From positions 152,098-216,097 of the forward strand of contig CAZELA010000003.1 in assembly GCA_964512835.1 (NCBI GenBank): a stretch of 64,000 nt of DNA. Reading direction: 5' to 3'. Positions 1 to 64,000 of the stretch are shown piece by piece. Below the pieces are notes generated by a model. That model was not told the DNA's origin. It did no database searches and saw only the letters and a list, made by a program, of their open reading frames with translations. Made by a program: the position numbers and the translations under genes. How positions within the stretch are numbered: position 1 is the first letter of the stretch; each line of letters opens with the position of its first letter. The stretch comes from an uncultured Candidatus Saccharibacteria bacterium. GTDB taxonomy: Bacteria > Patescibacteriota > Minisyncoccia > Phycocordibacterales > UBA2100.

Positions 1-247
1 CTTTTGCAGGTGGTCGAACTCTTCGGATAAAAGTGATCGTTCCACAGTATACGAGTCCGCCGGCTGTGTTGACGAAGAAATATCGTGGTAAATCAATACC
101 GGAATCGTGCTGTGTTTGGGCCAGAAGGCATACCCGATCAGGACAAACACGATTCCCAGGAGTGCAAACGGATAGCGCCATGCATGCATATGCGAAGTAT
201 ATAAAACAAATCGGCGCGCGGATGATCCCGCGCGCCGTTTCAAAAGA

Positions 248-1297
248 TCAGTGTCCGAAGAATCCGCGCGCTTCGGTGTCCGGTACGAGTAGCAGCGATG
301 TTTCGTGCGCGATGCACGCGTCTTTCACCTCGTGGTCGCGGATTGATCCGCTTGTTGCGAGTATGGCGTGTACGCCGGCCTGTATCAGGCAAAGCGGCCC
401 GTCCGAAAACGGAAAGAAGCTGTCCGAGTACGCGACCGCGTCGCGGATTGCGTGACCTGCATCATGTGCGCGCTTGATCGCAAGTTCGGCAGCACCTACC
501 CGGTCTTGCTGACCGACGCCGTTGCCGATCAGCTTGCCGTGAGAGACAAGCGTGATCGTGTTGCTGTTCGATGTTGAGCCGATTGCCCACGCGAACGCCA
601 TGTCGGTGAGACGCGATTCGTCCGGAAGCGGTCCGATGCACTCGCTGCCGAGAAGGTGCGGCACGAACGTGTAGTTCTCTTGCTCGAGGAATCCCCCGCG
701 AACGTACCGAATACGAGCGTGTGTATCGAGCGATGTCGCATCAATCGAAGCCAGTGCCGGATTTGCGAGCAGTACGCACTTGTCGCCCTTCCCCTTCAGG
801 AGCTCGACGGCATGTGCGGTGAATGACGGGGCGATGACCGCCGCGAGCAGTCGGCGAACGCCCTTGCTCTCGTGTTGCAGCAGGTCGGTCGCGATAGCGG
901 CGTCGATTTCGAAGTTCGTTATGATTACGCCGCCAAAGACCGCGCGCAAATCTCCTTCGATTGCGAACTGTGTCGCGTGTGAGTCGAGCTCGCTATATGC
1001 GCCACCGCAGCAATTTCCGTGCTTTGCTGCGAGTGCAATCTTCCACTGCCGCTGACGTCCGTTCTTGAGCAGGCCGGCAACTGCGTGTGTAATTGTCTGC
1101 AAAAGACGGTCGACGTCGCAGAGCGTGTTGTAGCTCGGCGCCGGGCCCGCAACCTGCTTGAACTTGTGGAGTGCAAGCGGGTCACCCGATTCGGGCATGA
1201 ACGCGTAGTGCGACATCATCCCCTGTTGGCCGTTCTCAGCCTTTCCCATCCTTTGTAGGATCCCCTTGATGCCGGGGTGCCATACGTCGCCATTCAT
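248..1297 (-). CDS. purH: AICAR transformylase domain protein (PurH C-terminal domain only)
   Basis: KHGNCCGGAY and YSDSFFPFSDG motifs typical of the PurH formyltransferase domain; no MGS-like IMP cyclohydrolase domain. The track ORF extends to 1396, but ATG at 1297 follows a GAGGAG RBS and avoids overlap with the divergent xer start. Confidence 0.7.
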   Translation of the reverse strand: MNGDVWHPGIKGILQRMGKAENGQQGMMSHYAFMPESGDPLALHKFKQVAGPAPSYNTLCDVDRLLQTITHAVAGLLKNGRQRQWKIALAAKHGNCCGGAYSELDSHATQFAIEGDLRAVFGGVIITNFEIDAAIATDLLQHESKGVRRLLAAVIAPSFTAHAVELLKGKGDKCVLLANPALASIDATSLDTHARIRYVRGGFLEQENYTFVPHLLGSECIGPLPDESRLTDMAFAWAIGSTSNSNTITLVSHGKLIGNGVGQQDRVGAAELAIKRAHDAGHAIRDAVAYSDSFFPFSDGPLCLIQAGVHAILATSGSIRDHEVKDACIAHETSLLLVPDTEARGFFGH

Positions 1298-1395
1298 GGT
1301 CTGTGCTCCTCTGTTGAGTGACTCATGTATGTCAAAGTAGGAGGATGTGGTCAATATCGACCGCGTCGCACAATATTGTGCGATACACTGGATCA

Positions 1396-2304
1396 ATGGC
1401 TGCAGATCTGGGGTTGATGAAAACGCAGTTCCTGGAATATCTCGAGATCGAGAAGGGTCGGGGTGTCAAAACCGTCGAAAATTACGACCGCTATCTCAAG
1501 CGTTTTCTCGACTTTGCAAAGGTAAAGAACCCTGCCGCGATCACCGAGCAAATGGTTCGTGAGTTTCGAATCGCACTGAATCGTTCTGCGGGTACGGCGG
1601 GCACGATGAAAAAGAATACGCAAAACTATCATCTGATAGCGCTGCGCGCGTTCCTGAAGTTCCTGCGTAAGCGAGACATCGAAAGCCTTAACCCCGAGCG
1701 GATAGAGCTTGCGAAGGTGGGCGGGCGCGATCTGGATCTCATCACAGCAGCCGAGCTTGAGCGGCTGATGAAAGGACCGACTGGTGACTCGCTCTCCGCA
1801 CTGCGCGACAAAGCGATCCTCGAACTCTTATTCTCGACCGGTCTACGCGTATCAGAGCTCTGTAATTTGAATCAGGACCTGGACCTGACGCGCGATGAGT
1901 TCTCGGTCCGAGGCAAGGGGGAAAAGGTGCGTGTCGTGTTCCTGTCCGACGACGCAAAAAAGGCGGTAGCTGCGTATCTGAAGAAGCGCGGCGATTTTGG
2001 CGAAGCGCTTTTCGTAGGCTACAGCAAAGCAAAGAAAACAAAGGACCTCTCGCGCCTCACGCCGCGCTCCGTCGAGCGGTTGGTTAAGAGTTATGCGACC
2101 AAAGCCGGGATCACCCGCAAGGTCACGCCGCACGTCATTCGCCACTCATTTGCGACCGATCTGCTTTCAAACGGTGCGGACCTGCGCAGCGTGCAGGCAC
2201 TGCTCGGTCATGCGAATATTTCTACAACGCAGGTCTACACACACGTGACCGACTCCCATCTGCGCGACGTGCACAAGGCATTTCACGGTAAGCGACGGCA
2301 CTAA
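1396..2304 (+). CDS. xerC: tyrosine site-specific recombinase XerC/XerD family
   Basis: N-terminal core-binding domain (YLEIEKGRGVKTVENYDRYLKRF) and C-terminal catalytic residues (HVIRHSFATDLL ... LLGHANISTTQVYTHV) with the conserved R..HxxR..Y pattern; start refined to MAADLG. Confidence 0.85.
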   Translation: MAADLGLMKTQFLEYLEIEKGRGVKTVENYDRYLKRFLDFAKVKNPAAITEQMVREFRIALNRSAGTAGTMKKNTQNYHLIALRAFLKFLRKRDIESLNPERIELAKVGGRDLDLITAAELERLMKGPTGDSLSALRDKAILELLFSTGLRVSELCNLNQDLDLTRDEFSVRGKGEKVRVVFLSDDAKKAVAAYLKKRGDFGEALFVGYSKAKKTKDLSRLTPRSVERLVKSYATKAGITRKVTPHVIRHSFATDLLSNGADLRSVQALLGHANISTTQVYTHVTDSHLRDVHKAFHGKRRH

Positions 2305-2317
2305 GCGCATACTAGAA

Positions 2318-2352
2318 AAGGCGGCACAAGGACGTGCCGCCTTTCTCCCCGA
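2318..2352 (+). terminator. rho-independent terminator after xer gene
   Basis: GGCGGCAC-AAGGAC-GTGCCGCC hairpin followed by TTTCT. Confidence 0.6.
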
Positions 2353-2733
2353 GAATGTGATGGAAGGTGTTAGCTGTTTGTCTGTCTCTTGAAGAACAGA
2401 GACTGCGCACGAACGGGTCGCTTGAGTGTCGTTACTGAATATCGCGACCGCTGTTCGGGTTGGCGGACGCGGAACATGCCGACACTGTCACCGGAGACCG
2501 TCCGGAACGACGCCCACTCGTCTGCCCCTTTTTCGGACGTGGCTGCAAACAAACTCATCTGGCCATTATTGAATCGGTTCATATATCGCGCACGCGAGCG
2601 GGCTCTTTAGTGATCCGTCATAATCAGACGTTTCATTCCCCCGCGTAAACATAGTTATAGCTCGCGGCACGTGTAACAAAGATGAAGAAGTTCATCGAGC
2701 CTCGCCCACGGTCACTATGGTAGGCTTGCTGCT

Positions 2734-3531
2734 ATGAAACTGGCTACCTGGAACGTGAACGGTATACGTAACGTGCACAAAAAGGGGTTACTGAGCGTGC
2801 TGTTTGACCGAGAGGACCCGGACATTGTCGGGTTTCAGGAGACCAAAGCCGAACAACACCAGTCAGAGGTTGATCTCCCTGACTACGAGGAGTTTTGGAA
2901 TTCTTCCAAGGCTAAAAAAGGGTATTCCGGGACGGCGATATTCACCAAACCGACTCCCGAGGCCGTTCTCTATGACTTTCCGGAAGATATTGTCTCTAAA
3001 TACCGGCTCGAGGATAAGTATGGCGACCCCAACGGCGAGGGCCGTGTAATAGCGGCCGAATACGAGGATTTTCATTTTGTGACGGTCTATACCCCGAACT
3101 CCAAGGACGACCTGTCGCGCATTCCCCTGCGGCACAAGAACTGGGACCCTGCGTTTCTCGAGTACATGAAACGGCTGGAAGAAACAAAGCCCGTGATCTT
3201 TTGCGGCGATCTCAACGTGGCCCATACGCCGGATGACCTTGCGAACGCAAAACCGAATGAAGGCAAGAAGGGTTTCACCATGGAGGAGCGCTCGGGCATA
3301 GACAAGATGATTGATGCGGGATTTGTTGACGCGTTTCGATTACATACACAGGGTAAAGGACACTACACGTGGTGGAGTCACTTCGCGAACGCGCGCGAGC
3401 GGAATGTAGGGTGGCGCATCGACTACTTTTTTGTCAGCGCATCGCTCGCACCGCTTGTTACACGAGTAAAGATCCATGCCGACATCATGGGATCTGACCA
3501 CTGTCCGGTGACGCTGGAGCTAGATTTATAG
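2734..3531 (+). CDS. xthA: exodeoxyribonuclease III (AP endonuclease)
   Basis: MKLATWNVNG, QETK, CGDLNVAH and SDHCPV motifs of the ExoIII/APE1 family. Confidence 0.9.
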   Translation: MKLATWNVNGIRNVHKKGLLSVLFDREDPDIVGFQETKAEQHQSEVDLPDYEEFWNSSKAKKGYSGTAIFTKPTPEAVLYDFPEDIVSKYRLEDKYGDPNGEGRVIAAEYEDFHFVTVYTPNSKDDLSRIPLRHKNWDPAFLEYMKRLEETKPVIFCGDLNVAHTPDDLANAKPNEGKKGFTMEERSGIDKMIDAGFVDAFRLHTQGKGHYTWWSHFANARERNVGWRIDYFFVSASLAPLVTRVKIHADIMGSDHCPVTLELDL

Positions 3532-3539
3532 GGACAGAA

Positions 3540-3960
3540 TAGAATCTGTGACCGATAGACGGAGCAAATGTCCGTTATCCACTTATCCCCATAAGTTATC
3601 CACAGTACTGTCCTTTACGACTTCCTAAAGGACAGTATTATTACCAACGGTGGTTCTTTAAGACTTCTCATTTGATTCTGAAAATAAATGAGATTCATAG
3701 GTACAAAGTACTCTCGCCTACAAAAATAAAGATGCCTCCGCATCTATTGGAGAAAAAGTACGTTTGTCCGAAGGATATCTCAAAGTTCTTTAAAAAGAAT
3801 GGAATGGGAGTCAAAAAAATGTCGCCAGACGGCGGCAATCCGACTAGAGAGAAACGGGTTGCTACGTCTGGCGATATCTTTTTTAAACTTCATATCCGAA
3901 GCGTAGCTTCGGGCATGAATGGAGTTTAAAAAAGATATGGCCGGAGCCGGGACCCAGTGC
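3540..3960. promoter_or_regulatory. AT-rich non-coding region with DnaA-box-like motifs
   Basis: Perfect TTATCCACA at 3596-3604 plus TTATCCACT; 36-bp element at 3570-3605 that recurs inverted at 7544-7577; 10-bp perfect hairpin at 3608-3635; strongly AT-rich relative to the ~58% GC background. Confidence 0.5.
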
Positions 3961-4115
3961 CGATTTAAGGCATTGGGCGGCGAGGCTGGGGCCGGCGGGC
4001 ATTTTGCGGAGCAAAATGAACCGTGGCTCTTTTTTGGGTCCTCTCGGCGAAGTCCAAAGCCCCTATAAACGAGTGCAAGAGGCCGCTATCTGCGGCCTTT
4101 TGCATACATATGTAT

Positions 4116-5594
4116 TTAATTGACGTGGTGTTTTTTTCGGAGTTCCGCTATGGCGGCGGCATCCTCCTCGGCGCGACGGTCCTTCCCCTGCTCCCCCAAC
4201 GTGCGCAGCTCTTCGTTGTTCATGGTGCGCATTTCCGTTGCGCGGGATTCCAAATATTCGGCTGTATTCCTAGTTGGTTCGTCTAAAACCTCTTCGAGCA
4301 ATGCATGCAGTATCCAGCCGATGCGCGGACCGGCAGGCTCCCCCATCGCGATCAATCGTGAGCCGTCGATCTTGAGCATGCCGACCGAAACAGGGTCGCG
4401 CATTGCCTCGTCAATCATCGACATGTACTTACGGAGCCGGAATGGGTGCGCCTTGGGCCGACCCGTGCCGATGCGGTCGCACACACGCAAGTTCAGGAGA
4501 TCTGCGATGTTCTCCTGCCCTACGCGCGCGATCAAGCGACGTACCGCTGAGAGCGTGATCTGGTCGGGATCCGAGAAAAACATGTGCACCCGAACGAGCA
4601 GAGAGACCTTTTCAATGATTTCCTTGGGGTATTTCAAATCAGCAAGGATACGTTTGGCCATCTTTGCGGACACAACATCGTGTCCATGGAAGGTCCAATC
4701 ACCCTTTTCGTCTGACCATTCTCGCGTCGCGGGTTTGCCGATGTCGTGCAAAAGCGCAGCCAGGCGCACATCGAGCGCCCATCCCTGATCTGCTGCATGC
4801 TGCATGCTGCGGAGCAGGTGCTCAAATACATCGAATGAGTGGGCCTGGTTTTGGGCGCATCCAATACCCTCTTCGAGCTCCGGTATCACATACGTGAGGA
4901 CGCCGAGCTTCTGCGCCATATAAATGGCCTGTAACGGCCGGTCCGAGAGGAGAATGCGCGAGAATTCGTCGCGTATACGCTCTTTTGATATTTTGCCGAG
5001 CTGTGCGGCATTTGCTGCAATCCCTGCCATCGTAGTGCCGTCGATCGCAAAATCGAGCTCCGCAGCAATGCGGATAGCGCGCAACATGCGCAGGGCGTCT
5101 TCCTCGAAGCGCTTGTGTGCGTCCCCCACTGTTACCAGCACTTTGCGCTCTATATCGGTCTTTCCCTCGTGCTCGTCGATGAGTTCTCCTGTTGATGGGT
5201 CGTACGCGATTGCATTGATCGTAAAGTCGCGACGTTCCAGGTCGTCGTGGAGCGTGTCGCTGAACCGAACCTCGTCGGGGTGTCGGGCGTTACTGTACTT
5301 TCCCTCGACGCGGTACGGCGTGATCTCGACGACTTTGAGTTTCGGGTTTTCCGACTGCGTCACGACGCCAACCGTGCCGTAGTCGTTCTCGTAAAACGAT
5401 TCTTCGTACAGAGACTGGATTTGTTCCGGGCGTGCATTGGTTGTGATGTCCCAGTCTTTGGGCTCTCGACCGATCAAGAGGTCGCGTACACAACCGCCGA
5501 CAAGATACGCTTCGTACCCTGCCTGCTTCAGTGTCGCGTGAATATCGAGGATTTCCTGCGGAACAAGAAGCTCCTTGTGTGTCATGTGAGACAT
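4116..5594 (-). CDS. cca: CCA-adding tRNA nucleotidyltransferase with HD domain
   Basis: Pol-beta nucleotidyltransferase N-terminus (GGCVRDLLIGREPKDWDITT) and HD domain (HDIGK) in a ~490-aa protein. Confidence 0.85.
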   Translation of the reverse strand: MSHMTHKELLVPQEILDIHATLKQAGYEAYLVGGCVRDLLIGREPKDWDITTNARPEQIQSLYEESFYENDYGTVGVVTQSENPKLKVVEITPYRVEGKYSNARHPDEVRFSDTLHDDLERRDFTINAIAYDPSTGELIDEHEGKTDIERKVLVTVGDAHKRFEEDALRMLRAIRIAAELDFAIDGTTMAGIAANAAQLGKISKERIRDEFSRILLSDRPLQAIYMAQKLGVLTYVIPELEEGIGCAQNQAHSFDVFEHLLRSMQHAADQGWALDVRLAALLHDIGKPATREWSDEKGDWTFHGHDVVSAKMAKRILADLKYPKEIIEKVSLLVRVHMFFSDPDQITLSAVRRLIARVGQENIADLLNLRVCDRIGTGRPKAHPFRLRKYMSMIDEAMRDPVSVGMLKIDGSRLIAMGEPAGPRIGWILHALLEEVLDEPTRNTAEYLESRATEMRTMNNEELRTLGEQGKDRRAEEDAAAIAELRKKHHVN

Positions 5595-5699
5595 TGTAAC
5601 TGGTTTTAGATACGGGATTCGGCCAAGAGCTCAAAACTTTGCCGTCGCAAAGTTTTTCCTCTCGGCCCTACTCACCCATCCCCGCCTACCGGCGGGTCC

Positions 5700-5730
5700 C
5701 CAGGGTTCGTTTTCGAATCCCTCCGGGAGG
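5700..5730 (+). repeat. inverted partial copy of the tRNA-Arg T-arm/acceptor 3' end
   Basis: GGGTTCG-ttttCGAATCCCTCCGGGAG matches the 3' 25 nt of the adjacent tRNA-Arg in the opposite orientation. Confidence 0.5.
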
Positions 5731-5779
5731 CTACTAAATCATAGTCGCATAACGCTTCGCGTTATGCTCGTTGATTTTG

Positions 5780-5851
5780 TGCTCCCGGAGGGATTCGAAC
5801 CCCCAATAACAGTTCCGAAGACTGTCGTGATATCCATTTCACTACGAGAGC
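5780..5851 (-). tRNA. tRNA-Arg (anticodon UCG)
   Basis: 72-nt cloverleaf read on the minus strand: acceptor GCTCTCG/CGGGAGC, anticodon stem ACAGT/ACTGT with loop CTTCGGA, T-loop TTCGAAT; CCA not encoded. Confidence 0.8.
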
Positions 5852-5908
5852 AGTGGGGGTATCTTACCCTATCTTGAGCATTTTTAATACGGAGAATCGG
5901 TCAAGCGC

Positions 5909-6134
5909 TCGAAAAGTCCCCGGCCGGGACTTTTCTCCGCCTGACCACGCTCGGGCATCCCCGCGTGCTCGCGGGGCCCTGCCCTCGCCTTCGATTCTCC
6001 TCCCACCGCCTAAAACGAAAGAGAGGGGCTCCTCGCCCCTCTCTTTCGTTTTAGGTGCGGGTTGGCTCCTACGGAGCCCCCGCACGTCGTCGGAACGAAA
6101 AGAGAGAGCCTGCTGGCTCTCTCTTTTCGTTCCT
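5909..6134. repeat. cluster of four long perfect stem-loops between tRNA-Arg and tRNA-Gly
   Basis: 10-bp hairpin at 5909-5934; 21-bp perfect stem at 6009-6055 (CCTAAAACGAAAGAGAGGGGC/GCCCCTCTCTTTCGTTTTAGG); hairpin at 6056-6084; 19-bp perfect stem at 6092-6134; the two long stems are sequence-related. Confidence 0.7.
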
Positions 6135-6139
6135 CCTAG

Positions 6140-6210
6140 TGCGGGTACGGAGAATCGAACTCCGATCTCCACCTTGGCAAGGTGGCGTTCTACCATTAAA
6201 CCATGCCCGC
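6140..6210 (-). tRNA. tRNA-Gly (anticodon GCC)
   Basis: 71-nt cloverleaf GCGGGCA...TACCCGCA, anticodon loop TTGCCAA, T-loop TTCGATT. Confidence 0.85.
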
Positions 6211-6376
6211 TTATCTTGATTGTCTACCCTACTCTCTACGTGGACGTATCATCCACCGAAACCTGCCGCATTTTGTTTTGTCACTGCTACTTCCCTGCTT
6301 TCGCAAGACTGAACCGCTGGATTATACAGCAGGAATGACGCTCAGCAATAAGCTGCGCTGCATTTCCGACTCTATG

Positions 6377-7369
6377 CTACTTGCTTTCGGTCTTTGTCTC
6401 CTCCGTCTTGGTAACGGTGGTCGTCTTTTTGTTCGGTACAGGCGAAGCGGGTGGCAGCATGACCGGTCCTGTCCGATAGGCGCTGTAGAGTCCTATAGCG
6501 GCCGCTACGAGCAGGATCACAGGAATGAAGTAGCTGAGGCGGCAGTCGAGAGCGAACTTCCAGAATACGAGCAGTATTACGAGCGGCACGCCGATCAGTA
6601 CTGCGGGCAACGCGCTGTGTCGCAGGGCGAGCGCCGGCTCTGAAAGGCCTACGAAGGCCGTGATCACAAAGAAGATCGCAAGCAGGATGAACCACAGCTG
6701 GTACGAACCGTTCTTCGTGCACATCTTCGCAACCAAGTTACCGATTGTCGTAGAAGTTGCCGACGTCGAACCGACGATCGGGGTGTTCGTGTGGCTGCCG
6801 GCCACAGATCCCTTGGAGCCCCCGGCATTCTGGTGGGCACCGGACACTGAGCCGGTTCCCGATACTCCCCCATTGTCTGATCCTGTATCAGTCGGCACCG
6901 TAGGCTGCTGTACCGGGTTCGATGTCTCAATATTCCCCGCTGCATCGGTTGTGAACGAGACTGTTGAAAGGCATACCGGGGCGTTCGGCAGCGCCGACAT
7001 CATGGTAATCGTGACCGGCACAATACCGTTCACTGGCACTGTAGTGTCCACATGAAGGCGGAGTGACCCGTCCGTATCAATATCGCGGGTCATGTAGTTG
7101 AACGGGATCGATACATCCCCTGCTACCCCGACAAGGCCCACGTATGAAGAGTCGGATAAGACTACGTCAAACGACTGCAGCTCGCCTTCATAAATGTACG
7201 GGGTGACCGATTTCACGAACAACGGTGCGCAGGTGTTTGAGCCTGGCGGCAAAACCTGCTTTGTAAGGACCGACGCAGATCCTGCAGCGGCAAGAGACGG
7301 CGTAGCGAGCAGCGCCACGGCAGTTATGGTTCCGACAATGCCTCGCGCGACGCGGGATGCGGTGTTCAT
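6377..7369 (-). CDS. hypothetical secreted/membrane-anchored protein
   Basis: N-terminal signal peptide, Ser/Thr/Gly-rich extracellular region, C-terminal transmembrane helices. Confidence 0.5.
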   Translation of the reverse strand: MNTASRVARGIVGTITAVALLATPSLAAAGSASVLTKQVLPPGSNTCAPLFVKSVTPYIYEGELQSFDVVLSDSSYVGLVGVAGDVSIPFNYMTRDIDTDGSLRLHVDTTVPVNGIVPVTITMMSALPNAPVCLSTVSFTTDAAGNIETSNPVQQPTVPTDTGSDNGGVSGTGSVSGAHQNAGGSKGSVAGSHTNTPIVGSTSATSTTIGNLVAKMCTKNGSYQLWFILLAIFFVITAFVGLSEPALALRHSALPAVLIGVPLVILLVFWKFALDCRLSYFIPVILLVAAAIGLYSAYRTGPVMLPPASPVPNKKTTTVTKTEETKTESK

Positions 7370-7429
7370 ATAGGAATGTCGACACCCTATTCTTTGTGCA
7401 CCGTCGCGTCAAGCGGTCGCAAGCCACAT

Positions 7430-7740
7430 TGGAAGCGCTGTCAAATCTGTGTTATAGCGCTCAACAGAGCCATTTAATCGGACATCGGCGCGTGTCCAAA
7501 ATGTACGTTTTACATGGACAAAACGTCAAAAATCATCAAATCTGGGGATAACTTATGGGTATAAGTGGATAACGGACGGAATTCAGCAGAAAAATGCGTC
7601 CGTGATTAATTGTTAATATGGCTTAACAGAGCCATATTATGACGCGCGCGTTAAAGACGCGTAATTATCCCCAAAGCCCACTGAATACGTTTCATTAGTA
7701 ACATAGGTGGCTCGGGTTTCCCGTGAAATGGGTATACTAC
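7430..7740. promoter_or_regulatory. AT-rich region with DnaA-box-like motifs and iteron-like direct repeats
   Basis: Inverted copy (7544-7577) of the 3570-3605 element; TTATCCCCA and TTATCCACT boxes; ~28-bp direct repeat GTTAnnnnGCTnAACAGAGCCATnTnAT at 7451-7478 and 7612-7640. Confidence 0.5.
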
Positions 7741-7744
7741 GTAC

Positions 7745-8140
7745 ATGGCCGCCTATTCAAAGCGGAGACAGTTGGGTAACCAAGGAGAGGATATTGCGTG
7801 CCAGTATCTTACGAGAAAGGGTTTTGCTGTGATCGAGCGAAACTTCCTGCGTCCTTGGGGAGAGGTCGACGTTATATGTAGGCTTGGTGATCAGATGCGC
7901 TTTATCGAGGTGAAGACCATTTCACGTGCAACGTCCACGAGCGAGGGTTCACGTGGAACACCGAATATGACGGCCGAGGATCATGTGCATCCCGCCAAAC
8001 TGCAACGGCTCGCTCGTACCGTCGAGACATATATGGCAGACATACCGGGCGATATCGACTATCAAATCGATTTGGTTACGGTAGAGCTCGATATGAAGAC
8101 GCGAACTGCCAAATGTAAGCTCTACGAACAAATCTTGTAG
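7745..8140 (+). CDS. YraN family (UPF0102) predicted endonuclease
   Basis: GxxGEDIAxxYLxxKGFxVIERNF...GEVDVI...FIEVK pattern typical of UPF0102. Confidence 0.7.
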   Translation: MAAYSKRRQLGNQGEDIACQYLTRKGFAVIERNFLRPWGEVDVICRLGDQMRFIEVKTISRATSTSEGSRGTPNMTAEDHVHPAKLQRLARTVETYMADIPGDIDYQIDLVTVELDMKTRTAKCKLYEQIL

Positions 8141-8385
8141 GAAAGATGCCATTCAAAGCGGCAATGTCCGTTAAAAGTGTCCTATAAGGCCTTAATTTGT
8201 CCTATAGGACACGTGGAGGGTGGGGGACGCGTGTTTCCTCGAGTGCACGAACTCGTTGCGTAAATGTTGATATATTCGGTCGTGTGGGTGTATGCAGACT
8301 GCCGTGAGGGCGTTACTGTCTATTTTTTTCAGTGCGCCAATGGCCGCACTCAGTTTTCTTGGTATCAGGGGAAGTGAGCTTTTTC

Positions 8386-8430
8386 AGGGTGCCGAGAATC
8401 GAACGCGGTCTACTTAGTCCCATAAGCTCT
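8386..8430 (-). repeat. partial tRNA-Pro-like 3' fragment
   Basis: GGGACTAAGTAGACCGCGTTCGATTCTCGGCACCC resembles the anticodon-to-3' portion of the adjacent tRNA-Pro but lacks a 5' half. Confidence 0.5.
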
Positions 8431-8436
8431 CTTCTT

Positions 8437-8507
8437 TCGGGGCGCCGAGAATCGAACTCGGTCTACATGGTCCCAAACCATGCGTACTACCGGTATACTA
8501 CGCCCCG
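8437..8507 (-). tRNA. tRNA-Pro (anticodon UGG)
   Basis: Acceptor CGGGGCG/CGCCCCG, anticodon stem CATGG/CCATG with loop TTTGGGA, T-arm CCGAG-TTCGATT-CTCGG. Confidence 0.8.
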
Positions 8508-8651
8508 AAACAAGAGACCTTAGCCAGGCGTGCTACCGCCGATTAATGTATAGGCTACGTCCCGTTATTCAGCTGTGGTGTTTCGTGCCGTGGCGCGTTA
8601 CACGTAAAACCTCCTGAACCTCAGGATACTAGCACGCTTTGGACGGGGGAG

Positions 8652-9815
8652 TTACCGGCCCGTCAGTGCGGCAATAAGCTTTTGGGCGAGCGCGGCCGCC
8701 TCGGGGCGAAACGCATCAGCCATCACTTTTGGATCCTGCGCAAGGGTTTCGGCGAGTGTACGGCCGGTCAGAGCGTTCATGTCTCGACTTATGTATGCGG
8801 TCGTTATGGCATGCAGATCGCGCGCTGATGTCGTGGGTTCTGCGCTCGTCGTCGTAATTATGCCGATTAGCCGGCCCCACTGGTTAACAACACCGCCGCC
8901 CGACGAGCCACTCTGTGCACCGATGACACCGCCGAGCGATAGTGCATCGGCAGATCCGCTGGTGAATGTCATCAGTCGACCGATCGATGTGATCGAGGTG
9001 ACAGGATACAGGTTGTTTTGAACCATCCCGCTGCCGACAAATTCGACGGGGTAACTTGCAACAAGTGCCGCGTCGTCCACAAATCCAATCGCTTCACGAA
9101 TGTCCGGGACCACTTCGGGAAACGAGGAGGGGAGTGGTGTGCTGTCTGCCGAAGCCGCTATATAGAGCAGTGCATAATCGTGTTCGCCGGTGCTGAGTGC
9201 ATGCTGCAGGGTGATGTCGCGTGCGTGCGTGTTGATCCAGGGGGTTGGCACATAGAGAACGAGCGGCACCCACCGTGTCGTCGCCGGAGCGCCGGTGCGC
9301 ACGACACATTCGAGATCGCTCCGCCCGCTTTGTGCGATCAGTACATATTGAGCCACGTGGGCGTTCGTGAGAATTATGCCGCGCTCGTCTACGATCATGC
9401 CGCTACCGGTGATCGGACTAAGTGCGCCGCTTGCTCGTGTCTGACACAGAATATTGACGAGCGCGGATCGTGCGGAGAGATTCACTGATTCAAAGGGGAG
9501 TGGGGGAGTTTGATACGGGTGTTCGATGCGTGTTATTTCGTTCGGTGACGTAGTGGAAAATGTTGTCACAGGCGATTTCGTGGCTTGAATACTCGCTTTA
9601 TTAGACTTTTTCAAAGTTGTCGTTGCAGCCGATGTCGTAGCGTCCGCGTGTTGCGTTGTTATTGCTGTGCCCGTTGCCGAAATGAGCGGTAGCGGTTCAG
9701 GTGCCGTCGGACGAGCCGGTTCGTTCGCTTTGTGAGGATACGATATGAATACGAGCGTGATTGCCGGGACTATGAGTATCCACGGATGCGCACGTATGCT
9801 GCGCAGTATGTGCAT
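8652..9815 (-). CDS. membrane-anchored trypsin-like (S1 family) serine protease
   Basis: N-terminal TM helix, Thr/Ser-rich linker, catalytic triad contexts TNAHV, DYALL and GAQSGSSGGGV (GxSGG). Confidence 0.7.
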   Translation of the reverse strand: MHILRSIRAHPWILIVPAITLVFISYPHKANEPARPTAPEPLPLISATGTAITTQHADATTSAATTTLKKSNKASIQATKSPVTTFSTTSPNEITRIEHPYQTPPLPFESVNLSARSALVNILCQTRASGALSPITGSGMIVDERGIILTNAHVAQYVLIAQSGRSDLECVVRTGAPATTRWVPLVLYVPTPWINTHARDITLQHALSTGEHDYALLYIAASADSTPLPSSFPEVVPDIREAIGFVDDAALVASYPVEFVGSGMVQNNLYPVTSITSIGRLMTFTSGSADALSLGGVIGAQSGSSGGGVVNQWGRLIGIITTTSAEPTTSARDLHAITTAYISRDMNALTGRTLAETLAQDPKVMADAFRPEAAALAQKLIAALTGR

Positions 9816-9816
9816 G

Positions 9817-9887
9817 TGCGGAATAAGGGAATCGAACCCTTGCTCTCAGTTTGGAAAACTGATGTTCTACCATTAAACTAATTCCGC
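9817..9887 (-). tRNA. tRNA-Gly (anticodon UCC)
   Basis: 71-nt cloverleaf GCGGAAT...ATTCCGC, anticodon loop TTTCCAA, T-loop TTCGATT. Confidence 0.85.
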
Positions 9888-10062
9888 TTTTGTGAACTCG
9901 TGTTTTCCGTCAAAGCGGTACACAGGTTCGTCTGCCACGGAAACATGTCCGGAGACAGTCTGCCGCGATTGGCACACTTTACACGATTCCTTTCATACGC
10001 ACAAAACCCGCCGTTCGGCGGGTTTTGTGTTCTCGAGAATCACCTGTGCACGGGTGATTTCG

Positions 10063-10338
10063 CTACTTGACCGCGTCTTTCAGCGTCTTAGATGCGCGAA
10101 ACTTCGGAACTCGCATCGATTTGATCTGAATCGTTGCGCCGGTTCGCGGATTGCGACCGGTTCGTCCTGCGCGGGTCTTTGCTTCGAAAATGCCAAGGCC
10201 GGCGATTGAAACCTCTTCACCTTTTTTCAGGTTCTCGGTAATGCCGGAGATGATTGACTCGACAGCGCGCTCTGCATCTGCCTTCGTGCAACCGATCGTC
10301 GAGTGAACGCGATCGATCAAATCAGCTTTATTTGCCAT
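10063..10338 (-). CDS. hup: DNA-binding protein HU
   Basis: 91-aa protein with the HU/IHF fold signature (MANKADLIDRV...GLGIFEAKTRAGRTGRNPRTG). Confidence 0.9.
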   Translation of the reverse strand: MANKADLIDRVHSTIGCTKADAERAVESIISGITENLKKGEEVSIAGLGIFEAKTRAGRTGRNPRTGATIQIKSMRVPKFRASKTLKDAVK

Positions 10339-10492
10339 AGACTGTTCGTAACATTAGTAAACATTGAAAATGCTTGCTTTTTCGACCTATAGAACCATTT
10401 TGAGCCGTATTTTAGGGCTGTCAATCGTCGAAATCGAGTATCCACACATGTATCAGAAGGGCCCGGCGGAGTATTCCGTCGGGCCCGGGGTG

Positions 10493-11038
10493 TCAATTCA
10501 TCTCGTGGTTCGCCGTAAATGTGAGCCGGTACGCCGCAGAGACTGCGCCGATCAGGCGGTCGATCGTGTCGCCTTCGGCGGGCGAGACGGTCTTTAGTAT
10601 CAATCGTTCACGAGCGTTCCACATCTTCGCCTCGAGAGCTTCCGCAATCTCCTCCCGCACCTCGCCGATTGCGATAGTGTGTAGAAAGATAGCAACCGGA
10701 GTGCCGTCGAGTGCGACGGCGGTCACGACACCGTTGACCTGATGTTCGATGGCTTGCTGGTTAACGAAGAACTCCATCCGACGCGGCGACAGGTACACCC
10801 CCCAGCGTCGCTCGTTCGGATGATCCGCGCTGAGTGGCGGCATGGCATTGACCACGTTTCGGACCGCCAGCTCAACCCCGTCATCGAAGGTCTTTCCGAC
10901 CGGAAAGTCCGGCCGACGGACGAGCGAACATGAAAGTCCGTGGCATTGTTCGGCTAAGGTGGCGTCGAGCGTCTGCATCAGACGTTCGCCGCTGGTATCG
11001 TTCGGGAGCAGTTCAACAGTAATAAGCGCACGTGTCAT
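10493..11038 (-). CDS. hypothetical protein
   Basis: 181-aa ORF with reasonable composition; no recognisable motif. Confidence 0.4.
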   Translation of the reverse strand: MTRALITVELLPNDTSGERLMQTLDATLAEQCHGLSCSLVRRPDFPVGKTFDDGVELAVRNVVNAMPPLSADHPNERRWGVYLSPRRMEFFVNQQAIEHQVNGVVTAVALDGTPVAIFLHTIAIGEVREEIAEALEAKMWNARERLILKTVSPAEGDTIDRLIGAVSAAYRLTFTANHEMN

Positions 11039-11145
11039 TCGACATCCTCCTGAAAGTCTTGCTTCACCTTACTGAAACGCGAGACGGCGGTCAATAAAAA
11101 GAAAAAGAGGGGACATGCCCCTCTTTTTCTGCTGATATAAGCCGT

Positions 11146-12675
11146 TTATTTGGCGTACTCAATCACGCGGGTCTCGCGAATAACCGACACTTTGATCTCG
11201 CCGGGGTACTGGAGTTCCTTTTCGATCTTGTCTGCAATGTCGCGGGCAAGTTTGCGAGCTTCGAGGTCCGTCATTTCTTCCGGTCGAACCATCACGCGAA
11301 GTTCGCGGCCGGCAGCGATTGCGAAGCTCTTCTCGACACCTTTTTCGTTGTTAGCGATGGCCTCCAGGTCCTCAAGTCGCTTGATGTAGTTCTCGACGGA
11401 GTCTCGTCGTGAACCGGGGCGGCCGCCGGAGATAGCGTCTGCCACCTGCACAATCATGCTTTCGGGGGTTTCGTACGGGTATTCCTCGTGGTGGGCCTGC
11501 ATTGCCTTAATCACGAGCTCGTCGACGTTGAATTTCTGAAGAATGCGACGACCGATCTCAACGTGGGTGCCCGGAACCTCGTGGTCAACAGCTTTACCGA
11601 TATCGTGGAAGAGGGCTCCGGCTCGCGCAATCGCAGGGTCGGCACCGAGCTCCTCTGCAAGCATTGCGGCCAGGTGTGCCATCTCTACCGAGTGGTCGAG
11701 CACATTCTGTCCATAGCTCGTGCGGAAATACAGTCGCCCGAGGATCATGAGGAGCTTCGGGTCCATACCGGGCACTTTTGCATCGTAGGCAGCCTCAGCG
11801 CCCTTCTTCTTGATGATGTTGGTGATCTCTTGTTCAGCCTTTTGTACGGCCTCCTCGATCTTTGCAGGCTGAATGCGTCCGTCGAGAATAAGGTTCTCGA
11901 GTGCAATTCGCGCGATCTGTCGTCGGATAGGGTCGTACGACGAGAGGGTAAGCGTACCCGGCGTATCGTCGATGATGACGTCGACGCCGGTTGCCCGCTC
12001 GAACGAGCGGATGTTGCGGCCTTCCTTGCCGATGATTTTGCCCTTGATCTCCTCATTCGGGAGTGAAACGGTGGTTGCAAGCACATCCGAAACGACCGAA
12101 TTACCGAGACGATGTACGGCGGTCGTCAGGATCTCCTTGGCTCGCTTCTCTATCTTTTCATCGCCGGAGATCTCGAGTTTACGCATGCGACCTTCAAGGT
12201 CGTGCTCGTACTGCTTTTCGATGGACTTCATCAGTCCGTTCTTCGCCTCTTCCGCCGTGAGGCCTGCAACCTTTTCCAGCTTTTCCTGCTGCTCGCGGAT
12301 CAGTGCCTCAGCCTCCTCGCGGGCGCGGGCGACATCTTCGTTCTTTCGGTTGAGCGATTCCTGCTCGTTATCGAGATTCAGTTGGCGCTTATCGAGGAGC
12401 TCTTCCTTGCGGACGAGGCGTTCTTCGACCTGTTTGAGGTCGCGTTCACGCTCCTTGTGTTCGGTCGTCAGTTGCAGGACCTTTTCATCGGCTCTGGTCT
12501 GAGCGTCGTTGATAATTCCTTTCGCCTTTTCCTCGGCATCGAGCATCATCTGTCGGATCTGGAGTTCCATGGAACCCTTCTTACCGATACTGATGATGTA
12601 TCGGAGGAAGTATCCGAATCCAATGCCAATAGCGCCGGCTGCGGCGAGGAGGGCAAGAATAACTTTTAATGACAT
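11146..12675 (-). CDS. rny: ribonuclease Y
   Basis: N-terminal TM helix, coiled-coil, KH domain (KGKIIGKEGRNIR) and HD domain (LFHDIGK). Confidence 0.9.
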   Translation of the reverse strand: MSLKVILALLAAAGAIGIGFGYFLRYIISIGKKGSMELQIRQMMLDAEEKAKGIINDAQTRADEKVLQLTTEHKERERDLKQVEERLVRKEELLDKRQLNLDNEQESLNRKNEDVARAREEAEALIREQQEKLEKVAGLTAEEAKNGLMKSIEKQYEHDLEGRMRKLEISGDEKIEKRAKEILTTAVHRLGNSVVSDVLATTVSLPNEEIKGKIIGKEGRNIRSFERATGVDVIIDDTPGTLTLSSYDPIRRQIARIALENLILDGRIQPAKIEEAVQKAEQEITNIIKKKGAEAAYDAKVPGMDPKLLMILGRLYFRTSYGQNVLDHSVEMAHLAAMLAEELGADPAIARAGALFHDIGKAVDHEVPGTHVEIGRRILQKFNVDELVIKAMQAHHEEYPYETPESMIVQVADAISGGRPGSRRDSVENYIKRLEDLEAIANNEKGVEKSFAIAAGRELRVMVRPEEMTDLEARKLARDIADKIEKELQYPGEIKVSVIRETRVIEYAK

Positions 12676-12881
12676 ACGCGTCTAAGACGCGCTGCTCTTA
12701 CGCTGAGACGCTAGAAAATGGCTTATTTACTACCTTTTTTGCTAGTTGAGTGCTCATGTTTGAGTGCGCGTTTGAAGAATGAAACATAAATACTAAGAGG
12801 TACTCACGCAATATAGCACCCATGAAAACAACATGCTATATGAAAACCCCGCCGGCTACGGCGGGGTTTTCACGGTCGACG

Positions 12882-13472
12882 TTAGTTCAGGACTTTGTCG
12901 ATTATTCCGTACTCTACGGCTTCCTTTGCTCCCATGAAGAAGTCGCGGTCGACGTCTCGTTCGATCTTTTCGAGCTTCTGGCCGGTGTTCTTCGCAAGTA
13001 TCTTATTGAGCTGTTCGCGCATTTTCAGGATCTGCTTGGCGGTGATTTCGATGTCCGAGGCCATACCTTCAGCTCCGCCCGACGGCTGATGGATCATGAC
13101 TTCGGCGTTCGGGAGTGCGAAACGCTTGCCTTTCTCGCCTGCGGAGAGGAGGATGGCGCCCATCGACGCCGCCATACCTACGCAGACGGTCGAGACCTGC
13201 GGCTGAATGTGGTTCATGGTATCCATGATTGCAAGGCCCGCGGTCACCATGCCGCCCGGAGAGTTAATGTAGAACGAAATGTCCTTTTTCGGGTCTTCTG
13301 ATGCGAGGAACAGGAGCTGGGCGATAACGAGGTTCGCAACATCGGTATCGATCGGTCCGCCGAGGAACACGATGCGCTCCTTGAGGAGGCGCGAGTAGAT
13401 GTCGTAGGCGCGTTCGCCCATCGACGTTTTTTCGACGACCATCGGAACTAACTGTGCGCGAGGTGTATTCAT
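12882..13472 (-). CDS. clpP: ATP-dependent Clp protease proteolytic subunit
   Basis: ClpP Ser-His contexts ([19 protein letters not shown]); start refined to the ATG at 13472. Confidence 0.9.
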
Positions 13473-13563
13473 ATGGAGGGAGTGTATCAGATTCGAATTG
13501 TTGCACGCAAATTGAAAGCGCGACGGCAAAGGTTTTCTTTTTCGCGGGTATCTATATGATGCC

Positions 13564-14016
13564 GTGATGAGTACGATATCCCTTGAGCTGAGTCGTGATG
13601 ACTTCCGCGAATTGTTGCTGCTGGCGTCCATCGGCGACCGCATCCGTGGCGCGGTCATGGAGGCGACCGCCGACGAAGAGGGCGGAGTACATGCGATTCA
13701 TGACCGCGTGATCGATGCGCTCTTTGAAGTGGCGCTTGATACCGAGCTGCCCGAAGTACAGGCGCACGAAGATCACATCGACCCGGCACGTTGGTTCGAC
13801 GAAGAACAAATCCGCATTTTAAAAGAGTACGAAGATGAGGTGTTCTGGGAAGAGCTCGAGATCCGCTTGAGTAAGCGCGACTTTGATCGTGCTGCGGAGC
13901 CGTTTCCGATCGGTACCTACCGGGAAAAATATGCTCACGAAACGTCATCGTACGGCGTTGATCGTCTTGTTATCGACGAGAACGCGCCGGTCTCCGACAT
14001 GCGCGACGTGCTGTAG
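13564..14016 (+). CDS. hypothetical acidic protein
   Basis: 150-aa strongly acidic ORF; the run of plus-strand ORFs ends at the bidirectional terminator at 15003. Confidence 0.4.
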
Positions 14017-14038
14017 CGGATGCGTTATTATTTCCGGT

Positions 14039-14431
14039 ATGGGAATCGAGCATATGCAGAATGCGGCCGCGAGTACCGAGGTACGCAGCGTCCATCTCGG
14101 TCCGAATATGCCGCTTCGCGATCAGCTCCACTTGCAGGCTGTGCTCATGCTGCGACGATACGCCCGAGAGCACAAAGATATTAAGAACATCGATTGTACG
14201 CATCCGCGCCGCAATAGCAGTGAGATACAGGCGGCGGCTATGAGTGAGTGGGTCGGTGATCAGGGGCCAAACGACGTCCGTGGTCGCTACCGCGCCTTTA
14301 TTGACCGACTCACCAGCGAGGAGACGGATCTCGGTGATATCGACCTTACCGACGAGGCTGTATGCGCGGATCTTATTACGCGCATTGAGAACGAAAAGGG
14401 ACCTGACGCTGCTACCCAGACCATTCACTAA
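14039..14431 (+). CDS. hypothetical protein
   Basis: 130-aa ORF from ATG at 14039, in the same orientation as its neighbours. Confidence 0.3.
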   Translation: MGIEHMQNAAASTEVRSVHLGPNMPLRDQLHLQAVLMLRRYAREHKDIKNIDCTHPRRNSSEIQAAAMSEWVGDQGPNDVRGRYRAFIDRLTSEETDLGDIDLTDEAVCADLITRIENEKGPDAATQTIH

Positions 14432-14490
14432 ATATTTGACTGTATGCCGTGGCGGCGTACAGTAGTTTTCGGACAAAACAGGAGGAAGCG

Positions 14491-14721
14491 ATGTTCCGCG
14501 AAGGGATTATGGACGTGCTCCGTGCGTGTGCGCACGGGGATTCGATCCGTCGTCAGTATCGTACCGAAGACGGCGTTCGAAATGTGGTGAGCGCAGTCAC
14601 AATGGGCTTGTGTGTGTTCGTGCCCGATCGCAATCATGCGGTCACGATGCTCGATCGACACTGGCCGGTTACGGTCGGCATCGAGCTCACCGACTTCGGT
14701 CGTGAGCAGGCGGGGCGATAG
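14491..14721 (+). CDS. small hypothetical protein, paralog A
   Basis: AGGAGG RBS 7 nt upstream of ATG; shares the C-terminal W-x-VxxELTxxGxxQxG motif with the next gene. Confidence 0.45.
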   Translation: MFREGIMDVLRACAHGDSIRRQYRTEDGVRNVVSAVTMGLCVFVPDRNHAVTMLDRHWPVTVGIELTDFGREQAGR

Positions 14722-14732
14722 AGAAGTCCGCC

Positions 14733-15002
14733 GTGTTGCTACGAGAGGACGTCAAGCATGTGCTACACGTCGTCGGAGATGCATTTAATACGGGAACCGT
14801 ATTTGAAACGCAGAGCGACGTCGCGTCTGTGTGTCGCGCTGTCGAGCTCGGGTTCTTGAGGCTCGTGCCGATCGAGCACAATCCGTTTCGAGTGCATGAT
14901 GCTGAACACGGTTCATCGTGGGGTGTGGAGCTCACTGAACCCGGCATGCGACAAATCGGAATCGATCCCGGCTCGTACTACAAATCACACGGTGAACCGT
15001 GA
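14733..15002 (+). CDS. small hypothetical protein, paralog B
   Basis: GTG start; tandem paralog of 14491-14721; ends at the bidirectional terminator. Confidence 0.4.
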   Translation: MLLREDVKHVLHVVGDAFNTGTVFETQSDVASVCRAVELGFLRLVPIEHNPFRVHDAEHGSSWGVELTEPGMRQIGIDPGSYYKSHGEP

Positions 15003-15030
15003 AAAAAGGCGCCCTTGCGGGCGCCTTTTC
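15003..15030. terminator. bidirectional terminator between paralog B and tig
   Basis: GGCGCCC-TTGC-GGGCGCC hairpin flanked by A and T runs. Confidence 0.6.
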
Positions 15031-16140
15031 CTATTCGTGTGAGTGGGCGTGGGCCGTATGGCCGACAGGCTCCGTATTTCCTTCGAGGAATCGAAGCGTC
15101 ATTTCGTTGCGCATTGCGTGTGCAATATGCGCGCGCAGATTCTCCGGATCCGCTTGCGGATAGTGCTGACGCGCATGTTCGAGCTCGTGCTCCAGCTCGG
15201 GCAGCGGTGGTTCGATTTTTTCCTGGCGGGCGATCTCTGCAAGGATGAGTCGTACCTTTGCGCGCTTGTCGGCAGCGTCTTTCCAGCTTTCGTGCAATTC
15301 CTCACGGGTTTTGTTTGTCTCTTTCAGGTAGGTCTCGAGTGTCTGACCGATGCGGGCGAGGTCGTCCTTCAGGCGTCCTTCCATTTCTTCGAGCTCGAAT
15401 TCGCGGAGCGAATACGGATACGAGATCACGGAATCCTTGATCATGTCGTCGAGCATGCCTGCACGGCGCTTTTCGCTTACGCGCATTTCCTTTTCGGTCT
15501 TGATGTTGTTTCGCAGTGCCTCAGTAAATGCAGCGGTGTTCTCGTATCCCAGGGTCTGCACAAACACATCGTCGAGTTCCGGCAATTCTGCGTCCGTCAT
15601 CGCCTTGGCCTCCTCTGCAGCCTGCTGTGCCTCGGTGCCGGACTCGATCTTGTCGATTCGGCTGCGTTCGCGACGCAGGTGGGTCAGCGCTTCCTGGTGC
15701 TCTGCATCGGAGACATCAGTATCCTCCTTTGTATCGAGATGCTTTTTTGATATTGCCTTGTAGTCGGCGAGCCCGATCTCCGGGGCGAGTGCGGCACGTG
15801 CCGTAAATACGACCGGCTTATCGAGCGTCGGCTGATCCGTCGTTACCCGAGGAGCTTCGACAATGGGAAGCTTTTCGTCAGCAAGCAGGTGCGGGAGCTC
15901 GTGCTCGATTGCATGCTCGACCGCGTGTCGGAGCACCTGGCTCTCGCCGTAGACCGCAACAATGCGGTCGATCGGCGCTTTGCCCGGCCGGAACCCGTCG
16001 AGCTTCGCGGTCTTTTGAATATCCTTGAGCGCGTGCTCGCGGTACTTGGTAAGGACCTCGGTCGGGATTTCCGCCGTGATCGAAGCCTCCCAGCGATCGG
16101 TGTCGCGGGAAACTTTTACGTTTTGAAATGGGTGTGACAT
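15031..16140 (-). CDS. tig: trigger factor (short form)
   Basis: Ribosome-binding signature GFRPGKAP in the N-terminal domain; start refined to MSHPFQN. Confidence 0.8.
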   Translation of the reverse strand: MSHPFQNVKVSRDTDRWEASITAEIPTEVLTKYREHALKDIQKTAKLDGFRPGKAPIDRIVAVYGESQVLRHAVEHAIEHELPHLLADEKLPIVEAPRVTTDQPTLDKPVVFTARAALAPEIGLADYKAISKKHLDTKEDTDVSDAEHQEALTHLRRERSRIDKIESGTEAQQAAEEAKAMTDAELPELDDVFVQTLGYENTAAFTEALRNNIKTEKEMRVSEKRRAGMLDDMIKDSVISYPYSLREFELEEMEGRLKDDLARIGQTLETYLKETNKTREELHESWKDAADKRAKVRLILAEIARQEKIEPPLPELEHELEHARQHYPQADPENLRAHIAHAMRNEMTLRFLEGNTEPVGHTAHAHSHE

Positions 16141-16185
16141 CGCGGGGGAGTGTAACTGCAAAAACGCCGCGAAGCAATGCGGCGT

Positions 16186-16377
16186 TTAGTCGATCGAAAC
16201 CTGCGAACGCACGAGTGGTGCATCCGGCGCAGGTTTCTTATTCAGTTTTTGGCCCCAGAAATAGAGCGCGCCGAAGACGAGCAAAATGATAATGATGATG
16301 GCGCCGATGATCGGCCCCGCACCCTCTTCGCGAGGACGACTCTGAGTTGCGTGGGAGTCAGCAGCAGGCATGTACAT
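16186..16377 (-). CDS. small membrane protein (63 aa)
   Basis: Single TM helix IIGAIIIIILLVFGALYFW; sits between ppa and tig; the longer track ORF overlaps ppa and was trimmed. Confidence 0.3.
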   Translation of the reverse strand: MYMPAADSHATQSRPREEGAGPIIGAIIIIILLVFGALYFWGQKLNKKPAPDAPLVRSQVSID

Positions 16378-16447
16378 ATAGTACACCCGCCTCTTCGGGC
16401 GGGTGTACGAGCTCGGCCTGTGGATTGCTCGAGTATGAAGTTCTTCG

Positions 16448-16984
16448 CTACTTTCCGAACTTTTCCTTGTAGAGATCGACGGATTTTTTAACCGCTTCGA
16501 TGGCGGCAGCCTTTCCCTGGATGCTCTTGATCTCAACCGGCGCCGGCTTTCCTTTGAGCGCCTTGTAGGTTTCGAGGAAATGCTGAAATTCCTTGAGCGA
16601 GTGCGAGTTGATGTCCTCAAGATCCTGTACGTCGTCCCAGCGCTTATCGTCGACGGGGACCGCGATGATTTTGTAATCGCTTTCACCCGTGTCGATCATT
16701 TCCATGACCGCGACCGGTCGGACTGATACCAGAATTCCCACATCGAGCGGGTAGGTCGTGAGCACGATCACGTCGAGTGCGTCGCCGTCGTCCCAGAGGG
16801 TCTGCGGAGCAAATCCGTAATCGTACGGGAATGCTGCCGCGGAATAATTTGCCCGATCGAGCTTGATAAGACCCGTTTCCTTGTCGATCTCGTACTTATT
16901 GTTGGACCCTTTCGGGACCTCGATGATCACATTAATTTCTTCCGGGGCGTTCTCGCCCAGCGGTACGTCGTGCCAAAGATTCAT
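16448..16984 (-). CDS. ppa: inorganic pyrophosphatase (family I)
   Basis: Family I PPase motifs (DGDALDVIV, EVPKGSNNKYEID). Confidence 0.9.
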   Translation of the reverse strand: MNLWHDVPLGENAPEEINVIIEVPKGSNNKYEIDKETGLIKLDRANYSAAAFPYDYGFAPQTLWDDGDALDVIVLTTYPLDVGILVSVRPVAVMEMIDTGESDYKIIAVPVDDKRWDDVQDLEDINSHSLKEFQHFLETYKALKGKPAPVEIKSIQGKAAAIEAVKKSVDLYKEKFGK

Positions 16985-17064
16985 ATAGGGGAGAGTGTAT
17001 CAGGTGTGTCCCGAAACGAAAACGGCGGGCCTGCGGCCCGCCGTTCGTTTTTATTTGTGAGGTG

Positions 17065-18408
17065 TTACGCAGCGTCTTTTTCTTTGTCTTCGACGCTTTC
17101 GCCCTGTTCTTCCTCAACCGCTTCGTCTGCAACGTCGCGATCCTGGTCAACCGGGTCGAGATTCTCGACACCGTCGTCCTTGGCCTCATCGTCGTCTCCC
17201 ACCATGTCAGCCTTTGCTTCCGCAAAGGTGTCTTCCTCGGCGCTCACATTCTCCACGTCAGTCGGGATGCTCTGCACCGGCTCTGCTCCATCATCGGATG
17301 CGACCTCCTCACCGCCCATCGAGCGGATGTCGATCTTCCAACCCGTAAGACGTGCGGCCAAGCGGACATTCTGACCGCCGCGACCGATCGCGAGTGACTG
17401 CTGATCTTCGGCTACCTGCACGATCGCGCGGCTCTCTTCTTCAAAGAGTTCGATCGAAAGTACTTGTGCGGGCTTGAGTGCCTCCTTAACGTAGTCGCCT
17501 GCGTTCTCGCTCCATTCCACAACGTCGATCTTTTCGCCGCCGAGTTCAGAGGTAACGACCGCAACGCGGACGCCGCGCTGGCCGACGAGTGCGCCGACCG
17601 GGTCGACGTGGTCGTCGTTTGAGTGCACGGCAATCTTTGCACGTGAACCCGGTTCGCGGACAATGCCTTTTACTTCGACGACGCCCTGTGCCATTTCCGG
17701 CACCTCTGTCTCGAAGAGCTTGGTCAGGAAGCGCGGATGCGATCGGGAGAGACGAATGAACGTACCTCGTACACCTTCGTCCACCCGAAGCAAGAGTGCG
17801 CGAACGCGCTCGCCCTGTCGGTATCGCTCGCCCGGGATCTGTTCGTCGTAGGGGAGAATTGCGGTAGCGCGGCCCAAGTCGATGTACAGGTTGCCTCGTT
17901 CGAAGCGCTGCACGTGACCGGTAACGATTTCGCCTTCGCGCTCACCGTATTCTTCGATGATGGAAGCGCGTTCCGCTTCGCGGACCTTTTGCATGATGAC
18001 CTGCTTGGCAGCCTGTGCCGCGATGCGGCCGAAGTCTTCCTGGGTCTCGAGGGGGAACGAAATCTCTTCGTCGAGCGCTGCATCGCGCTTAATGCGCTGT
18101 GCATCGGCAAGCATGATGTGCTGCTCGGGATTGAATCGGGAGCGGTGGTCGTTCTCGTCCTTGGCCTCCTCGTCTTCCTTGCGGACGAGGCTCTCATCGA
18201 CAACGATCTTTGCCTGACGGAACTCCATGTCACCGGACTCCGGGTTGAACGTTGCGCGGATGATCTGACCGCGCTTGCCGTATTCGCGTCGGTATGCGGC
18301 GGCGAGGGCCGTTGCGAGCGCATCGATCACGCTTTCGCGCGAGATGCCGCGTTCTGTCTGGAGCTCATCGAGCGCCGAATTCAATGATTTGAGGTCAAAG
18401 AGTGCCAT
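17065..18408 (-). CDS. nusA: transcription termination/antitermination factor NusA
   Basis: NusA N-terminal domain, S1 domain and tandem KH domains, with an acidic C-terminal tail. Confidence 0.9.
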   Translation of the reverse strand: MALFDLKSLNSALDELQTERGISRESVIDALATALAAAYRREYGKRGQIIRATFNPESGDMEFRQAKIVVDESLVRKEDEEAKDENDHRSRFNPEQHIMLADAQRIKRDAALDEEISFPLETQEDFGRIAAQAAKQVIMQKVREAERASIIEEYGEREGEIVTGHVQRFERGNLYIDLGRATAILPYDEQIPGERYRQGERVRALLLRVDEGVRGTFIRLSRSHPRFLTKLFETEVPEMAQGVVEVKGIVREPGSRAKIAVHSNDDHVDPVGALVGQRGVRVAVVTSELGGEKIDVVEWSENAGDYVKEALKPAQVLSIELFEEESRAIVQVAEDQQSLAIGRGGQNVRLAARLTGWKIDIRSMGGEEVASDDGAEPVQSIPTDVENVSAEEDTFAEAKADMVGDDDEAKDDGVENLDPVDQDRDVADEAVEEEQGESVEDKEKDAA

Positions 18409-18632
18409 ATGGATTATGTTGTATTTTCCGTTCCGCTCTATTAATAGAGGGGACCCCTTTCAAAAAAAGGGTCCGCCAGCGGCGGAACTAATGCGGGCAG
18501 TATACGAATCGTTCAGGGGGTCGTCAAGCGGGCTCCATTGTTGCGTCGCGGTCTCCCGAAGGCGGCTATTTTCACAGCGGAAACGAAATAATTTCCGCCG
18601 CTTTCACGTTGTGCGCGGTATAATAATGGTGC

Positions 18633-20360
18633 ATGTACATTTCAGAAACCCATTTGAAAACGTTTCTCGCTGATGCGGGACTTGTTTCGCAGAAGGATTT
18701 CGATGCCGCGGAAGCGGAAGCAAAAGCAAACGGGCAATCGGTCGGCGAAGTCCTGACCGCGAAGAACGCGATCGGCGAGGACGAGCTGCGACGCACCTAC
18801 GCGTACATCCTCGGTATCCCGTTCGTATCGCTCTCCGGTACCCAGATCAAATACGAGACGCTCTCGCTCATTCCCGAGCCGGTCGCACGCCGCAACAACA
18901 TCATCGCCTACAACCATCGCGGGGATGAGCTCGAAGTCGCGATGCTCGATACCGACGATCTTGCCGCTATCGACTTCATCAAAAAGAAGACTCATTTGAA
19001 AGTGCAGGCACGCCTGACGGACGCGGCATCGATCAAATTTGCACTCAAGCAGTATCAGCAGGGGCTGAAAGACAATCTCGGCGACGTGATCGAGCGCGAA
19101 ACCGCGGCGCTTGCAGGTGCGGTGATCGGCGACGAAAAGCAGATGGCAGAGGGCGTGCCGGCTGTCCGCATCGTCGACACGCTGCTCCGACATGCAAACG
19201 CTCAGAACGCGTCCGACATCCATATCGAACCGCTCGAAAATACGCTGCTCATCCGTTATCGCATCGACGGTCTGCTTCATGATGCGATGGAGCTCCCGAA
19301 ACATGCCGCGGCTGCAGTAACTGCGCGCATCAAGGTGCTCGCCAACATGAAGCTCGACGAGAAACGGCTGCCGCAGGACGGCCGATTCGGAACAGAGAGC
19401 GCAGGCGAACGTGTGTCGTTCCGCGTATCAGTGCTCCCGACATATTTCGGCGAAAAGATTGTCATGCGATTGCTCCGCGACAATATCTCAGGCTTCACGC
19501 TCGAAGGCATCGGGTTCCACGGCACCGGGCTCGAGCGCATGCACGATGCGATCAAAAAGACGACGGGACTCATTCTCACGACCGGTCCGACCGGTGCGGG
19601 TAAATCAACGACGCTCTACACGCTTTTGGATATCGTGAACACGCCGGATGTGAACATTTCGACCATCGAAGACCCGATTGAATACCAGATGGCACGCGTG
19701 AATCAGACGCAGGTGCGACCGGAGATCGGCTTCACGTTCGCAAACGGACTCCGCTCCTTGGTGCGACAAGACCCGGATATCGTCATGGTGGGCGAAATCC
19801 GCGACAAAGAGACCGCTGCGCTCGCGGTCAACGCGGCACTCACCGGTCACTTGGTGCTCTCTACCCTGCACACCAACTCCGCGGCAGGAGCGGTGGCGCG
19901 ACTCCTCGACATGGGTATTGAACCGTTCCTGTTGGTCTCCACGCTTCGCGTGATCATCGGACAGCGACTTGTCCGCCGCCTGACGCCTGATCACGAACCC
20001 TACGAACTCACGAAGGATCAGCAGGCTGACCTTGAAAACCTCATCGATCAAGGGGCGGTCCTGAAAGCGCTCAAGGAGGAGAAAATCGTTTCCGCTGAAA
20101 CGACCTGGAAGAACGCCCCGTTTTACAAGCCGCATGAGAACGGACAGTCCCCGTCGGGTTACGCCACGCGCATCGGCATTTATGAGGTGCTCCCGGTCAC
20201 GTCCACTATTAAGGAGCTCATCATGAAAAGCGCCGCAGGCGACGAGATTCATGAGCAGGCCCGCAAGGAGGGAATGCTTACTATGAGCGAGGACGGAATA
20301 TTCAAGTCGGTACAGGGCCTCACAACAATTGAGGAAGTCCTTCGTGTGATTACGGAGTAA
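18633..20360 (+). CDS. pilB: type IV pilus assembly ATPase PilB (GspE family)
   Basis: Walker A GPTGAGKSTTLY and GspE-family Asp and His boxes in a 575-aa protein. Confidence 0.9.
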   Translation: MYISETHLKTFLADAGLVSQKDFDAAEAEAKANGQSVGEVLTAKNAIGEDELRRTYAYILGIPFVSLSGTQIKYETLSLIPEPVARRNNIIAYNHRGDELEVAMLDTDDLAAIDFIKKKTHLKVQARLTDAASIKFALKQYQQGLKDNLGDVIERETAALAGAVIGDEKQMAEGVPAVRIVDTLLRHANAQNASDIHIEPLENTLLIRYRIDGLLHDAMELPKHAAAAVTARIKVLANMKLDEKRLPQDGRFGTESAGERVSFRVSVLPTYFGEKIVMRLLRDNISGFTLEGIGFHGTGLERMHDAIKKTTGLILTTGPTGAGKSTTLYTLLDIVNTPDVNISTIEDPIEYQMARVNQTQVRPEIGFTFANGLRSLVRQDPDIVMVGEIRDKETAALAVNAALTGHLVLSTLHTNSAAGAVARLLDMGIEPFLLVSTLRVIIGQRLVRRLTPDHEPYELTKDQQADLENLIDQGAVLKALKEEKIVSAETTWKNAPFYKPHENGQSPSGYATRIGIYEVLPVTSTIKELIMKSAAGDEIHEQARKEGMLTMSEDGIFKSVQGLTTIEEVLRVITE

Positions 20361-20389
20361 ATCTGCGGGACTAACGGGTCGTGCCCGGT

Positions 20390-21076
20390 TCAGCGGAGCG
20401 CTCCGATACTCCACACCAAGACTGCGCTTTCCTGCAGAACAAAGAACCAGTAGAACGCGAGCCCGGTCGCATATCCTCGTTTCCCGTTATAAAGGAGTAT
20501 CAACGGCAGTGCGAGCACGCCGAAGTGCTCCATCGGATGCATGTAAAACGGTGCGCCGAACCCCGGAGCAATAAAAAAGCTCAGTTTCGTCATAACGAGC
20601 ATGATGAAGATCTGGCTGAACACCATTTCATAGGGTTTGTTATAGAACAGGTAGAACGCGACGATCATAAGCACTCCGCCTGATGCAAAATCGGTATGCA
20701 GAACGTATCCGAGTGCGATACACGCAATCACGCCTATCCACGCGAGATATCGGGGTGTATTCGTCTTGAGGATACGAATAGCAAGTAGTCCGAGGAACAG
20801 CGTCCAGAGTACGTTCAGGAACAGCTCGTGCGAGTGGTTTATGTAGTGTGCGATCTCTACCGGGATTTGTGCGATGAGGGCAAATATGCCGAGACGCATG
20901 AGGTATCGGTCGATGTTACTCGTGTGCACCGCGCCGTTGGCGATCAGCCACGCGATAAGGGGGAAGGCGAGGCGGCCGATAATGATTAACGGAAGTGATT
21001 TTGGGTAGTAGAGAAGTGCGTAGTGATCAACGATCATTGCGCTTATTGCGACGACCTTTATCCAAAACGCATTCAT
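20390..21076 (-). CDS. TraX-family polytopic membrane protein (putative)
   Basis: N-terminal WIKVVAISAMIVDHYALL resembles the TraX-family signature; multiple TM helices. Confidence 0.45.
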   Translation of the reverse strand: MNAFWIKVVAISAMIVDHYALLYYPKSLPLIIIGRLAFPLIAWLIANGAVHTSNIDRYLMRLGIFALIAQIPVEIAHYINHSHELFLNVLWTLFLGLLAIRILKTNTPRYLAWIGVIACIALGYVLHTDFASGGVLMIVAFYLFYNKPYEMVFSQIFIMLVMTKLSFFIAPGFGAPFYMHPMEHFGVLALPLILLYNGKRGYATGLAFYWFFVLQESAVLVWSIGALR

Positions 21077-21168
21077 GCATAAACGATAGCACCTCAACGG
21101 TTCACATTATGTACATTCGTCAGTGGTTTTGCGTCTCGCGTGATACAGCGCACGCTATACTTGAATGA

Positions 21169-22386
21169 ATGGCGCACTTTTCCTATACCGCAGAAAAAAA
21201 TGACGGCGAAGTATATAAAGGCGTTGCCGAGGCGAATGATCGTTTCGAGCTCTACCAGATAATCCGTCGCGAGGGTGCCCACATTATTTCGGTAAACGAG
21301 GATTCCGGCTCGTCGAAATACAGTCTCAAGTACATCAATTCGATCTTCAGCAGCATCAAAGAGTACGACAAGATATTGTTCGCTCGTAATCTCGGCGCCA
21401 TGCTCGGTGCCGGACTTTCGCTCGCTCGTGCACTGTCGGTCATCGAGCGCCAGTCCAAGAACCCGAAACTGGCGGTGACTGTTGCCGAACTCGCGAGTGA
21501 CGTCCGCCGCGGCGATACGCTCCATATGGCGCTTGGTAAGTATCCGAACGTCTTTCCGAAGCTCATGGTTGCTATGGTGCGGGCGGGTGAAGAAGGCGGC
21601 GATCTTTCGTCGTCGCTCGCCGTCACATCGGACCAGATGGAGCGTATTCACGATCTCAAAAAGAAGATCCGCGGTGCCATGCTGTATCCGTGCATCATTC
21701 TCTTCGCGATCGTCGGTATCGGAACGCTCATGATGATCAAGGTGGTTCCGACACTCGCACAGACATTCATTGAGATGAATGCAAAACTGCCGCAGTCGAC
21801 ACGCATCGTAATCGCGATCAGCGACTTCCTCATTACGAATACTGTGTTGGCAGTCATCGTGCTTGTCGGTGCGTTTGCATCAATTATTCTGATGGCAAAG
21901 ACAACTCCCGGCAGGCGACTATCGGATAAGCTGTTCCTAACGATGCCGATCATCGGCCCGATGGTAAAAGAGGTCAACGCTGCGCGCACTGCGCGCACGC
22001 TCGCGTCACTCTCGAGTTCGGGTGTCGACGTGCTCACGAGTCTCGAGATCACCGAAGAGGTCGTGCAAAACTCCTATTTTCGCGACATTTTACGGCGTGC
22101 CCGAAAGTCGGTCGGAGAAGGTGAGCCGCTCTCGGCTACATTCGTACGCAGTGACGCGTTATATCCGGCATTCGTCGGGGAAATGATGGCGGTCGGCGAA
22201 GAGACGGGACAGACCGCAGAAATGCTCAAGCGACTCGCCGCGTATTACGAGACCGAGGTCGACCGCAAGACTAAAGACATGTCGACAATCATCGAGCCGT
22301 TCCTGATGCTCTTCATCGGCGGTGCGGTCGGGTTCTTTGCTATCTCTATGATTTCTCCGATTTATCAGCTCTCCGAACACATCTAA
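21169..22386 (+). CDS. pilC: type IV pilus platform protein PilC (GspF family)
   Basis: Two GspF-like repeats with TM segments in a 405-aa protein. Confidence 0.9.
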   Translation: MAHFSYTAEKNDGEVYKGVAEANDRFELYQIIRREGAHIISVNEDSGSSKYSLKYINSIFSSIKEYDKILFARNLGAMLGAGLSLARALSVIERQSKNPKLAVTVAELASDVRRGDTLHMALGKYPNVFPKLMVAMVRAGEEGGDLSSSLAVTSDQMERIHDLKKKIRGAMLYPCIILFAIVGIGTLMMIKVVPTLAQTFIEMNAKLPQSTRIVIAISDFLITNTVLAVIVLVGAFASIILMAKTTPGRRLSDKLFLTMPIIGPMVKEVNAARTARTLASLSSSGVDVLTSLEITEEVVQNSYFRDILRRARKSVGEGEPLSATFVRSDALYPAFVGEMMAVGEETGQTAEMLKRLAAYYETEVDRKTKDMSTIIEPFLMLFIGGAVGFFAISMISPIYQLSEHI

Positions 22387-22417
22387 CGCCTGACTTTCCG
22401 CTTTTCTCTCTCATTGC

Positions 22418-24169
22418 ATGCGGACCCCTCTCTCAACTGCTCGCCCCCGCACCTTGTCTCAGGCAGGTGTGACGCTCATCGATACGATCGTCGGCACCGC
22501 ACTGATGCTCGTTGTATTCATGGGCATTACGGCCGCCTTCCAGCTGACGGTCGATGTTGTGAGTAACAGTAAGGCTCGTGCAGGGGCAATCGCGCTCGAC
22601 AACGAGCGTATGGAGTATTTAAAGAGTTTGTCATACTCGCAGATCGGTGTGATTGGCGGAATTCCGTCCGGTATCGTGCCGCAGCTTGAAACGGTCACAC
22701 TCAACGGCGTTACCTACACCCGCCGAACGCTGGTCTACTATTCAGACGATCCCGCCGACGGCACAGGCGCCGCCGACACGAATAACATCATCGCCGACTA
22801 CAAAACGATCCGCGTCGAGGTGTCGTGGAAATACAAACGATCGGATCGCAGTATTCAGGTGGTCGGTCGCGTATCGCCGACTGGCATAGAAACCTCTGTC
22901 CCGGGCGGCACGCTCACGATCAACGTGGTGGATGCGAATGCGGCACCGCTTCGAGACGCACAGGTTGATATCACCAATACGTCAACGACTCCCGCAGTCT
23001 CAATTCGCACATTCACCAATGATCTCGGCTCCATCACGTTCATTGGTGCACCCGCCTCAAGTAACTATCAGGTCGTGGTCTCAAAAACCGGCTACTCTTC
23101 AGCGCAAACGTACCCCGTGACCGTGCAGAATCCGAATCCGAATCCGCGACACCTCACGGTCTCGAATAATCTCACGACGACGGGAACCTTCGCGATTGAC
23201 CTGCTTTCGAGCAAATCGATTCAGACATACAAAGCTGTCGAAGACCGCACATGGACCGACACACTATCGAATGCAACGTATGTTGCGACAACGAGCAACG
23301 TCACCGTTTCCGGCGGCACTGCAAAACTGTTCGGTCCTCCGTACGGAACGAGCGGTTTCATACTTTCGACCGACATCACAACCTCGCTGCTCAACAGCTG
23401 GAATACAATCACGTGGACCGACACGACACCGGCACAGACTGATGTCCTGTATTCGCTCTACACCATGTCCGGCGGCGTGCCGACGCTGATTCCTGACAGT
23501 GACTTTCCGGGAAATTCGACGGGGTTCTCGAGTTCAACGGTCGACATATCCGCGCTCTCCACATCAACGTACCCGATCGTGCGCATCGGTGCCACGCTTA
23601 TCAGTACAAGCTCGAGCGCTACACCATCCATCGACTCGTGGAATGTTTCGTACAAGTACGGGCCGGAAGTGTTTCCGAACCTCGCCGTGACCATTCGCGG
23701 GCAGAAGACGATCGGGAACAGTCCCACCGTCTATAAATACAACGCAACGAGCACGAGCGACGGGGCGGGCAAAATATCCATTCCGTCCATTGAATGGGAT
23801 ACGTATCAGATCGATCCGGCGACCATGTCCGGATTCGAGACCGCAGAAGTCTGTGCCCCGCAACCTGAACTGCTCTCGCCGGGCGGCTCGCAGTTCACGC
23901 GGCTCTACGTCGCAACGAACACCCCGCGCGCACTTATCGTCGACGTACGCGAGGGTAGCGGTACCTATATTCAGAATGCATCGGTACAATTGTTCAGTAC
24001 GACAACGAATAAGACATTGAAAACGTCGGCGTGCGGACAGGTGTACTTCCCGGGACTTGGCAGCGGTTCGTATACGTTAAACGTGTCGAAGGCCGGTTTC
24101 CAGCCGAAGTCGTCCAATATCATCATTTCGACCGTCGACTCGCGTCAATCCGTCGTACTCGTACCGTAG
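22418..24169 (+). CDS. large prepilin-type protein with beta-rich domains
   Basis: Class III signal (AG|VTLIDTIVGTALMLVVF) followed by carboxypeptidase-regulatory-like beta domains. Confidence 0.6.
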   Translation: MRTPLSTARPRTLSQAGVTLIDTIVGTALMLVVFMGITAAFQLTVDVVSNSKARAGAIALDNERMEYLKSLSYSQIGVIGGIPSGIVPQLETVTLNGVTYTRRTLVYYSDDPADGTGAADTNNIIADYKTIRVEVSWKYKRSDRSIQVVGRVSPTGIETSVPGGTLTINVVDANAAPLRDAQVDITNTSTTPAVSIRTFTNDLGSITFIGAPASSNYQVVVSKTGYSSAQTYPVTVQNPNPNPRHLTVSNNLTTTGTFAIDLLSSKSIQTYKAVEDRTWTDTLSNATYVATTSNVTVSGGTAKLFGPPYGTSGFILSTDITTSLLNSWNTITWTDTTPAQTDVLYSLYTMSGGVPTLIPDSDFPGNSTGFSSSTVDISALSTSTYPIVRIGATLISTSSSATPSIDSWNVSYKYGPEVFPNLAVTIRGQKTIGNSPTVYKYNATSTSDGAGKISIPSIEWDTYQIDPATMSGFETAEVCAPQPELLSPGGSQFTRLYVATNTPRALIVDVREGSGTYIQNASVQLFSTTTNKTLKTSACGQVYFPGLGSGSYTLNVSKAGFQPKSSNIIISTVDSRQSVVLVP

Positions 24170-24173
24170 ATCT

Positions 24174-24770
24174 ATGCTCACGAACACACGAGGCATGTCA
24201 TTCATAGAAACGATGGTGTGGATCGCGCTTTTGATTTCTGCGATGCTCGCGATCTCGTCGACCGTTCTCTACTTCTATCGGACGAACTCGTACGCACTCG
24301 AACAGTCGACGGCGGTCACTTCGGCGCAGCGCGGATTGGAAAGCATGGTAAAGACGATCCGTGAGGCCGCATACTCGTCGCAGGGCGCGTTTCCGGTTGT
24401 CACGGTTCAGCCGAACGATTTCATCTTTTATGCCGACGTCGACAGTGATCCTTTGATCGAGAGAGTGCACTATTATCTGGTCGGTACGACGATGATGCGT
24501 GGGGTACTGAACCCGAGCGGCGATCCGCCGGATTACACCGGTGCCGAAACGACTGAAGTGCTCGCGGACTACGTGCGCAATACCTCGCTCGGTCTGTCGA
24601 CATTCAGATACTACGACGCGCTCGGAGCGGAAATCGCGTCGTCCAGCTCCGCGTATACTGCAGTGCGCTTCGTCAAAGTAACACTCGCGGTCAACGTGAA
24701 TACCGCGACGCTCCCGAACCAATTGAGTCTTTATTCATCGGCTGCGCTCCGAAACCTCGCCGGCAAATGA
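24174..24770 (+). CDS. prepilin-type minor pilin
   Basis: RG|MSFIETMVWIALL prepilin peptidase motif with Glu at +5. Confidence 0.6.
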   Translation: MLTNTRGMSFIETMVWIALLISAMLAISSTVLYFYRTNSYALEQSTAVTSAQRGLESMVKTIREAAYSSQGAFPVVTVQPNDFIFYADVDSDPLIERVHYYLVGTTMMRGVLNPSGDPPDYTGAETTEVLADYVRNTSLGLSTFRYYDALGAEIASSSSAYTAVRFVKVTLAVNVNTATLPNQLSLYSSAALRNLAGK

Positions 24771-24771
24771 T

Positions 24772-26190
24772 ATGAACACATTACGTACTGCCCGCGGTGT
24801 TACTACGCTCATGGTGCTGCTCTACATGGCGCTGTTCGTGCTCATATTGAGCACCATCTCAGGGTATGCACTTACACAATCGCGATACGGTCGCGCGCTC
24901 GCTGCGCGGGAACAAGGCCTGCATGTGGCCGAAGCGGGTCTTGAATATTACCGCTGGTTCCTCGCGCACAATCCGACGATCATGGATGCGGGTGTGGGAC
25001 TCGTGAGTCCGAAAACGTACACAGAGGTCGACCCGGAGACCGGAGCCGTAGGCGACGCCACGGTTACCGCGACCGCGACGCTGCAGTGCGGTGTCGTGCA
25101 GTGGGTAGATCTCCAGTCGAAGGGTGTCGCGTATGCGGATCGTTTGTTCCCGCGCACACTGACCGCACGCTACATGAAGCCTTCAGTCGCTGAATACTCA
25201 TATGTGGTTAATACGAGTGTATGGGCAGGGCCGGATCGAAATATCCGCGGTCCGTATCATTCAAACGGCGGCGTTCGCATGGACGGGTCAAGCAATTCAA
25301 CCGTTTCGAGCTCGGTTGCAACGTGGAACTGCGACGCAAGTTATGGCTGCTCGCCGTCACAAAGCACGGCGCCGGGAGTCGTAGGCAGCGGCACAAATCC
25401 CGAGTTGTGGAAATTTCCCGTCCCGACGATCGACTTTGCGCTCATTGCGGTCGACTTCACGAACCTGAAAGCAAAAGCGCAAGCGGGCGGCATTTACTAT
25501 CCGGCGGCCGCGGGTTCGCAGAGCGAGCGAGGGTACCACGTGATATTCAATGCGGACGGCACCTTTACCCTTTACCGAGTGACTTCGACGGACGGCTACC
25601 CGAGTCAATCGTCGCAGTACGGTGTGACCACGGAAAATAGTGTGATTACGGGACAGACGCTTATCGGCACCTTTGCGGTGCCGCCGAGCTGCTCCCTCAT
25701 GTTTTTCGAAGACCGCGTGTGGGTAGAGGGAACCGTGAATGCCAAGGTCACTGTCGTTGCAGCAACGCCGAGTAACAGCTCAACGCCGGACGCGTATTTG
25801 AATAACAACATTTTGTACGGCTCAAACGACGGTACGGACGGATTGACCGTGATCGCAGAGCGAAACGTGCTCATTCCGCTCGTAGTTCCCGACCTTATGG
25901 AGGTGCACGGAATCTTCGTGGCACAGAGCGGTCACTACGGGCGTGACTACTTTTCCATCAACGACACCCCGGCGTCGCTTGACCAGTATGTGTCCCAAAC
26001 ACGGCTGACAACTATCGGCACGGTCGTTTCAAACGGACGAACGGGCACATCGTGGATTTGCGGCGGTGTTTTCTGCTCCGGTTTCCAGACTCGATACGAT
26101 TACTACGATCAGCTTGTCGCGTTCTCGCCGCCTCCGTTCACGCCGGTCGCGTCCACAAACTACACCTTCTCTTTGTGGCGCGAAAAGTAG
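24772..26190 (+). CDS. PilX-like minor pilin
   Basis: Hydrophobic prepilin-like N-terminus plus a PilX_N-like AEAGLEYYRWFL motif. Confidence 0.55.
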   Translation: MNTLRTARGVTTLMVLLYMALFVLILSTISGYALTQSRYGRALAAREQGLHVAEAGLEYYRWFLAHNPTIMDAGVGLVSPKTYTEVDPETGAVGDATVTATATLQCGVVQWVDLQSKGVAYADRLFPRTLTARYMKPSVAEYSYVVNTSVWAGPDRNIRGPYHSNGGVRMDGSSNSTVSSSVATWNCDASYGCSPSQSTAPGVVGSGTNPELWKFPVPTIDFALIAVDFTNLKAKAQAGGIYYPAAAGSQSERGYHVIFNADGTFTLYRVTSTDGYPSQSSQYGVTTENSVITGQTLIGTFAVPPSCSLMFFEDRVWVEGTVNAKVTVVAATPSNSSTPDAYLNNNILYGSNDGTDGLTVIAERNVLIPLVVPDLMEVHGIFVAQSGHYGRDYFSINDTPASLDQYVSQTRLTTIGTVVSNGRTGTSWICGGVFCSGFQTRYDYYDQLVAFSPPPFTPVASTNYTFSLWREK

Positions 26191-26237
26191 CGCGGACGTA
26201 CGGCCCCGTCGGGAAAAATCGAGCGTGATACAATCGC

Positions 26238-26993
26238 GTGATGAAAACACTTCTGGTCGCTAACTGGAAGATGAACCCGTCGACCTTCAAAGAGGCGAAG
26301 GCGCTGCTCGACGCGACCAAGAAAGTGGGAGATAAGGCTAAGCAGGTAACGATCGTGCTTGCTCCGCCGAGTATTTACCTGCGTCAGCTTCGCCTCCTCT
26401 ATAAAGGAAAGCGTATCGCATTTTGTGCGCAGAACGCGCGCGGCGAGAACGGCGGCGCGCTTACCGGCGAGATCTCAATGGTGCAAGCGCGTGATGCCAA
26501 GGCGCTGTTTGTCCTTATCGGTCATGCTGAACGGCGGGCGATGGGCGAAACGAACGACGACACAAAGAAAAAAGTCGCCGCAGCGCTTGCGCTCAACATG
26601 ACGCCGATCCTCTGCATCGGCGAGACCGAGCGTACGAGCTCAGGTGCCCACTACGCACATGTCGCCGAACAGTTGATCGTCGGCCTTTCGGCTGTTCCGA
26701 AGGGAATGCTCAAAAAAGTACTGGTCGCCTATGAGCCGGTGTGGGCGATCGGCGCCACGAGTGCCATGTCGCCGCGCGACATGCACGAAATGGCAATCTT
26801 CATACGAAAGACGGTCGTCGGGGTACATGGTGAGGTCGGTATGCAAATGCGAATTCTGTACGGAGGATCAATCGATGACACGAACGCCGCAGATATGTGC
26901 ACAGAGGGGGATGTCGAGGGGCTGCTTGTTGGGCGCGCCTCGGCTGATCCGCGAAAGGTAACGCAACTCATCAACGTGCTTCAAAACGCCTGA
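26238..26993 (+). CDS. tpiA: triosephosphate isomerase
   Basis: ANWKMN start and the TIM active-site loop (AYEPVWAIGT). Confidence 0.9.
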   Translation: MMKTLLVANWKMNPSTFKEAKALLDATKKVGDKAKQVTIVLAPPSIYLRQLRLLYKGKRIAFCAQNARGENGGALTGEISMVQARDAKALFVLIGHAERRAMGETNDDTKKKVAAALALNMTPILCIGETERTSSGAHYAHVAEQLIVGLSAVPKGMLKKVLVAYEPVWAIGATSAMSPRDMHEMAIFIRKTVVGVHGEVGMQMRILYGGSIDDTNAADMCTEGDVEGLLVGRASADPRKVTQLINVLQNA

Positions 26994-26994
26994 T

Positions 26995-28122
26995 ATGCGG
27001 AGTATCCGCGACATACCGGTCACTGACCTCAAGGGAAAGCGCGTGCTTGTGCGTGCGGGTTTCGATCTGCCGCTCAATAAGAAAGGCGAGGTGGCGGATC
27101 TGTTCCGTGTGCGACGCTCTTCCGAGACCATCAAGTATCTCTCCGAGATCGGGGCGCGCGTCATCATTCTCTCGCACATCGGCCGCGACCCGGAGGAAAC
27201 GAACGAGCCTGTTTCGCGCGCGCTCACGAATGAAATGAAAGTTACATACATTCAGGACCTTACCGGTCCGATTGCGCACTCTGCAAAAGATGCGATGCGG
27301 GACGGCGATATTCTTTTGCTCGAGAACTTGCGTCGTGATTCTCGCGAGACCCAGAATGATGACGGGTTCGCGCGCGAACTCGCTGCGCTCGGCGAGATCT
27401 ACGTCGGCGACGCGTTTTCCGCAGCGCATCGCGCGCACGCCTCGATTGTCGGCGTTCCGAAATACCTGCCCCACTATGCCGGCATCCTGATGGATGCGGA
27501 GGTTCGCGAGCTTTCAAAAGCGCGATCGCCGCTACACCCGTCTTTTGCGATACTCGGCGGTGCAAAATTCGAGACCAAAGCTCCGCTCATCCGCACGCTG
27601 CTTGAAAACTACGACAACGTGTTCATTACGGGCGCGCTCGCAAATGATGTGTTCAAGGCACGCGGTATGACGGTCGGGCGGTCGCTCATCTCTGCCGAGC
27701 TCCCCGGCGAGGATGTATTGAATCATGAACACTTCCTTGCCCCGGTCGACGTGACCGTCGAGCGACCGGATAAGCAGTCGCGGGTCAAAAAGGCGACCGA
27801 CGTTGAGGCCGACGAGAAGATCGTTGATATCGGTCCGGAGACCGTCGCGCTGATTGCTCCGTATATAGATCAGGCAAAATTCATTCTGTGGAACGGCCCG
27901 ACCGGTCTCTATGAAGCAGGGTACGGTGAATGGACGCACGCGATCGCGGAATTGATAGCGAACAGCGGCGCTCAAAAGGTGATCGGTGGAGGAGATACGA
28001 TAGCCGTCATTGAGGAAAGCGGTATGGAACGGGAGCACCTTGGCTTCTTGTCCACCGGCGGAGGCGCCATGCTCGAATACATTCTTGCGGGAACGCTTCC
28101 CGGTATCGAGGCGCTTTCCTAG
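26995..28122 (+). CDS. pgk: phosphoglycerate kinase
   Basis: PGK N-terminal (KRVLVRAGFDLPL) and C-terminal (GGGAMLEY) motifs. Confidence 0.9.
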   Translation: MRSIRDIPVTDLKGKRVLVRAGFDLPLNKKGEVADLFRVRRSSETIKYLSEIGARVIILSHIGRDPEETNEPVSRALTNEMKVTYIQDLTGPIAHSAKDAMRDGDILLLENLRRDSRETQNDDGFARELAALGEIYVGDAFSAAHRAHASIVGVPKYLPHYAGILMDAEVRELSKARSPLHPSFAILGGAKFETKAPLIRTLLENYDNVFITGALANDVFKARGMTVGRSLISAELPGEDVLNHEHFLAPVDVTVERPDKQSRVKKATDVEADEKIVDIGPETVALIAPYIDQAKFILWNGPTGLYEAGYGEWTHAIAELIANSGAQKVIGGGDTIAVIEESGMEREHLGFLSTGGGAMLEYILAGTLPGIEALS

Positions 28123-28217
28123 CGGCTCTATGAAAGAGCGGGCCCGTCGGTCCGTCTTTGTACACATGCGGAGAGACAGCTCCGCGCTTATACATACGTA
28201 ACCTCTATACTGGAGCT

Positions 28218-29978
28218 ATGAATACTAAATCACTCGTAGCCGGCGTTATTATCGCCTGCGCGCTCGCGACCCCGTTTGCGGCGTCGGCACTTTCGATCGA
28301 TGAACTGCAGCAGCAGATCAAGGACTTGCTCGCGAGGGTCGCGACACTACAGGTGCAGCTTAAGGAGCAGGCAGTGGCAACGACCACACAGTCGTCGTGG
28401 AGCGAATCGCGATCGAATCGCATTTGTACGCTTATCTCCAGAAATCTTTCACGCGGTCAGAGCGGAGACGATGTGAAGGGGCTGCAGGAATATCTCACGA
28501 GCGAAGGCTACCTGAACGCGACCGCGACCGGCTTTTTCGGCCCCGCGACCGCGCAGGCGCTCTCAAAATGGCAGACCAAGAACAATATTTCAGCGATCGG
28601 CTCATTCGGTCCTCTCTCTCGTGAACGCATCAAGCTATGGTGTGGTACCTCCGGCAATGCGCTCTTGCAGGTATCACCGCACAAAGGATCGGCGCCGCTC
28701 ACAGTGACCGTCACGTCGAAGACCGGCGATGCGAGCGACTACCGCCCGAGTATGGCTGACGGTCGCGACACAATGATCGATTTTGGTGACGGTAGTGAAC
28801 GGCAGTGGGTACACTGCGTGACCAACGGACAGGATATCTATCCGGCGCGATGTGCGACTCCGCAATCGTTCACTCACACCTACAGCGCGAACGGAACCTA
28901 CACGGTCTCGCTCGTGAAGAGCGGCGGAATGTGTATGGGCGGATGCAAGGACGAAACACTTGCAAAGGAGCAGGTTGTCGTGGGCGACGCGCCCGTTGCG
29001 TGCACGATGGACTACACGCCGGTGTGCGGCGCAAAGCAGGTCGTGTGCATCACGACTCCCTGCAATCCCGTGCCGACCACATACTCCAATCTCTGCGGCA
29101 TGAAAGCCGATAAGGCAACCTTGCTCTATGAGGGCGAGTGTAAGGACACGAGCACCAACCAGGGCTCACTCTCGGCGTCTCCGTCATCCGGTCAGGCGCC
29201 GCTTACTGCGTCGTTCATGTATCAACCTTCCGAAGAAAACGGCCAGTACTGGATCGAGTTCGGAGACGGCACCGGTCAGATTATGACGCTGCACCCTGTT
29301 CAGTGCGTCCGTGCACCGTGCATCTCGCCGGTCGGTGCAGACCATGCGTACACAAGCGCAGGTCACTATGAGATCTACGTTACGAAATACATCGCATGCA
29401 TGCACACCAATCCCCGCTGCATGATCGCCACCATTCCGCTCGCGAAAACATCCGTCGATGTCACGGGTTCCGCCGGCGGCGCCCCCGTTATTTCATCGTT
29501 TGCCGGTCCTGTGTCGCTCGCAGTGAACGAGATCGGCACCTGGAAGATCACCGCATCAGACCCGGAGAACGGAACGCTCAAGTACTCCATCATGTGGGGT
29601 GATGAATGGACCGCCTCCGACGCGGCAATGCGATTGATGGCTCCGCAGGCGAGTATCCAGCAGGACTCATCGTTCACGCACTCATACACGAATGCAGGTA
29701 ACTACACGGTCGCGCTCACGGTGACCGATTCCGACGGTAAGCAGGCACGCTCGACTGCAACAGTGCAGGTATCACCGACGGCATGCACCAAGGAATATCA
29801 GCCGGTGTGCGGACGGCCGACAGGATGTGCGAACACGTGCGCCGCCGGTATGTACTGCACGATGCAGTGCCAATTGTACTCGCCGCAAACATATTCGAAC
29901 CGCTGTGTCATGAACAATTCCAACGCCACGTTCATGCATGACGGCGCATGCACGGGAAATGAAGGGTATCTACAGTAA
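28218..29978 (+). CDS. secreted protein with peptidoglycan-binding, PKD-like and Kazal-like domains
   Basis: Signal peptide; PG_binding_1-like segment (GDDVKGLQEYL...FGPATAQALSKWQ); PKD-like repeats (SASPSSGQAPLTASF); two Cys-rich Y-PVCG...TYSN-C segments. Confidence 0.6.
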   Translation: MNTKSLVAGVIIACALATPFAASALSIDELQQQIKDLLARVATLQVQLKEQAVATTTQSSWSESRSNRICTLISRNLSRGQSGDDVKGLQEYLTSEGYLNATATGFFGPATAQALSKWQTKNNISAIGSFGPLSRERIKLWCGTSGNALLQVSPHKGSAPLTVTVTSKTGDASDYRPSMADGRDTMIDFGDGSERQWVHCVTNGQDIYPARCATPQSFTHTYSANGTYTVSLVKSGGMCMGGCKDETLAKEQVVVGDAPVACTMDYTPVCGAKQVVCITTPCNPVPTTYSNLCGMKADKATLLYEGECKDTSTNQGSLSASPSSGQAPLTASFMYQPSEENGQYWIEFGDGTGQIMTLHPVQCVRAPCISPVGADHAYTSAGHYEIYVTKYIACMHTNPRCMIATIPLAKTSVDVTGSAGGAPVISSFAGPVSLAVNEIGTWKITASDPENGTLKYSIMWGDEWTASDAAMRLMAPQASIQQDSSFTHSYTNAGNYTVALTVTDSDGKQARSTATVQVSPTACTKEYQPVCGRPTGCANTCAAGMYCTMQCQLYSPQTYSNRCVMNNSNATFMHDGACTGNEGYLQ

Positions 29979-30020
29979 CCGCTCGGTATATATAAAAACG
30001 ACCCCACAGAGGGGTCGTTT

Positions 30021-30383
30021 TTATTTGAGAGCCTCGATGATCTTTGCCGCGTTACCCGCAAAGTCACGTTTATCGCCGCCTGTTTCCTCGGGGTGAGGGA
30101 ACAGCCACACATGCGCATGGTGAACCTCGTCTCCCATGACACGCGAGCGCACGGACTCGTGGAATACGCTCTGTTGTGCCTTCGCGATTTTTTGCACGAC
30201 CTCAAAGTAGTGCCCGATCTGCGGGACGTCCCATACCCATCGGAAATGCTCCTTGGGAATGACCTGCACGTGTCCTGCCGCATGGGGATTAATGTCCATA
30301 AACGCGAGAAAGTGGTCGTCTTCGTATACGACGGTCGCCGGTATTTCTTTGCGTACGATCTTGCAAAACACGCAATCGTTCAT
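30021..30383 (-). CDS. HIT family hydrolase
   Basis: Histidine triad HHAHVWLFP; start refined to MNDCVFCKIV. Confidence 0.75.
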   Translation of the reverse strand: MNDCVFCKIVRKEIPATVVYEDDHFLAFMDINPHAAGHVQVIPKEHFRWVWDVPQIGHYFEVVQKIAKAQQSVFHESVRSRVMGDEVHHAHVWLFPHPEETGGDKRDFAGNAAKIIEALK

Positions 30384-30424
30384 GTCGAGAGTGTACACCG
30401 AGCTTTGCGCGATACAATGCCCCC

Positions 30425-32104
30425 ATGCAAACCGCTGAAATGGAATTGAGTGAAGCGGTTCGTTCACTCCTGAAGCGTCGAGGTGTCGAGTCCGAGCCCG
30501 ACATCCGTGCGTTTCTGCAGCCGGATTACGATGCTCACACCCACGCGCCCGAGCTCATTGCAGATATGGGTGTCGCGACCGCGCGTGTGATCGCCGCGAT
30601 AGAGGCGGGGGAGCGTATCGCCGTGTACGCCGATTTCGATTGCGACGGCATCCCCGGTGCATCGGTTCTGAGCGATTTTTTCGAGAAGATCGGCTACGAC
30701 AATGTGCGGGTTTACATTCCGCATCGCGATCGAGAGGGGTACGGATTTCATGAGGCAGCGATTACCGAGCTCGCCAAAGACGGCGTGAAGCTCATCATCA
30801 CGGTCGACGTGGGCACCAACGCGTTCGATGCCGTCGCGCACGCGGGTTCACTCGGGGTGGATGTCATAGTTACCGACCATCATGAATTGATCGGCGACTT
30901 GCCGCGTGCGGTTGCCGTGCTGAATCCGAAGCGCGAAGCGTATCCGTTCCCGAACCTGTGCGGTGCGGCCATGGCGTTCAAGCTTGTGCAGGCGACGCTC
31001 CGCGAAGGGAAGCGTCGGGGCATCGAGCGATTTGCAGCGGTACAGGAGGGATGGGAAAAATGGTTGCTCGATCTTGTTGCGATCGCAACGATCGCCGATA
31101 TGGTGCCGCTTGTCGGCGAGAACCGAGTCCTTGCACACTGGGGGCTGCAGGTCCTGCGCAAGTCGCCGCGCCCGGGCATAACAGCTCTCGTGATTAAGCT
31201 CCGTCTCAGAAAGGCAGAGCTCTCCGAGGAAGACATCGGATTCTCGATCGGTCCCCGCATTAATGCCGCATCGCGCATGGGCACGCCGGAACTGGCGTTC
31301 CGACTGCTCACAACAAAAGACCACGCGGAAGCCGATGCGATAGCGGGAGAGCTTGAAAAGTTGAACGCATCCCGTAAGGGTGTCGTGGCGGGAATTGTCC
31401 GCGAGATTAAGAAGCGCGCAAAGGAGCGCTACACCGAAGCGGATACTGTCGTGGTCATGGGAAATCCTGAGTGGAAACCGTCGCTGCTTGGCCTTGCTGC
31501 AAACTCGATCATGAACGATCGAGGCGGTGTCGTGTGTTTGTGGGGTCGCGACGGCAATGGAAATATAAAAGGATCGTGCCGCTCCGACGGATCGGTTTCC
31601 GTAGTCGCCCTCTTCACCGCGGCGAAAGATTCATTCGCCGAATTCGGCGGCCACTCCGCCTCCGGAGGATTTTCGGTCGTCCCGGAAAAGGTGCACACGC
31701 TCCAGGAGGACCTCGCCGCCGCCGCCGAAACGATCGAACGGGTGCAGCAGACGCGTGAGACGGTCGCTGATCTCAATATTACGTTGCCGGAAGTCTCGTG
31801 GGCGCTATTTCGTGACCTTGGTCGTCTTGCACCGTTCGGTATCGGAAATCCGAAACCGATCATTCGTATTAATAGGGCAAAAGTCGTCAGTCTGAAACGT
31901 TTCGGCAAGGAACAGAATCATGTCGAAGTGCAGCTGACATGTCTCGATTCCGGGTGGACCGCGCGGGCGTATGATTTTTTTCGTGGCCCGTCAGATTTTA
32001 CCCATGAACCGACACCCGACACGCCCACAACGCCGCTCGCAACGATAGAAAAGGACTCATTCCGGGGCGGTCTTGCGCTGCGGCTCGTCGACATGCTGCC
32101 GTAA
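30425..32104 (+). CDS. recJ: single-stranded-DNA-specific exonuclease RecJ
   Basis: DHH motifs (DFDCDG, DHH) followed by a DHHA1 domain in a 559-aa protein. Confidence 0.85.
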   Translation: MQTAEMELSEAVRSLLKRRGVESEPDIRAFLQPDYDAHTHAPELIADMGVATARVIAAIEAGERIAVYADFDCDGIPGASVLSDFFEKIGYDNVRVYIPHRDREGYGFHEAAITELAKDGVKLIITVDVGTNAFDAVAHAGSLGVDVIVTDHHELIGDLPRAVAVLNPKREAYPFPNLCGAAMAFKLVQATLREGKRRGIERFAAVQEGWEKWLLDLVAIATIADMVPLVGENRVLAHWGLQVLRKSPRPGITALVIKLRLRKAELSEEDIGFSIGPRINAASRMGTPELAFRLLTTKDHAEADAIAGELEKLNASRKGVVAGIVREIKKRAKERYTEADTVVVMGNPEWKPSLLGLAANSIMNDRGGVVCLWGRDGNGNIKGSCRSDGSVSVVALFTAAKDSFAEFGGHSASGGFSVVPEKVHTLQEDLAAAAETIERVQQTRETVADLNITLPEVSWALFRDLGRLAPFGIGNPKPIIRINRAKVVSLKRFGKEQNHVEVQLTCLDSGWTARAYDFFRGPSDFTHEPTPDTPTTPLATIEKDSFRGGLALRLVDMLP

Positions 32105-32168
32105 ACGGCAGGCGACACATCTCCACAGGGTGCCTTCCGCAAAGTCTCCGGCGTGCTAGCGTTTAGGT

Positions 32169-32810
32169 ATGAATACTATTTCAGTGCAGGACGCGCTTCG
32201 TTACGGGTGGGACACCTTTAAGAAGCGCCCCGGTTTCTTTATCGGTGTAACCCTTATCATTTTTCTCGTATCGTGGCTGACGGGATTCATTATCAGCATG
32301 GTCGGGTTAAAGGATAACTTCATCGGTAGTATCGTGAATCTCCTCGTGACCACACTCCTCGACCTCGGCGTTGTTGCAACGATGCTGAAGGTCTACGATG
32401 CTCCGGAAAGCGCCACAATCAATGATCTCTGGCACCCGAGTCAGTATCTTCCGTACCTTGGTGCGACACTGTTGACCGCGATCATCGTCGTGATCGGTCT
32501 GATTCTCCTTATTGTGCCGGGAGTTATCGCTGCGATGATGCTTCTCTTTGTAAAGTTCATCGTCGTCGACCGAAAGATGGGTCCGATCGAAGCACTGAAA
32601 GAAAGCGTGCGCATGACCAAGGGTCATCGCATGACCCTCTTCCTCCTTGTGCTGCTCATTGCAGTTATTAATATCATCGGCGCGATCCTGCTTTTGGTCC
32701 CGCTCCTCGTAACAATCCCGGTATCGACGCTTGCGATGGTGTACGCCTACCGCAAGATCGGTCACGCAGCGAGCGAAGTCGTCCCGGCTGCCGCTCCCGC
32801 AACTCACTAA
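32169..32810 (+). CDS. hypothetical polytopic membrane protein
   Basis: Several TM helices; followed by a terminator at 32822-32850. Confidence 0.5.
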   Translation: MNTISVQDALRYGWDTFKKRPGFFIGVTLIIFLVSWLTGFIISMVGLKDNFIGSIVNLLVTTLLDLGVVATMLKVYDAPESATINDLWHPSQYLPYLGATLLTAIIVVIGLILLIVPGVIAAMMLLFVKFIVVDRKMGPIEALKESVRMTKGHRMTLFLLVLLIAVINIIGAILLLVPLLVTIPVSTLAMVYAYRKIGHAASEVVPAAAPATH

Positions 32811-32854
32811 CGTTTCCAACGAAAAACCCCGGCAAGCGCCGGGGTTTTTCATGT

Positions 32855-33277
32855 ATGATGTCCGCCATGGAGAAACTCGTTATCTATACCGACGGTGGCG
32901 CGCGCGGCAATCCGGGCCCCGCCGGAGCAGGTGCAATCGTCTATGAGGGAGACACGACCGTCTTGGAGTACAAGAAATATCTGGGCGATAAACAAACCAA
33001 CAATTTCGCAGAGTACGAAGCGGTCGCGCTTGTGCTTGCGGAGCTGAAAGCACAAGGGTTTGCGGGGCGGGCAGTGGAAGTCCGTATGGATAGTAAGCTC
33101 GTCGTCGAACAGATTTCCGGCAATTGGAAGATCAAAGAACCGACATTGAAGCCTCAAGCGGCAAAAGTACACGCGTTACTGAAAGACTTCGCATCGTTTC
33201 AATTTACCTACGTGCCGCGCGAACAGAACAAAGAAGCCGATCGTCTTGTGAACGAAGCGCTCGACGAGGCGCTGTGA
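32855..33277 (+). CDS. rnhA: ribonuclease HI
   Basis: RNase H fold motifs (YTDGGARGNPGPAG, EYEA, the D..D contexts). Confidence 0.85.
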   Translation: MMSAMEKLVIYTDGGARGNPGPAGAGAIVYEGDTTVLEYKKYLGDKQTNNFAEYEAVALVLAELKAQGFAGRAVEVRMDSKLVVEQISGNWKIKEPTLKPQAAKVHALLKDFASFQFTYVPREQNKEADRLVNEALDEAL

Positions 33278-33369
33278 TCTGCCCGTGAGCGGGTTGATAA
33301 GGAGCCTACGACGCTATACAGTGCCGCGAGGATCGTTCGAGTGAACGGTCTGCAACGGGAGGGTACCGA

Positions 33370-33822
33370 ATGAGCGGACAACTTCGTATTGACCAAGCAG
33401 CCCGGCTGAAAGCTGCGTCGCTTGCTGAGCGTTTGGAAGCGATCGGCATTGTCGTGCCCGATCAGGCACAGGCGGAGCGCATGAAGCATGCAATGCTCCT
33501 CGGCCTGCCGCTCGGCTCGTCGTGGTTTCGCATGCGGTATGCGTATCTGCGCAAGATCGCCGTAACGTTCAACGCGACGATGTACCGCGAATTCCAATGG
33601 GACGAATTCTGCAAGGATACGTGGCGCAACTACGGCGGCTATCCGCCGGCCGTTGTGCACGAGACCTCGGAGAAGGTCGCGCGGTTTCTGCCCGATGTGC
33701 AACGTCTCGTCCACGCGACGCACGATGATCCGTGGCTGGTCGTTTCCGACGGCAACGAGTCCGTCATTCTGCACGGATGGTTCCGCGCTCGTCGCGAAGA
33801 CGACGCGCATCTCGTTCTTTGA
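33370..33822 (+). CDS. hypothetical protein
   Basis: 150-aa ORF followed by the terminator hairpin at 33843-33872. Confidence 0.35.
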   Translation: MSGQLRIDQAARLKAASLAERLEAIGIVVPDQAQAERMKHAMLLGLPLGSSWFRMRYAYLRKIAVTFNATMYREFQWDEFCKDTWRNYGGYPPAVVHETSEKVARFLPDVQRLVHATHDDPWLVVSDGNESVILHGWFRARREDDAHLVL

Positions 33823-33842
33823 TTGCTCACGCAGTCACATCA

Positions 33843-33872
33843 ATGCCCCGGGTCTCCCGGGGCATTCTTTTT
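33843..33872 (+). terminator. rho-independent terminator
   Basis: GCCCCGGG-TCT-CCCGGGGC hairpin followed by ATTCTTTTT. Confidence 0.6.
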
Positions 33873-33886
33873 GCTACTGTGAATAC

Positions 33887-35368
33887 ATGCTCACGCGTAT
33901 CGCGGTGGCCGGCGTCATCGGGTTCCTTGCAGGAGTGTGGTACGCATCGGTTATTCCGGTAGCAGTACCCGTTGTCATGGCGCTCCTGCTGTGCGCATGT
34001 GTGTTTTTGTTTGTGTCGTGGAAAGTGCCGCACGACCGCAGAGCGCTCCCGGTTGTTGTGTGTTTGTGTGCGGCAGTATGCGGAATGGCTCGCCTTGAGC
34101 TTGCACGGCTGCACCCGACGCCTGACCTCTCAGCGCGACTCAATACCACAGTCCGTCTTGAGGGAACGATCATCGCCGAGCCCGACGTCCGCGAACGCAG
34201 CACTCGCTTGTTTATGGACGTTACCGCCGTCGATGGCGTGCCTGCGGCACTGAGAGTTCTCGTGAACGCCCCCTCATTCTCGCGAACTACATACGGCGAC
34301 CGTATTTCGGTTGCGGGAACACTCCGTGAGCCGGAACCGTTCGAAAGCGGTGAAGGTCGTGCGTTCAACTATCCGATGTTCCTCGCGGTACGGGGCGTCT
34401 CATACGAAGTTGCCTTTGCAGAGATTGCCGTCGTGGGGCACGGGGGTAACCCGCTCATCACGGGCGCATTGGTCGTGAAGGCAGCGTATATCCACGGACT
34501 GCAGTCTGTGTTGCCCGAACCGTATGCGGGGTTGGCAGCGGGCATCACGGCGGGCGATAAGCGGTCGGTCGGAGTCGAGTTGTCGGAAACATTCCGCCGT
34601 GTCTCGCTTGTTCATATTCTCGTACTGTCCGGCTATAACATCACGGTCGTGATGAGTGTGCTTATGCGGCTGAACACCGGCATGTCTCGATTCGGTAGGC
34701 TTGCGGTCGCGTTGCTCACTATCATCTTTTTCATACTGATTTCCGGTGGGGCAGCGAGTTCGGTACGTGCGGGTGCGATGGCGTTTGCGGCGGCATTCGC
34801 GAATCAGTTCGGCAGGCAATTCGTGGCGTTGCGCGTGCTCGCTGCGGTCGTGCTGGCGATGGTCATCTGGAACCCGCTCATCCTCGCATTCGATCCGGGA
34901 TTCCAATTATCAGTTCTGGCCACGCTTGGACTTGTGCTGTTCGGTAACGACCTCAGCGGATATCTACGTGGTGTGACAGAACACTTTGCGCTGCGTGAAA
35001 TACTCGCATCGTCGATCGCAACGCAAGTCGCCGTGCTTCCGCTTTTGCTCTATCAAAACGGACTCCTTAGTTTGGTGGCTTTGCCTGCTAATATTTTCGC
35101 GCTCGTCGCAGTGCCGCTTGCAATGGCATTCTCCGCGATCGCAGCGTGTATCGGTATCGTACTCGGGACGTGGGGGACCGTTCTTGCGCTTCCGGCGTTC
35201 ATGCTGCTGCGATACATCGTGTTTGTTGCCGAAACCTTGGCGCGACTGCCGTTTGCTACCGTTACAATACCTGCGTTTAACGCGTATATACTTTTTCTCG
35301 TGTACGGATGTCTCGCGTGCGCCGCGTACATGTGTCACCGTCTCTCCATAATCAAAACGACCCCGTAA
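33887..35368 (+). CDS. comEC: ComEC/Rec2 N-terminal part (DUF4131 plus competence channel domain)
   Basis: Polytopic membrane protein with the competence-domain motif HILVLSGYNITVV; the track ORF start at 33653 overlaps the upstream gene and terminator, so start refined to MLTRIAVAG. Confidence 0.75.
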   Translation: MLTRIAVAGVIGFLAGVWYASVIPVAVPVVMALLLCACVFLFVSWKVPHDRRALPVVVCLCAAVCGMARLELARLHPTPDLSARLNTTVRLEGTIIAEPDVRERSTRLFMDVTAVDGVPAALRVLVNAPSFSRTTYGDRISVAGTLREPEPFESGEGRAFNYPMFLAVRGVSYEVAFAEIAVVGHGGNPLITGALVVKAAYIHGLQSVLPEPYAGLAAGITAGDKRSVGVELSETFRRVSLVHILVLSGYNITVVMSVLMRLNTGMSRFGRLAVALLTIIFFILISGGAASSVRAGAMAFAAAFANQFGRQFVALRVLAAVVLAMVIWNPLILAFDPGFQLSVLATLGLVLFGNDLSGYLRGVTEHFALREILASSIATQVAVLPLLLYQNGLLSLVALPANIFALVAVPLAMAFSAIAACIGIVLGTWGTVLALPAFMLLRYIVFVAETLARLPFATVTIPAFNAYILFLVYGCLACAAYMCHRLSIIKTTP

Positions 35369-35396
35369 AGGGGTCGTTTTGATTTAGAGCGCTTGA

Positions 35397-35849
35397 TTAC
35401 ATCGAGGCGGGAGCCATCGGTGCCTTGCGCTGCAGCCACCAGCCGACGATCGCCGACGGGATGACCCAGTAGCCCAAGAGAATGAGAGTGGACCAGCTCA
35501 TGAGGAACGGTCCGAAGTTCGGGATGATCCCGAACATCTGCGAGATGGAGCCGGTCTGCGCGAGCACGCCGGTGACACCGGTCACGAAAGCGGTGACGAT
35601 CGACACCACGAAGGCGATGACGCCGAAGATGATGCCTGCACGCATCGCGCGCGAAGCCGACACATGCATGATCGTCCACCACGCAAAGAGTGCCGCGAAG
35701 ATCATCGCGAGGATGACATATGCGACGTACTGCGGCGTGAAGACGCTCGTCGAGGACGATGACGGGATGAGTGCGACGATAGCCGCGACTACGTTATTGA
35801 TAAGGTAGTTGCCGATAAAGGCAACCAGGATCGATCGTTCAAGATTCAT
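35397..35849 (-). CDS. hypothetical membrane protein
   Basis: Four predicted TM helices; convergent with comEC-N at a shared hairpin. Confidence 0.45.
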   Translation of the reverse strand: MNLERSILVAFIGNYLINNVVAAIVALIPSSSSTSVFTPQYVAYVILAMIFAALFAWWTIMHVSASRAMRAGIIFGVIAFVVSIVTAFVTGVTGVLAQTGSISQMFGIIPNFGPFLMSWSTLILLGYWVIPSAIVGWWLQRKAPMAPASM

Positions 35850-35904
35850 AATCGAGGATAATTTTTATAGATCCGTGACCAATGCTAATAGCGTAAGCGT
35901 ATCG

Positions 35905-36492
35905 TTACTTACTTGCCTCTGCAAACCGCTTTTCCACTACCCCCCAGTTGAGATTTGCGAAGAATGCGTCGATGTATTTGCCCTTTCCCTGGGCCCCGTA
36001 GTCCAAAAGGAATGCGTGTTCCCACACGTCGAGAGCCAGAATGACCGGGAGGGTCGCGAAATGGCCCTGATGCTGTTCACCGGAGAAGCCTGCGAGTATC
36101 TGTTTACCGACCGGGTCCCAGTACAGAAGCGCCCATCCCGGACCGCGCATCATGCCGATCGCCTTGAGGTAGGGAACAAGGTGAGCGGGATCTTTGTATT
36201 CCGTCGTCAGTGCGTCTTTGAGCGGACCGTCCGATAGCCCCGTTGCGCCGCCTTCGAACTGAGAAAAATAGATCTCGTGCAGTCGCATGCCGCCGAATTC
36301 GAATGACCGTCGGCGAATGAGCTCCGACAGTGCGTGTGCATGTTTTTCGCTGTCCTGCGCATATTCCGGGAGTAGCGCGGAGATTGCGTTGAAGTTCTTT
36401 ACGTAGCCTGCGTACAGCCCCAGGTGCTCCTCGACGGATTTTTCCGAGATACCCTCGAGCTTCGGAATGGTGAATGTTTTTGCCTCGTACAT
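35905..36492 (-). CDS. sodA: Fe/Mn superoxide dismutase
   Basis: DVWEHAFLLDY signature and N-terminal helical domain. Confidence 0.9.
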   Translation of the reverse strand: MYEAKTFTIPKLEGISEKSVEEHLGLYAGYVKNFNAISALLPEYAQDSEKHAHALSELIRRRSFEFGGMRLHEIYFSQFEGGATGLSDGPLKDALTTEYKDPAHLVPYLKAIGMMRGPGWALLYWDPVGKQILAGFSGEQHQGHFATLPVILALDVWEHAFLLDYGAQGKGKYIDAFFANLNWGVVEKRFAEASK

Positions 36493-36574
36493 ATGAGTGA
36501 GTGCTTATGTAATGCAGGGAGTATACCACCGGCACTCATGAAGAGACGGTGACAGGTCATGACATACTTTTGCG

Positions 36575-37438
36575 ATGACTCGCAGCATGCGCATCACACT
36601 CGCGGCCATTATTGTTTTGTCGATGCTTTCGGCGGGGATTTGGTACGCGGTGTACGAGCAACCCCGCAGGGAAGATTTAACCGTCTCCTTTCTCGATGTG
36701 GGACAGGGCGATGCGGTATTTATTCAGTCTCCGACAGGGCAACAGATTCTCATTGACGGGGGACCCGGCAGTCGGATTCTGCGCATGCTTCCGACCGTGA
36801 TGCCCTGGTATGACCGCTCGCTCGATCTGGTCGTGGGCACACATGCGGATTTGGATCATATCGGCGGATTGATTGAACTATTGCCCCGGTATCGCGTGAG
36901 TTTTGCGTTGGTGCCGAGTACGATGGGCGAAAGCGATGCGTGGCGTACCTATCTTGAGGAGCTGAAAGCGGAAGAACGCTCGGGTGCGCGTGTCTATCAG
37001 GCGAAGCGCGGCGAGCACATCGACATCGGCGGCGGTGCGTACGTGGATGTGTTGTTTCCGGACCGCGACGTGCCGGATCTTGAAACAAACACCGGCTGTG
37101 TCGTCGCTCGGCTCGTGTACGGGGAGACGGCTTTCATGCTCTCGTGTGATGCACCGAGTGCTATCGAGCAGTATCTGGCGCTACTCGACGGTACAAACCT
37201 CAAGGCGAATGTGCTGAAAGCCGGGCACCACGGTTCAAAGACGTCCTCGCATCCGCTTTTCGTCGGACTTGTCGATCCGGAGTACGCGGTCTTTTCGCGC
37301 GGCTGCGACAACACCTACGGACATCCGTCGCAACAGACAATCGATACGTTTGAGCGATTTAATATTCCAACCCTCGATACGTGCACTGACGGAACAGTTA
37401 CGTTTGTATCCGACGGGCATACTGTGGCGCGCAAATAA
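36575..37438 (+). CDS. membrane-anchored ComEC-type metallo-beta-lactamase-fold protein
   Basis: N-terminal TM helix followed by an MBL fold (FLDVGQGDAVFIQSP, HADLDHIGG, GHHGS). Confidence 0.8.
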   Translation: MTRSMRITLAAIIVLSMLSAGIWYAVYEQPRREDLTVSFLDVGQGDAVFIQSPTGQQILIDGGPGSRILRMLPTVMPWYDRSLDLVVGTHADLDHIGGLIELLPRYRVSFALVPSTMGESDAWRTYLEELKAEERSGARVYQAKRGEHIDIGGGAYVDVLFPDRDVPDLETNTGCVVARLVYGETAFMLSCDAPSAIEQYLALLDGTNLKANVLKAGHHGSKTSSHPLFVGLVDPEYAVFSRGCDNTYGHPSQQTIDTFERFNIPTLDTCTDGTVTFVSDGHTVARK

Positions 37439-37500
37439 AAGGCCCCGGGGAACCCGGGGCTTTCGTTTTTTTGCTGATTGCTTGGACGGACCGTTCGTCC

Positions 37501-37995
37501 TTATCGGGCAGGGATCATAAGCGACGGACAGCGTGACGCCCACGGCTTCTGTGCCACGAACGATCGTACGAGCTTGTTGTCGAAGTAGAAGTACGCGATG
37601 TAGATGCGATTGTCCAAGGTGGAACGCATTCGCGTCGACGTCATGATCCGCACCGGTTCACCGGATACTCGCGCCAAGCACGATGGCGGGACCGTAGAGG
37701 GGTACCGGTCGAACACGTCTGCAATACTGATACCAAGCATGACTCCGCGCTTCGTGAGCGCGCGACGCTGGGAGTTAAGTAGTACAGATCGCGGATATGC
37801 GAGTTGCAGTGTCTCGGGGTCCACGTGTTGTACGGCCGGTGCGCGCCGGTCGATCGGGTCGATCGCGACGAAGCCTTTATAGTCCGAGCACGACGCAAGT
37901 GTCTGTTCGTCGGAGCAGATAGGGTAGAGCATGTCGGCCTCCTTGTCGGCGTTTGAGCTAGAGCAAGTGATATACCGGCGGACGTGGTGAGTCAA
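37501..37995 (-). CDS. hypothetical protein
   Basis: 164-aa ORF with no recognisable motifs. Confidence 0.3.
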   Translation of the reverse strand: MTHHVRRYITCSSSNADKEADMLYPICSDEQTLASCSDYKGFVAIDPIDRRAPAVQHVDPETLQLAYPRSVLLNSQRRALTKRGVMLGISIADVFDRYPSTVPPSCLARVSGEPVRIMTSTRMRSTLDNRIYIAYFYFDNKLVRSFVAQKPWASRCPSLMIPAR

Positions 37996-38040
37996 TCAAT
38001 AAAAAAATGCCCGGGTTTCCCCGGACATTTTGTTTTTCTT

Positions 38041-38283
38041 TTATACGAGCCCTGCCTTTTTGAGGGTGATGAAGGCTCCTCGCTTCTTCATCGTCTTGAG
38101 GCCCTTTGCCGAGACGCGAACGGTGACCTTTTTGTTGAGCTCCGGGACGAAGAGGGTCTTGGTCTGGAGGTTTACCTGGCGGCGTCGCTTGCCCGTCGGG
38201 TTGAACTTGGTAGCACGAACACGGTTGGAGTAACCGCCTCCGACCTGAGAAGTTGCACCTGTGATTGCGCAGACCTTTGCCAT
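38041..38283 (-). CDS. rpmB: 50S ribosomal protein L28
   Basis: MAKVCAITG start and basic L28-like sequence; terminator on the minus strand at ~38005-38040. Confidence 0.75.
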   Translation of the reverse strand: MAKVCAITGATSQVGGGYSNRVRATKFNPTGKRRRQVNLQTKTLFVPELNKKVTVRVSAKGLKTMKKRGAFITLKKAGLV

Positions 38284-38331
38284 AAGTTCGCGCACTGTAG
38301 CGTGGGGAGCGGAAAATGTCAAAAACCGAAA

Positions 38332-38769
38332 TTAGGCAACGGCCTGGAACGCTTCGGTGAGGGCTCGGGCCAGCTCGGTAAACGTTTCTGTGGTCAGGCG
38401 CACGTCGTTGTTTTCTGAGCGGCGACCGAAGTGTCTGTCGGGGTACGATGCTCCACCAAACTGTGCGGGCGTCTCGTAGCGAGGCACGAGGTGCCAGTGC
38501 ACATGGGGCTTCGGCGGTTTTTCCTGATACGCGTTGTTCATGGCGCACGACCAGTTGAACATGGTCGTACCCAACGTCTTCCGGTATACCGCCTCGGTTG
38601 TACGAACAAGAGCCAGGAAATCAAGCATCTCCTCTTCGGTTACATCGGCCAGATCGCCGCACTCGCGCTTCAGAAGCACAACCGCACGGCCGAGGTACTC
38701 CTGTTTCGGATTGAGAACCATTTTCCAGGATGTCGTCTCGTATATGGGTGTTTTCTCGATAGGATCCAT
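38332..38769 (-). CDS. HIT-like nucleotide hydrolase
   Basis: HVHWHLVPRY histidine triad-like motif. Confidence 0.65.
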   Translation of the reverse strand: MDPIEKTPIYETTSWKMVLNPKQEYLGRAVVLLKRECGDLADVTEEEMLDFLALVRTTEAVYRKTLGTTMFNWSCAMNNAYQEKPPKPHVHWHLVPRYETPAQFGGASYPDRHFGRRSENNDVRLTTETFTELARALTEAFQAVA

Positions 38770-38870
38770 CCGATGAGTATATCGGAGGGAAGAGAACGGT
38801 GCATGGTTTGACCCGTAACAACGCGCATACTAGGCTGCCGAAAGAATGATCACCGACGGAGGGCTCTGAT

Positions 38871-39413
38871 ATGCCTGCTCGAATGCAATACCGCTGTTCC
38901 CTCGAAGACATGCGGCAGGAATACCTGCCACAACACGTTGCGTTCCTTCAAGATTCCGACGTTCGACGATACCTTCGCATACGATCTGAGGTCACGATTG
39001 AACAGCAGCGCGCATGGCTCGAACGGGTACAACGGTCCTCTTCCGACGTGCTGCACGCGATCATCGCGACAGACGACCGTAGTTTTATCGGAGTCGCACA
39101 ACTCAAGGATATCGATGTATTCGATCGGACCGCGAACGGTGGGCTGGTTATCGGCGACAAACAGCGATGGGGGAAGGGGTATGCGACGGAGGCCCGATCT
39201 CTCCAATTGCAATATGCGTTCGATCACCTGCGTCTCCGTTGGGTGTATGGCCGCACAGCCGCGTGCAATATCGGCGCTCAGCGATTGATGGTTGCAAACG
39301 GGTATCGCGAAATCGGACGACGACCGGAGTGCCGATTAATCGACGGGATCTTTTACGATGAATATCTCTACGCGGTTTCGCGTGAGTGGTGGCTCGCTGC
39401 GCTGGCGCAGTAG
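38871..39413 (+). CDS. GNAT family N-acetyltransferase
   Basis: GNAT acetyl-CoA binding region (RWGKGYATEA) and RimJ/RimL-like organisation. Confidence 0.75.
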   Translation: MPARMQYRCSLEDMRQEYLPQHVAFLQDSDVRRYLRIRSEVTIEQQRAWLERVQRSSSDVLHAIIATDDRSFIGVAQLKDIDVFDRTANGGLVIGDKQRWGKGYATEARSLQLQYAFDHLRLRWVYGRTAACNIGAQRLMVANGYREIGRRPECRLIDGIFYDEYLYAVSREWWLAALAQ

Positions 39414-39464
39414 TTTACAAAAAGAAAATGGCCCCCGGACATCCGGGGGCCATTACTGTTGTGT

Positions 39465-40253
39465 CTACGAGGGAACATCGACGCGCAATACCCATCCGTC
39501 GAGAGAAAACCCGCCCATTTTTTCTTGTACGAAAACAGTCAGGCGTTCAATGTTTTCAAATGAGCATGATTCCATGCATCGTGACGCAAGGTTCACGAAG
39601 TCGTTGTCGAGGAATCCTGGTACCCGGTATTTCTCACGGAACGAGGCGTCTGTCAGGAACGCATGCATGCGGATGGGTCGCAGTGTTTCAACACCCACAT
39701 ACTTCGCGTAATGGTTGATGATGTTCTGGAGTCCGCAATGATATGCGTACGGAAATGCGATCGGATTCTCCGCGGCGATGCGACGCAGATCTTCGATCTG
39801 GTCCCACATGTAGTATTTCGCCATCTCTGCGCTTGTCGTGTCCTGCGCGGGGAATGGCAGAGTCATATACATTCGAGACGTTTCCAGTACACGTGCGAAT
39901 TGCTTGCCGCGTTTGAACAACACGATACCTGTCGTGATCTTGCGCGCGCAGTGACGCAGACTCATGCGGTGCTGCTCCTCTTGAAGCCGCAGAATATAGC
40001 GCACGGGATCGGCGTTGTACTCGATAACAGTGGTTCCGTACACGCTGTCGCCGCGCTGGCGATATTCGACAGCGTCAGAGAAGATCACGTACAGGTCGAT
40101 GTCGGAATAGGCATCAGCGAGCTGAATTGACCAGCTTCCTGTCAGAAGAATCGCGACGACGTGCGGGTTCTTCTTCCACGTTTCGACGAACTGATCAATG
40201 TGCGACAACTCATCGCTCGAGAGACCGATGTTCGAGATGGTATGGCGTGGCAT
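39465..40253 (-). CDS. nucleotidyltransferase domain protein (possible aminoglycoside/antibiotic NTase type)
   Basis: GSxxxxxADxxSDIDLYV nucleotidyltransferase motif; start refined to MPRHT, which follows a GGAGG RBS. Confidence 0.55.
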   Translation of the reverse strand: MPRHTISNIGLSSDELSHIDQFVETWKKNPHVVAILLTGSWSIQLADAYSDIDLYVIFSDAVEYRQRGDSVYGTTVIEYNADPVRYILRLQEEQHRMSLRHCARKITTGIVLFKRGKQFARVLETSRMYMTLPFPAQDTTSAEMAKYYMWDQIEDLRRIAAENPIAFPYAYHCGLQNIINHYAKYVGVETLRPIRMHAFLTDASFREKYRVPGFLDNDFVNLASRCMESCSFENIERLTVFVQEKMGGFSLDGWVLRVDVPS

Positions 40254-40353
40254 GTGAGCCTCCATTGGGTGCGGTTCAGTTAGACTGCGGACGTCATATC
40301 ATGGTGAAAGCGGGGTGTATAGCAGCGCTTCCTATTTGCTATAGTGCCTCGAT

Positions 40354-40974
40354 ATGGAGGTTGTAGACATCATCTTTGTCATCGTGGTGATCATCTTCTC
40401 GCTCGTCATTCACGAGCTTATGCACGGGGTTGCGGCCGACTGGCTCGGCGACCACACCGCCCGCTACGAAGGGCGCCTGACCCTCAACCCGATCAAGCAC
40501 ATGGATCTCTTGGGATCGGTCATTGTGCCTATTCTTACCGCATTTGCGGGCTCGTTTTTCGGATGGGCAAAGCCCGTGCCCTACAATCCGTATAATTTCC
40601 GAAAGCACCTTCGCTGGGCAGAGGCCATCGTGTCGTTTGCCGGTCCGCTCTCGAACCTCGTCATCGCGCTCGTTGGTGGGTTTGCTATCCGTGCGGGGGT
40701 GAACGAGGCGCTGTTTCCCCTCGTGTTTTATGTGGTGGCCATCAATACATCCCTGTTTCTATTGAACATGCTCCCTATCCCGCCCCTCGACGGCTCGAAG
40801 GTGCTCTCCTCCATATTGCCGAGGCCGCTTTCGTATCGGTACGACATGTTCCGGGCAGTTATTGAGCAGAATGCCATGGTCGGGTTCGTGCTTATTTTCG
40901 TGTTCATCAACATATTTAGCGGTGTATACAGCTCTGTTGTCATATCGCTCGCGAGCGCGATTGCGGGGCTATAG
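40354..40974 (+). CDS. site-2 protease (peptidase M50) family zinc metalloprotease
   Basis: HELMH zinc motif within a TM helix and a polytopic membrane topology. Confidence 0.65.
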
Positions 40975-41056
40975 GGCGCGGATACCGCCTCTCTTGCATC
41001 GCACAGGGATACATAGTAGTATCCGAGCACTTCCCCGCAGGGGATTTAATTTTGCA

Positions 41057-41473
41057 ATGGCTACAATCAATCAGCTCACGCGCAAAGGCCGAAGCCCTCG
41101 CGTCTACAAGACTAAGACCGGTGCGCTTGCACGCGGTTTTAACACGCTGAAAAACCGCCCTTCGATCTACCCTGCACCCTTCAAGCGCGGCGTCTGCACT
41201 CGCGTCACGACGAAGACCCCTCGTAAGCCGAACTCCGCTATCCGAAAGATCGCCCGTGTCCGCCTTTCAAACGGCATGGAAATCACTGCGTACATCCCGG
41301 GAGAGGGACACAACCTCCAGGAACACTCAGTCGTCCTCGTACGAGGCGGTCGTGTGAAGGACATCGGTATCCGATACACCATCGTTCGCGGTAAGCTCGA
41401 TGCGACCGGCGTAGACAAGCGCCGCCGCGGTCGATCACGATACGGTGCTAAGCGCCCGAAGGCAGCTAAATAA
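41057..41473 (+). CDS. rpsL: 30S ribosomal protein S12
   Basis: [12 protein letters not shown] ... PNSAIRK ... [10 protein letters not shown]. Confidence 0.95.
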
Positions 41474-41478
41474 ATCCT

Positions 41479-41940
41479 ATGCGACGACCTGTAAAAAATC
41501 GAAAACAGCCGGCTCCGGATGAAGTCTACGGATCTCTCAAGGTAGCCAAGCTCATCAACTACGTGATGGAGCGCGGAAAGAAGGACACTGCCCGCAAGAT
41601 CGTCTACAAGATGATGGACGAGCTCAAGAAGGACGGTGATCCGTTGGTCATCCTCGAAGAAGCGCTCGAAAACGCAGCTCCGACGGTAGAAGTGCGCTCC
41701 CGACGAGTCGGCGGTGCAAACTACCAGGTTCCGCGCGAAGTCCGACCGGAACGACGCCTCTCGCTCGGCCTCCGCTGGATCGTAGAAGCAGCAGAAGGAA
41801 CCAAGGGTAAGCCGATGAACGTTTCGCTCTTGAACGAAGTTCGTGCAGCTCACAAGGGTGAGGGCTCGGCAGTCACCAAGAAGGAAACGACTCACCGCAT
41901 GGCAGAAGCCAACAAGGCATTCGCGCACTTCGCGTGGTAG
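41479..41940 (+). CDS. rpsG: 30S ribosomal protein S7
   Basis: S7 family sequence immediately downstream of rpsL. Confidence 0.95.
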   Translation: MRRPVKNRKQPAPDEVYGSLKVAKLINYVMERGKKDTARKIVYKMMDELKKDGDPLVILEEALENAAPTVEVRSRRVGGANYQVPREVRPERRLSLGLRWIVEAAEGTKGKPMNVSLLNEVRAAHKGEGSAVTKKETTHRMAEANKAFAHFAW

Positions 41941-42118
41941 TTTGCTCAGACACCACATCTCCTCGAGTACGAAATCCCCCTACTGGGGGATTTCTCCATT
42001 TTCGCGCCGTCGCGCTCAAAAGCCTCGATGAGATGTAGTGTCGCTCGCTTTTGCTGGCATATCCGTCATAGGTTGATATGTTGCAGATGGAAACAAAGAG
42101 AGAGAAAGGAGCCGCGTC

Positions 42119-42556
42119 ATGACCGCATGGCGATATGTACTGTTCGTGCTGTACCACAAGTATTTGGTGTTCAAGTTCGGCCTCCGGGTCGGTGGGATTC
42201 CACTGTGGCAATTGCTGATTCACGACCTGTCGAAGTTCGGCCCAAACGAGTTCGGTCCGTACCGGATGCGCAGCGTGACCGGTAAGGACACGCCTGCATA
42301 CCAGGCAGCATGGAAACATCATTGGAGCATCAATCCGCATCACTGGGAGTACTGGGTTCGCGACGGTGTAGCCACTCCGATGCCCGAAGTCTATGTGCGA
42401 GAAATGCTTGCCGACTGGCACGCAGCGAATCGCACCTACGACACCGAGCCGCTCCAGATCTGGCTCGACCGGAAATGGGGTCGTATGAATCTGCATGTGC
42501 AAACGGTCGAGATTTTGCGACCGCTTGCATGGAAAATGGGCCTCATCGTTCCGTGA
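42119..42556 (+). CDS. hypothetical protein
   Basis: AAGGAG RBS upstream; 145 aa with conserved-looking His/Trp-rich segments. Confidence 0.5.
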   Translation: MTAWRYVLFVLYHKYLVFKFGLRVGGIPLWQLLIHDLSKFGPNEFGPYRMRSVTGKDTPAYQAAWKHHWSINPHHWEYWVRDGVATPMPEVYVREMLADWHAANRTYDTEPLQIWLDRKWGRMNLHVQTVEILRPLAWKMGLIVP

Positions 42557-42698
42557 CCGCGTGGTCACTACCGCCTGTCTATGCAGGCGGTTTTTGTCAG
42601 GTTTTGAGCGCTGATTCGACCACGTCGCTCTGTTGCGTCAAAGGTAAATGTGTGTCATTATATTGGCAGGAGATTTCCAAAGAAAGGAGGTGATAACA

Positions 42699-42938
42699 AT
42701 GGAATTTCTCATTCTGATGGTGCCCATCGCACTGTTCTGCGGCTTCCTGGCTCTTGTGTTGTCATCGGACAACAGCGAAGAGCGTAAGCGGAAGCGGTAC
42801 GAACGGTCGAAGGAGGGATCATCGGGCGGCTCTGATGGGGGACCATACTGGTTCTCTGGCGGAGATAGTAGTTCCAGCTCAGGCGACTCATGTTCTTCCG
42901 GTGACGGAGGCGGAGGCGGCTGCGGCGGGGGCGACTAA
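42699..42938 (+). CDS. small membrane protein with Gly/Ser/Cys-rich tail
   Basis: GGAGG RBS 7 nt upstream of ATG; one TM helix, then SGGSDGG...GDGGGGGCGGGD; terminator at 42942-42975. Confidence 0.45.
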   Translation: MEFLILMVPIALFCGFLALVLSSDNSEERKRKRYERSKEGSSGGSDGGPYWFSGGDSSSSSGDSCSSGDGGGGGCGGGD

Positions 42939-43120
42939 ATAAAGCGGATCGGCTTATGAGCCGATTTTTTTAATTCTGGCTTCACTTATGGAGCGGTAGG
43001 CTTCGCTGCTTATCGATAGCTATTTTTGATATGAAAGGAATCGTTCTGTGGATTCTTGGTGTACCGCTCAGTCTCATCGTCATTTTGTACTTGCTGCACA
43101 TCCTCTAGTAGGATTGCCGC

Positions 43121-43786
43121 ATGAACGACGTGCGGATCGGCGGCGGATGGAAGGAAAAGCTGTCTCACGAATTCACGCTCGACTACTTCAAGAACCTCTC
43201 TTCGTTTGTGCGCGATGAGTATGCAAAGGGAACAGTATTTCCCAATCCGAAGCACATCTTCCGCGCATTCGATGAAACACCGTTCGATATGGTGAAGGTG
43301 GTGGTACTCGGACAAGATCCGTATCACGGTCCCGGACAGGCCAATGGACTGTGTTTTGCGGTGAATCAGGGTGTGCAAACACCGCCGTCGCTGCAGAACA
43401 TTTTTAAAGAATTAGAGAGCGATCTCGGTCACGCGGTGAATCGTGATGCCGACCTCGGGCGCTGGGCGCGGCAGGGAGTGCTCTTGTTGAACGCGGTGCT
43501 CACCGTACGAGCAGCGAGTGCCGCATCGCACCAAGGCAAAGGCTGGGAGGAATTCACGGATGCAGCGATCAAAAAACTCAACGATGAGCGCGAGGGCATC
43601 GTATTCATTTTGTGGGGAAATTATGCAAAGAAAAAAGGCGCGCACATTGATCGTGCGAAACACTGCGTGATCGAGAGTGCGCACCCGTCGCCGCTTTCCG
43701 CGCACAACGGATTCTTCGGTTCGAAACCGTTTTCAAAAGCGAACGCATATCTTATTGCGCGAGGTGGGACGCCGATTGACTGGTAG
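43121..43786 (+). CDS. ung: uracil-DNA glycosylase (family 1)
   Basis: GQDPYH and HPSPLS motifs. Confidence 0.9.
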   Translation: MNDVRIGGGWKEKLSHEFTLDYFKNLSSFVRDEYAKGTVFPNPKHIFRAFDETPFDMVKVVVLGQDPYHGPGQANGLCFAVNQGVQTPPSLQNIFKELESDLGHAVNRDADLGRWARQGVLLLNAVLTVRAASAASHQGKGWEEFTDAAIKKLNDEREGIVFILWGNYAKKKGAHIDRAKHCVIESAHPSPLSAHNGFFGSKPFSKANAYLIARGGTPIDW

Positions 43787-43843
43787 CTCAAAGAAAAAGG
43801 CCGCGCATTTTGCGCGGCCCGAGTTCCCACGCGACCGATCCCG

Positions 43844-44338
43844 TTAGGGGCAATCGCGGAAGAGTAGTTTGGAAGTTCCGAATGTCTTTTCGTAGAGGGT
43901 GAAGTTGTTCTTCACTGCCTCGTTGTATCGACCCGTCTGCTGCGAGACCTGTGTCCATGCCGGCGAGGCACGGATCGTGCGGTCGTCGACCGTTTTCGAG
44001 ATCGCACACTGGATCTCGACGAAGCGGTCGAACTGTTTTCGCGACGAGGCGAACGGTTCGGCAAGCGCAAAGTCACTCCTGAGCGAGTCGCCGATCTTGC
44101 GTGCTTCGGCGGCCAGGTCGCGGATGTTCTTCGCGGTCGTCGCGTCCTTGCGGACGTTCTCGAAGTAGTGGGTGACGGCCATATTGCGACCCTCGTACGC
44201 CCTGATTGCGTCGAGTGCGCGCGAGTATGCAAGTGCATCGGCCGGTTTCCCGAGCGAGAACACGCCGACGAAGAATGCCGTAGCGATCACGGCGATGCCT
44301 GCTGCCAAGGCAACAAACAGCTTCTTTTTGAAGGTCAT
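43844..44338 (-). CDS. hypothetical secreted/membrane-anchored protein
   Basis: AAGGAG RBS, N-terminal signal/TM segment; start refined to MTFKKK. Confidence 0.45.
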   Translation of the reverse strand: MTFKKKLFVALAAGIAVIATAFFVGVFSLGKPADALAYSRALDAIRAYEGRNMAVTHYFENVRKDATTAKNIRDLAAEARKIGDSLRSDFALAEPFASSRKQFDRFVEIQCAISKTVDDRTIRASPAWTQVSQQTGRYNEAVKNNFTLYEKTFGTSKLLFRDCP

Positions 44339-44490
44339 GGGGGAACTCCTTCTTGTTGACCGGGTATATTGTACAATAATTAAGTGAAGAGTCAAACTCG
44401 GTTTACGCACCCGTTCGGTGGCATTTTTTCGGGCCAGGCGTACCGTTATAGAGGGAATGAGCATTCGCTCACTCCACAGGGGAGGTTCTC

Positions 44491-44646
44491 ATGGTGAGGA
44501 TCAAAGACGAGTCGGGCTTCGCAACGAATGTCATATTGAGTTTGTTTGCGCTCGCGGTTGTGGCCGTCATGGGTCACGCACTGCTCTATGCAGGCGCGCA
44601 CAATATGAACATCGTTCCGACGGCACTCGCCTCGGCCGCGCGCTAG
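44491..44646 (+). CDS. small membrane peptide (51 aa)
   Basis: GGGGAGG RBS, one TM helix, followed by a terminator hairpin at 44670-44700. Confidence 0.35.
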   Translation: MVRIKDESGFATNVILSLFALAVVAVMGHALLYAGAHNMNIVPTALASAAR

Positions 44647-44780
44647 TGTCGCGCGTCCACGCACGAAAGACTGCAGCTCGCTGCAGTCTTTTGCTTGTGC
44701 TGGCGCAATTCGGTGCGCAGTGTATCGTTTTTAACGGTAGAGGTGTCTCTGCCGACACATACATAACGAGGGAGTTTGAA

Positions 44781-44927
44781 ATGCTCAACTGGATCAGCGA
44801 GAACAAGCTGTTCGCGGCCGTCATCGCCATTGTGGTCGTCGTCGGCGTCTGGATGCTGGTGTCGCGCAACAAGCCGGCGGTCAAGAAGACCCATGTCCCG
44901 GCTATCGAGCGCGTCATCACCGTCTGA
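44781..44927 (+). CDS. small membrane peptide (48 aa)
   Basis: GAGGGAG RBS, TM helix AAVIAIVVVVGVWMLV. Confidence 0.35.
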   Translation: MLNWISENKLFAAVIAIVVVVGVWMLVSRNKPAVKKTHVPAIERVITV

Positions 44928-44952
44928 GCCGGCGTTCCCGAGGAGGGATCCG

Positions 44953-45057
44953 ATGAGTACTCACCAGAAGCCATTCGTGCTGCTGAATTGGCACGGGTGG
45001 GCGATATTCGTGATCGTTGTCGGCGGCACGTTCGCGTACAAGTGGCTGACAAAGTAG
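44953..45057 (+). CDS. small membrane peptide (34 aa)
   Basis: AGGAGGG RBS, TM helix WAIFVIVVGGTFAY; terminator at 45063-45100. Confidence 0.35.
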   Translation: MSTHQKPFVLLNWHGWAIFVIVVGGTFAYKWLTK

Positions 45058-45200
45058 TCAGAAAGGGGACCGCGGTCAGAGCGCGGTCCTTTTCTATATA
45101 TTGAAAGCGGCATCCTTTGCTTTTTGGGGTGAATTCGCCTATATTACGGGAACTTGGCTCCGCCACCGGCGGATTCTTTTTTAGAAAAATTACTTGTTAT

Positions 45201-47342
45201 ATGTCACGAGATTACCCATTGGAAAAAGTTCGAAACTTCGGAATCGTCGCACACGTCGATGCGGGCAAAACGACCACATCCGAGCGCATCCTCTACTACA
45301 CCGGGGAGAGCCACAAGATCGGCGAAGTGCACGACGGCAACACGGTTACCGACTGGATGGAACAGGAGCGAGAACGCGGCATCACGATCACCGCGGCGGC
45401 GATCACCTGCTTCTGGAACCCGTCGTACATGGGAACCGATCTCTCGCAGAAAGTTCGGTTCAACGTCATCGACACGCCGGGACACATCGACTTCACCTCT
45501 GAAGTAAAGCGATCCATGCGCGTACTCGACGGTGCCGTCGTCGTTTTCGACGGCGTTGCAGGCGTTGAGCCGCAGTCGGAAACCAACTGGCGTTACGCAG
45601 AAGAGGCCGAGGTGCCCCGTATCTGCTACATCAACAAGCTCGACCGAACCGGTGCGTCGTTTGAAAAGTCATACGCGTCCATCCTCGATCGTCTCTCCAC
45701 CAAAGCAGTCCGTCTCCAGATTCCGGTCGGAGCAGAAGCCGACTTCGAAGCCGTCATCGATGTGCTCGAAATGAAAATGTTCAAGTTCGAAGGCGAAATG
45801 GGTAAGAATGTTTCCGCTCACGAGATCCCGGAGGCGTACATGGCAGATGCCAAGAAGTACCACGACGAGATCGTTGAGCGCATCGTCGAGACCGACGACG
45901 TGCTCATGAACGACTTCCTCGAGGGCAAGGTGCCGGAGCTCTCTGTTTTGAAGGCAACGCTTCGCAAGGCGGTGATCGCCAACAAGATCTTCCCGGTGCT
46001 CACCGGCTCGTCACTCAAGAACAAGGGTGTGCAGCGCGTGCTCGATGCGGTCGTCGACTACCTCCCGTCTCCGCTCGATCTTCCGCAGGCTCAGGGAACC
46101 AATCCTGACACCGGCGCCGAAGAAACCCGTCCTGCTGACGACAGCGCACCGTTTGCTGCGCTTGTCTTCAAGCTTCAGACCGACCCGTTCGTGGGTAACC
46201 TCGCGTTCTTCCGTGTTTACTCGGGTTCGATCTCTGCCGGTGACACTGTCTACAATTCCGCAAACAACAAGAAAGAGCGCTTGGGCCGCATCGTGCGCCT
46301 CCAGGCAGACAAGCGCGAAGAAGTAAAAACCGTCTTCGCCGGCGAAATCGCCGCGGCCGTCGGTCTCAAGGAGATTAAGATCGGTAACACGCTCTGCACC
46401 TCGGACAACCCGATCATTCTCGAATCGATCGTGTTCCCGGAACCGGTCGTATCGATGCGAATCGAACCGGACACTAAGGCAGACCAGGAAAAGATGGGTA
46501 TCGCGCTCTCGAAGCTCTCCGACGAAGACCCGACCTTCCGCGTGAAGTCGGACCCGGAGACGATGGAAACAATCATCTCGGGCATGGGCGAATTGCACCT
46601 CGACATCATCGTCGATCGTATGAAGCGCGAATTTGCAGTAAACGCAAAGACCGGCAAGCCGCAGGTCGCGTACCGCGAAACGATCCAGGGAACATCGGAC
46701 GTGGAATACAAGCACATCAAGCAGACGGGCGGCCGCGGTCAGTACGGTCACGTAAAGATCAAAATGGCGCCGCTTGCTCCGCTCGAAGAGGGTGCAAAGA
46801 TCAAGAACAATGTCGATCGCGAAGACCACTTCGAATTCATCAACAACATCAAGGGAGGTGTTATTCCGCAGGAATACATTCCGGCTGTGAAGAAGGGTCT
46901 CAAAGAAGGCCTGGATCGCGGCGTGCTCGCGGGCTTCCCGGTTGTCGATGTGTCAGTCGACCTCTACGACGGCAGCTACCACGATGTCGACTCATCCGAA
47001 ATCGCGTTCAAGCTCGCAGCGCTCAACGCATTCCAGGAGGCGTGCCAGAAGGCAAAGCCGGTCATCCTCGAGCCGATCATGAAGCTCGAAGTCGTTGTCC
47101 CGGAAAAGTTCATGGGCGACGTAACCGGTATGATCAACTCGAAGCGCGGTTCCATCGAAGCGATGGGCGAGCGCGGTCAGGCGAAGGTCATCACCTCGAA
47201 AGTGCCTCTCTCGGAACTCTTCGGATTCACGACGCAGCTTCGCTCCCTTACGGAAGGCCGCGGTGTGCCGAACCTCGAGTTCTCGCACTACTCCGTCGTG
47301 CCGCGAAATGTGCAGGACGAGATCATCGCATCCCGAAAGTAA
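45201..47342 (+). CDS. fusA: elongation factor G
   Basis: GTPase G1 AHVDAGKTT and full EF-G domain organisation; start refined to MSRDYP. Confidence 0.95.
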   Translation: MSRDYPLEKVRNFGIVAHVDAGKTTTSERILYYTGESHKIGEVHDGNTVTDWMEQERERGITITAAAITCFWNPSYMGTDLSQKVRFNVIDTPGHIDFTSEVKRSMRVLDGAVVVFDGVAGVEPQSETNWRYAEEAEVPRICYINKLDRTGASFEKSYASILDRLSTKAVRLQIPVGAEADFEAVIDVLEMKMFKFEGEMGKNVSAHEIPEAYMADAKKYHDEIVERIVETDDVLMNDFLEGKVPELSVLKATLRKAVIANKIFPVLTGSSLKNKGVQRVLDAVVDYLPSPLDLPQAQGTNPDTGAEETRPADDSAPFAALVFKLQTDPFVGNLAFFRVYSGSISAGDTVYNSANNKKERLGRIVRLQADKREEVKTVFAGEIAAAVGLKEIKIGNTLCTSDNPIILESIVFPEPVVSMRIEPDTKADQEKMGIALSKLSDEDPTFRVKSDPETMETIISGMGELHLDIIVDRMKREFAVNAKTGKPQVAYRETIQGTSDVEYKHIKQTGGRGQYGHVKIKMAPLAPLEEGAKIKNNVDREDHFEFINNIKGGVIPQEYIPAVKKGLKEGLDRGVLAGFPVVDVSVDLYDGSYHDVDSSEIAFKLAALNAFQEACQKAKPVILEPIMKLEVVVPEKFMGDVTGMINSKRGSIEAMGERGQAKVITSKVPLSELFGFTTQLRSLTEGRGVPNLEFSHYSVVPRNVQDEIIASRK

Positions 47343-47415
47343 TTTCAAGGGATTCTTTACACAAAACCCCGCGCATGCGGGGTTTTGTCGTGTATGGGTG
47401 TGCGACAATATTCCC

Positions 47416-48318
47416 ATGAACCCAAAAACGCGTATTGCCGCCCTTGTTTGTGCGATTATCGCGCTCGCGGCCCCGCTCTCGGCTGCCGCATCGACATGTC
47501 CCGCGCTCTATCGATCGCTGTCGCGTAATGCCGAAGGGAGCGATGTGCGCGAACTCCAGCAGTTCCTGGCAGACTGGGGAGTGCTTGAGCGCGCCTTTGT
47601 GATCGGCATATTCGGACTCAAGACCGAGCGAGCCGTCCAGGCATTTCAGGTACAACAGGGCATCGTGAGCGTGGGAACTCCGGCGACGACCGGCTTTGGT
47701 GGGGTCGGGGGCAAGACTCGCGCCCGTATCGCGGCAGTCTGCGCAGCGGGTCCGTCGCAAAACGGGGGAAATAGTCAGCAAACAAGCCGTCCGTCGAGTG
47801 TAAATATCGTTATTCCGACAGGGACGATGCCGGTGCAGACCGGCCCGATCGTAACGGCCAAAACGGCGAAAGCACCCACGATCGAACTCGGGACCGTCGC
47901 CGTCGATAAGGTTATGGTCAATTTCTACGGGATTCCGCCGCTGAGCATTATGTTCATGATTGACCCGGTGACCGGAAAGCGAGTCGAAATGGGAGGCTAC
48001 AGTCCGCTGGATATCGGAGGCAGCGGCTACGTTACGTACCCGATGCTCGGTGAATTTGCGGGAAATACCTATGCGTTTGTCATACAAGCCAGTTCAACTA
48101 AGCAGAGCTGGGCCACATCGACATCATTTACCGTACCAAAGCCGACCGCTCAGGACGAGGTCGGCGTGTTTACGCTCTACGACGGACAGGTTTTGATCTA
48201 CTCAACCACAAACGTAACCAAAAGCAGCGCGACAGCTCGATGCAAGTCCGAAAAGTCTTCGTACCCCGCACGTAACACACAGTGCACGTTCAACGGCTAC
48301 ACGATATTCGTGCAGTAG
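47416..48318 (+). CDS. secreted protein with peptidoglycan-binding-like domain
   Basis: Signal peptide then a PG_binding_1-like segment (GSDVRELQQFLADWG...GLKTERAVQAFQ). Confidence 0.55.
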   Translation: MNPKTRIAALVCAIIALAAPLSAAASTCPALYRSLSRNAEGSDVRELQQFLADWGVLERAFVIGIFGLKTERAVQAFQVQQGIVSVGTPATTGFGGVGGKTRARIAAVCAAGPSQNGGNSQQTSRPSSVNIVIPTGTMPVQTGPIVTAKTAKAPTIELGTVAVDKVMVNFYGIPPLSIMFMIDPVTGKRVEMGGYSPLDIGGSGYVTYPMLGEFAGNTYAFVIQASSTKQSWATSTSFTVPKPTAQDEVGVFTLYDGQVLIYSTTNVTKSSATARCKSEKSSYPARNTQCTFNGYTIFVQ

Positions 48319-48437
48319 AGTTATCCACATCAATCGGTCGCGGGCACGTTGCATAGCGATTGTTCGTGCAATACTACGCATACCACTTTCTCTCTAGTGG
48401 TGCGGTTTTCCTTTTATAGGGTAAGCACATTAGAGAG

Positions 48438-50843
48438 ATGTCTAAAAAAATTGTTTCGGGTGCGGTTGCACTTTTCATGATGGTCGTCCCGATGAGCGCA
48501 GCCGCGCTCTCGATGCCGGATCAGTTCATGCTGCCGCAATTGCCGCAGAATCCGACCGTACAGGATCTGCAGGCGTATGTAATCCGACTCACGTCTCTCG
48601 TCACGGAGCTCATTGCCCGTAACGCGCAGACTCCGATACCGCCGGTCATGACGGATCGGATCAGCTGCCCGGTCTACATGCCGGCACTCTGCGCCTCGAA
48701 CGAGCATCTTGTGGGCGGTACCTACCTGCAGAACGGCTGTCAAGGTGCGCCGCGCTGCGTGCCGAATTCAGACACTGCCGCTACGGTCGCGCTCAGTGTT
48801 TCACCCGCCTTAGGAACCGCACCGCTCAGTGTTCTTGCAACCGTCAGTAATTTGGGAAGCTCGAACAAATATTCTATCGACTTCGGTGATGGTGCGGGCG
48901 GTGTGATCTGTAACCAGGAGTCCGGCGGCGTTTCAAACTGCGGAAGTTCATGGAGTGGCTCGTATGTGTATCAGTTTCCGGGAACGTATGTTGTCAAAGT
49001 TTCGCAAGTGCCCGGTCCGACTGACGGCAATTGTGTCGGGACGGATTGTTGGGTGCGCGCGAGCGCGCGCGTAGTAGTGACCGGCGGCTCGACGCCCACG
49101 AGCGGATCGTCGCGCGTTACGTTCGGGTCAATATCCGGTCGCACTGTCTCGTACTCATTCGCAAGTCTGCCGGCCAATACACAGCTCATATTTGTAAATC
49201 AAACCAACGGAGACCGTATCTACTCCGTTTCTGCAATCGCATCGGGAAGCGGCGAAGGTGCGATGACTCTGCCCGACAATGCGACCGCCGGGGCGTATGT
49301 TGTGCGCGCGCAGAGTTACGGAACCGGCGTGTATGTAGCACAGACGGTACCGTTCACGTTGTCGGGCACGACGGAGGGCTGCGTAGCACCGACAATCACC
49401 ATGCCTGCTGCCGGATACTCACTCGCAATCAGCATGGCCGGTCAGGGACAGCAGATCGCTGCAACAGGCAACCCGCAGCTTTCGGTAACGTCGCTCCCGT
49501 GGGCAACGCTCGCAGGCTCAGTGCTTACATTCAACTCACTTCCGGTTGCCGGGACCTATCCCATCGTGATCACGGCAACGAATCCCTGTGGAACTGCCAC
49601 GCGCACGTTTAATGTAATCGTGCCGCAGGCGGTGAGCGTATGTCCCGTCTATACGATCCCGCTCTGCCCCGAAGGACAGTCGATGGTGCACGAACTCACC
49701 ACGCGAGATGCAAACAACTGCGAAGTTCCTCACTGGCACTGCACAATAAGCCCGATCGCAAAGGGTACATGTACCTACTCACAAGGCAGCTCGAGGTTCG
49801 GAGATAAGGCCACGGTTGCAAAAGCGCCGGTTTCGATCCAAATCGAAGGCGGTCAGGCTGCATGCAGCGCGTGGTGCTTGTCGCAGGGTGTAATGGCGTA
49901 TTCGTATTACACCTGTGCCTACAATGGGTCCACGGTCTCGATGTCGGACAGCGCATCAAATGTTTCGAACATCGCATACGAAGGTGAACAGCAGAATACG
50001 GGCACCGTTGCGGGCGTATCGGTCTCGCTTGATCAGGAGACGTTCACTGCCGATCAGCGAGCTCAGGTGGCAGGTGCGCTTGAATCGCTCGAAGGAATCG
50101 TGAAATGGATACTCGCATACTTCCGACCGGCAGCTTCGGGTGATGTGGCGGTCACGTCTACGACCACCGCTCCGGTACCAGATGTTCCGAAAGAGAATCG
50201 GCCGATGACGGCGCCGTCCCTCCCGGTGCAGCAGGCTCCGACACCCACGACAACGTCGTCGGGCGCGGGCGCACAAGTGGTCGGCTCGTCGAGCACCAAC
50301 ACGAACGTGCCGGCAAAGGGGACACTGCGCGCCTCGTTCAAAGGAGTCGCATTACCCGATGTGCCGAACGTAACAAAACGTATTGCCGAGGCGCTGTGTC
50401 GCGCGGAGGCCGTGTGCACATGGAACTACGAGCCGATCACCGCGATCCCGACGTTTGGTCAGCCCGGGGACCCTACGATCACGCTTTCTAAACCGGTTGC
50501 CGGTTCGAACGAAAAAGTGGAGTTGGGCGGCACCTATACATTCGTGCTCAAAGACACATCGAACACCTCCGGCGCTGTACCGGCCGGCATGTATCGTGTG
50601 TATCTTGCAAAGGTAACGACGCGCAACGGACCGGATTTGATTTATCAGGGCGAGATCACGAGTGCAAAGCGAAACGCTGCGGGTGACATCGAACTGACGT
50701 GGTCCACACATACTCAGCGACAGACCGCATACTCGCTTGTATCGGATCTGATTCCTGCCGGTTTGTATTACGTGGGTGCGGTCAATATTACGAACGGCCT
50801 CAAGGGTTCGTCGTCGGGTTCACTCACACTGCTTGTTCAATAA
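48438..50843 (+). CDS. large secreted protein with PKD/Ig-like repeats and Cys-rich segments
   Basis: Signal peptide, PKD-like LSVSPALGTAPLSV, repeated CPVY-x-LC Cys-rich modules, and Ser/Thr/Gly-rich beta-type composition. Confidence 0.55.
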   Translation: MSKKIVSGAVALFMMVVPMSAAALSMPDQFMLPQLPQNPTVQDLQAYVIRLTSLVTELIARNAQTPIPPVMTDRISCPVYMPALCASNEHLVGGTYLQNGCQGAPRCVPNSDTAATVALSVSPALGTAPLSVLATVSNLGSSNKYSIDFGDGAGGVICNQESGGVSNCGSSWSGSYVYQFPGTYVVKVSQVPGPTDGNCVGTDCWVRASARVVVTGGSTPTSGSSRVTFGSISGRTVSYSFASLPANTQLIFVNQTNGDRIYSVSAIASGSGEGAMTLPDNATAGAYVVRAQSYGTGVYVAQTVPFTLSGTTEGCVAPTITMPAAGYSLAISMAGQGQQIAATGNPQLSVTSLPWATLAGSVLTFNSLPVAGTYPIVITATNPCGTATRTFNVIVPQAVSVCPVYTIPLCPEGQSMVHELTTRDANNCEVPHWHCTISPIAKGTCTYSQGSSRFGDKATVAKAPVSIQIEGGQAACSAWCLSQGVMAYSYYTCAYNGSTVSMSDSASNVSNIAYEGEQQNTGTVAGVSVSLDQETFTADQRAQVAGALESLEGIVKWILAYFRPAASGDVAVTSTTTAPVPDVPKENRPMTAPSLPVQQAPTPTTTSSGAGAQVVGSSSTNTNVPAKGTLRASFKGVALPDVPNVTKRIAEALCRAEAVCTWNYEPITAIPTFGQPGDPTITLSKPVAGSNEKVELGGTYTFVLKDTSNTSGAVPAGMYRVYLAKVTTRNGPDLIYQGEITSAKRNAAGDIELTWSTHTQRQTAYSLVSDLIPAGLYYVGAVNITNGLKGSSSGSLTLLVQ

Positions 50844-50945
50844 CAGGAGCGAACACGCATCAAAGGCCGCCTCATGGGCGGCTTTTGCATTGAGATGTCA
50901 ACAGCCACCGCTTAGATATTCATATGAAGGCTTTACAATAGAGAG

Positions 50946-51437
50946 GTGAATCACTCTATCGGCCGTCAGGTGGTCGTACTCATTGTTCTTGTCCTCCTTT
51001 TGATCGCTGTAGGAATTTTTTCATCCCTCACCAACGGTATTCATCCGCGCGGATTTTCTGATGCAGATACTGCGCAACAAGTACCGCCCCCACCGCCCCG
51101 AACCGAACATATGGAAAAGGTATTGAGCGAGAGCAGGGGATTTTCGCAGTTCGTTTCGTATACCGATAACGGCTTTGAACCTGCCGACGTTACGGTGAGC
51201 AAGGGCGAGACCGTGCGGTTCACCAACAACTCTGCGCACGATCTATGGATCATGGCGAGCGGAGGCGACGGCGGCGTGTACCCGGCAACAGGAAACAACT
51301 GCGGTCAGAGCGATTTTGATACATGCATCGCGCTCCCGCCGAACGAGATCTGGGAGTTCACGTTTACTGCGGCGGGTACGTGGGTGTATCGCAACAATGT
51401 CGAAAAAGAACACGTCGGTGTCATCCGCGTGAAATAA
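50946..51437 (+). CDS. putative cupredoxin-like domain protein (membrane-anchored)
   Basis: N-terminal TM helix, PPPPP linker, then TVRFTNNSAHDLWI...WEFTF...GTWVY...HVGVIRV resembling a cupredoxin fold; GTG start, so start uncertain. Confidence 0.4.
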   Translation: MNHSIGRQVVVLIVLVLLLIAVGIFSSLTNGIHPRGFSDADTAQQVPPPPPRTEHMEKVLSESRGFSQFVSYTDNGFEPADVTVSKGETVRFTNNSAHDLWIMASGGDGGVYPATGNNCGQSDFDTCIALPPNEIWEFTFTAAGTWVYRNNVEKEHVGVIRVK

Positions 51438-51439
51438 CT

Positions 51440-54073
51440 ATGCATCATCACTCAAAACGGGAGCGATACACGGCATGGATCGCGCGGGCCATCATTGCCA
51501 CGTCGATCTTTGTAACGATGCTCTACGTGTTCGACGGCAAGCTCGATCTGTTCACGAGCGCGCCAAATCCGGAATTTGCCGATGCCACACCGTCGGGCAT
51601 GTTGGTTGTACCCGCCTCCGGCGCGAGTCAGAGCTCATATACGGGCAGCTACACGGCTACGTACACGGGCACCTACACGGGCTCGTATGTGCCGCCCACA
51701 CCGACAGGCCTTACGCTCACCTGCGATGCCGCTGGTACCACGGGCACGATCGCGTGGACGAGCGCACCGGGAGCAACCAGCTACTTGGTGCGCGCCGACG
51801 ACGGAGCTTCGCCGTGGACGCCGTCGCGCTGCGACGGTACCGTGAACGACACGGGTGCGGGCGACTACTGCTGGCCGGCTGCCGCAACAAATCCAAAAAC
51901 ATTTACCACACAGGCCGGGCACAGCTACACGGTGTGGGTGCACTCGAACAATGCTGCCGGATACAACACGACTCCGGCACAGGGAACACTCACCTGCTCG
52001 GCAATGCCGTCGTGCACCGTGAACATCTCGCCGAATCCGCTTGCACGCGGCGGCAGCGCAACAGTCACGTGGTCTTCGCAGAACGCATCGAGCATGACGC
52101 TTGCAACCATCGGGCCGGTGGCGACGGCCGGCTCTTCGAGCGTGTCTCCGACGGTTACTACCAGTTACGGCGGCACGGTGTCCAACACCACTCAAAACAT
52201 TTCATACGGGGCTAATGTTCGTGTCGTGCTTGGCTCAGGATCATCATGGTCAGTTCCTGCGGACTGGAACAACTCGAACAACGTGATCGAGTGCATCGGC
52301 GGCGGTGCAGGCGGCAGCCGTGGTGCAGCAGGCGGAGGCGGCGCGTACTCGCGAGCCACCAATGCTGTGCTTCCGATGGGCCGCACTGTTGCGTACAACA
52401 TCGGCACAGCGGGTGTCGGATGGGGTTACGGAGGTCCGACGAACGGCGGCGCAACGTACTTTGGTGCATATTACTGCTACGCGCAGGGTGGTTACGTGGG
52501 CGGCGATCTCTCGTTGACGGGTGGCACAGGCGGACAGTCGTCCGGATATGGCAATGTGAATTATGTCGGCGGAAACGGCGGCGGCGCATCAAACGTCTGG
52601 GACGGTATCCGCACATTCAACGGCGGTGGCGGCGGTGGTGCAGGAGGACCGAACGGTAACGGCTACAGCGGTGCATCCGGTGTCGCGGCGAGCGTCGGCG
52701 GTAATGGCGGATACGGTGGTGCCGGTTACGGTGGCGGTGGCGGTGGCGGCGGAGGATTTACCTACTACTGGGCTTACACATACGGTGGCACCGGCGGAAC
52801 CGCGTATAACGGTGCTGAATGGTCGTCTGCCGGATCCGGCGGCGGAGGCGGCGGAGGTGGTGGCGGTTACTACGGCGGCGCAGGCGGTCACGGCGGCTAC
52901 TACGGCGGTGGTGGAGGCGGTGGCGCGCAGGGCTATGCAGTCGACGGCTACGGAGGCTACGGCCGACAGGGTGTTGTGGTAATCACGTACCAGCCGATCA
53001 TCTACACTCCGCAAAACAATACGGCTACATGCCCCGCAACACTTACGGTACAAACTCCGACTGCCGCACTCACACTTGCGGGCGGTGTCTCATCACAAAC
53101 GGTGAACGTGGGTCAGCAGTCGACCTGGACGTGGTCGTCAACATTCGGCAATACCTACACAACAATCGTGACGCTTGATCAGGCCGATGCGTGCGGTAAC
53201 GGCGTTGGACCCATCACATGGCCGTACGGTACGAGCGCGAGCGGCAACTACACTGCGACGTGGCAGGCCTGCACCGCAGGACGCACGTACAACTATAGTT
53301 ATCGCGTCACGAATTCTGCGGGCTACATTGCAACCGCACCGACCGCGTCGGTCACCGTTCGACCGCTCCCGTCGTGCACGCTCACACCGACCCCGGCAAC
53401 CATCGTTCGCGGTGGTAGTGCTGCACTCGCCTGGACCTCGGCAAACAGCACATCAGGCTCGATTGCGCCGGGAGGCACGAACATGTCGCCGCTTGCAAGC
53501 GGACAGGTATCTGTTGCCCCGACCGTTACGACCACGTACACAGGATCGGTGACGGGTGCAGGTGGTGCAGGCAGCTGCCAGACCACGGTGAACGTAACGT
53601 GTGCACCGATCTATCAGTGCTCCGGCCAGCAGATCACGTATACCGACAGTAACTGCAATACAACGAACCTCAATGGCGGCGTTGCCTGCGCAGCACCGTC
53701 GTACTGCCAGGCAGGTCAGGCGGTCTGTATAAACCCGCCGCCGTCATTCACTGCCGGCACCACTGCAGGCGGCACGCCGACCACCGGTGACTTGGAAGCG
53801 AATCCGCAGCTCGTGCGAAAGGGAACATCGGCAAAGCTGTACTGGAACGTATCGAATGTGGCGAGCTGCACCGTAACGGGTAACAACGGCGAAACGCTGG
53901 CTTCGGGCTGCACCGGCTCGGTCTGCACCTCGGGTAGCGCAGGTCGCACGACTGCGGCGATCAACTCGAGCGTGATTTACTCGCTCCGCTGCAATGCGCT
54001 CTCGGGCGTGACGCCGTCGTCGTTCAATCACACGGTAACGGTGCTGCCGTCGCCGGAATACGAAGAGAAATAA
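51440..54073 (+). CDS. giant secreted glycine-rich protein (877 aa)
   Basis: Signal anchor, Ig/fibronectin-like Thr/Ser-rich domains, and a ~300-aa central region of GGxGG/GYGG repeats ending GYGRQGVVVITYQP; alternative-frame ORFs across it are high-GC artefacts. Confidence 0.55.
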   Translation: MHHHSKRERYTAWIARAIIATSIFVTMLYVFDGKLDLFTSAPNPEFADATPSGMLVVPASGASQSSYTGSYTATYTGTYTGSYVPPTPTGLTLTCDAAGTTGTIAWTSAPGATSYLVRADDGASPWTPSRCDGTVNDTGAGDYCWPAAATNPKTFTTQAGHSYTVWVHSNNAAGYNTTPAQGTLTCSAMPSCTVNISPNPLARGGSATVTWSSQNASSMTLATIGPVATAGSSSVSPTVTTSYGGTVSNTTQNISYGANVRVVLGSGSSWSVPADWNNSNNVIECIGGGAGGSRGAAGGGGAYSRATNAVLPMGRTVAYNIGTAGVGWGYGGPTNGGATYFGAYYCYAQGGYVGGDLSLTGGTGGQSSGYGNVNYVGGNGGGASNVWDGIRTFNGGGGGGAGGPNGNGYSGASGVAASVGGNGGYGGAGYGGGGGGGGGFTYYWAYTYGGTGGTAYNGAEWSSAGSGGGGGGGGGGYYGGAGGHGGYYGGGGGGGAQGYAVDGYGGYGRQGVVVITYQPIIYTPQNNTATCPATLTVQTPTAALTLAGGVSSQTVNVGQQSTWTWSSTFGNTYTTIVTLDQADACGNGVGPITWPYGTSASGNYTATWQACTAGRTYNYSYRVTNSAGYIATAPTASVTVRPLPSCTLTPTPATIVRGGSAALAWTSANSTSGSIAPGGTNMSPLASGQVSVAPTVTTTYTGSVTGAGGAGSCQTTVNVTCAPIYQCSGQQITYTDSNCNTTNLNGGVACAAPSYCQAGQAVCINPPPSFTAGTTAGGTPTTGDLEANPQLVRKGTSAKLYWNVSNVASCTVTGNNGETLASGCTGSVCTSGSAGRTTAAINSSVIYSLRCNALSGVTPSSFNHTVTVLPSPEYEEK

Positions 54074-54321
54074 TCCCCAGACTATCCACAAAAAGCGCCT
54101 CAAACAGGCGCTTTTTGCGTATTTGACCAGACACCTCGTTCTGTTATTATCACTGCACGCACGCTCTGTGCGTATTTCTTTGCCCCACTATTTGCGTGCG
54201 GATTAGCGACCCGCGTGACGCGCAGTAGGGGAAGGTAGGGAAACACCGGAGCACTCAAAAGCGTTGGCACATGGTTCGCCTAAAAAACGAGCCGATTATT
54301 ATTTAGCTGTATAAAAATAAT

Positions 54322-55521
<1,200 letters not shown>

Positions 55522-55555
55522 TCCAAGCCAACTCGGTTTCTCTCCAGAAACCAAA

Positions 55556-55586
55556 GAAAACCCCGGCCCAAAGCCGGGGTTTTCTA
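55556..55586. terminator. bidirectional terminator shared by tuf and the reverse transcriptase gene
   Basis: AAAACCCCGGCC-CAAA-GCCGGGGTTTTCT. Confidence 0.7.
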
Positions 55587-57041
55587 GTTGTTCTTAAATG
55601 CTACTTTGCGCGATTTACCGCGAATCTTCTCTCTGAGTTTTCGGGCATTTTTTACCGTTTTTATCTGCTCTTTAACCTCTGGGGCACTCAATTTTGACGC
55701 AACCACTCGTGAGTAGGCTAGGAAATTTTTCTTAGCGACACCGTACTTTGTATGTAAGTACTTTTTCGGCGCACCACTGCGCTTTTTCCTTGCAGCATTC
55801 TTCACTGATTTCTTCACCGCCTTATTCATCCTTCTCTGAAACTTCGCAATTGCGGCGTGACGTAGATAAACCTTCTGCCCGTCGGTCTGGATGCCAAGGT
55901 ATTGAACCGTTGCCTTCTTCATTGTTTCGGGATTTAGAATAGCCAAGCGCTCTTCAGTTCCGATGCAGTCGCGTCTTTCTGTTTTTTCCTTTTTTATAAC
56001 CAAAGCCTGCTCCTTTATCGCCTCGTATACGAAGTTCACAATTTGTGCAGCGTTCTGCGGCGAACACACAATCAGGATGTCGTCCGAGTATCGCCGATAG
56101 AGTCCATTTATCTTTCTCACGGCGGTTGCTACGGCGGCATCAAAGTCGAGCATGTACATGTTGGCCAATACACAACTAATAGGCGACCCCTGAGGAATTC
56201 CTTTGCTTTCCTTGTGAATCTCCTGTAAATGCTTTGAAATCACTTCGCGTTTGTATTCGGGGGCTGTAAATATTCGTGACCGACGTTTTTTCATGGCCTC
56301 ATCGGCGAACTTACGAATTCGTCCTTTTCGGACAAATGTAAAATTTGTGACCGCTCTAAAAACCTTGTAGTGGTCTTCAGGTAGTCGTTCATACCCCATT
56401 ATCTGACTCCATTTTGATTTAAGTTTACTGTGATCAATCTCCTCGAAGAATTTTGAGACATCTATCGCCAGAACACTACACGGTGCGTGAGCATCAATGA
56501 ACGCGAAAACTTCTCCTGCGAAATCAGCGTTACTTTTTCCTCTACCCGTCACAGGGCTCTTGATGCTTCTGTAAGCAATGACAGCATCACTCAGGTTCAT
56601 TTCGGAAAGTATCTTTTCGTAGCGTTCTGAAAGTTGCGCCGCGTACCATGAAAACACAAGCGCATCCTTGTGCGACGAAAAATCAATGGGTCTCTTTTTT
56701 ACAAAAATCTCACGTTTGCGCGCACCGGACTTCCTATTTTTTGGACGTCTGTAGCGACGGTCTCGTGTATCGATACGAATAAACGGGTAGAAGGAGTGAC
56801 GGGATACCGAATCCGGTGACAACATAGATTTCGTAATGTCTTCCTTCAGTCGAGATATCCGACTATCAAAATGCAAATATGTCCGCTTCGGTGGACGGTC
56901 TTGCCCGTCCCCGTTTAGTTTTTTTGATTCATTTACAAACCAACTGCTCCACCGGTCATTTTCCATATTCAAAGTAGACCCAACACCCCCTGGGTTCCTG
57001 GTACCTCGGGTTTTATCCCGTTGGCAGGGGTGTGGGCGCAA
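55584..57041 (-). CDS. free-standing reverse transcriptase (RNA-directed DNA polymerase), unclassified family
   Basis: RT motifs: LAIDVSKFFEEIDH (motif 2), GIPQGSPISCVLANMYM (motif 4, QGxxxSP), YRRYSDDILIVC (motif 5, YxDD), QYLGIQTDG (motif 7); highly basic C-terminal tail; start codon uncertain (first Met of the ORF given). Confidence 0.85.
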   Translation of the reverse strand: MRPHPCQRDKTRGTRNPGGVGSTLNMENDRWSSWFVNESKKLNGDGQDRPPKRTYLHFDSRISRLKEDITKSMLSPDSVSRHSFYPFIRIDTRDRRYRRPKNRKSGARKREIFVKKRPIDFSSHKDALVFSWYAAQLSERYEKILSEMNLSDAVIAYRSIKSPVTGRGKSNADFAGEVFAFIDAHAPCSVLAIDVSKFFEEIDHSKLKSKWSQIMGYERLPEDHYKVFRAVTNFTFVRKGRIRKFADEAMKKRRSRIFTAPEYKREVISKHLQEIHKESKGIPQGSPISCVLANMYMLDFDAAVATAVRKINGLYRRYSDDILIVCSPQNAAQIVNFVYEAIKEQALVIKKEKTERRDCIGTEERLAILNPETMKKATVQYLGIQTDGQKVYLRHAAIAKFQRRMNKAVKKSVKNAARKKRSGAPKKYLHTKYGVAKKNFLAYSRVVASKLSAPEVKEQIKTVKNARKLREKIRGKSRKVAFKNN

Positions 57042-57738
57042 ATCCGCGAGCGACTTTTTGGGGTCGGTACCGTCAGTGACGGCCAGGACTTAATTACCAT
57101 CAAGTTATCATTAACATTATGAACATGACTGAGTACATCATCGCGATTGCGGTGAATGCATGTGGCCTGCTCCTAATGATGCTAGGTGCCAGTTCCTGTG
57201 AATTGACATCAAGTAACTTAGTTCCCCATAGCCTATGCCATGGGGGCTCGCGGTATTAGCGTATTAACGCCAGAGGTATTCTACGCCTACCTGACAACGG
57301 GTCAATCAATCGTTGATACGCGCAATCGAGCACTCAGCACATTTCGTGTCGTTATCGTCGATGTTCCCGACAATGTTGCCGCCCGACTGCTGCATGTGCT
57401 TGAGACACAAGGCAACCCGGTGCCCGTTAGTTTCGACTATGTACTTTGCAGGATACATGACGGCCATAGAGTGCATTATATAGGGAATTGGGGTCAGTCC
57501 CCACATATCTCGTCGTTGCTACGACTCGCAAGCAGGGCCCGTCTCGCTATCCCATGCGCCGTCGCGCACGGGCCCCAAGCTCCGATCGAGTTTTGTCTTG
57601 TATCGAGCAGTGTTCGCTACAAGCGGAAAACTCCTCCAGAAACGAGAAACGTGTGGTGAAAACAAAAACCCCGGCATCGCTGCTGGGGTTTGACGGACCA
57701 AATGCAAATTGGCACTGTGTGCGTGGGAGGATACCAGC
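57042..57738 (-). ncRNA. candidate structured non-coding region upstream of the RT
   Basis: ~700 bp with no convincing CDS; AT-rich promoter-like stretch at 57100-57240; contains copy A of a 200-bp structured element (57488-57690) with hairpins GGGGTCAGTCCCC and GGGCCCGT...ACGGGCCC. Confidence 0.3.
57488..57690. repeat. 200-bp repeat element, copy A
   Basis: ~90% identical to 59537-59740; ends in the CTCCTCCAGAAACGAGAAACGTGTGG + GAAAACAAAAACCCCGG...CCGGGG module. Confidence 0.8.
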
Positions 57739-58125
57739 ATGACAAGAGCTCGGTACGAAAAGCCCACGTTCTCACATGTTTTTCTCGATAGCGACACGAT
57801 CACGGTTCGAAATAAGCTCGGCGTTGCGATAACGTTTTCGATCCAAACCGATATCCCGATCGAACGACACGATCAGATGCTCCGGAGTGTCCTCGTCGAC
57901 GGGTGGGGGAAAATGCAGCTCGTACTCCATGAGCCGTACTCTGCCCACGATGTTGCGCACGAACCTGCGAACCGGCGCGACAACGTTGTCGACGGAGGCT
58001 ACGACGCCAAGCTTATCAAGCAGTGGTTTGGTATCGAGTGGCACGAGTTCCAGTTGATGTACAACCATGCTCGGTTACAGATAGTCACTGCAATCGAAGA
58101 GCGCCTCAGTGCGCTCACAAAGTAA
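57739..58125 (+). CDS. hypothetical protein
   Basis: GGGAGG RBS, 128 aa, followed by a repeat-module terminator. Confidence 0.45.
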   Translation: MTRARYEKPTFSHVFLDSDTITVRNKLGVAITFSIQTDIPIERHDQMLRSVLVDGWGKMQLVLHEPYSAHDVAHEPANRRDNVVDGGYDAKLIKQWFGIEWHEFQLMYNHARLQIVTAIEERLSALTK

Positions 58126-58250
58126 AACTCCGGTCGTTAGGCCGGAGTTTTCTGCTTAGACCGAATCAATCCCTCCCGAAACGAGAAGCGTGTGGCCTGC
58201 CTGCGCAGGCAGGTGAAAACAAAAACCCCGGGCGTGCTAGGATTTTTGCA

Positions 58251-58553
58251 ATGAGGTGTCCTACGTTCTTGCGCGTACTAGCGGGTTTTGTCCTGAGTGG
58301 ATGCATCCTATACGTCTTTGTAGGCACGACTTCGGCCTTGGAAAGGGTCGGTCAAATTTTAGGGGGTGCAATACTGGTGCCGCTAGTGTTAATGCTTGCT
58401 ATGGGTATGACGTTTAGCTTTGCTAGACTATTGGACCGCCAGAACATCGGCACAATTGCAGCCGACTTTAAGTATTCGTTAGCGATATGGATTTTAGGCT
58501 TTGCTATATATGTACCCATCACTCTGTGGTTAGTAAGTATCTATGGCGAATAG
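58251..58553 (+). CDS. small membrane protein
   Basis: Three TM helices; start overlaps the end of a repeat module. Confidence 0.4.
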   Translation: MRCPTFLRVLAGFVLSGCILYVFVGTTSALERVGQILGGAILVPLVLMLAMGMTFSFARLLDRQNIGTIAADFKYSLAIWILGFAIYVPITLWLVSIYGE

Positions 58554-58839
58554 CGACATGCGTAATGGATGGTTCTGGATCCAGCGAACAACGATGTTTG
58601 TGGTTGCCACGGGTGCAAACCTTTCAACTTTGTTCATAGGCTTCGACCAGCCATGGCTGAATTTACCAGTGGTTGCACTGCTGTCGTATGCTTCGGGGCG
58701 AATGTTTCATCGCAAAACAGGTACTGCCTGGCGTACCGACTTGGTGTGGGCCGTTGGTTTAAGTTTTGTGGGACCCATCGCTCTCATTTTGGTGATGGCG
58801 GAAACCTACGGATGGGTGGAAATGTTCGGACTAGTTTGA
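58543..58839 (+). CDS. small membrane protein
   Basis: Start overlaps the previous gene stop (translational coupling); TM helices; ends at the repeat module at 58845. Confidence 0.4.
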   Translation: MANSDMRNGWFWIQRTTMFVVATGANLSTLFIGFDQPWLNLPVVALLSYASGRMFHRKTGTAWRTDLVWAVGLSFVGPIALILVMAETYGWVEMFGLV

Positions 58840-58844
58840 GGAAT

Positions 58845-58940
58845 TCACTCCTCCAGAAACGAGAAGCGTGTGGCTTGCCTCCTGCATGCGCAGGCAGATG
58901 AAAACAAAAACCCCGGCGCGATGGCCGGGGCTTTAAAATA
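58845..58940. repeat. repeat module / bidirectional terminator
   Basis: CTCCTCCAGAAACGAGAAGCGTGTGG + palindromic CCTGCATGCGCAGG + GAAAACAAAAACCCCGGCGCGATGGCCGGGG. Confidence 0.7.
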
Positions 58941-59514
58941 TCCGCTTTCGATAGACTGCCGCAATAAGCATTACGTTGACGACGAGTAGATATATTTGGA
59001 AGCTTGAATTCTCAATACTCCACACATGCATAGAGGGGAGCACTAGAAGCACGCTTACGAGCGAGGTTACATAAGTAAACCCTGTCTCGGTCTCTGGGAA
59101 CTTCCACGCCTTTACGATGGTGGGGAGTGCTGCAAAGAAGTCTCCGAGCGCCGCAAGAAGTATGGCGTATGTCGGGATGCCGACCACAAGCCAGAGAATG
59201 AGCGCGAGTATCGAGAATCCGCCGCAGGTGATATCAAAGGATGTCGCTTTCCAGAAACTCTTTCGATTCCAGAATGATGCAATAAATACGAGGAGTGGCA
59301 GGAATCCTGCGAGGAAGGTACGAATTGTTACCCACACATCAGCTCCTGCAGTGAGTGCTGCACCTGTACCAATGAGCGGTGCGAGTGCCCACAGTCCCCA
59401 AGAAATCCGATTGGGTTGAGTCGTGCCGCGAATGGTGTCCCGTACGTACGCGTATCCACCGATACAGCTTATGAGCGCGCTCAGTATCACCAGCCAGTGC
59501 TCAAAGCTCAGCAT
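58933..59514 (-). CDS. polytopic membrane protein
   Basis: Six predicted TM helices; start refined to MLSFEHW because the track N-terminus runs into repeat copy B. Confidence 0.5.
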   Translation of the reverse strand: MLSFEHWLVILSALISCIGGYAYVRDTIRGTTQPNRISWGLWALAPLIGTGAALTAGADVWVTIRTFLAGFLPLLVFIASFWNRKSFWKATSFDITCGGFSILALILWLVVGIPTYAILLAALGDFFAALPTIVKAWKFPETETGFTYVTSLVSVLLVLPSMHVWSIENSSFQIYLLVVNVMLIAAVYRKRIF

Positions 59515-59536
59515 GGTCAGATAGTAGCACTGGGGG

Positions 59537-59740
59537 ATGGGGTCAGTCCCCACATGGCTCGTCACTACTGCGACTCGCACGCAGGGCCCGTCTCGCTATC
59601 CCAAACGCCGTCGCATTTGGGCCCCAAGCTCCGACCGAGTTTTGTCTTGTATCGAGCAGTGCGCGCTACAAGCGGAAAACTCCTCCAGAGACGGAAAACG
59701 TGTGGTGAAAACAAAAACCCCGGTCGATTGGCCGGGGTCC
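59537..59740. repeat. 200-bp repeat element, copy B
   Basis: See copy A; the differences are not adenine-specific. Confidence 0.8.
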
Positions 59741-59757
59741 TGCTTTTGCGCAGGATG

Positions 59758-60279
59758 TTATGCGAGGAGCAGGGGGAAGTCTGAGACGCGTTTGTACACG
59801 CCTCTCCGCCATCGCGCAATGCTCTGGATGATTCCGTATAGCTCGATGAAGGTTTTCACCGCATCCTGCAGGCGAATCGCCACGAAGTCATCCGGTGCGC
59901 CACTGTTCGCTGGATTCATGAGAATCAGGTACTCCTCGTCGACGACGAGTCGCGAGAACACGGCGATCCGGTAGGAATTTGATACAGCGAGCGATTCCCA
60001 TCGTGGATTGTCCGGATTCACAATCTGCATCGCGGGGCCGACACCCATGAGTTTCGCGTACGCATCACGAAGTGATTCGCCGCGCTCTGGGGTCGGGATG
60101 AAAAAATACACGTGACCGCACAGCAGTTCGGTCGTGGCCGACAGCTTGTTGATTTCGTCCCACGGCGCCGTTGCGTTTGGGAAGCCTGTCATATCGTAAA
60201 GACCCCACCCCGTGCGCTTCACCGCGGAGCAGATTTCACCGCCATCCGGTAACACTGTTTCCTGAGCCAGTCGCAACAT
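59758..60279 (-). CDS. hypothetical protein
   Basis: GGAGGA RBS before MLRLAQ; repeat-module terminator downstream. Confidence 0.4.
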   Translation of the reverse strand: MLRLAQETVLPDGGEICSAVKRTGWGLYDMTGFPNATAPWDEINKLSATTELLCGHVYFFIPTPERGESLRDAYAKLMGVGPAMQIVNPDNPRWESLAVSNSYRIAVFSRLVVDEEYLILMNPANSGAPDDFVAIRLQDAVKTFIELYGIIQSIARWRRGVYKRVSDFPLLLA

Positions 60280-60317
60280 TCTGTCCTCCAAGGCGTTGTT
60301 CCCGCCAGCACCCTACA

Positions 60318-60410
60318 CCAAAATCCAGAGACGGAAAACGTGTTGCCTGCCTCCTGCATGCGCAGGCATGGCGCATTCAGAACCCCCCCCCGTCGATTGT
60401 TCGAGGGTTG
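60318..60410. repeat. repeat module (degenerate copy)
   Basis: CCAGAGACGGAAAACGTGTTGCCTGCCTCCTGCATGCGCAGGCA followed by a C-rich tract. Confidence 0.6.
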
Positions 60411-60466
60411 CACAAATCTTCAGTTCCCGTTAGGGTGACGCTCGGTTGCAACAGGGAGGACTCGAA

Positions 60467-60952
60467 ATGCTTACGATCAATCCGGTCAGGGATCGAGACG
60501 AGGCGCTCCGCCGCATCGAATCGCTCGACAATGCCCTCATAGGCTGCGGGCACGTGTGCGCGTGTCGCGCGCGGATGGCGCTCGTGATCACCGCCGAACA
60601 CATGACGCGGGTCGAGGCCGTGGTCGCAGAAGTGCGGTCCGGCACGTCCGCAGGCGGCATAGAAGCGCTCCGCGAGATCATCGGCGCCGATATCAATGAG
60701 GTGCAGGCCGAAGTGGCGCTGCGCATCGAGAACACGATGCAGCATCCCGACTACGTGCGCACCAAGAAGGGCGGGGGCATGGCCGCCGCCGAGCGCTCGC
60801 TCTCCGAGATGCTCGAGCAAGAACTCGACCCCACCGGGTATGCAGAGCGCCGGACGGAGCGACTGATGCACGCCATACTCAGCGGTGATCACTCGGCTCT
60901 GCCCGCGGGAATGCATGTCATTCAAATCGGCGGTCGAGGACCCCTGAACTAG
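60467..60952 (+). CDS. hypothetical protein
   Basis: GGGAGGA RBS; strong terminator hairpin at 60963-61000. Confidence 0.4.
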   Translation: MLTINPVRDRDEALRRIESLDNALIGCGHVCACRARMALVITAEHMTRVEAVVAEVRSGTSAGGIEALREIIGADINEVQAEVALRIENTMQHPDYVRTKKGGGMAAAERSLSEMLEQELDPTGYAERRTERLMHAILSGDHSALPAGMHVIQIGGRGPLN

Positions 60953-61052
60953 ATCGTTTCCAAGACGGCCACGCAGAGCACTGCGTGGCCGCATTGTTTT
61001 ACATAAAAACTCCGCCGGAACGGCCGGGACTTTGCCTTGCTACACTGGTGGC

Positions 61053-62114
61053 ATGAACGAGAAGTGGGGTGGGCTGCACAAAATGCGCGAGCGATTGCGC
61101 ACTGAGCGCGGTGTGGGTGGTCGCATTGCAGACGAGGACGAACAAGCGGGCCTGCGCGATGCAGCACTCGCAAAGTTCAAACTCAAGCAAGATCTGTTCC
61201 GACTCGAGCATTCAGAGCTCGCACAAAAGTTGGAGGGATGGCTCGGAGAAATTGATTTTGACGAACTCAATGAGATTTTTGCAGAGCAGCTGAGGCGCTC
61301 GGGTATCGACACCAGTCGTCTCAACCCGCTGTTTCGAGAAAATATTTACATGGACGGCGGCACCGATACTGCGACCATGTCGTATACCGGCTCCATCAAT
61401 GCCATACAGATTCATGCGAACGAATTTGAAGACTACGTCGCCCGTCAGAACACATCGAATGTCGATCCGCGCCTTATTTTTATGCAGCACCTCATACACG
61501 AGGGTGCTCATGCCGCCTCAGCCAATATAACGGTGATGAAGGACCAGGCGAGCGGCTTTGTGCAATTGTCCGATTCGGGGCTCAATCATCGTCACGTCAA
61601 TGCGGTACTGCAAGGCGACGATACGTTCTCCCTCGAGGAAAACAATGAGTTCCTCATGTTCAACGAGGGTGTGACCGAGCTTGTCGCCGATGAGGTGCTG
61701 TCCGAGTATCTGAAGCGTCGTCCGCTTGCCGGACTCTCAGGCGAGATTGCTAACAGCACATTCGATAATTTGGTGGGCACTCACTCCACCGAGGGAGTGG
61801 GTTATGCGACAGCTCGTCAGTTTGTGACTGCATTTGTGGATGCCATCGCGCGAGAGGTCGGTATTCCCGAAGATGTAGTGTGGTCGGCTTTGAAGCGACA
61901 GTATTTCCGTGGGGATTCGCTCGCAGAGAAAGAAACAAGTGATCTGCTCAACGAGAGTCTTGGCGAGATTTTCACCGAAATGCTGAGCGAGGCGGATACG
62001 GCGGGGTTCTTGCGAGCAATACGAAGAAGCTATCCAAAAATCACACTCACCAAAGATCAGGCGATCAATGCGTGGCTTGCTCACTTGCAGCTCAAGCGAG
62101 GGGGCTCAAGCTAA
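61053..62114 (+). CDS. hypothetical protein with HExxH motif (possible zinc metallopeptidase)
   Basis: HLIHEGAHA motif in a 354-aa ORF; no other recognisable domain. Confidence 0.4.
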   Translation: MNEKWGGLHKMRERLRTERGVGGRIADEDEQAGLRDAALAKFKLKQDLFRLEHSELAQKLEGWLGEIDFDELNEIFAEQLRRSGIDTSRLNPLFRENIYMDGGTDTATMSYTGSINAIQIHANEFEDYVARQNTSNVDPRLIFMQHLIHEGAHAASANITVMKDQASGFVQLSDSGLNHRHVNAVLQGDDTFSLEENNEFLMFNEGVTELVADEVLSEYLKRRPLAGLSGEIANSTFDNLVGTHSTEGVGYATARQFVTAFVDAIAREVGIPEDVVWSALKRQYFRGDSLAEKETSDLLNESLGEIFTEMLSEADTAGFLRAIRRSYPKITLTKDQAINAWLAHLQLKRGGSS

Positions 62115-62180
62115 ATCCTCCGGAAACGCACAACGTGTGGTGCAAGCAAAACCCCGCCGAGGACGGCGGGGCATAACGTT
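62113..62180. repeat. repeat module / bidirectional terminator
   Basis: CCTCCGGAAACGCACAACGTGTGGTGCAAGCAAAACCCCGCCGAGGACGGCGGGG. Confidence 0.6.
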
Positions 62181-62199
62181 TGCGGAAGGTGCGCGTCGC

Positions 62200-62598
62200 C
62201 TAGGCGGCGATCGTTCCGTTTGCGAACACGTGGATCACGGGTGAGAGCGACGGGTGCACCGCGATCTCGCGGTCGTACCGGCGCCGAAGTTCGCGGAGTT
62301 GCGTCTCGCCGGGGATGCGCACCACGTGGTACTTCTGCGAGCAGTACACGGGCTCGGAATGAGTCGTGCGCTCCGTGGTGCCGTCCAGGTAGGTCGTGAG
62401 CACGAAGCGCTCGATGTGAATGAAATCCACACGCGCACCGATCTCGTCGTGGGAGAGCGAGGCGATGATTTCTTCGTCGGTGCGGGTGTCGGCACCGAGC
62501 GGGTTGAATCCGCTCCGGCTACCGTCTGTCCACGAAACAACGCGGGCACCGGTCTCGGACTTGATGATGTCGATCTCAGTCAGGGGCAGCGTGCGCAT
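62200..62598 (-). CDS. hypothetical protein
   Basis: GGAGGA RBS before MRTLPL. Confidence 0.4.
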   Translation of the reverse strand: MRTLPLTEIDIIKSETGARVVSWTDGSRSGFNPLGADTRTDEEIIASLSHDEIGARVDFIHIERFVLTTYLDGTTERTTHSEPVYCSQKYHVVRIPGETQLRELRRRYDREIAVHPSLSPVIHVFANGTIAA

Positions 62599-62690
62599 TC
62601 GAAATCCTCCGGGGTTCAAAACTGATCCGCGAACACTATGCGTTATATCTGGGATTTGTCAAACAATCGGCGCTCCGGAAAGTCGGTCGT

Positions 62691-63086
62691 TTAGCCGACA
62701 AGCGCGACGGTAGCCACTGCAACGAGCGCCCACTGTGCGACCGTAAAGGCTGTTTCGATCACAAAGAAATTCGGCACCGACGTCATTCTGTGTTTTGCGC
62801 CCACGGCTACGGTTGTGTAGCTCCACGACAGCACCGCTCCGGCCACAAAGTACACAAGCCCGCGCGTTGTCGCATCCGCAAACATTGTCTGGATGAGGTG
62901 TATGTACACGTAGGAAAATATGACTGCCTGCGTTGCCATTGAGAGGAGGCCGAACGGAATGATGACGTCATCGCGATATATAGCGAGTGCCTTGTAGCGG
63001 GCATCAAAGAGCTTCAAGTGCCATACAAACCCGAGGATAAAGGTCGGAACAAGATACGCGGCGATCGATATATAGAGTGGTGTCAT
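62691..63086 (-). CDS. small polytopic membrane protein
   Basis: Four TM helices; the track N-terminal extension is antisense to the VOC gene and was trimmed to the ATG at 63086. Confidence 0.45.
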   Translation of the reverse strand: MTPLYISIAAYLVPTFILGFVWHLKLFDARYKALAIYRDDVIIPFGLLSMATQAVIFSYVYIHLIQTMFADATTRGLVYFVAGAVLSWSYTTVAVGAKHRMTSVPNFFVIETAFTVAQWALVAVATVALVG

Positions 63087-63200
63087 ATGCACAAGTATAC
63101 AGACGTCGGGGCGAGCGCTCCGCATCGCGGTTAGCGACCTGCCAGTGGCGTGGGTGTAGGATCGTTCACTGTGCCTGCATGGCGGCGCTATACTGGGGAA

Positions 63201-63587
63201 ATGACTCACATCAATCATGCATTCAGCGGGTTTTCGGTCAGTGACCTCGCGGCTGCAAAGGCGTTTTACGAGGAGGTGCTTGGTATTTCGGTGCGCGAGG
63301 AACCGGGCATGGGTATGAATCTCGTGCTCCCGGGCGGCGGCAACTTTTTTGTGTATCCGAAGGCAGATCATGTGCCCGCTACGTACACGACGCTTAATCT
63401 TGTCGTCGACAACATCGACGCGGCAGTCGACGAGCTCGTGGGGAGGGGCGTTACCTTTGAGCGGTACGACGGCATGCATCAGGATGACAAAGGTATCGCG
63501 CGAGGGATCGCCGCCAACATGGGGCCGGACATCGCGTGGTTCAAAGATCCCGCAGGCAATATCTTGTCGGTAATGCAGGAGAAATAG
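63201..63587 (+). CDS. glyoxalase/bleomycin-resistance (VOC) family protein
   Basis: VOC fold signatures (FSVSDLAAAKAFYEEVLG ... DPAGNIL). Confidence 0.7.
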   Translation: MTHINHAFSGFSVSDLAAAKAFYEEVLGISVREEPGMGMNLVLPGGGNFFVYPKADHVPATYTTLNLVVDNIDAAVDELVGRGVTFERYDGMHQDDKGIARGIAANMGPDIAWFKDPAGNILSVMQEK

Positions 63588-63656
63588 CATTACTGCTTCT
63601 GCAGATAGCAAAAACCCCGGCAGCGATGCCGGGGTTCGTTCGTGAGAACAGGGGAG

Positions 63657-63986
63657 CTACGTCTGGGCGGATGCGCCCGCGAATCCCTCGTCGAGCTTTG
63701 CGGCGATGGTCCACGCGGCGATGCCTGCACCGGCCACCGCGAGGATCGGCAACATCGGTGCGATCAGATGATGGACGAAAAAGGCTACACCCACTAGTGC
63801 GATCTGAGCCACGTAGTAGTTCAGGAGTGTCCCGCGCAGGGGATCGAGTGCGCGAGCGGCCGCGTCCGTATCCATGATTTCCTGCAGTTTGCCCTTGAGG
63901 TAGCGGTACATCATCAGGTAGATGCCGCCGATCACGGCCGCGAAACCGAGCGCGGAGCCGCAGATCTTGGCGAGCCACAGCGGCAT
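63657..63986 (-). CDS. small membrane protein
   Basis: Three TM helices; terminator hairpin AAAACCCCGGCAGCGATGCCGGGG at 63603-63640. Confidence 0.4.
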   Translation of the reverse strand: MPLWLAKICGSALGFAAVIGGIYLMMYRYLKGKLQEIMDTDAAARALDPLRGTLLNYYVAQIALVGVAFFVHHLIAPMLPILAVAGAGIAAWTIAAKLDEGFAGASAQT

Positions 63987-64000
63987 GAACAGCGACCGGA

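Follow-up and report, generated by a model that had tools for sequence, protein, structure and literature searches.

Layout of the locus

The DNA analysed here, a stretch of 64 kb that we refer to as the window, belongs to a Candidatus Kaiserbacteria/Paceibacteria genome of the CPR. Within it, two arms of an inverted repeat (arm A and arm B) enclose a 4-kb segment, and the features in and around this segment are as follows.

1318-2304: Phage_integrase/Xer-type gene (Pfam)
3570-3605, + strand: arm A, three co-oriented predicted DnaA boxes at 3575 (TTATCCACT), 3583 (TTATCCCCA) and 3596 (TTATCCACA, perfect)
3606-3641, + strand: inferred small RNA promoter (promoter scan), with TGTCC at 3609-3613, -35 TTTACG at 3614-3619 and -10 TATTAT at 3636-3641
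3648-3890, + strand: structured small RNA of about 240 nt (5' end inferred; covariance-model match 3698-3890)
4116-5594, - strand: cca, CCA-adding tRNA nucleotidyltransferase (Pfam PolyA_pol, PolyA_pol_RNAbd, HD)
5779-5851, - strand: tRNA-Arg (TCG)
6139-6210, - strand: tRNA-Gly (GCC)
6377-7369, - strand: 330-aa predicted membrane protein (membrane nature judged by eye from the translation)
7454-7478, + strand: direct-repeat copy 1, a degenerate palindrome then ATTTAAT, separated by arm B from copy 2 and present in some relatives only
7542-7577, - strand: arm B, three co-oriented predicted DnaA boxes at 7564 (TTATCCACT), 7556 (TTATACCCA, two mismatches) and 7543 (TTATCCCCA)
7598-7640, + strand: yraN control region, with GTCCGTGA at 7598-7605, palindrome ATGGCT-N6-AGCCAT at 7618-7635 and -10-like TATTAT at 7635-7640
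7665-7673, + strand: extra DnaA-box-like 9-mer (TTATCCCCA) in the yraN leader, not conserved in a 13-genome alignment
7717-7728, no strand assigned: parS/NBS-like half-palindrome TTTCCCGTGAAA, 17 nt before the yraN start
7745-8140, + strand: yraN, UPF0102 family (Pfam PF02021; conserved synteny)
8165-8212, + strand: third GTCC[GT][AT]TA cluster, with the perfect palindrome TGTCCTATAGGACA and no DnaA box

The gene content that a sequence-only reading of this DNA had placed between the arms (cca, tRNA-Arg, hairpins, tRNA-Gly and a membrane protein) was borne out. The hairpins are perfect and lie at 6009-6055 and 6092-6133, cca and the small RNA are convergent, and a Pfam scan of the 330-aa protein returned no match. 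The membrane-protein gene has an inferred proximal promoter (-35 TTGACG, 7412-7407; -10 TAGGGT, 7389-7384), of which the TTGAC and TAGGGT-like blocks were conserved in the 13-genome alignment. yraN is divergent from this gene, and arm B sits in the spacer between the two.

A conserved small RNA beside arm A

The predicted small RNA consists of a 5' hairpin, a C-rich CCUCC/CCUCU loop and a long terminator hairpin (3822-3883) that is followed by a U run. Its fold z-score was -6.4, compensatory changes were found in 12 of 33 pairs in one analysis and in 10 of 21 pairs in another, and a covariance model recovered it in 23 genomes; together, these results argue that the RNA is real. Indels were not multiples of three, which argues against a coding sequence. 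By eye, the 5' hairpin was kept across genomes despite differing stem sequences; RNAalifold did not call it. A search of Rfam matched no family, and from comparative sequence data we identify the RNA as conserved and previously undescribed.

The spacer of its inferred promoter is 16 nt long and contains an inverted GGACA, and a palindrome in the promoter (3606-3620/3623-3637) carries two GTCC half-sites. The order of elements was the same in 21 of 23 genomes: a DnaA box, 3-5 nt, TGTCC-TTTACN (the -35 element), 16-17 nt, TAnnnT (the -10 element) and then the small RNA. The proximal box of arm A lies at about -52 to -44, with the two more distal boxes centred around -61 and -69. In the genome L023, where the small RNA has been relocated upstream of cca, a perfect box is still found about 119 nt upstream of the RNA.

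Two inverted arrays of predicted DnaA boxes

The arms form a 36-nt inverted repeat, identical at 34 of 36 positions (94% complementary), which confirms the repeat of about 35 bp described previously. A 32-mer of this repeat occurs exactly twice in the 64 kb, where shuffles lead one to expect 0 copies. Two DnaA-box-like 9-mers per arm had been proposed; the perfect box at 3596 stands, but we count three boxes in each arm, with starts at 0, 8 and 21 nt in both and a degenerate middle box in both. GTCCG precedes the boxes of arm A and lies at the yraN-side end of arm B. The box specificity of the Kaiserbacteria DnaA is assumed here, on the ground that domain IV of DnaA is generally conserved. Half of the window's boxes with at most one mismatch (6 of 12) fall in the two intergenic regions. 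The description of these spacers as unusually AT-rich holds in part: both are 45% GC compared to about 55% for the window, but several other spacers are similar at 44-49%.

For yraN, the promoter scan predicted TTAATA-16-TATTAT. The distance from arm B to the palindrome/-10 element of this promoter is fixed at 50-60 nt in most genomes, and arm B itself occupies positions of about -105 to -70, counted from the inferred yraN start. On the membrane-gene side of site B, no conserved promoter was found directly beside the boxes; the conserved proximal one is about 130 nt off, and a predicted TTGACG-18-TACATT at site B was not conserved. The yraN control region is also the second copy of what had been reported as a direct repeat of about 28 bp. 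Two copies do exist, but they are 25 nt long, 80% identical and 162 nt apart, and the suggestion that they resemble iterons did not hold up, as they are two imperfect copies only of a promoter-associated palindrome/-10 element and form no iteron array.

Further parS/NBS-like copies lie inside yraN (7920-7931 and 7945-7960). Across relatives, parS-like sites were clustered beside the yraN start, with 71 matches where about 2 were expected, and they were near-perfect in distant relatives. The GTCC cluster at 8165-8212 was likewise kept 3' of the yraN stop in relatives.

Conservation of the boxes across genomes

Comparison of 35 related genomes indicated that the inverted arrangement of boxes on either side of cca recurs. 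The promoter-proximal box at site A was kept in 29 of 35 relatives (chance expectation 0.075 per locus), and a co-oriented box pair was found at site B in 16 of 20. Conservation of arm B extended to all 13 aligned genomes and to 17 sequences, with an invariant core of TGTGGATAA-type 9-mers at the 0/8/21 spacing (13-17 genomes). Of 120 metagenome loci, at least 19 had the same tri-box no more than about 1.2 kb from a DnaA signature (positions read from a table). At one such locus, dnaA is followed by two tri-boxes and an AT-rich tract and then by two ORFs of dnaN/recF-like length, which are unannotated. The occurrence of this geometry at genuine dnaA loci supports DnaA as the binding protein.

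The arms as candidate DnaA operators

We favor the interpretation that the arms are non-origin DnaA-box clusters, probably serving as DnaA operators and possibly also as DnaA sinks, in a hub that is probably origin-proximal. DnaA-regulated promoters were among the options raised by the sequence-only reading, and the locking of arm A to a -35 element and the fixed distance of arm B from the yraN promoter both support this. The two arrays would lie in control regions at the ends of a conserved segment that carries the small RNA, cca, the tRNAs and the membrane-protein gene, and the inverted orientation of the repeat would follow from these control regions facing one another. ATP-DnaA may fill the arrays as its level climbs through the cell cycle, and its occupancy would activate or repress the adjoining promoters, so that the small RNA and yraN, and perhaps the tRNA/cca unit, would be tied to replication status. 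The arrays might double as a DnaA sink beside the parS sites. The interleaved GTCC motif indicates that DnaA would share the locus with at least one further factor, which could be the main regulator; this second factor probably binds the interleaved GTCC[GT][AT]TA sites.

By analogy, the closest known system is the set of oriC-proximal DnaA-box clusters of Bacillus subtilis, where six clusters lie outside oriC, some regulate neighboring genes, the clusters are origin-proximal like the parS sites, and deletion advances initiation (PMC3245932). These clusters (e.g., yydA-yycS, ywcI-vpr and yqeG-sda) resemble the arms, as we interpret them, in being intergenic groups of consensus boxes outside oriC, in that some control nearby promoters, in sharing a chromosomal region with parS, and in being thought to keep DnaA from oriC, as the sink proposed here would (PMC3245932). 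Unlike them, the clusters described here have only three boxes each in a fixed 0/8/21 geometry, form an inverted pair 4 kb apart of which one has a fixed position at the predicted promoter of a small RNA, are interleaved with GTCC[GT][AT]TA, and come from a CPR host.

At the dnaA and nrdAB promoters of E. coli and the dnaA and sda promoters of B. subtilis, DnaA boxes lie just upstream of or overlap the -35 element, and their occupancy sets promoter activity. Box position is alike here, whereas the targets are a non-coding RNA and a UPF0102 gene. E. coli datA, DARS1 and DARS2 are small non-origin DnaA-box clusters that modulate the nucleotide state or availability of DnaA; DARS have three core boxes, and DARS and datA require particular box orientations and IHF/Fis sites. 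In each arm here all three boxes are co-oriented, and the comparison implies no homology.

Alternative explanations

That the arrays are mainly a DnaA reservoir or chromosome-organization site, with datA/DBC-like titration and ParB-parS and little direct effect on transcription, seems unlikely. Clustered consensus boxes do lie beside parS-like sites, arm B is not directly beside a -35 element, and in B. subtilis parS and the DnaA-box clusters share an origin-proximal location and jointly act on initiation (PMC3245932). However, the exact, conserved spacing from box to -35 element at site A is hard to reconcile with titration alone, the box moved along with the small RNA in L023, and three boxes per site would make for a small sink.

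The 9-mers might instead be read by a regulator other than DnaA, such as the factor at the adjacent GTCC[GT][AT]TA sites, and resemble DnaA boxes by coincidence. In each arm GTCC directly adjoins the first box, and the three conserved clusters of GTCC motifs are restricted to this hub, one of them (8165-8212) having no DnaA box. We find this account quite improbable, as conservation across genomes follows the DnaA consensus TTATCCACA itself and the 0/8/21 array also occurs beside dnaA genes of unrelated bacteria.

The sequence-only reading had also raised a bipartite origin, to which we give little credence. The two box clusters would then be halves of oriC, with DnaA oligomers bridging the 4-kb cca segment, unwinding in one of the AT-rich spacers and parS alongside. 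Deep conservation of the clusters, a tri-box geometry that matches dnaA-linked loci elsewhere, parS-like sites adjoining DnaA boxes as expected of an origin region, and the placement of both spacers among the window's more AT-rich ones are all in line with this. There are also precedents in the bipartite oriC of Helicobacter pylori (oriC1-dnaA-oriC2) and of B. subtilis (incAB-dnaA-incC), which likewise have a gene-separated pair of DnaA-box clusters that DnaA could bridge. There, however, the intervening gene is dnaA, whereas here cca, tRNAs and the membrane-protein gene intervene over a 4-kb spacing, and neither a DnaA-trio array nor a 13-mer-type unwinding element was evident on inspection. 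Site A, moreover, is a single promoter-locked box in most relatives.

GC skew and gene content also disfavor an origin. Cumulative GC skew rose steadily across the whole window, with one sign over 56 kb and no turn at the locus. In the relative L020, 51 kb spanning the locus had the same skew sign in 19 of 21 windows (blocks of -0.052 on one side and -0.031, -0.044, -0.038 and -0.068 on the other). Both flanks shared a sign in 16 of 19 relatives, and decomposition by third codon position gave a replication component of about +0.03 on both sides (flank means calculated by hand from a table). The earlier remark that no dnaA gene is in view was correct for the window: a Pfam scan of 30 large ORFs did not turn up DnaA, and a DnaA signature was absent from every frame. 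The search for dnaA, dnaN or other origin-marker genes was negative over 56 kb to one side of the locus in the window and over 39 kb to the opposite side in a relative. The dnaA and dnaN genes of Paceibacteria are reported to lie close to virB4 (PMC12102498), and L020 has a virB4-like gene about 37 kb from the locus on the origin-ward side.

Finally, we rejected the proposal of an invertible or mobile 4-kb segment, in which the arms would be the inverted ends and the nearby Xer-type enzyme the recombinase, and give it a negligible chance of being right: a 36-nt inverted repeat does flank the segment and a tyrosine recombinase gene is close by, but the orientation of cca relative to xth was constant in 33 of 34 genomes, the sole rearranged genome (L023) flips cca only and has no breaks at the arms, the segment contents are housekeeping genes whose synteny is conserved, synteny also holds for the xer gene (56-93% identity across relatives), no transposase or invertase is present, inspection by eye revealed no target-site duplication, the arms are composed of transcription-factor-type 9-mers, and distant relatives keep the boxes without the long repeat.

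The near-identity of the two arms extends to the non-box spacer bases and is restricted to the window's subclade, and in more distant relatives site A has a single box and site B has three. Together, these patterns point to recent copying or homogenization from arm B as the source of arm A.

The inverted repeat consists of DnaA-box-like 9-mers

The inverted repeat reported in the sequence-only reading is real: its two arms, arm A upstream of the promoter predicted for a small RNA and arm B on the yraN side, are 36 nt long and 94% complementary, and a 32-nt core has exactly two occurrences in the window's 64 kb and none in 100 shuffles. In each arm GTCCG is followed by three co-oriented DnaA-box-like 9-mers that start at 0, 8 and 21 nt (the tri-box), which confirms the boxes in both arms and puts them at three per arm, including a perfect one in arm A.

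Box arms and parS-like sites in the window
3570-3605, + strand: arm A (site A), boxes TTATCCACT, TTATCCCCA and the perfect TTATCCACA
7542-7577, - strand: arm B (site B), boxes TTATCCACT, TTATACCCA and TTATCCCCA
7717-7728, 7920-7931 and 7945-7960: parS-like sites before and inside yraN, degenerate copies

Half of the window's boxes at no more than one mismatch (6 of 12) fall within the two spacers that hold the arms. These spacers had been described as unusually AT-rich; at 45% GC they are AT-rich in relative terms only, several other spacers are likewise, and their 60-nt GC minima (28-32%) are similar to those of several other spacers. By-eye inspection of the sequence and alignment revealed no convincing DnaA-trio array or repeated 13-mers after either arm. 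The segment between the arms contains what had been listed for it, namely cca, tRNA-Arg, two perfect long hairpins, tRNA-Gly and a 330-aa protein that appears membrane-bound as judged from its translation, and the Xer-type recombinase gene lies nearby (1318-2304). A second perfect TTATCCACA at 48321-48329 (+) is a single box 3 nt past a gene stop that could be due to chance; the spacer that holds it precedes an 801-aa ORF without a Pfam match.

The box arrangement is conserved among Kaiserbacteria

Scanning with the protein encoded by cca recovered 35 loci (53-94% identity) from Candidatus Kaiserbacteria/Paceibacterota (CPR) metagenome-assembled genomes, and an exact look-up of this protein gave no match. 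Gene order was tightly kept: trypsin-like protease, yraN, site B, membrane protein, tRNAs, cca, small RNA, site A, xth, xer. Nearly all 35 loci carried boxes on one strand a few hundred nt past the cca stop and on the other strand 0.7-5 kb upstream, with a site A box in 29 of 35 (chance expectation about 0.075 per locus) and a co-oriented pair at site B in 16 of 20. Only the closest relatives had the long repeat in both places, and the 36-nt identity, spacer bases included, was restricted to the window's subclade; more distant genomes had three boxes at B and a single one at A. This distribution suggests that the inverted arrangement of boxes is ancient and that the repeat as such is a recent copy or homogenisation. 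The element of the arms that is conserved family-wide is the DnaA consensus itself.

We also scanned metagenomes for the 0/8/21 tri-box and obtained 120 loci from many taxa (L036-L155), at least 19 of which had it no farther than about 1.2 kb from a DnaA signature (positions read by us from the list of matches). In one locus, dnaA is followed by two tri-boxes and a tract very rich in AT, after which come two ORFs whose lengths are dnaN/recF-like. The form TTATCCAC-(A/T)TATCCAC-N5-TTATCCACA was widespread in unrelated bacteria, often beside dnaA, and looks like a common building block of origins or dnaA promoters. No Paceibacteria dnaA was found among the tri-box matches, the DnaA-bearing contigs shared no related proteins with the Kaiserbacteria loci, and the DnaA of one locus (L111) was proteobacterial-looking by eye. 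Taken as indirect but consistent evidence, these matches point to the arm 9-mers being putative DnaA sites.

Site A boxes precede a predicted small RNA

Alignment of the xth-cca spacer uncovered a strongly conserved block directly after the arm A boxes, with a folding z of -6.4 versus shuffles. Compensatory changes affected 12 of the 33 predicted pairs when 9 genomes were compared and 10 of 21 pairs with 22 genomes, and a long hairpin with a T run after it terminates the block. The predicted small RNA (sRNA) is about 240 nt long (3648-3890, +), with a C-rich CCUCC/CCUCU hairpin loop that is anti-Shine-Dalgarno-like and an invariant, A/G-rich apical loop, UAGAGAGAAA. A covariance model recovered it in 23 Kaiserbacteria-like genomes, at the same position in all but one locus (L023), and no Rfam family matched it at gathering or permissive thresholds. 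An 85-aa ORF at 3672-3929 was rejected as coding because indels among relatives were not multiples of three. Mutually exclusive pairings at 3813-3945 (3813-3831/3865-3883 and 3867-3893/3919-3945) overlap the sRNA terminator, and the stretch 3891-4115 is highly variable between relatives.

The architecture upstream of the sRNA was rigid in 21 of the 23 genomes: (A/T)TATC(C/A)ACA, 3-5 nt, TGTCC, TTTACN, 16-17 nt, TAnnnT. In the window, we infer a promoter with a -35 element TTTACG (3614-3619) and a -10 element TATTAT (3636-3641), both picked by a consensus scan, which would have the sRNA begin close to position 3648 and put the proximal DnaA box between about -52 and -44. A 5' hairpin after the promoter varied in stem sequence between genomes with its pairing kept, as read by eye from per-genome folds; RNAalifold did not call it. 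In L023, a distant relative, the sRNA sits upstream of cca with a perfect box about 119 nt upstream of it, and this retention of a box by the displaced sRNA indicates that the box belongs to the RNA gene. L023 also has four DnaA boxes directly after cca, which is inverted relative to its flanks (8428-11800 of that locus).

Site B boxes lie at a fixed distance from a putative yraN promoter

The invariant core of arm B was its three boxes with their 0/8/21 spacing, both in 13 aligned genomes and in a second comparison of 17 sequences. On its yraN side follow, at fixed distances, GTCC(G/C)T(A/G)A, the palindrome ATGGCT-N6-AGCCAT and a -10-like (A/T)TTAT (7598-7640), and the boxes keep a constant 50-60 nt from this yraN -10 element. 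Together with the fixed position of the box relative to the -35 and -10 elements at site A (21 of 23 genomes), this spacing supports the option of DnaA-regulated promoters raised in the sequence-only reading, as far as sequence can tell.

A direct repeat of about 28 bp had been noted here as reminiscent of iterons. Two copies do exist, although each is 25 nt, with 80% identity, and they lie 162 nt apart. Copy 2 is the yraN palindrome/-10 unit, while copy 1 (7454-7478) is degenerate, lies on the opposite side of the boxes and is found in some relatives only. Iterons are several tandem direct repeats of 17-22 bp with regular spacing and an adjacent rep gene; since this locus has two imperfect copies, each with a palindrome and a -10-like element, and no rep gene, we rejected that reading.

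Toward the membrane-protein gene, promoter-like blocks were conserved about 130 nt from the boxes (TTGACG at 7412-7407, 17 nt, TAGGGT at 7389-7384). The promoter inferred from them (7369-7412, -) would give a leader of about 8 nt without a Shine-Dalgarno sequence. Another predicted promoter, TTGACG-18-TACATT, abuts arm B on the same side and was dropped because it was not conserved in relatives. In the yraN leader, the palindrome GTTACTTAAGTAAC (7688-7708) was near-invariant among 13 genomes, and the window carries an imperfect copy, GTTTCATTAGTAAC. Downstream of yraN, the alignment of relatives was too divergent to define a transcript.

A GTCC motif and parS-like sites adjoin the boxes

The motif GTCC[GT][AT]TA, interleaved with the DnaA boxes at both arms, occurs 13 times in the window, eight of these within three clusters at site A (3569-3637), at site B (7598-7605) and after the yraN stop (8165-8212). 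The clusters were confined to the locus, the same three recurred in relatives, and the motif set includes the perfect palindrome TGTCCTATAGGACA. Searching with the 16-bp parS palindrome TGTTTCACGTGAAACA at up to three mismatches gave 71 matches across the loci versus about two expected, concentrated before and inside yraN. Copies in relatives were clustered, had 0-2 mismatches and occupied the same place as the window's degenerate ones, and distant relatives had five to seven near-perfect copies at the yraN spot. The site at 7717-7728 is presumably a hybrid of parS and Noc-binding-site half-sites.

The locus is probably origin-proximal rather than the origin

DnaA boxes beside parS-like sites made the locus a serious oriC candidate, and we therefore tested the origin reading directly. 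In its favor, the boxes adjoin parS-like sites and are clustered as in an oriC, with three per arm and one extra, conserved among relatives. Against it, the cumulative GC skew rises across the whole 64-kb window with no turn at the locus. Flanks of 7-10 kb had the same skew sign on both sides in 16 of 19 relatives, including genomes in which both were negative, and decomposition at third codon positions gave a replication component of about +0.03 on both sides (flank means by hand). Three chained look-ups lengthened the contig of one relative, L020 (CAYTFU010000001.1), to 51 kb, of which 10 kb lie toward yraN and 39 kb toward xth. Here 19 of 21 windows of 2.5 kb shared one skew sign, the successive block values being -0.052 for one flank and -0.031, -0.044, -0.038 and -0.068 for the opposite one. 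The locus coincides with no GC-skew extremum in the window or L020, in line with most of the relatives and with the GC3 decomposition. Moreover, dnaA and dnaN were absent from the window, the 35 loci and the L020 extension, and a six-frame search of the window and the 35 loci for DnaA signatures (GKTHL, DH[ST]T[VI]) found none, a lone match in L021 being spurious. With no skew switch and no dnaA or dnaN in the sequence covered, the oriC-like reading is disfavored, and we regard it as very unlikely that this locus is oriC. A bipartite origin unlinked to dnaA and with an atypical skew signature would be an extreme less likely than the replication-control hub proposed below; bipartite origins of the H. 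pylori/B. subtilis type have two clusters flanking dnaA, and cca, two tRNAs and the 330-aa protein lie between these arms.

The skew sign puts the origin beyond the xth side. Roughly 37 kb away in that origin-ward direction, within a stretch some 30-40 kb from cca, the L020 relative carries a type IV secretion cluster with ksgA. This cluster (PrgI, TraC-like and VirB4-like; L162 10001-20828, CAYTFU010000001.1) fits the published virB4-dnaA link in Paceibacteria, in which dnaA, dnaN, rnpA, ksgA and rpmH are commonly within 20 genes of virB4 (Patescibacteria survey; PMC12102498). Together, the skew sign and the virB4/ksgA cluster suggest that the DnaA-box/parS hub is probably origin-proximal, with the origin beyond the extended sequence. 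Walking origin-ward, homologues in other genomes ended at the virB4-like gene, and synteny was lacking for a response-regulator homologue found on a Kaiserbacteria contig of 481 kb.

The segment between the arms is very unlikely to be invertible

The inverted arms and the nearby recombinase gene had also suggested an invertible or mobilisable 4-kb segment, a reading that we rejected: the orientation of cca to xth did not vary across 33 of 34 genomes, the segment carries housekeeping genes, and 35 genomes keep the locus in synteny. In the exception, L023, cca alone is inverted, with the sRNA and its box left in place and breaks that are not at the arms. The only recombinase at the locus is the conserved, syntenic Xer-type gene, and the arms consist of DnaA boxes. 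Nor does the segment resemble a mobile element with terminal inverted repeats, which would show a transposase inside, a target-site duplication and a patchy distribution.

Putative non-origin DnaA-box clusters in two facing control regions

Our reading of the arms is that they are putative non-origin DnaA-box clusters within two facing control regions. They have the makeup of DBC/datA-like clusters, with at least three closely spaced, consensus-like intergenic boxes away from oriC, their non-origin status being taken from the 51-kb skew. DnaA occupancy would control the sRNA and yraN promoters, with either sign, and the arrays would also hold some DnaA beside the putative ParB-loading sites. 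Among described systems, the nearest parallel comes from B. subtilis, which has six DnaA-box clusters outside oriC; some of them regulate neighboring genes, and as a set they lie close to the origin, as parS does, and hold back initiation in synergy with Spo0J (PMC3245932).

A more ambitious proposal, which we offer tentatively and consider unlikely, is a Paceibacteria replication-control hub that combines a DnaA-bridged 4-kb loop, ParB at parS, a GTCC-binding factor and DnaA-dependent sRNA signaling. DnaA oligomers could bridge the two end arrays and loop the segment, ParB would load at the adjoining parS sites, the GTCC-binding factor would act too, and the DnaA-dependent sRNA, with its anti-Shine-Dalgarno-like CCUCC loop, would inform translation of the state of replication or else act back on initiation.

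CPR/Patescibacteria have tiny genomes and are mostly uncultured and, to our knowledge, almost nothing is known of their replication and cell-cycle control. The locus offers a hub of DnaA boxes, parS-like sites and a second operator motif, conserved over a large Paceibacteria clade within this CPR class, together with an undescribed sRNA that has no Rfam family match and is a predicted member of the DnaA regulon. It also warns against taking DnaA-box clusters next to parS, on their own, as a mark of oriC, a point that bears on automatic origin prediction in metagenome-assembled genomes.

Other observations in the window

The tRNA-Gly/tRNA-Arg spacer (60% GC) holds the two perfect hairpins, of 21 and 19 bp (6009-6055 and 6092-6133), with related sequences (AACGAAAGAGAG...). 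At 52 nt downstream of tRNA-Arg, the 3' end of this tRNA (T arm and acceptor) recurs as a perfect 18-nt inverted copy (5712-5729 versus 5782-5799), which may be a remnant or may base-pair with the 3' half of the tRNA within a read-through transcript. Directly downstream of the tRNA-Pro gene is a 40-nt partial copy of its 3' half (8383-8422 versus 8436-8475, 35 of 40 identical) that may have been left behind by integration or duplication. Finally, a reverse-transcriptase (RVT_1) gene at 55584-57041 (-) lies in the window's most AT-rich kilobase (46% GC) and may represent a group II intron or retroelement.

Follow-up and report, generated by a model that had tools for sequence, protein, structure and literature searches.

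Bacteria encode small single-pass membrane proteins, e.g. Escherichia coli YohP, AcrZ, CydX and MgtS. The peptides analysed here resemble them in length (25-51 aa), in having one hydrophobic helix, in being conserved as very short ORFs and in being of a kind that annotation often misses; one of them, p25, is missing from protein databases, as are many such proteins. They differ from them in lacking similarity to any described family (Pfam, NCBIfam) and in that neither a partner complex nor a regulatory setting can be identified. Type I toxins (Hok, TisB, Fst and Ibs/Ldr classes), too, are small hydrophobic peptides whose genes lie in intergenic regions. Multigene insertions that separate translation-machinery operons have been described in Gammaproteobacteria (Brandis, Cao and Hughes 2019; PMC6735719). 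In that work, too, accessory genes are reported to separate genes of the conserved rpoBC-str-S10-spc region in particular lineages; the insertions it describes lie between operons, whereas in the CPR lineage considered here the break lies inside str, at rpsG/fusA and fusA/tuf, and fusA has gained its own predicted promoter.

Location and extent of the break

The window (the whole 64-kb stretch of DNA that was analysed) belongs to a tiny-celled CPR/Patescibacteria bacterium. Reading frames were re-checked, and all features listed in the preliminary description were found where it had placed them. Terminator candidates were defined as a hairpin plus a T-run, with folding compared with that of shuffled controls. 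rpsG (ribosomal protein S7; 41479-41940, + strand; Pfam PF00177 (S7), 2.9e-49) was the last str-operon gene before the break and was followed by an intrinsic terminator (41971-41994, + strand) with a 10-bp stem and a T-rich tail (-19 kcal/mol, z -4.7 vs shuffled controls). fusA (EF-G; 45201-47342, + strand, ATG at 45201; Pfam GTP_EFTU, EFG_III, EFG_IV and EFG_C) lay 3.26 kb further on, and the gap held DUF5662, p79, p25, ung, sec164 (minus strand), p51, p48 and p34. The split of rpsL-rpsG-fusA-tuf was thus confirmed at rpsG/fusA but was not the sole break, since tuf (54322-55521) was separated from fusA too, by about 7 kb.

Immediately upstream of fusA, a promoter-like element and leader (45116-45200, + strand) comprised TTGCTT (45117-45122), 17 nt, TATATT (45140-45145), a T-run preceded by a 5' hairpin, TCCGCCACCGGCGGA (45159-45173), and a leader that is AU-rich and lacks an SD. 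Promoters were scored as consensus-like matches only, and the scanner made no call at this promoter or at that of p51. The hairpin folded weakly (-10.2 kcal/mol, z -0.7); its CGCC/GGCG stem was the same in every case. Promoter and leader were conserved in the window, L006, L093, L095, L096, L097, L153, L174 and L181.

Relatives were MAG or metagenome contigs throughout, at least one of which (L090) looks chimeric. In all those recovered with fusA at least 83% identical and both genes on the contig (L093, L095, L174, L177 and L181), the rpsG-fusA gap was 1.3-4 kb and contained ung and/or DUF5662; relatives were gathered via fusA, ung, DUF5662 or p51 themselves, which biases the sample towards finding these genes together. 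Each close relative recovered (fusA 83-95% identical, and 88-95% in the closest) had the same break, with a recurring pool of genes in the gap (DUF5662, p25-ung, sec164 and p51) plus lineage-specific ones. In Paceibacteria with 63-74% fusA identity, the gap exceeded 250 nt in about half and its cargo was unrelated; in phyla other than the host's it was usually <200 nt. The locus had been described as split by a 3.3-kb insert; the break is instead old and common to the whole clade, and hence no insertion into an intact operon.

It is decidedly unlikely that the 3.3 kb came between rpsG and fusA recently, as a mobile or phage-derived island (morons). Such an origin would accord with the phage matches of DUF5662 (phrog_20637 in PHROGs, 4.8e-10, and, among viral contigs of IMG/VR, 261 or more relatives), with insertions and deletions among strains at the fusA edge, and with a DRT2 defence reverse transcriptase beside tuf, which indicates that accessory genes do gather around the str operon. 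The p79-p25-ung block of L090 is also flanked by low-GC sequence, but L090 is a probable assembly chimera. Against this, no tRNA, integrase, transposase or att-like repeats were found in or near the interval, and its GC (0.47-0.62) was similar to that of the flanks, with no shift or other compositional anomaly. The same genes filled this interval in relatives whose fusA identity went down to 88%, and their proteins were 58-86% identical, which indicates vertical descent. The small proteins had also been suggested to derive from phage; none of the peptides matched a PHROG, and p25 and p51 had no viral-contig relatives. On these matches, DUF5662 is the only phage-associated gene of the interval.

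Genes shared with relatives

The DUF5662 gene (145 aa; 42119-42556, + strand) has an SD, AAGGAG, 7 nt upstream and a terminator at 42570-42591 (+ strand; -18.4 kcal/mol). Its product is a clear member of PF18907 (1.3e-30; 106 bits, cut-off 27). Homologues in the same rpsG-fusA interval were 86% and 58% identical (L174 and L177), and dN/dS was 0.09 (vs L174). Residues H13, H35-D36, H68, H74-H75, E95 and D99 were invariant. An AF2 model gave a confident all-alpha fold (pLDDT 96.9), for which no solved structural neighbour was found. This adds to PF18907 the invariant H/HD/H/HH/E/D pattern, the all-alpha model and the abundance of the family in phage contigs.

p25 (43031-43108, + strand) encodes a 25-aa hydrophobic microprotein and ends 12 nt 5' of the ung ATG, a spacing also seen in L174. 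It has no SD, a correction to the preliminary description. All 10 nt changes relative to L090 (91% identical) were synonymous (10/0, P=1.3e-6), and homologues of 24-25 aa were found in four other CPR lineages (L174, 80%; L091, 76%; L097 and L100, 64-65%). By this record p25 is clearly a real gene. Unannotated alphaproteobacterial ORFs of equal length also matched p25, with a best tblastn E of 1e-3, the query being hydrophobic and 25 aa long. Between the p25-like copies of S. meliloti and S. americanum, whose flanks were unalignable, there were 11 nt differences, of which 8 were at third positions, 1 was a synonymous first-position change in Leu and 2 were conservative Ile/Val exchanges. Neighbours of p25 differed between CPR and Alphaproteobacteria. 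Convergence of short TM sequences might conceivably account for the alphaproteobacterial likeness. p25 had no match in Pfam or NCBIfam; it is placed in a hitherto undescribed family of 24-25 aa, with the pattern M-K/R-G-x-x-L-W-x-L-G-V-P-x-x-x-I-x-x-L-Y, whose members also occur in Alphaproteobacteria.

In the present genome, p25 and ung are probably transcribed together and coupled in translation, given that the p25 stop overlaps the weak SD of ung. ung (43121-43786, + strand) encodes a full-length family-1 uracil-DNA glycosylase (NCBIfam equivalogs up to 315 bits) with the catalytic motifs GQDPYHG and HPSPLS and a dN/dS of 0.07. It differs from other family-1 enzymes only in its location inside the str operon throughout the clade: ung lay between rpsG and fusA in L092, L093, L095, L174 and L181, among others, and just 5' of fusA also in L006, L094, L096, L097 and L153. 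A bidirectional terminator (43798-43820; -19.5 kcal/mol on the + strand, -22 on the - strand, z about -4.2) is common to ung (+) and sec164 (-).

sec164 (164 aa; 43844-44338, - strand) is predicted to be exported or membrane-anchored, with a KKK plus hydrophobic-anchor N-terminus and two conserved Cys. A sigma-70-like promoter, TTGACT-16-TACAAT, was located at 44395-44368. No family was found in Pfam, NCBIfam, PHROGs or PDB. Homologues were 67% identical in L174, where the gene lies 3' of ung in the same position and on the same strand, and 55% identical in L179; dN/dS was 0.14-0.31.

p51 (44491-44646, + strand) encodes a predicted 51-aa single-TM protein with an SD, GGAGGT, and a conserved motif, GHAxxYxGxHNxxxVP. 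Its conserved upstream region (44440-44490, + strand) holds a -10-like TATAGA (44447-44452), a 5' hairpin GAGCATTCGCTC (44459-44470) and the SD GGGGAGG (44479-44485), and in a three-lineage alignment GGCGTAYCGTTATA was invariant. The hairpin stem was kept by differing sequences (GAGC/GCTC, CGGGC/GCCCG and GGGC/GCCC), i.e. by compensatory change. A terminator follows at about 44666-44697 (+ strand; -26.3 kcal/mol). HMMER searches of 1.84 billion representatives returned two homologues: P0058 (69%, 6e-14) of L179, which adjoins the sec164 homologue, and P0060 (46%, 8e-4) of L181, which is syntenic, between ung and fusA. Synonymous change was in excess relative to L179 (P=1.5e-5), and on this evidence p51 is taken to be a real gene.

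ORFs of narrower distribution

p48 (44781-44927, + strand) is predicted to encode a 48-aa single-TM peptide with a basic C-tail. Relative to sister strains it had 7 synonymous and 3 nonsynonymous changes (dN/dS 0.12, P=0.003), and it is probably a real gene by that measure. No sequence homologue was detected outside the species; a 54-aa TM ORF occupies the p48 slot of L181 without BLASTP similarity to p48. p34 (44953-45057, + strand), a 34-codon TM ORF, begins 25 nt downstream. The spacer folded no better than shuffles (z -0.7), so that a single terminator (45063-45093, + strand; -21.1 kcal/mol), 3' of p34, serves both ORFs. Separately terminated units were borne out by hairpin plus T-run folds well below those of shuffles, but of the three tandem TM peptides p48 has no terminator of its own. 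The SD of p34 is strong (AGGAGG), that of p48 weak (GGAG only). p79 (42699-42938, + strand) has an SD, AAGGAGG, and is predicted to encode an N-terminal TM helix, a KR-rich linker and a Gly/Ser/Cys-rich tail ending ...GDGGGGGCGGGD; its terminator lies at 42946-42967 (+ strand; -11.8 kcal/mol).

Some of these mini-ORFs, above all p34 and p79, might lack function and represent chance or decaying frames within spacers between real genes, which is judged unlikely. In sister strains L086-L089 p34 has lost its SD (GAGGAGGGA to AAAAGAAA) and its ATG is changed to ACG; the identity of these strains is ~97% for neighbouring genes and 89-91% over the p48-p34 segment. p34 had no homologues, and for p79 none was found beyond one copy in L090 (94% aa), relative to which the substitutions (5 synonymous, 5 nonsynonymous; P=0.07) were not significantly coding-like; the p79 tail is of low complexity and variable. 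Conversely, both ORFs have near-consensus SDs at correct spacing and dedicated terminators, the p79 terminator stem is preserved in L090 by compensatory change, and p34 still shows a synonymous excess (P about 0.02; dN/dS 0.21-0.26). p79 is unproven as a gene. ORFs of this kind were also virtually absent from shuffled sequence. In the 3.26-kb interval, 4 ATG-initiated ORFs 22-90 aa long combine a hydrophobic segment with an SD of 4 nt or more, against a mean of 0.05 and a maximum of 1 per shuffle in 300 dinucleotide shuffles. When the SD had to reach 5 nt, the whole window contained 4 such ORFs, 3 of them between rpsG and fusA. Conservation in relatives, the lack of which would mark chance ORFs, was found for both p25 and p51, and that reading is refuted for these two. 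Together with purifying selection within the species on p48, this upholds the earlier view that most of the small ORFs are genuine genes.

That p79 is a bacteriocin-like peptide of the YxzE type, secreted or anchored, is scarcely plausible. Pfam PF25184 ('YxzE-like putative bacteriocin') was matched weakly over profile positions 1-65/65 (E=0.001, 20.4 bits), and the layout is alike, with a hydrophobic segment at the N-terminus and then a Gly-rich tail. This score reaches half of the gathering threshold (40), so that p79 is not counted among the members, and the match is probably driven by the composition of the TM segment and Gly-rich tail. No ABC transporter, immunity or processing genes were found near p79. 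YxzE itself is a context-based BAGEL prediction only, without tested activity (PMC1538908).

Nature of the peptides and of the interval

Type I toxins had been offered as one explanation of the peptides, and it is very improbable that p51, p48, p34 and/or p25 are membrane-depolarising toxins held by cis-encoded antisense RNA. Their profile is toxin-like (25-51 aa, a single hydrophobic helix, charged tails), and the p51 start codon can lie in a small hairpin (window and L179), at a z of only -1.3 to -2.1. The sec164 promoter was, however, the only sigma-70-like site in 8.5 kb, so no antisense promoter was detected, and neither was an antisense RNA; no peptide matched PADLOC or other defence-TA models, and no Rfam antitoxin RNA reached threshold. 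Unlike type I toxins, the peptide genes are neither multi-copy nor patchily distributed: they are single-copy, with strong, unobstructed SDs, inherited in synteny and under purifying selection like ordinary genes, and p25 runs in line with ung, ending 12 nt before it.

Rather than toxins, the small ORFs would most likely code for cell-envelope microproteins with a single membrane pass, and a putative role as membrane-targeting modulators is possible. With fair confidence, the locus is explained by an old, clade-specific str break in a Paceibacteria (Patescibacteria/CPR) lineage that has become a small accessory-gene region of independently transcribed mini-units. rpsL-rpsG transcription would end at the strong terminator, and fusA would be transcribed from its own conserved promoter through the 5' hairpin and AU-rich leader, its -35 element sitting in the T-tract that remains from the preceding terminator. 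The predicted units between are DUF5662, p79, p25-ung, sec164 (divergent), p51 and p48-p34. DUF5662, p25-ung, sec164 and p51, all of which recur in the same interval of related genomes, are vertically inherited; p79, p48 and p34 are species-level additions with fast turnover, p34 being already inactivated in sister strains. In other strains the edge next to fusA bears additional cargo: just 5' of the fusA promoter, L086-L089 have a 968-nt extra gene and L001 has a different sequence. The interval is an ordinary accessory region holding one neat microprotein family.

Architecture of the rpsG-fusA interval

The frame of rpsG (41479-41940, plus strand) was re-checked, and the gene was found to be followed by a plus-strand terminator (41971-41994). 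fusA, on the same strand, starts at 45201 with a promoter-like element of its own, 3260 nt from rpsG, and ~7 kb lie between fusA and tuf. The str operon is thus not contiguous in the canonical manner, and the split reported in the preliminary description was confirmed with its listed features in place. The plus strand of the gap carries DUF5662 (42119-42556; a 145-aa PF18907 protein) and p79 (42699-42938; small ORFs are named by length in aa), each with a terminator of its own, then p25 (43031-43108), which lacks a Shine-Dalgarno sequence (SD), and ung (43121-43786). A bidirectional terminator (43798-43820) separates ung from sec164 (43844-44338, minus strand), a 164-aa exported protein whose promoter (44395-44368) is the sole good sigma-70-like promoter in 8.5 kb. 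On the plus strand again are p51 (44491-44646), with its own terminator, p48 (44781-44927) and p34 (44953-45057), the last followed by a terminator.

Terminator hairpins folded far lower than shuffled controls (z -3 to -4.7). p51, p48 and p34 had been described as tandem peptides, each with a near-consensus SD and its own terminator. This stood for the terminators of p51 and p34, but not for that of p48, as the 25 nt separating p48 from p34 do not fold (z -0.7); the SD of p48, moreover, is just GGAG. Four ATG-initiated ORFs of 22-90 aa that have an SD and encode a hydrophobic helix were counted in the 3.26-kb interval, against a mean of 0.05 in dinucleotide shuffles (n = 300; more than one in 0/300). 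Of the four ORFs in the whole 64-kb window that qualify under a more stringent SD, three fall in the gap. The density of SD-preceded hydrophobic mini-ORFs exceeds chance.

On this layout, the long-standing gap would consist of mini-operons that are independent of one another. Transcription of rpsL-rpsG would end at the terminator and fusA would restart from its own promoter, and the units DUF5662, p79, p25-ung, sec164, p51 and p48-p34 would each have start signals and, apart from p48, terminators.

Relatives and age of the break

Related loci (L-numbers; MAG or metagenome contigs) were gathered via searches with fusA, ung, DUF5662 and p51. The window belongs to a Patescibacteria (CPR) genome of the Paceibacteria/'Parcubacteria' type. 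Its EF-G was 88% identical to that of the MAG contig L006, 94.7% to those of L174/L175 ('Candidatus Pacebacteria' KBD06) and L181, and 70-74% to those of Kaiserbacteria MAGs. The interval had been called an insert, which was not borne out; in every recovered relative with EF-G identity of at least 83% and both genes on the contig, the same break was present, with rpsG and fusA 1.3-4 kb apart and contents drawn from a recurring gene pool. The L174 gap holds, from the rpsG side, a 242-aa minus-strand ORF, DUF5662 (86%), a minus-strand glyoxalase, a CHAP-like protein, p25 (80%), ung (80.5%; 12 nt after p25, as in the window) and minus-strand sec164 (67%). L181 has ung (78%), a p51-like ORF (46%) and a 54-aa TM ORF; L177, which lacks ung, has ORFs of 180 and 181 aa, DUF5662 (58%), a 115-aa ORF and a 71-aa TM ORF; L093 has ung alone; and L095 has a 111-aa ORF, ung and a minus-strand 83-aa TM ORF. 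On L179, minus-strand sec164 (55%) adjoins p51 (69%). Among Paceibacteria at 63-74% EF-G identity, about half had gaps >250 nt, the largest reaching 7.4 kb, and their cargo was unrelated; the spacing in other phyla was usually <200 nt. No GC shift was seen in the interval, and no tRNA, integrase or flanking repeat was found at it. Because the gap is shared by relatives and the module upstream of fusA is conserved across the clade, the break is ancient for the lineage.

In three more distant Paceibacteria, unrelated cargo of 5-7 kb separates rpsG from fusA (L077, 3072-8000; L022, 931-8000; L024, 616-8000), including in L077 an ORF6N/KilA-N-like ORF together with one of 369 aa whose sequence looks reverse-transcriptase-like, and in L024 a 1029-aa protein. 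Immediately 5' of fusA in L097 (3237-3544) are two small TM ORFs (44 aa; 33 aa with SD AAGGAGG), positional analogues of p48 and p34 in which similarity to them was not detected.

fusA leader and turnover at its edge

The fusA leader was compared between the window (45116-45200), L006, L093, L095, L096, L097, L153, L174 and L181. A conserved module was found, consisting of TTGCTT, 17 nt, TA(C/T)ATT, a CGCC-loop-GGCG hairpin beginning within about 10 nt of the promoter-like element, a T-run and, at its end, an AU-rich leader without SD. In most relatives the -35 element sits in the T-tract behind the terminator hairpin of the upstream unit. From this arrangement the rpsG and fusA halves are most likely transcribed separately. 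The terminator-like leader hairpin could act as a 5' stabiliser or attenuator; since its stem never varies, it offers no covariation evidence.

Turnover was concentrated at the fusA-proximal edge (window 45095-45130; L086 359-1326; L001 3650-4219), where near-identical strains carry three alleles directly 5' of the fusA promoter. In the window the space from the p34 terminator to the promoter is empty; L086-L089 have an additional 968 nt with a basic 290-aa ORF without family match; and L001, otherwise 99.9% identical, departs at 45130 to another sequence, which carries a 141-aa acidic minus-strand ORF. Unit boundaries in relatives are marked by a hairpin and TTTGCTTTT(T), a junction that doubles as the fusA -35 element and recurs at each boundary between units in L177 (four copies), L181, L174 and L086 (two each). 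As a genome-wide terminator tail, TTTGCTTTT was rejected for the window (one exact copy; one-mismatch matches not above chance). A role for the junction motif as microhomology for gene gain and loss is speculative. It is improbable, in our estimate, that the gap is an integrase-free cassette hotspot in which terminator-bounded mini-genes come and go at this junction, with p25 as an unannotated 25-aa membrane microprotein, shared across phyla, in a conserved core role and p51 as a second conserved CPR microprotein.

p25

Between the window and L090, whose copy of p25 is 91% identical, 10 of 78 nt differ and all ten changes are synonymous (P = 1.3e-6). Homologues at 64-80% identity were ORFs of exactly 24-25 codons in L174, L091, L097 and L100, three of them with their own terminators. 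Searches by tblastn of plasmids and chromids returned 84-95 records (best E 1e-3), with same-length ORFs in Sinorhizobium, Paracoccus, Rhizobium, Bradyrhizobium and others; a Paracoccus ORF, MKGIIAWLLGVPIFVIILLYLTGIF, carries a terminator as well as an SD. Between S. meliloti and S. americanum the copies diverge by 11 nt: eight differences are third-position, one is a first-position change that leaves Leu unaltered, and two conservatively exchange Ile and Val. Their flanks cannot be aligned. In an alignment of seven CPR and alphaproteobacterial sequences, nine positions were invariant (M1, G3, W7, G10, V11, P12, I16, L19 and Y20), and a local HMM picked out no others from the ~26,800 ORFs in the loci collected at that stage. 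The family was absent from Pfam, NCBIfam and the protein collection, as expected for a 25-codon ORF, and no p25-like peptide was found in the supplements of an S. meliloti Ribo-seq paper. On this evidence, p25 is a real gene. It is free-standing elsewhere, which argues for a protein and not merely a leader.

In the window, L090 and L174, the p25 stop codon TAG overlaps the weak SD of ung (TAGGA), 12 nt 5' of the ATG. This overlap suggests that p25 and ung are co-transcribed and translationally coupled. Leaderless translation of p25 was considered and set aside, as there was no convincing conserved -10 box at the right distance.

The p79-p25-ung block of L090 (1620-2781 of contig positions 1-3039) is 91% identical to the window and has 52-58% GC, against flanks of 36-43% GC on the side that holds RmuC and 33% GC on the other. 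Given this contrast L090 is probably a chimeric assembly, the alternative being that a low-GC genome received the block; it was therefore dropped as a second genomic context (flank GC 33-43%) and is used solely as a diverged copy.

Unannotated or over-extended p25-like ORFs of 24-25 aa were seen in L172 (2501-2575), L171 (2501-2578; Paracoccus) and L173, for example MKGIILWLMGVPLIVIILLYMFVF. The L172 ORF lies between exoT and exoH on an S. meliloti pSymB-type replicon, and all three are conservation islands in spacers that otherwise do not align.

p51, p48, p34 and p79

An exhaustive scan of 1.84 billion representatives by HMMER with p51 returned a 50-aa protein (69%; 6e-14) and a 53-aa protein (46%; 8e-4), both sharing GHAxxYxGxHNxxxVP with p51. 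The former adjoins the sec164 homologue of L179 and the latter lies between ung and fusA in L181. Upstream of p51 are a conserved region (GGCGTAYCGTTATA), a 5' hairpin whose stem is kept by differing sequences, and the SD. On these features, p51 is a real gene. Homologues in relatives, the check proposed for the small ORFs in the preliminary description, were thus found for p25 and p51.

p48 is probably a real gene, to judge by its comparison with sister strains (7 synonymous and 3 nonsynonymous changes; dN/dS 0.12, P = 0.003); outside the species no homologue turned up. The 54-aa ORF of L181 was rejected as one, having no sequence similarity to p48 and agreeing in position and architecture alone. 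For p34, both SD and ATG are destroyed in L086-L089, some synonymous excess persisting in frame, and the ORF is doubtful or dispensable. p79 has a strong SD and a terminator stem with a compensatory change, with 5 synonymous and 5 nonsynonymous changes (P = 0.07) and no homologues found; as a gene it is unproven. Its match to PF25184, a YxzE-like putative bacteriocin, fell below the gathering threshold (20.4 against 40 bits; E = 0.001), and YxzE is itself a bacteriocin by prediction only. Searches of Pfam, NCBIfam, PHROGs and PADLOC with the peptides returned nothing above noise. A word-indexed protein search with p79 and with a p51+p48+p34+p25 concatenate gave no matches, and it also missed their own clusters, which are in the collection; its negative outcome therefore says nothing about such small TM peptides. 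Overall, most of the mini-ORFs are real genes.

Candidate functions of the peptides

p25, p34, p48 and p51 have one hydrophobic stretch each (Kyte-Doolittle 17-residue maxima 1.85-3.0). Small size (<60 aa) with hydrophobicity, found in these four, was the only type I toxin property seen. A consensus scan, itself crude and applied to CPR promoters that may depart from the consensus, gave no promoter-like site opposite the peptides; Rfam searches of the locus (permissive) and of the whole window (gathering threshold) gave nothing relevant; and no PADLOC model matched. The peptide genes occur as single copies in conserved synteny, evolve under purifying selection and have strong, exposed SDs, and the proposal of type I toxins was not supported. 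A phage origin fared no better. PHROG searches were empty, tblastn of p25 against phages gave E of at least 5, a pattern scan of viral contigs for p25 gave 0 matches, and a p51 profile found no relative on viral contigs. The phage link is confined to DUF5662, which is inherited in place within the clade. A role as membrane modulators would be the default guess for such peptides. Taken together, the region reads best as an ordinary accessory patch, specific to the clade, in a broken str operon, and not as a toxin battery or phage remnant.

Larger genes of the interval and the fusA-tuf region

DUF5662 matched PF18907 over residues 4-135 (106.5 bits; threshold 27) and is under strong constraint (dN/dS 0.09), with H13, H35-D36, K39, E44, H68, H74-H75, E95 and D99 invariant. 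Its AF2 model is all-alpha (pLDDT 96.9). Foldseek found no significant neighbour among solved structures, the best being HD-fold hydrolases (E 0.43, TM 0.38; not significant). That the protein is a metal-dependent hydrolase of HD-like type is a fair guess at most. It matches phrog_20637, and among IMG/VR viral contigs at least 261 relatives of the family were confirmed, some of them in phage genomes 100-190 kb in size (viral loci L182-L261). ung is a normal family-1 UDG (315 bits against an equivalog HMM cut-off of 162), with GQDPYH and HPSPLS motifs in translation. sec164 is a clade-conserved orphan exported protein (dN/dS 0.14-0.31). PDB sequence searches with DUF5662 and sec164 returned noise only.

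The fusA-tuf gap (47343-54321) encodes three large exported proteins, one with PG_binding_1 (47413-48318) and two with no Pfam family (48438-50843 and 51323-54073); exported or PG-binding proteins likewise lie 3' of fusA in L174 and L177. Directly downstream of tuf (54322-55521), a 484-aa reverse transcriptase is encoded on the minus strand (55584-57041). By its PADLOC Drt2 match (E = 4.7e-127, 423 bits) it is assigned to the DRT2 type of defence reverse transcriptases, here encoded by a CPR genome; a non-coding RNA would be expected upstream of it, at about 57042-57240 on the minus strand.

Implications

The main yield consists of two small-protein families that evolutionary comparison supports well, the p25 and p51 microproteins, and the marking of DUF5662 as a confidently folded, phage-abundant family without a significant solved-structure match. 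Current understanding is unchanged: these are an annotation correction and a candidate source, bring no surprise and have modest consequences. Gene callers and family databases miss p25 because it has fewer than 30 codons and no SD; it is unannotated in Sinorhizobium and Paracoccus, where genetic tests are possible. For CPR bacteria, the locus indicates that a highly conserved operon can be permanently broken and rewired, fusA gaining its own promoter, and that small accessory genes then accumulate in the gap so left.

Follow-up and report, generated by a model that had tools for sequence, protein, structure and literature searches.

Organization of the locus

As seen in Table 1, a low-GC cassette of 1.75 kb (55555-57305) lies within the window, the whole stretch of 64,000 nt that was analysed. 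A gene for a stand-alone reverse transcriptase (RT) and an upstream non-coding RNA (ncRNA) on the same strand make up this cassette. At one end, the RT gene faces tuf (54322-55521, plus strand) across an intrinsic terminator with a G+C-rich stem of 13-14 bp and T runs on each strand. The stop codon of the RT (55584-55586) falls inside this terminator, in agreement with the sequence-only reading, which had placed the stop directly against the tuf terminator. At the other end, the low-GC island starts at the sense promoter, which is the only sigma-70-like site in 55400-57800 (match 10/12) and whose -10 box is invariant (TAnnAT) in nine related loci. An AT-rich stretch had been regarded as promoter-like; it does hold a -10 box, which is one half of a split promoter that reads on the other strand, and the sense promoter lies elsewhere, at 57305-57278.

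Table 1. Features of the DRT2 locus, with positions in the window
Feature	Position	Strand	Remarks
Bidirectional intrinsic terminator, common to tuf (+) and RT gene (-)	55555..55585	.	stem and T runs
drt2 gene, DRT2 (UG2) RT, 460 aa	55584..56966	-	start ATG 56966; YSDD
DRT2 ncRNA, about 305 nt	56967..57271	-	both ends inferred; conserved in nine loci
Long hairpin H8, 'tower'-like	56978..57037	-	around H9 and H10; covariation, fold
Pseudoknot 3' strand, CCAGGA	56996..57001	-	loop of inner hairpin H10
Long-range helix H2, 3' strand	57040..57050	-	covariation
Hairpin H6, 'buttress'-like	57070..57082	-	covariation, fold
Pseudoknot 5' strand, UCCUGG	57083..57088	-	6 pairs, 100% paired
Jump motif 2, invariant GU	57096..57097	-	ACA-2 counterpart
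Predicted cDNA repeat unit (proto-neo), 120 nt = 40 codons	57098..57217	+	opposite ncRNA strand; HQVIINIMNMTEYIIAIAVNACGLLLMMLGASSCELTSSN
Split promoter -10, TATCAT	57106..57111	+	8 nt from unit 5' end; 9/9 loci
In-frame ATG of neo frame	57119..57121	+	second in-frame ATG at 57125
Split promoter -35, TTGACA	57203..57208	+	9 nt from unit 3' end; 9/9 loci
Jump motif 1, GUU, last templated bases	57215..57217	-	invariant in nine loci; ACA-1 counterpart
Hairpin H3, '5' handle'-like	57224..57245	-	10 bp, 8 with compensatory changes
Long-range helix H2, 5' strand	57247..57257	-	pairs with 57040-57050
Sense promoter of ncRNA and RT	57278..57305	-	-35 TTGACC 57305-57300; 16-nt spacer; -10 TAGAAT 57283-57278

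The EF-Tu of the window is Kaiserbacteria-like, with 99% identity to that of a relative (P0126), and the host is a CPR bacterium. The locus had been placed at an insertion point right after the str operon. This placement calls for correction, with tuf about 7 kb from fusA (45117-47342) and three large ORFs between the two genes. A Pfam search of the neighbouring ORFs gave no domain match, and no conserved accessory gene common to the homologous loci was found. The locus has an identical copy in a second sample (RT relative P0123, 100% over 4.9 kb), which is the same genome and brings neither comparative information nor an empty site.

About 700 bp upstream of the RT had been described as free of any convincing CDS and as carrying a 200-bp element with conserved hairpins. 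A structured ncRNA is indeed present, although the functional RNA covers only about 305 nt (about 57271-56967). Further upstream, an orphan ORF of 56 aa (57306-57476, minus strand) has a coding-like GC3, and its sole homolog is a 98% identical entry. The supposed element is a direct repeat of 186 nt in two copies (57489-57674 and 59538-59723, 90% identical), the second about 2 kb away before an unrelated gene. The repeat was rejected as the ncRNA on account of that second copy and of its being missing from all homologous loci. Since it is absent upstream of the homologous RTs, it is not part of the system.

Identity of the reverse transcriptase

The RT consists of 460 aa with a catalytic YSDD and a long, basic, alpha-helical thumb. 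A longer product of 485 aa (55584..57041, minus strand) had been proposed. That frame is open, but its start is over-extended: the ATG at 56966 is backed by eight homologs and by the family HMMs, and the 75 nt between 57041 and 56967 belong to the conserved 3' domain of the ncRNA. The NCBI gene call is truncated, at 413 aa. Among the motifs listed earlier, YSDD and the basic C-terminal tail were found again, and the tail aligns to the elongated thumb in solved DRT2 structures; motif 4 reads QGSPIS and not literally QGxxxSP.

An RVT_1 domain was detected in the ORF (Pfam, E=3.5e-16). The Drt2 models of PADLOC matched the RT with E=4.6e-127 (423 bits) and 1.2e-104, whereas the second-best PADLOC model, UG17, reached 85 bits and the retron, Abi and group II models scored lower still. 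The NCBIfam Drt2 equivalog (NF041746) gave 392.1 bits, only 2 bits over its cut-off of 390. DRT2 structures (PDB 9c0i/9lje) align to residues 22-442, and one close homolog is annotated as Drt2 by NCBI. On these profile and structure matches, the RT is a DRT2 (UG2) enzyme, one of the stand-alone types that the sequence-only reading had listed as options.

Generic RT motifs are common to group II intron, retron, DGR and Abi enzymes, and weak matches to models of these types were also obtained. The scores are far below the cut-offs: 69.8 bits vs 300 for the group II maturase (TIGR04416), 58 vs 235 for retron St85, 27 vs 450 for Ec67 and 15.5 vs 250 for AbiA. In addition, no intron RNA was matched by an Rfam scan of 54000-61000, and the position of the RT stop codon inside the terminator also speaks against an intron. 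A TR/VR repeat pair was not found in the window, where the only repeat of at least 60 nt is the unrelated 186-nt pair. The earlier dismissal of an intron ORF and of a DGR was thus sound. Retron, Abi, G2L and group II identities were excluded by the profile scores; at this level the reading as a group II, retron, DGR or Abi enzyme is already refuted, and the probability left to it is negligible.

A conserved ncRNA between promoter and RT gene

The comparison covered nine loci, namely the window and eight related metagenomic loci; a scan of genome contigs returned only distant proteobacterial DRT2 loci. Although the RTs of the nine loci are only 48-50% identical, about 330 nt upstream can be aligned across them, and non-coding conservation extends for about 305 nt up to the RT ATG. 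Because the nine loci share ancestry, counts of 9/9 given here are not independent trials.

Covariation argues for a folded RNA. In the proposed structure, 89.5% of cells are paired, compared with 35-46% in slid controls, and 37 pairs carry compensatory changes, compared with 7-15; shuffles performed as well in 0/500 cases. The single-sequence fold gave z=-3.85, and a covariance model (CM) of the scaffold found exactly one copy in the window. Helix H2 has 11 pairs, of which 8 are changed on both sides. The pseudoknot shows one compensatory change, from C-G to U-A in locus L006. H7 and H9 form in 9/9 loci, with H9 built from differing sequences. The distance from the end of H3 to the end of the template is exactly 6 nt in 9/9 loci, and no indels occur between H3 and jump motif 1. 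A conserved basal stem (SL2) at the template was not found in the nine loci, where duplexes of the template flanks are weak and non-conserved (-2 to -6.6 kcal/mol).

In Rfam, the whole region and the 381 nt taken alone gave only terminator-like or snoRNA noise. A degenerate 24-mer of the scaffold matched only one previously collected locus in metagenomes, and viral contigs gave no match to this 24-mer, to the RT protein or to a 29-mer of the repeat junction described below. It can be seen that the expectation of a structured upstream RNA was borne out. The core idea of a stand-alone defence RT with an adjacent cognate ncRNA as its template also stands, with two corrections: the ncRNA is not the 200-bp repeat, and part of it had been assigned to the ORF.

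A predicted repeat unit with a stop-free frame and a split promoter

The neo mechanism of DRT2 was described in Klebsiella pneumoniae (KpnDRT2; Tang et al. 2024, bioRxiv 10.1101/2024.05.08.593200; Wilkinson et al. 2024, PMC12039810). The DRT2 tree of Tang et al. has 2,116 members. In the nine loci, the predicted template is bounded by two jump motifs, the second of which is GUA in the window and GUU in 6/9 loci and lies 8-10 nt upstream of the pseudoknot strand. From GU to GU, every one of the nine loci measures exactly 120 or 123 nt. All nine predicted cDNA units end in ...AAC, and an in-frame AAC or TAC codon directly precedes the unit at every locus. The microhomology between the jump motifs of the window is only 2 nt (AC), or 3/4 nt (TAAC vs TTAC). 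An 8-nt direct repeat, CATCAAGT, was also observed at both template ends, 109 nt apart, in the window only. It was rejected as the jump site, being unique to the window and giving an out-of-frame unit of 109 nt that would lack a promoter, the spacer between the boxes being 6 nt.

When the unit is circularised and read as the reverse complement, exactly one frame is free of stops in 9/9 loci and the other frames hold 1-7 stops. For a single locus, frame 0 would be free of stops by chance with a probability of 5-20%. Codon position 3 is the least conserved within the unit, and an in-frame ATG is present in 9/9 loci. The predicted junction of the 120-bp head-to-tail repeats reads ...TTGACATCAAGTAAC followed by CATCAAGTTATCAT...; its k-mer GACATCAAGTAACCATCAAGTTATCATT does not occur in the genome, and the junction 29-mer was not found in the window. 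The two promoter boxes lie 9 and 8 nt from opposite unit ends, so that a promoter with 17-nt spacing arises only across the repeat junction. This junction promoter scores 10-12/12 in 9/9 loci, and that of the window (TTGACA-17-TATCAT) scores 11/12.

Neo is the predicted translation product of the stop-free frame, and its chemistry was judged from hydropathy only. The predicted repeat is very hydrophobic, with a GRAVY of about 1.0 and a 19-residue stretch of KD 2.2. The -10 box ends 7 nt before the neo ATG and no Shine-Dalgarno sequence is present; translation would therefore be leaderless or would start from a downstream repeat.

An antisense ORF of 46 aa (57119..57259, plus strand) runs from ATG to stop in the linear sequence and encodes a hydrophobic helix. 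It might be an ordinary small hydrophobic protein or toxin, expressed from the chromosome independently of the RT. The linear DNA speaks against this: no plus-strand promoter was found in 55400-57800, and along the linear sequence the -10 box comes before the -35 box. Moreover, the ORF lies wholly within covarying RNA, and conservation ends exactly at the predicted junction. Beyond this junction the neo frame stops after 13 codons in the linear genome of the window, and the tails of the other loci vary from 0 codons upward, L008 having an immediate stop. An ordinary gene of this kind is most unlikely.

A further possibility is that a DRT2-family RT and its ncRNA make a cDNA, either repetitive or single-copy, which acts as nucleic acid in the manner of DRT9, DRT10 or retron-like products, the stop-free frame being incidental. 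Neo has been reported to be harder to annotate in divergent clades, where other mechanisms are possible (bioRxiv 10.1101/2024.05.08.593200), and the jump motif and scaffold sequence are unlike those of KpnDRT2. Such a reading needs a coincidence of a 3n unit, a stop-free frame, a 17-nt split promoter and an ATG, each in 9/9 loci, together with relaxed third positions, and only a small probability is given to it.

The locus could also be a decayed, inactive DRT2 remnant retained by chance in a reduced genome. The low-GC foreign island without a recombinase (none was found on it), the NCBI gene call cut to 413 aa, the weaker GUA at jump motif 2 and the unusual 8-nt repeat would fit with decay. 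Against this, the RT has an unbroken frame along the whole of KpnDRT2 and retains YSDD. The helices are all preserved, as are the stop-free frame and both promoters (10/12 for the sense promoter, 11/12 for the junction promoter), and an identical copy exists in a second sample. Decay is considered very unlikely. The locus is instead, with high probability, a complete and apparently intact DRT2 anti-phage system with neo logic on a single cassette, as judged from sequence.

Proposed mechanism

One promoter (57305-57278, minus strand) would drive the ncRNA of about 305 nt and then the RT gene. By analogy with KpnDRT2, the RT would bind the ncRNA at its 5' hairpin and its pseudoknotted 3' scaffold and reverse-transcribe the 120-nt template from RNA position 57217 down to 57098. 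At the GUU just past the 5' hairpin, the nascent ...AAC-3' end may re-anneal to GU(U/A) 120 nt downstream. Repeated jumps of this kind would amount to rolling-circle reverse transcription and yield copies joined head to tail. After second-strand synthesis, TTGACA and TATCAT would stand 17 bp apart at every junction of this concatemer. The RNA from the junction promoters, antisense to the ncRNA, would contain the stop-less frame of 40 codons (neo), whose translation into a repetitive, very hydrophobic polypeptide would arrest the infected cell. All hallmarks of the published DRT2/neo mechanism that can be read from sequence are present, whereas cDNA synthesis, the phage trigger, second-strand synthesis, the toxicity of Neo and defence itself are steps we infer by analogy. 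An RT-based system not yet described, as had been suggested, is not supported.

Comparison with known systems

Like KpnDRT2, the window has a single RT gene and a same-strand upstream ncRNA (about 280-305 nt) under one promoter; the RT aligns with KpnDRT2 over its full length (E about 1e-64). In both, the central template of about 120 nt sits between a 5' hairpin and a 3' scaffold with a pseudoknot, and a short motif is repeated at both template ends. The unit spans exactly 40 codons, its stop-free ORF runs antisense to the ncRNA, and boxes of TTGACA/TATAAT type are out of order, forming a 17-bp-spaced promoter only across junctions.

Several differences are also apparent. The clade of the window uses GUU/GU(U/A) as its jump motif, in contrast to ACA/ACA; in a Pseudomonas locus given the same analysis, the unit ends in TGT, the complement of ACA. 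SL2 was not detected; the window has instead a long-range helix, H2, around the 5' hairpin, the template and two scaffold hairpins. Also different are the promoter boxes, which lie 9 and 8 nt from the ends of the unit, the lack of a Shine-Dalgarno sequence with an ATG 7 nt after the -10, and the host, a CPR bacterium. Since the predicted Neo repeat is much more hydrophobic than the KpnDRT2 type, a soluble alpha-solenoid, the Neo of the window may be membrane-active. These CPR loci might even form a mechanistic variant, with a GUU jump without SL2, a template end fixed 6 nt from the 5' hairpin, leaderless or downstream-repeat translation and a poly-transmembrane, membrane-disrupting Neo, but this view is tentative and rather doubtful.

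In Pseudomonas and Photobacterium, the Rfam family RT-12 (RF03016) has matches directly before annotated drt2 genes; it covers the scaffold only, without the template. The element order is alike: pseudoknot 5' strand, hairpin, hairpin, and a long hairpin with an inner loop of 7 nt that forms the 3' strand of the pseudoknot. The RT-12 consensus pseudoknot is GCGGC/GCCGC, and that of the window has the same topology. The RNA of the window differs in having an extra inner hairpin, H9, and an H2 strand before the long hairpin. The window gave no match to RT-12, not even when 381 nt were scanned at E<=10, and the CPR-clade loci gave none either, compared with 73-81 bits in the positive controls L011 and L024.

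DRT9 and DRT10 produce ncRNA-templated homopolymer or tandem-repeat DNA (PMC12483538, PMC12632851). The repeats are short or homopolymeric and non-coding. As at the present locus, these are UG-class defence RTs with an adjacent ncRNA that leads to repetitive DNA. The RT of the window scores only 66 bits with Drt9, compared with 423 for Drt2, and the SLATT partner needed by DRT10 is absent from the locus. Retrons are similar in combining a stand-alone RT and an adjacent structured template RNA in defence; however, retron RT models give 48-58 bits, far under their cut-offs, the window locus has no effector gene, and its template logic is concatemeric and coding.

Implications for DRT2 and CPR bacteria

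The system was correctly flagged from the sequence, and its mechanism is already explained by the DRT2 work of 2024. The neo logic, that is, a 3n unit, a stop-free frame and a junction-split promoter, is kept at about one-third RT identity, and can be recognized by sequence alone. The nine-locus alignment is an independent comparative data set. According to this comparison, unit length, promoter geometry and pseudoknot topology are essential, whereas the jump motif (ACA vs GUU), the predicted chemistry of Neo and probably SL2 are clade-specific. The only Rfam model of DRT2 scaffolds fails to detect the ncRNA of this clade, and standard gene calling is blind to the RNA and to neo and leaves the RT truncated or over-extended.

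CPR bacteria (Patescibacteria) have tiny genomes and few recognised defences. If the mechanistic variant proposed above were true, an ultra-small episymbiont would gain an abortive-infection defence for only 1.75 kb.

Family and host of the reverse transcriptase

The sequence-only reading had left the class of the reverse transcriptase (RT) to profile HMMs, and these assign it to Drt2. Two PADLOC Drt2 models give 423 bits (E=4.6e-127) and 349 bits (E=1.2e-104), with the next family, UG17, at 85 bits, and the NCBIfam Drt2 equivalog, at 392.1 bits, is just over its cut-off of 390. The NCBIfam models for group II maturase (69.8 bits, cut-off 300), retron St85 (58 bits, cut-off 235) and AbiA (15.5 bits, cut-off 250) fall far short. 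Residues 22-442 align at E about 1e-64 with DRT2 proteins of known structure (9lje and 9c0i), and the long basic C-terminal region flagged from sequence lies inside this alignment. The corresponding region of KpnDRT2, the DRT2 of K. pneumoniae, is an elongated thumb holding the ncRNA (PMC12039810). Database search returned one identical entry, then eight relatives at 48-50% identity, all metagenomic (one annotated 'antiviral reverse transcriptase Drt2 [Candidatus Paceibacterota]'), followed by a gradation of matches, none above 40% identity. The EF-Tu of the window is 88-91% identical to that of Candidatus Kaiserbacteria, Pacebacteria and Minisyncoccia; therefore, the host is a CPR bacterium, as had been guessed.

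Parts of the original description of the RT interval hold: the open frame of 485 codons, the tuf neighbor and the stop codon at a terminator. The frame contains an RVT_1 domain (Pfam E=3.5e-16) and lies in an island of about 45% G+C (55.55-57.3 kb, against 58-62% on either side). The boundaries needed correction, as the longest ORF runs too far, into the ncRNA. The RT start differs between gene callers, with 413 aa from M73 in database entry P0001 and 462 aa in P0123, which comes from the same genome as the window and is called from a TTG lying two codons 5' of the ATG. In the five closest loci, the RT starts at the ATG aligned with window 56966 (MENDRWSS...), and the sequence just 5' of it is conserved at the nucleotide but not the protein level. 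The family alignment thus supports a predicted RT of 460 aa.

Structured ncRNA upstream of the RT

An nhmmer profile built from the upstream region of the first loci found the same element in three additional loci, none of which had been used in building it. In the resulting alignment of nine sequences (the window and eight related metagenomic loci), the -10 box is invariant, about 305 nt are conserved, and the RT ATG follows immediately. The only sigma-70-like promoter within 55400-57800 is TTGACC-16-TAGAAT.

Covariation was assessed with RNAalifold and a hand-completed structure including a pseudoknot, with partners slid by 1-3 columns as controls. Paired cells amounted to 89.5% (35-46% in controls), 37 pairs carried compensatory changes (7-15 in controls), and the observed covariation was matched by none of 500 shuffles. 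Hairpins H7 and H9, misaligned by MAFFT, fold in all nine loci from differing sequences, and the window RNA by itself folds with z=-3.85. The structured RNA suspected upstream of the RT is thereby confirmed. From 5' to 3', it consists of a small hairpin (H1), the 5' strand of a long-range helix (H2), hairpin H3, the template with H4 and H5, the pseudoknot strand UCCUGG, hairpins H6 and H7, the H2 3' strand and the long hairpin H8. H8 encloses H9 and a 3-bp hairpin, and the 7-nt loop of the latter, ACCAGGA, closes the pseudoknot with UCCUGG.

Predicted neo unit and junction promoter

The KpnDRT2 enzyme copies a 120-nt template over and over, jumping between two ACA motifs; RNA from the double-stranded concatemer, antisense to the ncRNA, bears a stop-less ORF (neo), and a promoter arises across the repeat junction (bioRxiv 10.1101/2024.05.08.593200; PMC12039810). 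Two invariant motifs are present in our alignment: GUU, six nucleotides past H3, and GU(U/A), 8-10 nt ahead of the pseudoknot strand. Their spacing (120, 123, 123, 120, 120, 123, 120, 123 and 123 nt) is divisible by three at every one of the nine loci. When the reverse complement of the motif-to-motif unit was circularised and read in three frames, frame 0 contained zero stops in 9/9 loci and the remaining frames 1-7 each; under mononucleotide shuffling, the chance of an open frame 0 was 5-20% per locus. A promoter with a 17-nt spacer, scoring 10-12 of 12 (TTGACA/TATCAT in the window), is present only across the repeat junction, and the linear sequence within 55400-57800 has none on the strand opposite the ncRNA. 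Every unit contains an in-frame ATG. The predicted window repeat encodes HQVIINIMNMTEYIIAIAVNACGLLLMMLGASSCELTSSN.

In the linear genome, eight of the nine loci have a stop in the neo frame 0-13 codons beyond the predicted junction. The exception, L001, has none over at least 28 codons, the rest of the segment analysed. These linear tails are unrelated among loci. An AAC or TAC codon, in the neo frame, immediately precedes the unit, and conservation within the unit is lowest at third codon positions (0.47 vs 0.55 and 0.585).

An 8-nt direct repeat, CATCAAGT, also lies at both ends of the window template, and occurs in no homolog. It was rejected as a template-jump site, as it would yield an out-of-frame unit without a promoter.

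Limits and surroundings of the cassette

The "200-bp element" first taken as part of the RT system proved to be a 186-nt direct repeat, missing upstream of every homologous RT, and is therefore host sequence outside the cassette. Both copies start right after a terminator hairpin, the second just upstream of a membrane-protein ORF, and they form nested hairpins with compensatory differences from one copy to the other (e.g. CCCGTGCGC..GCGCATGGG vs CCCAAATGC..GCGTTTGGG). The repeat has no Rfam match and is a candidate for an undescribed RNA, cis-regulatory or small, in this CPR lineage. In the orphan 56-aa ORF, G+C across the three codon positions (0.48/0.34/0.67) is host-like and coding-like, and the product shows CxxH...CxxC spacing. 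The ORF ends in a stop codon directly against the DRT2 promoter's -35 box; its sole database relative is a 66-aa NCBI entry, 98% identical. With the repeat outside and this ORF host-like, the foreign cassette thus spans 55555-57305.

A single strand of a 4.5-kb stretch holds 4-6 occurrences of a short cassette, GGGGTTTTTGTTTTCA + CCACACGYTTCTCGTTTCKGGAGG, where chance would give none. A terminator tail leading into a conserved 5' leader or ribosome-binding region is a possible reading.

The window cassette carries no recombinase and has none nearby. Homologous cassettes adjoin a tRNA, tyrosine integrases, a serine recombinase, type I restriction-modification genes or a Vsr + Dcm pair, which are mobile or defence-island contexts. 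About 7 kb separates fusA from tuf, so the str operon is interrupted in this genome. In between lie an ORF with a peptidoglycan-binding domain, one of 801 aa and one for a Gly/Thr/Ser-rich repeat protein of 916 aa; Pfam matches neither of the latter two.

Positions of features (window coordinates unless a locus is named)
Feature	Position	Strand	Remark
fusA	45117-47342		
tuf	54322-55521		
Bidirectional terminator	55555-55585		RT stop codon inside
Longest RT ORF	55584-57041	-	
Predicted repeat unit	57098-57217	+	120 nt
CATCAAGT repeat	57098-57105, 57207-57214	+	109 nt apart
neo ATG	57119		
ncRNA promoter	57305-57278	-	
Orphan 56-aa ORF	57306-57476	-	MHSMAVMYPAKY...CAECSIARIND; between 186-nt repeat and DRT2 promoter
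186-nt direct repeat	57489-57674, 59538-59723	minus-strand sense	90% identical
GGGGTTTTTGTTTTCA + CCACACGYTTCTCGTTTCKGGAGG	57633-57672, 58172-58229, 58850-58914, 59682-59721, 60322-60345, 62117-62140	all minus	
Membrane-protein ORF	58933-59512		
Neighbors of homologous cassettes	L009 1793-1877; L001 2684-3577; L004 163-1251; L009 3802-5136; L008 2330-4126		
40%-identity clade	L021 2884-3022 and upstream; L022 795-933		Predicted unit and weak scaffold match
LOOT RNA (RF03000)	L021 4993-5113	-	

Comparison with described DRT2 systems

Applied to drt2 loci of Pseudomonas and Photobacterium, the same neo scan yielded units of 108 and 111 nt. In L021 and L022, two loci of a clade with RTs about 40% identical, it predicted a stop-free unit of 147 nt (49 codons), showing AACAT microhomology and a promoter across the junction. 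Therefore, the scan recovers neo-like units in drt2-annotated loci. The scaffold covariance model made here finds one copy in the window, a weak match at the expected place in the 40%-identity clade (E=0.28) and none in RT-12-type loci. The L021/L022 unit and this weak match suggest a wider GUU/AUGUU-type DRT2 group. L021 also carries a confident Rfam LOOT RNA (70.9 bits) about 600 nt downstream of its DRT2 gene.

Rfam RT-12 has matches directly 5' of the drt2 genes of Pseudomonas and Photobacterium, and shares its element order with the window scaffold, including the pseudoknot of a 5' strand with the inner loop of a long hairpin; its model matches neither the window RNA nor any CPR-clade locus. 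The jump motif is GUU in the window clade and ACA in KpnDRT2, and because the second motif of the window is GUA, the window has just 2 nt of microhomology. In the window-clade loci, no SL2-type stem conserved next to the template was found. The window Neo repeat is strongly hydrophobic (GRAVY 0.99; best 19-residue window 2.17), whereas KpnDRT2 Neo is described as a soluble alpha-solenoid. The junction -10 box ends 7 nt ahead of the neo ATG, with no Shine-Dalgarno sequence. Judged from these loci, the departures are clade-level, modest variations on one mechanism. The DRT2 authors report neo 'across diverse clades', with divergent clades harder to annotate (bioRxiv 10.1101/2024.05.08.593200); the portion of their 2,116-protein tables covered contains no CPR names.

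By analogy with two 2024 DRT2 studies, the RT would bind the ncRNA and carry out self-primed, rolling-circle reverse transcription; second-strand synthesis would follow upon infection, the concatemer would be transcribed and then translated without a stop codon, and growth arrest would be the outcome. The initial reading of an RT plus cognate ncRNA as a putative defence module was right: at the sequence level, the window system is a DRT2 bearing all hallmarks of neo synthesis.
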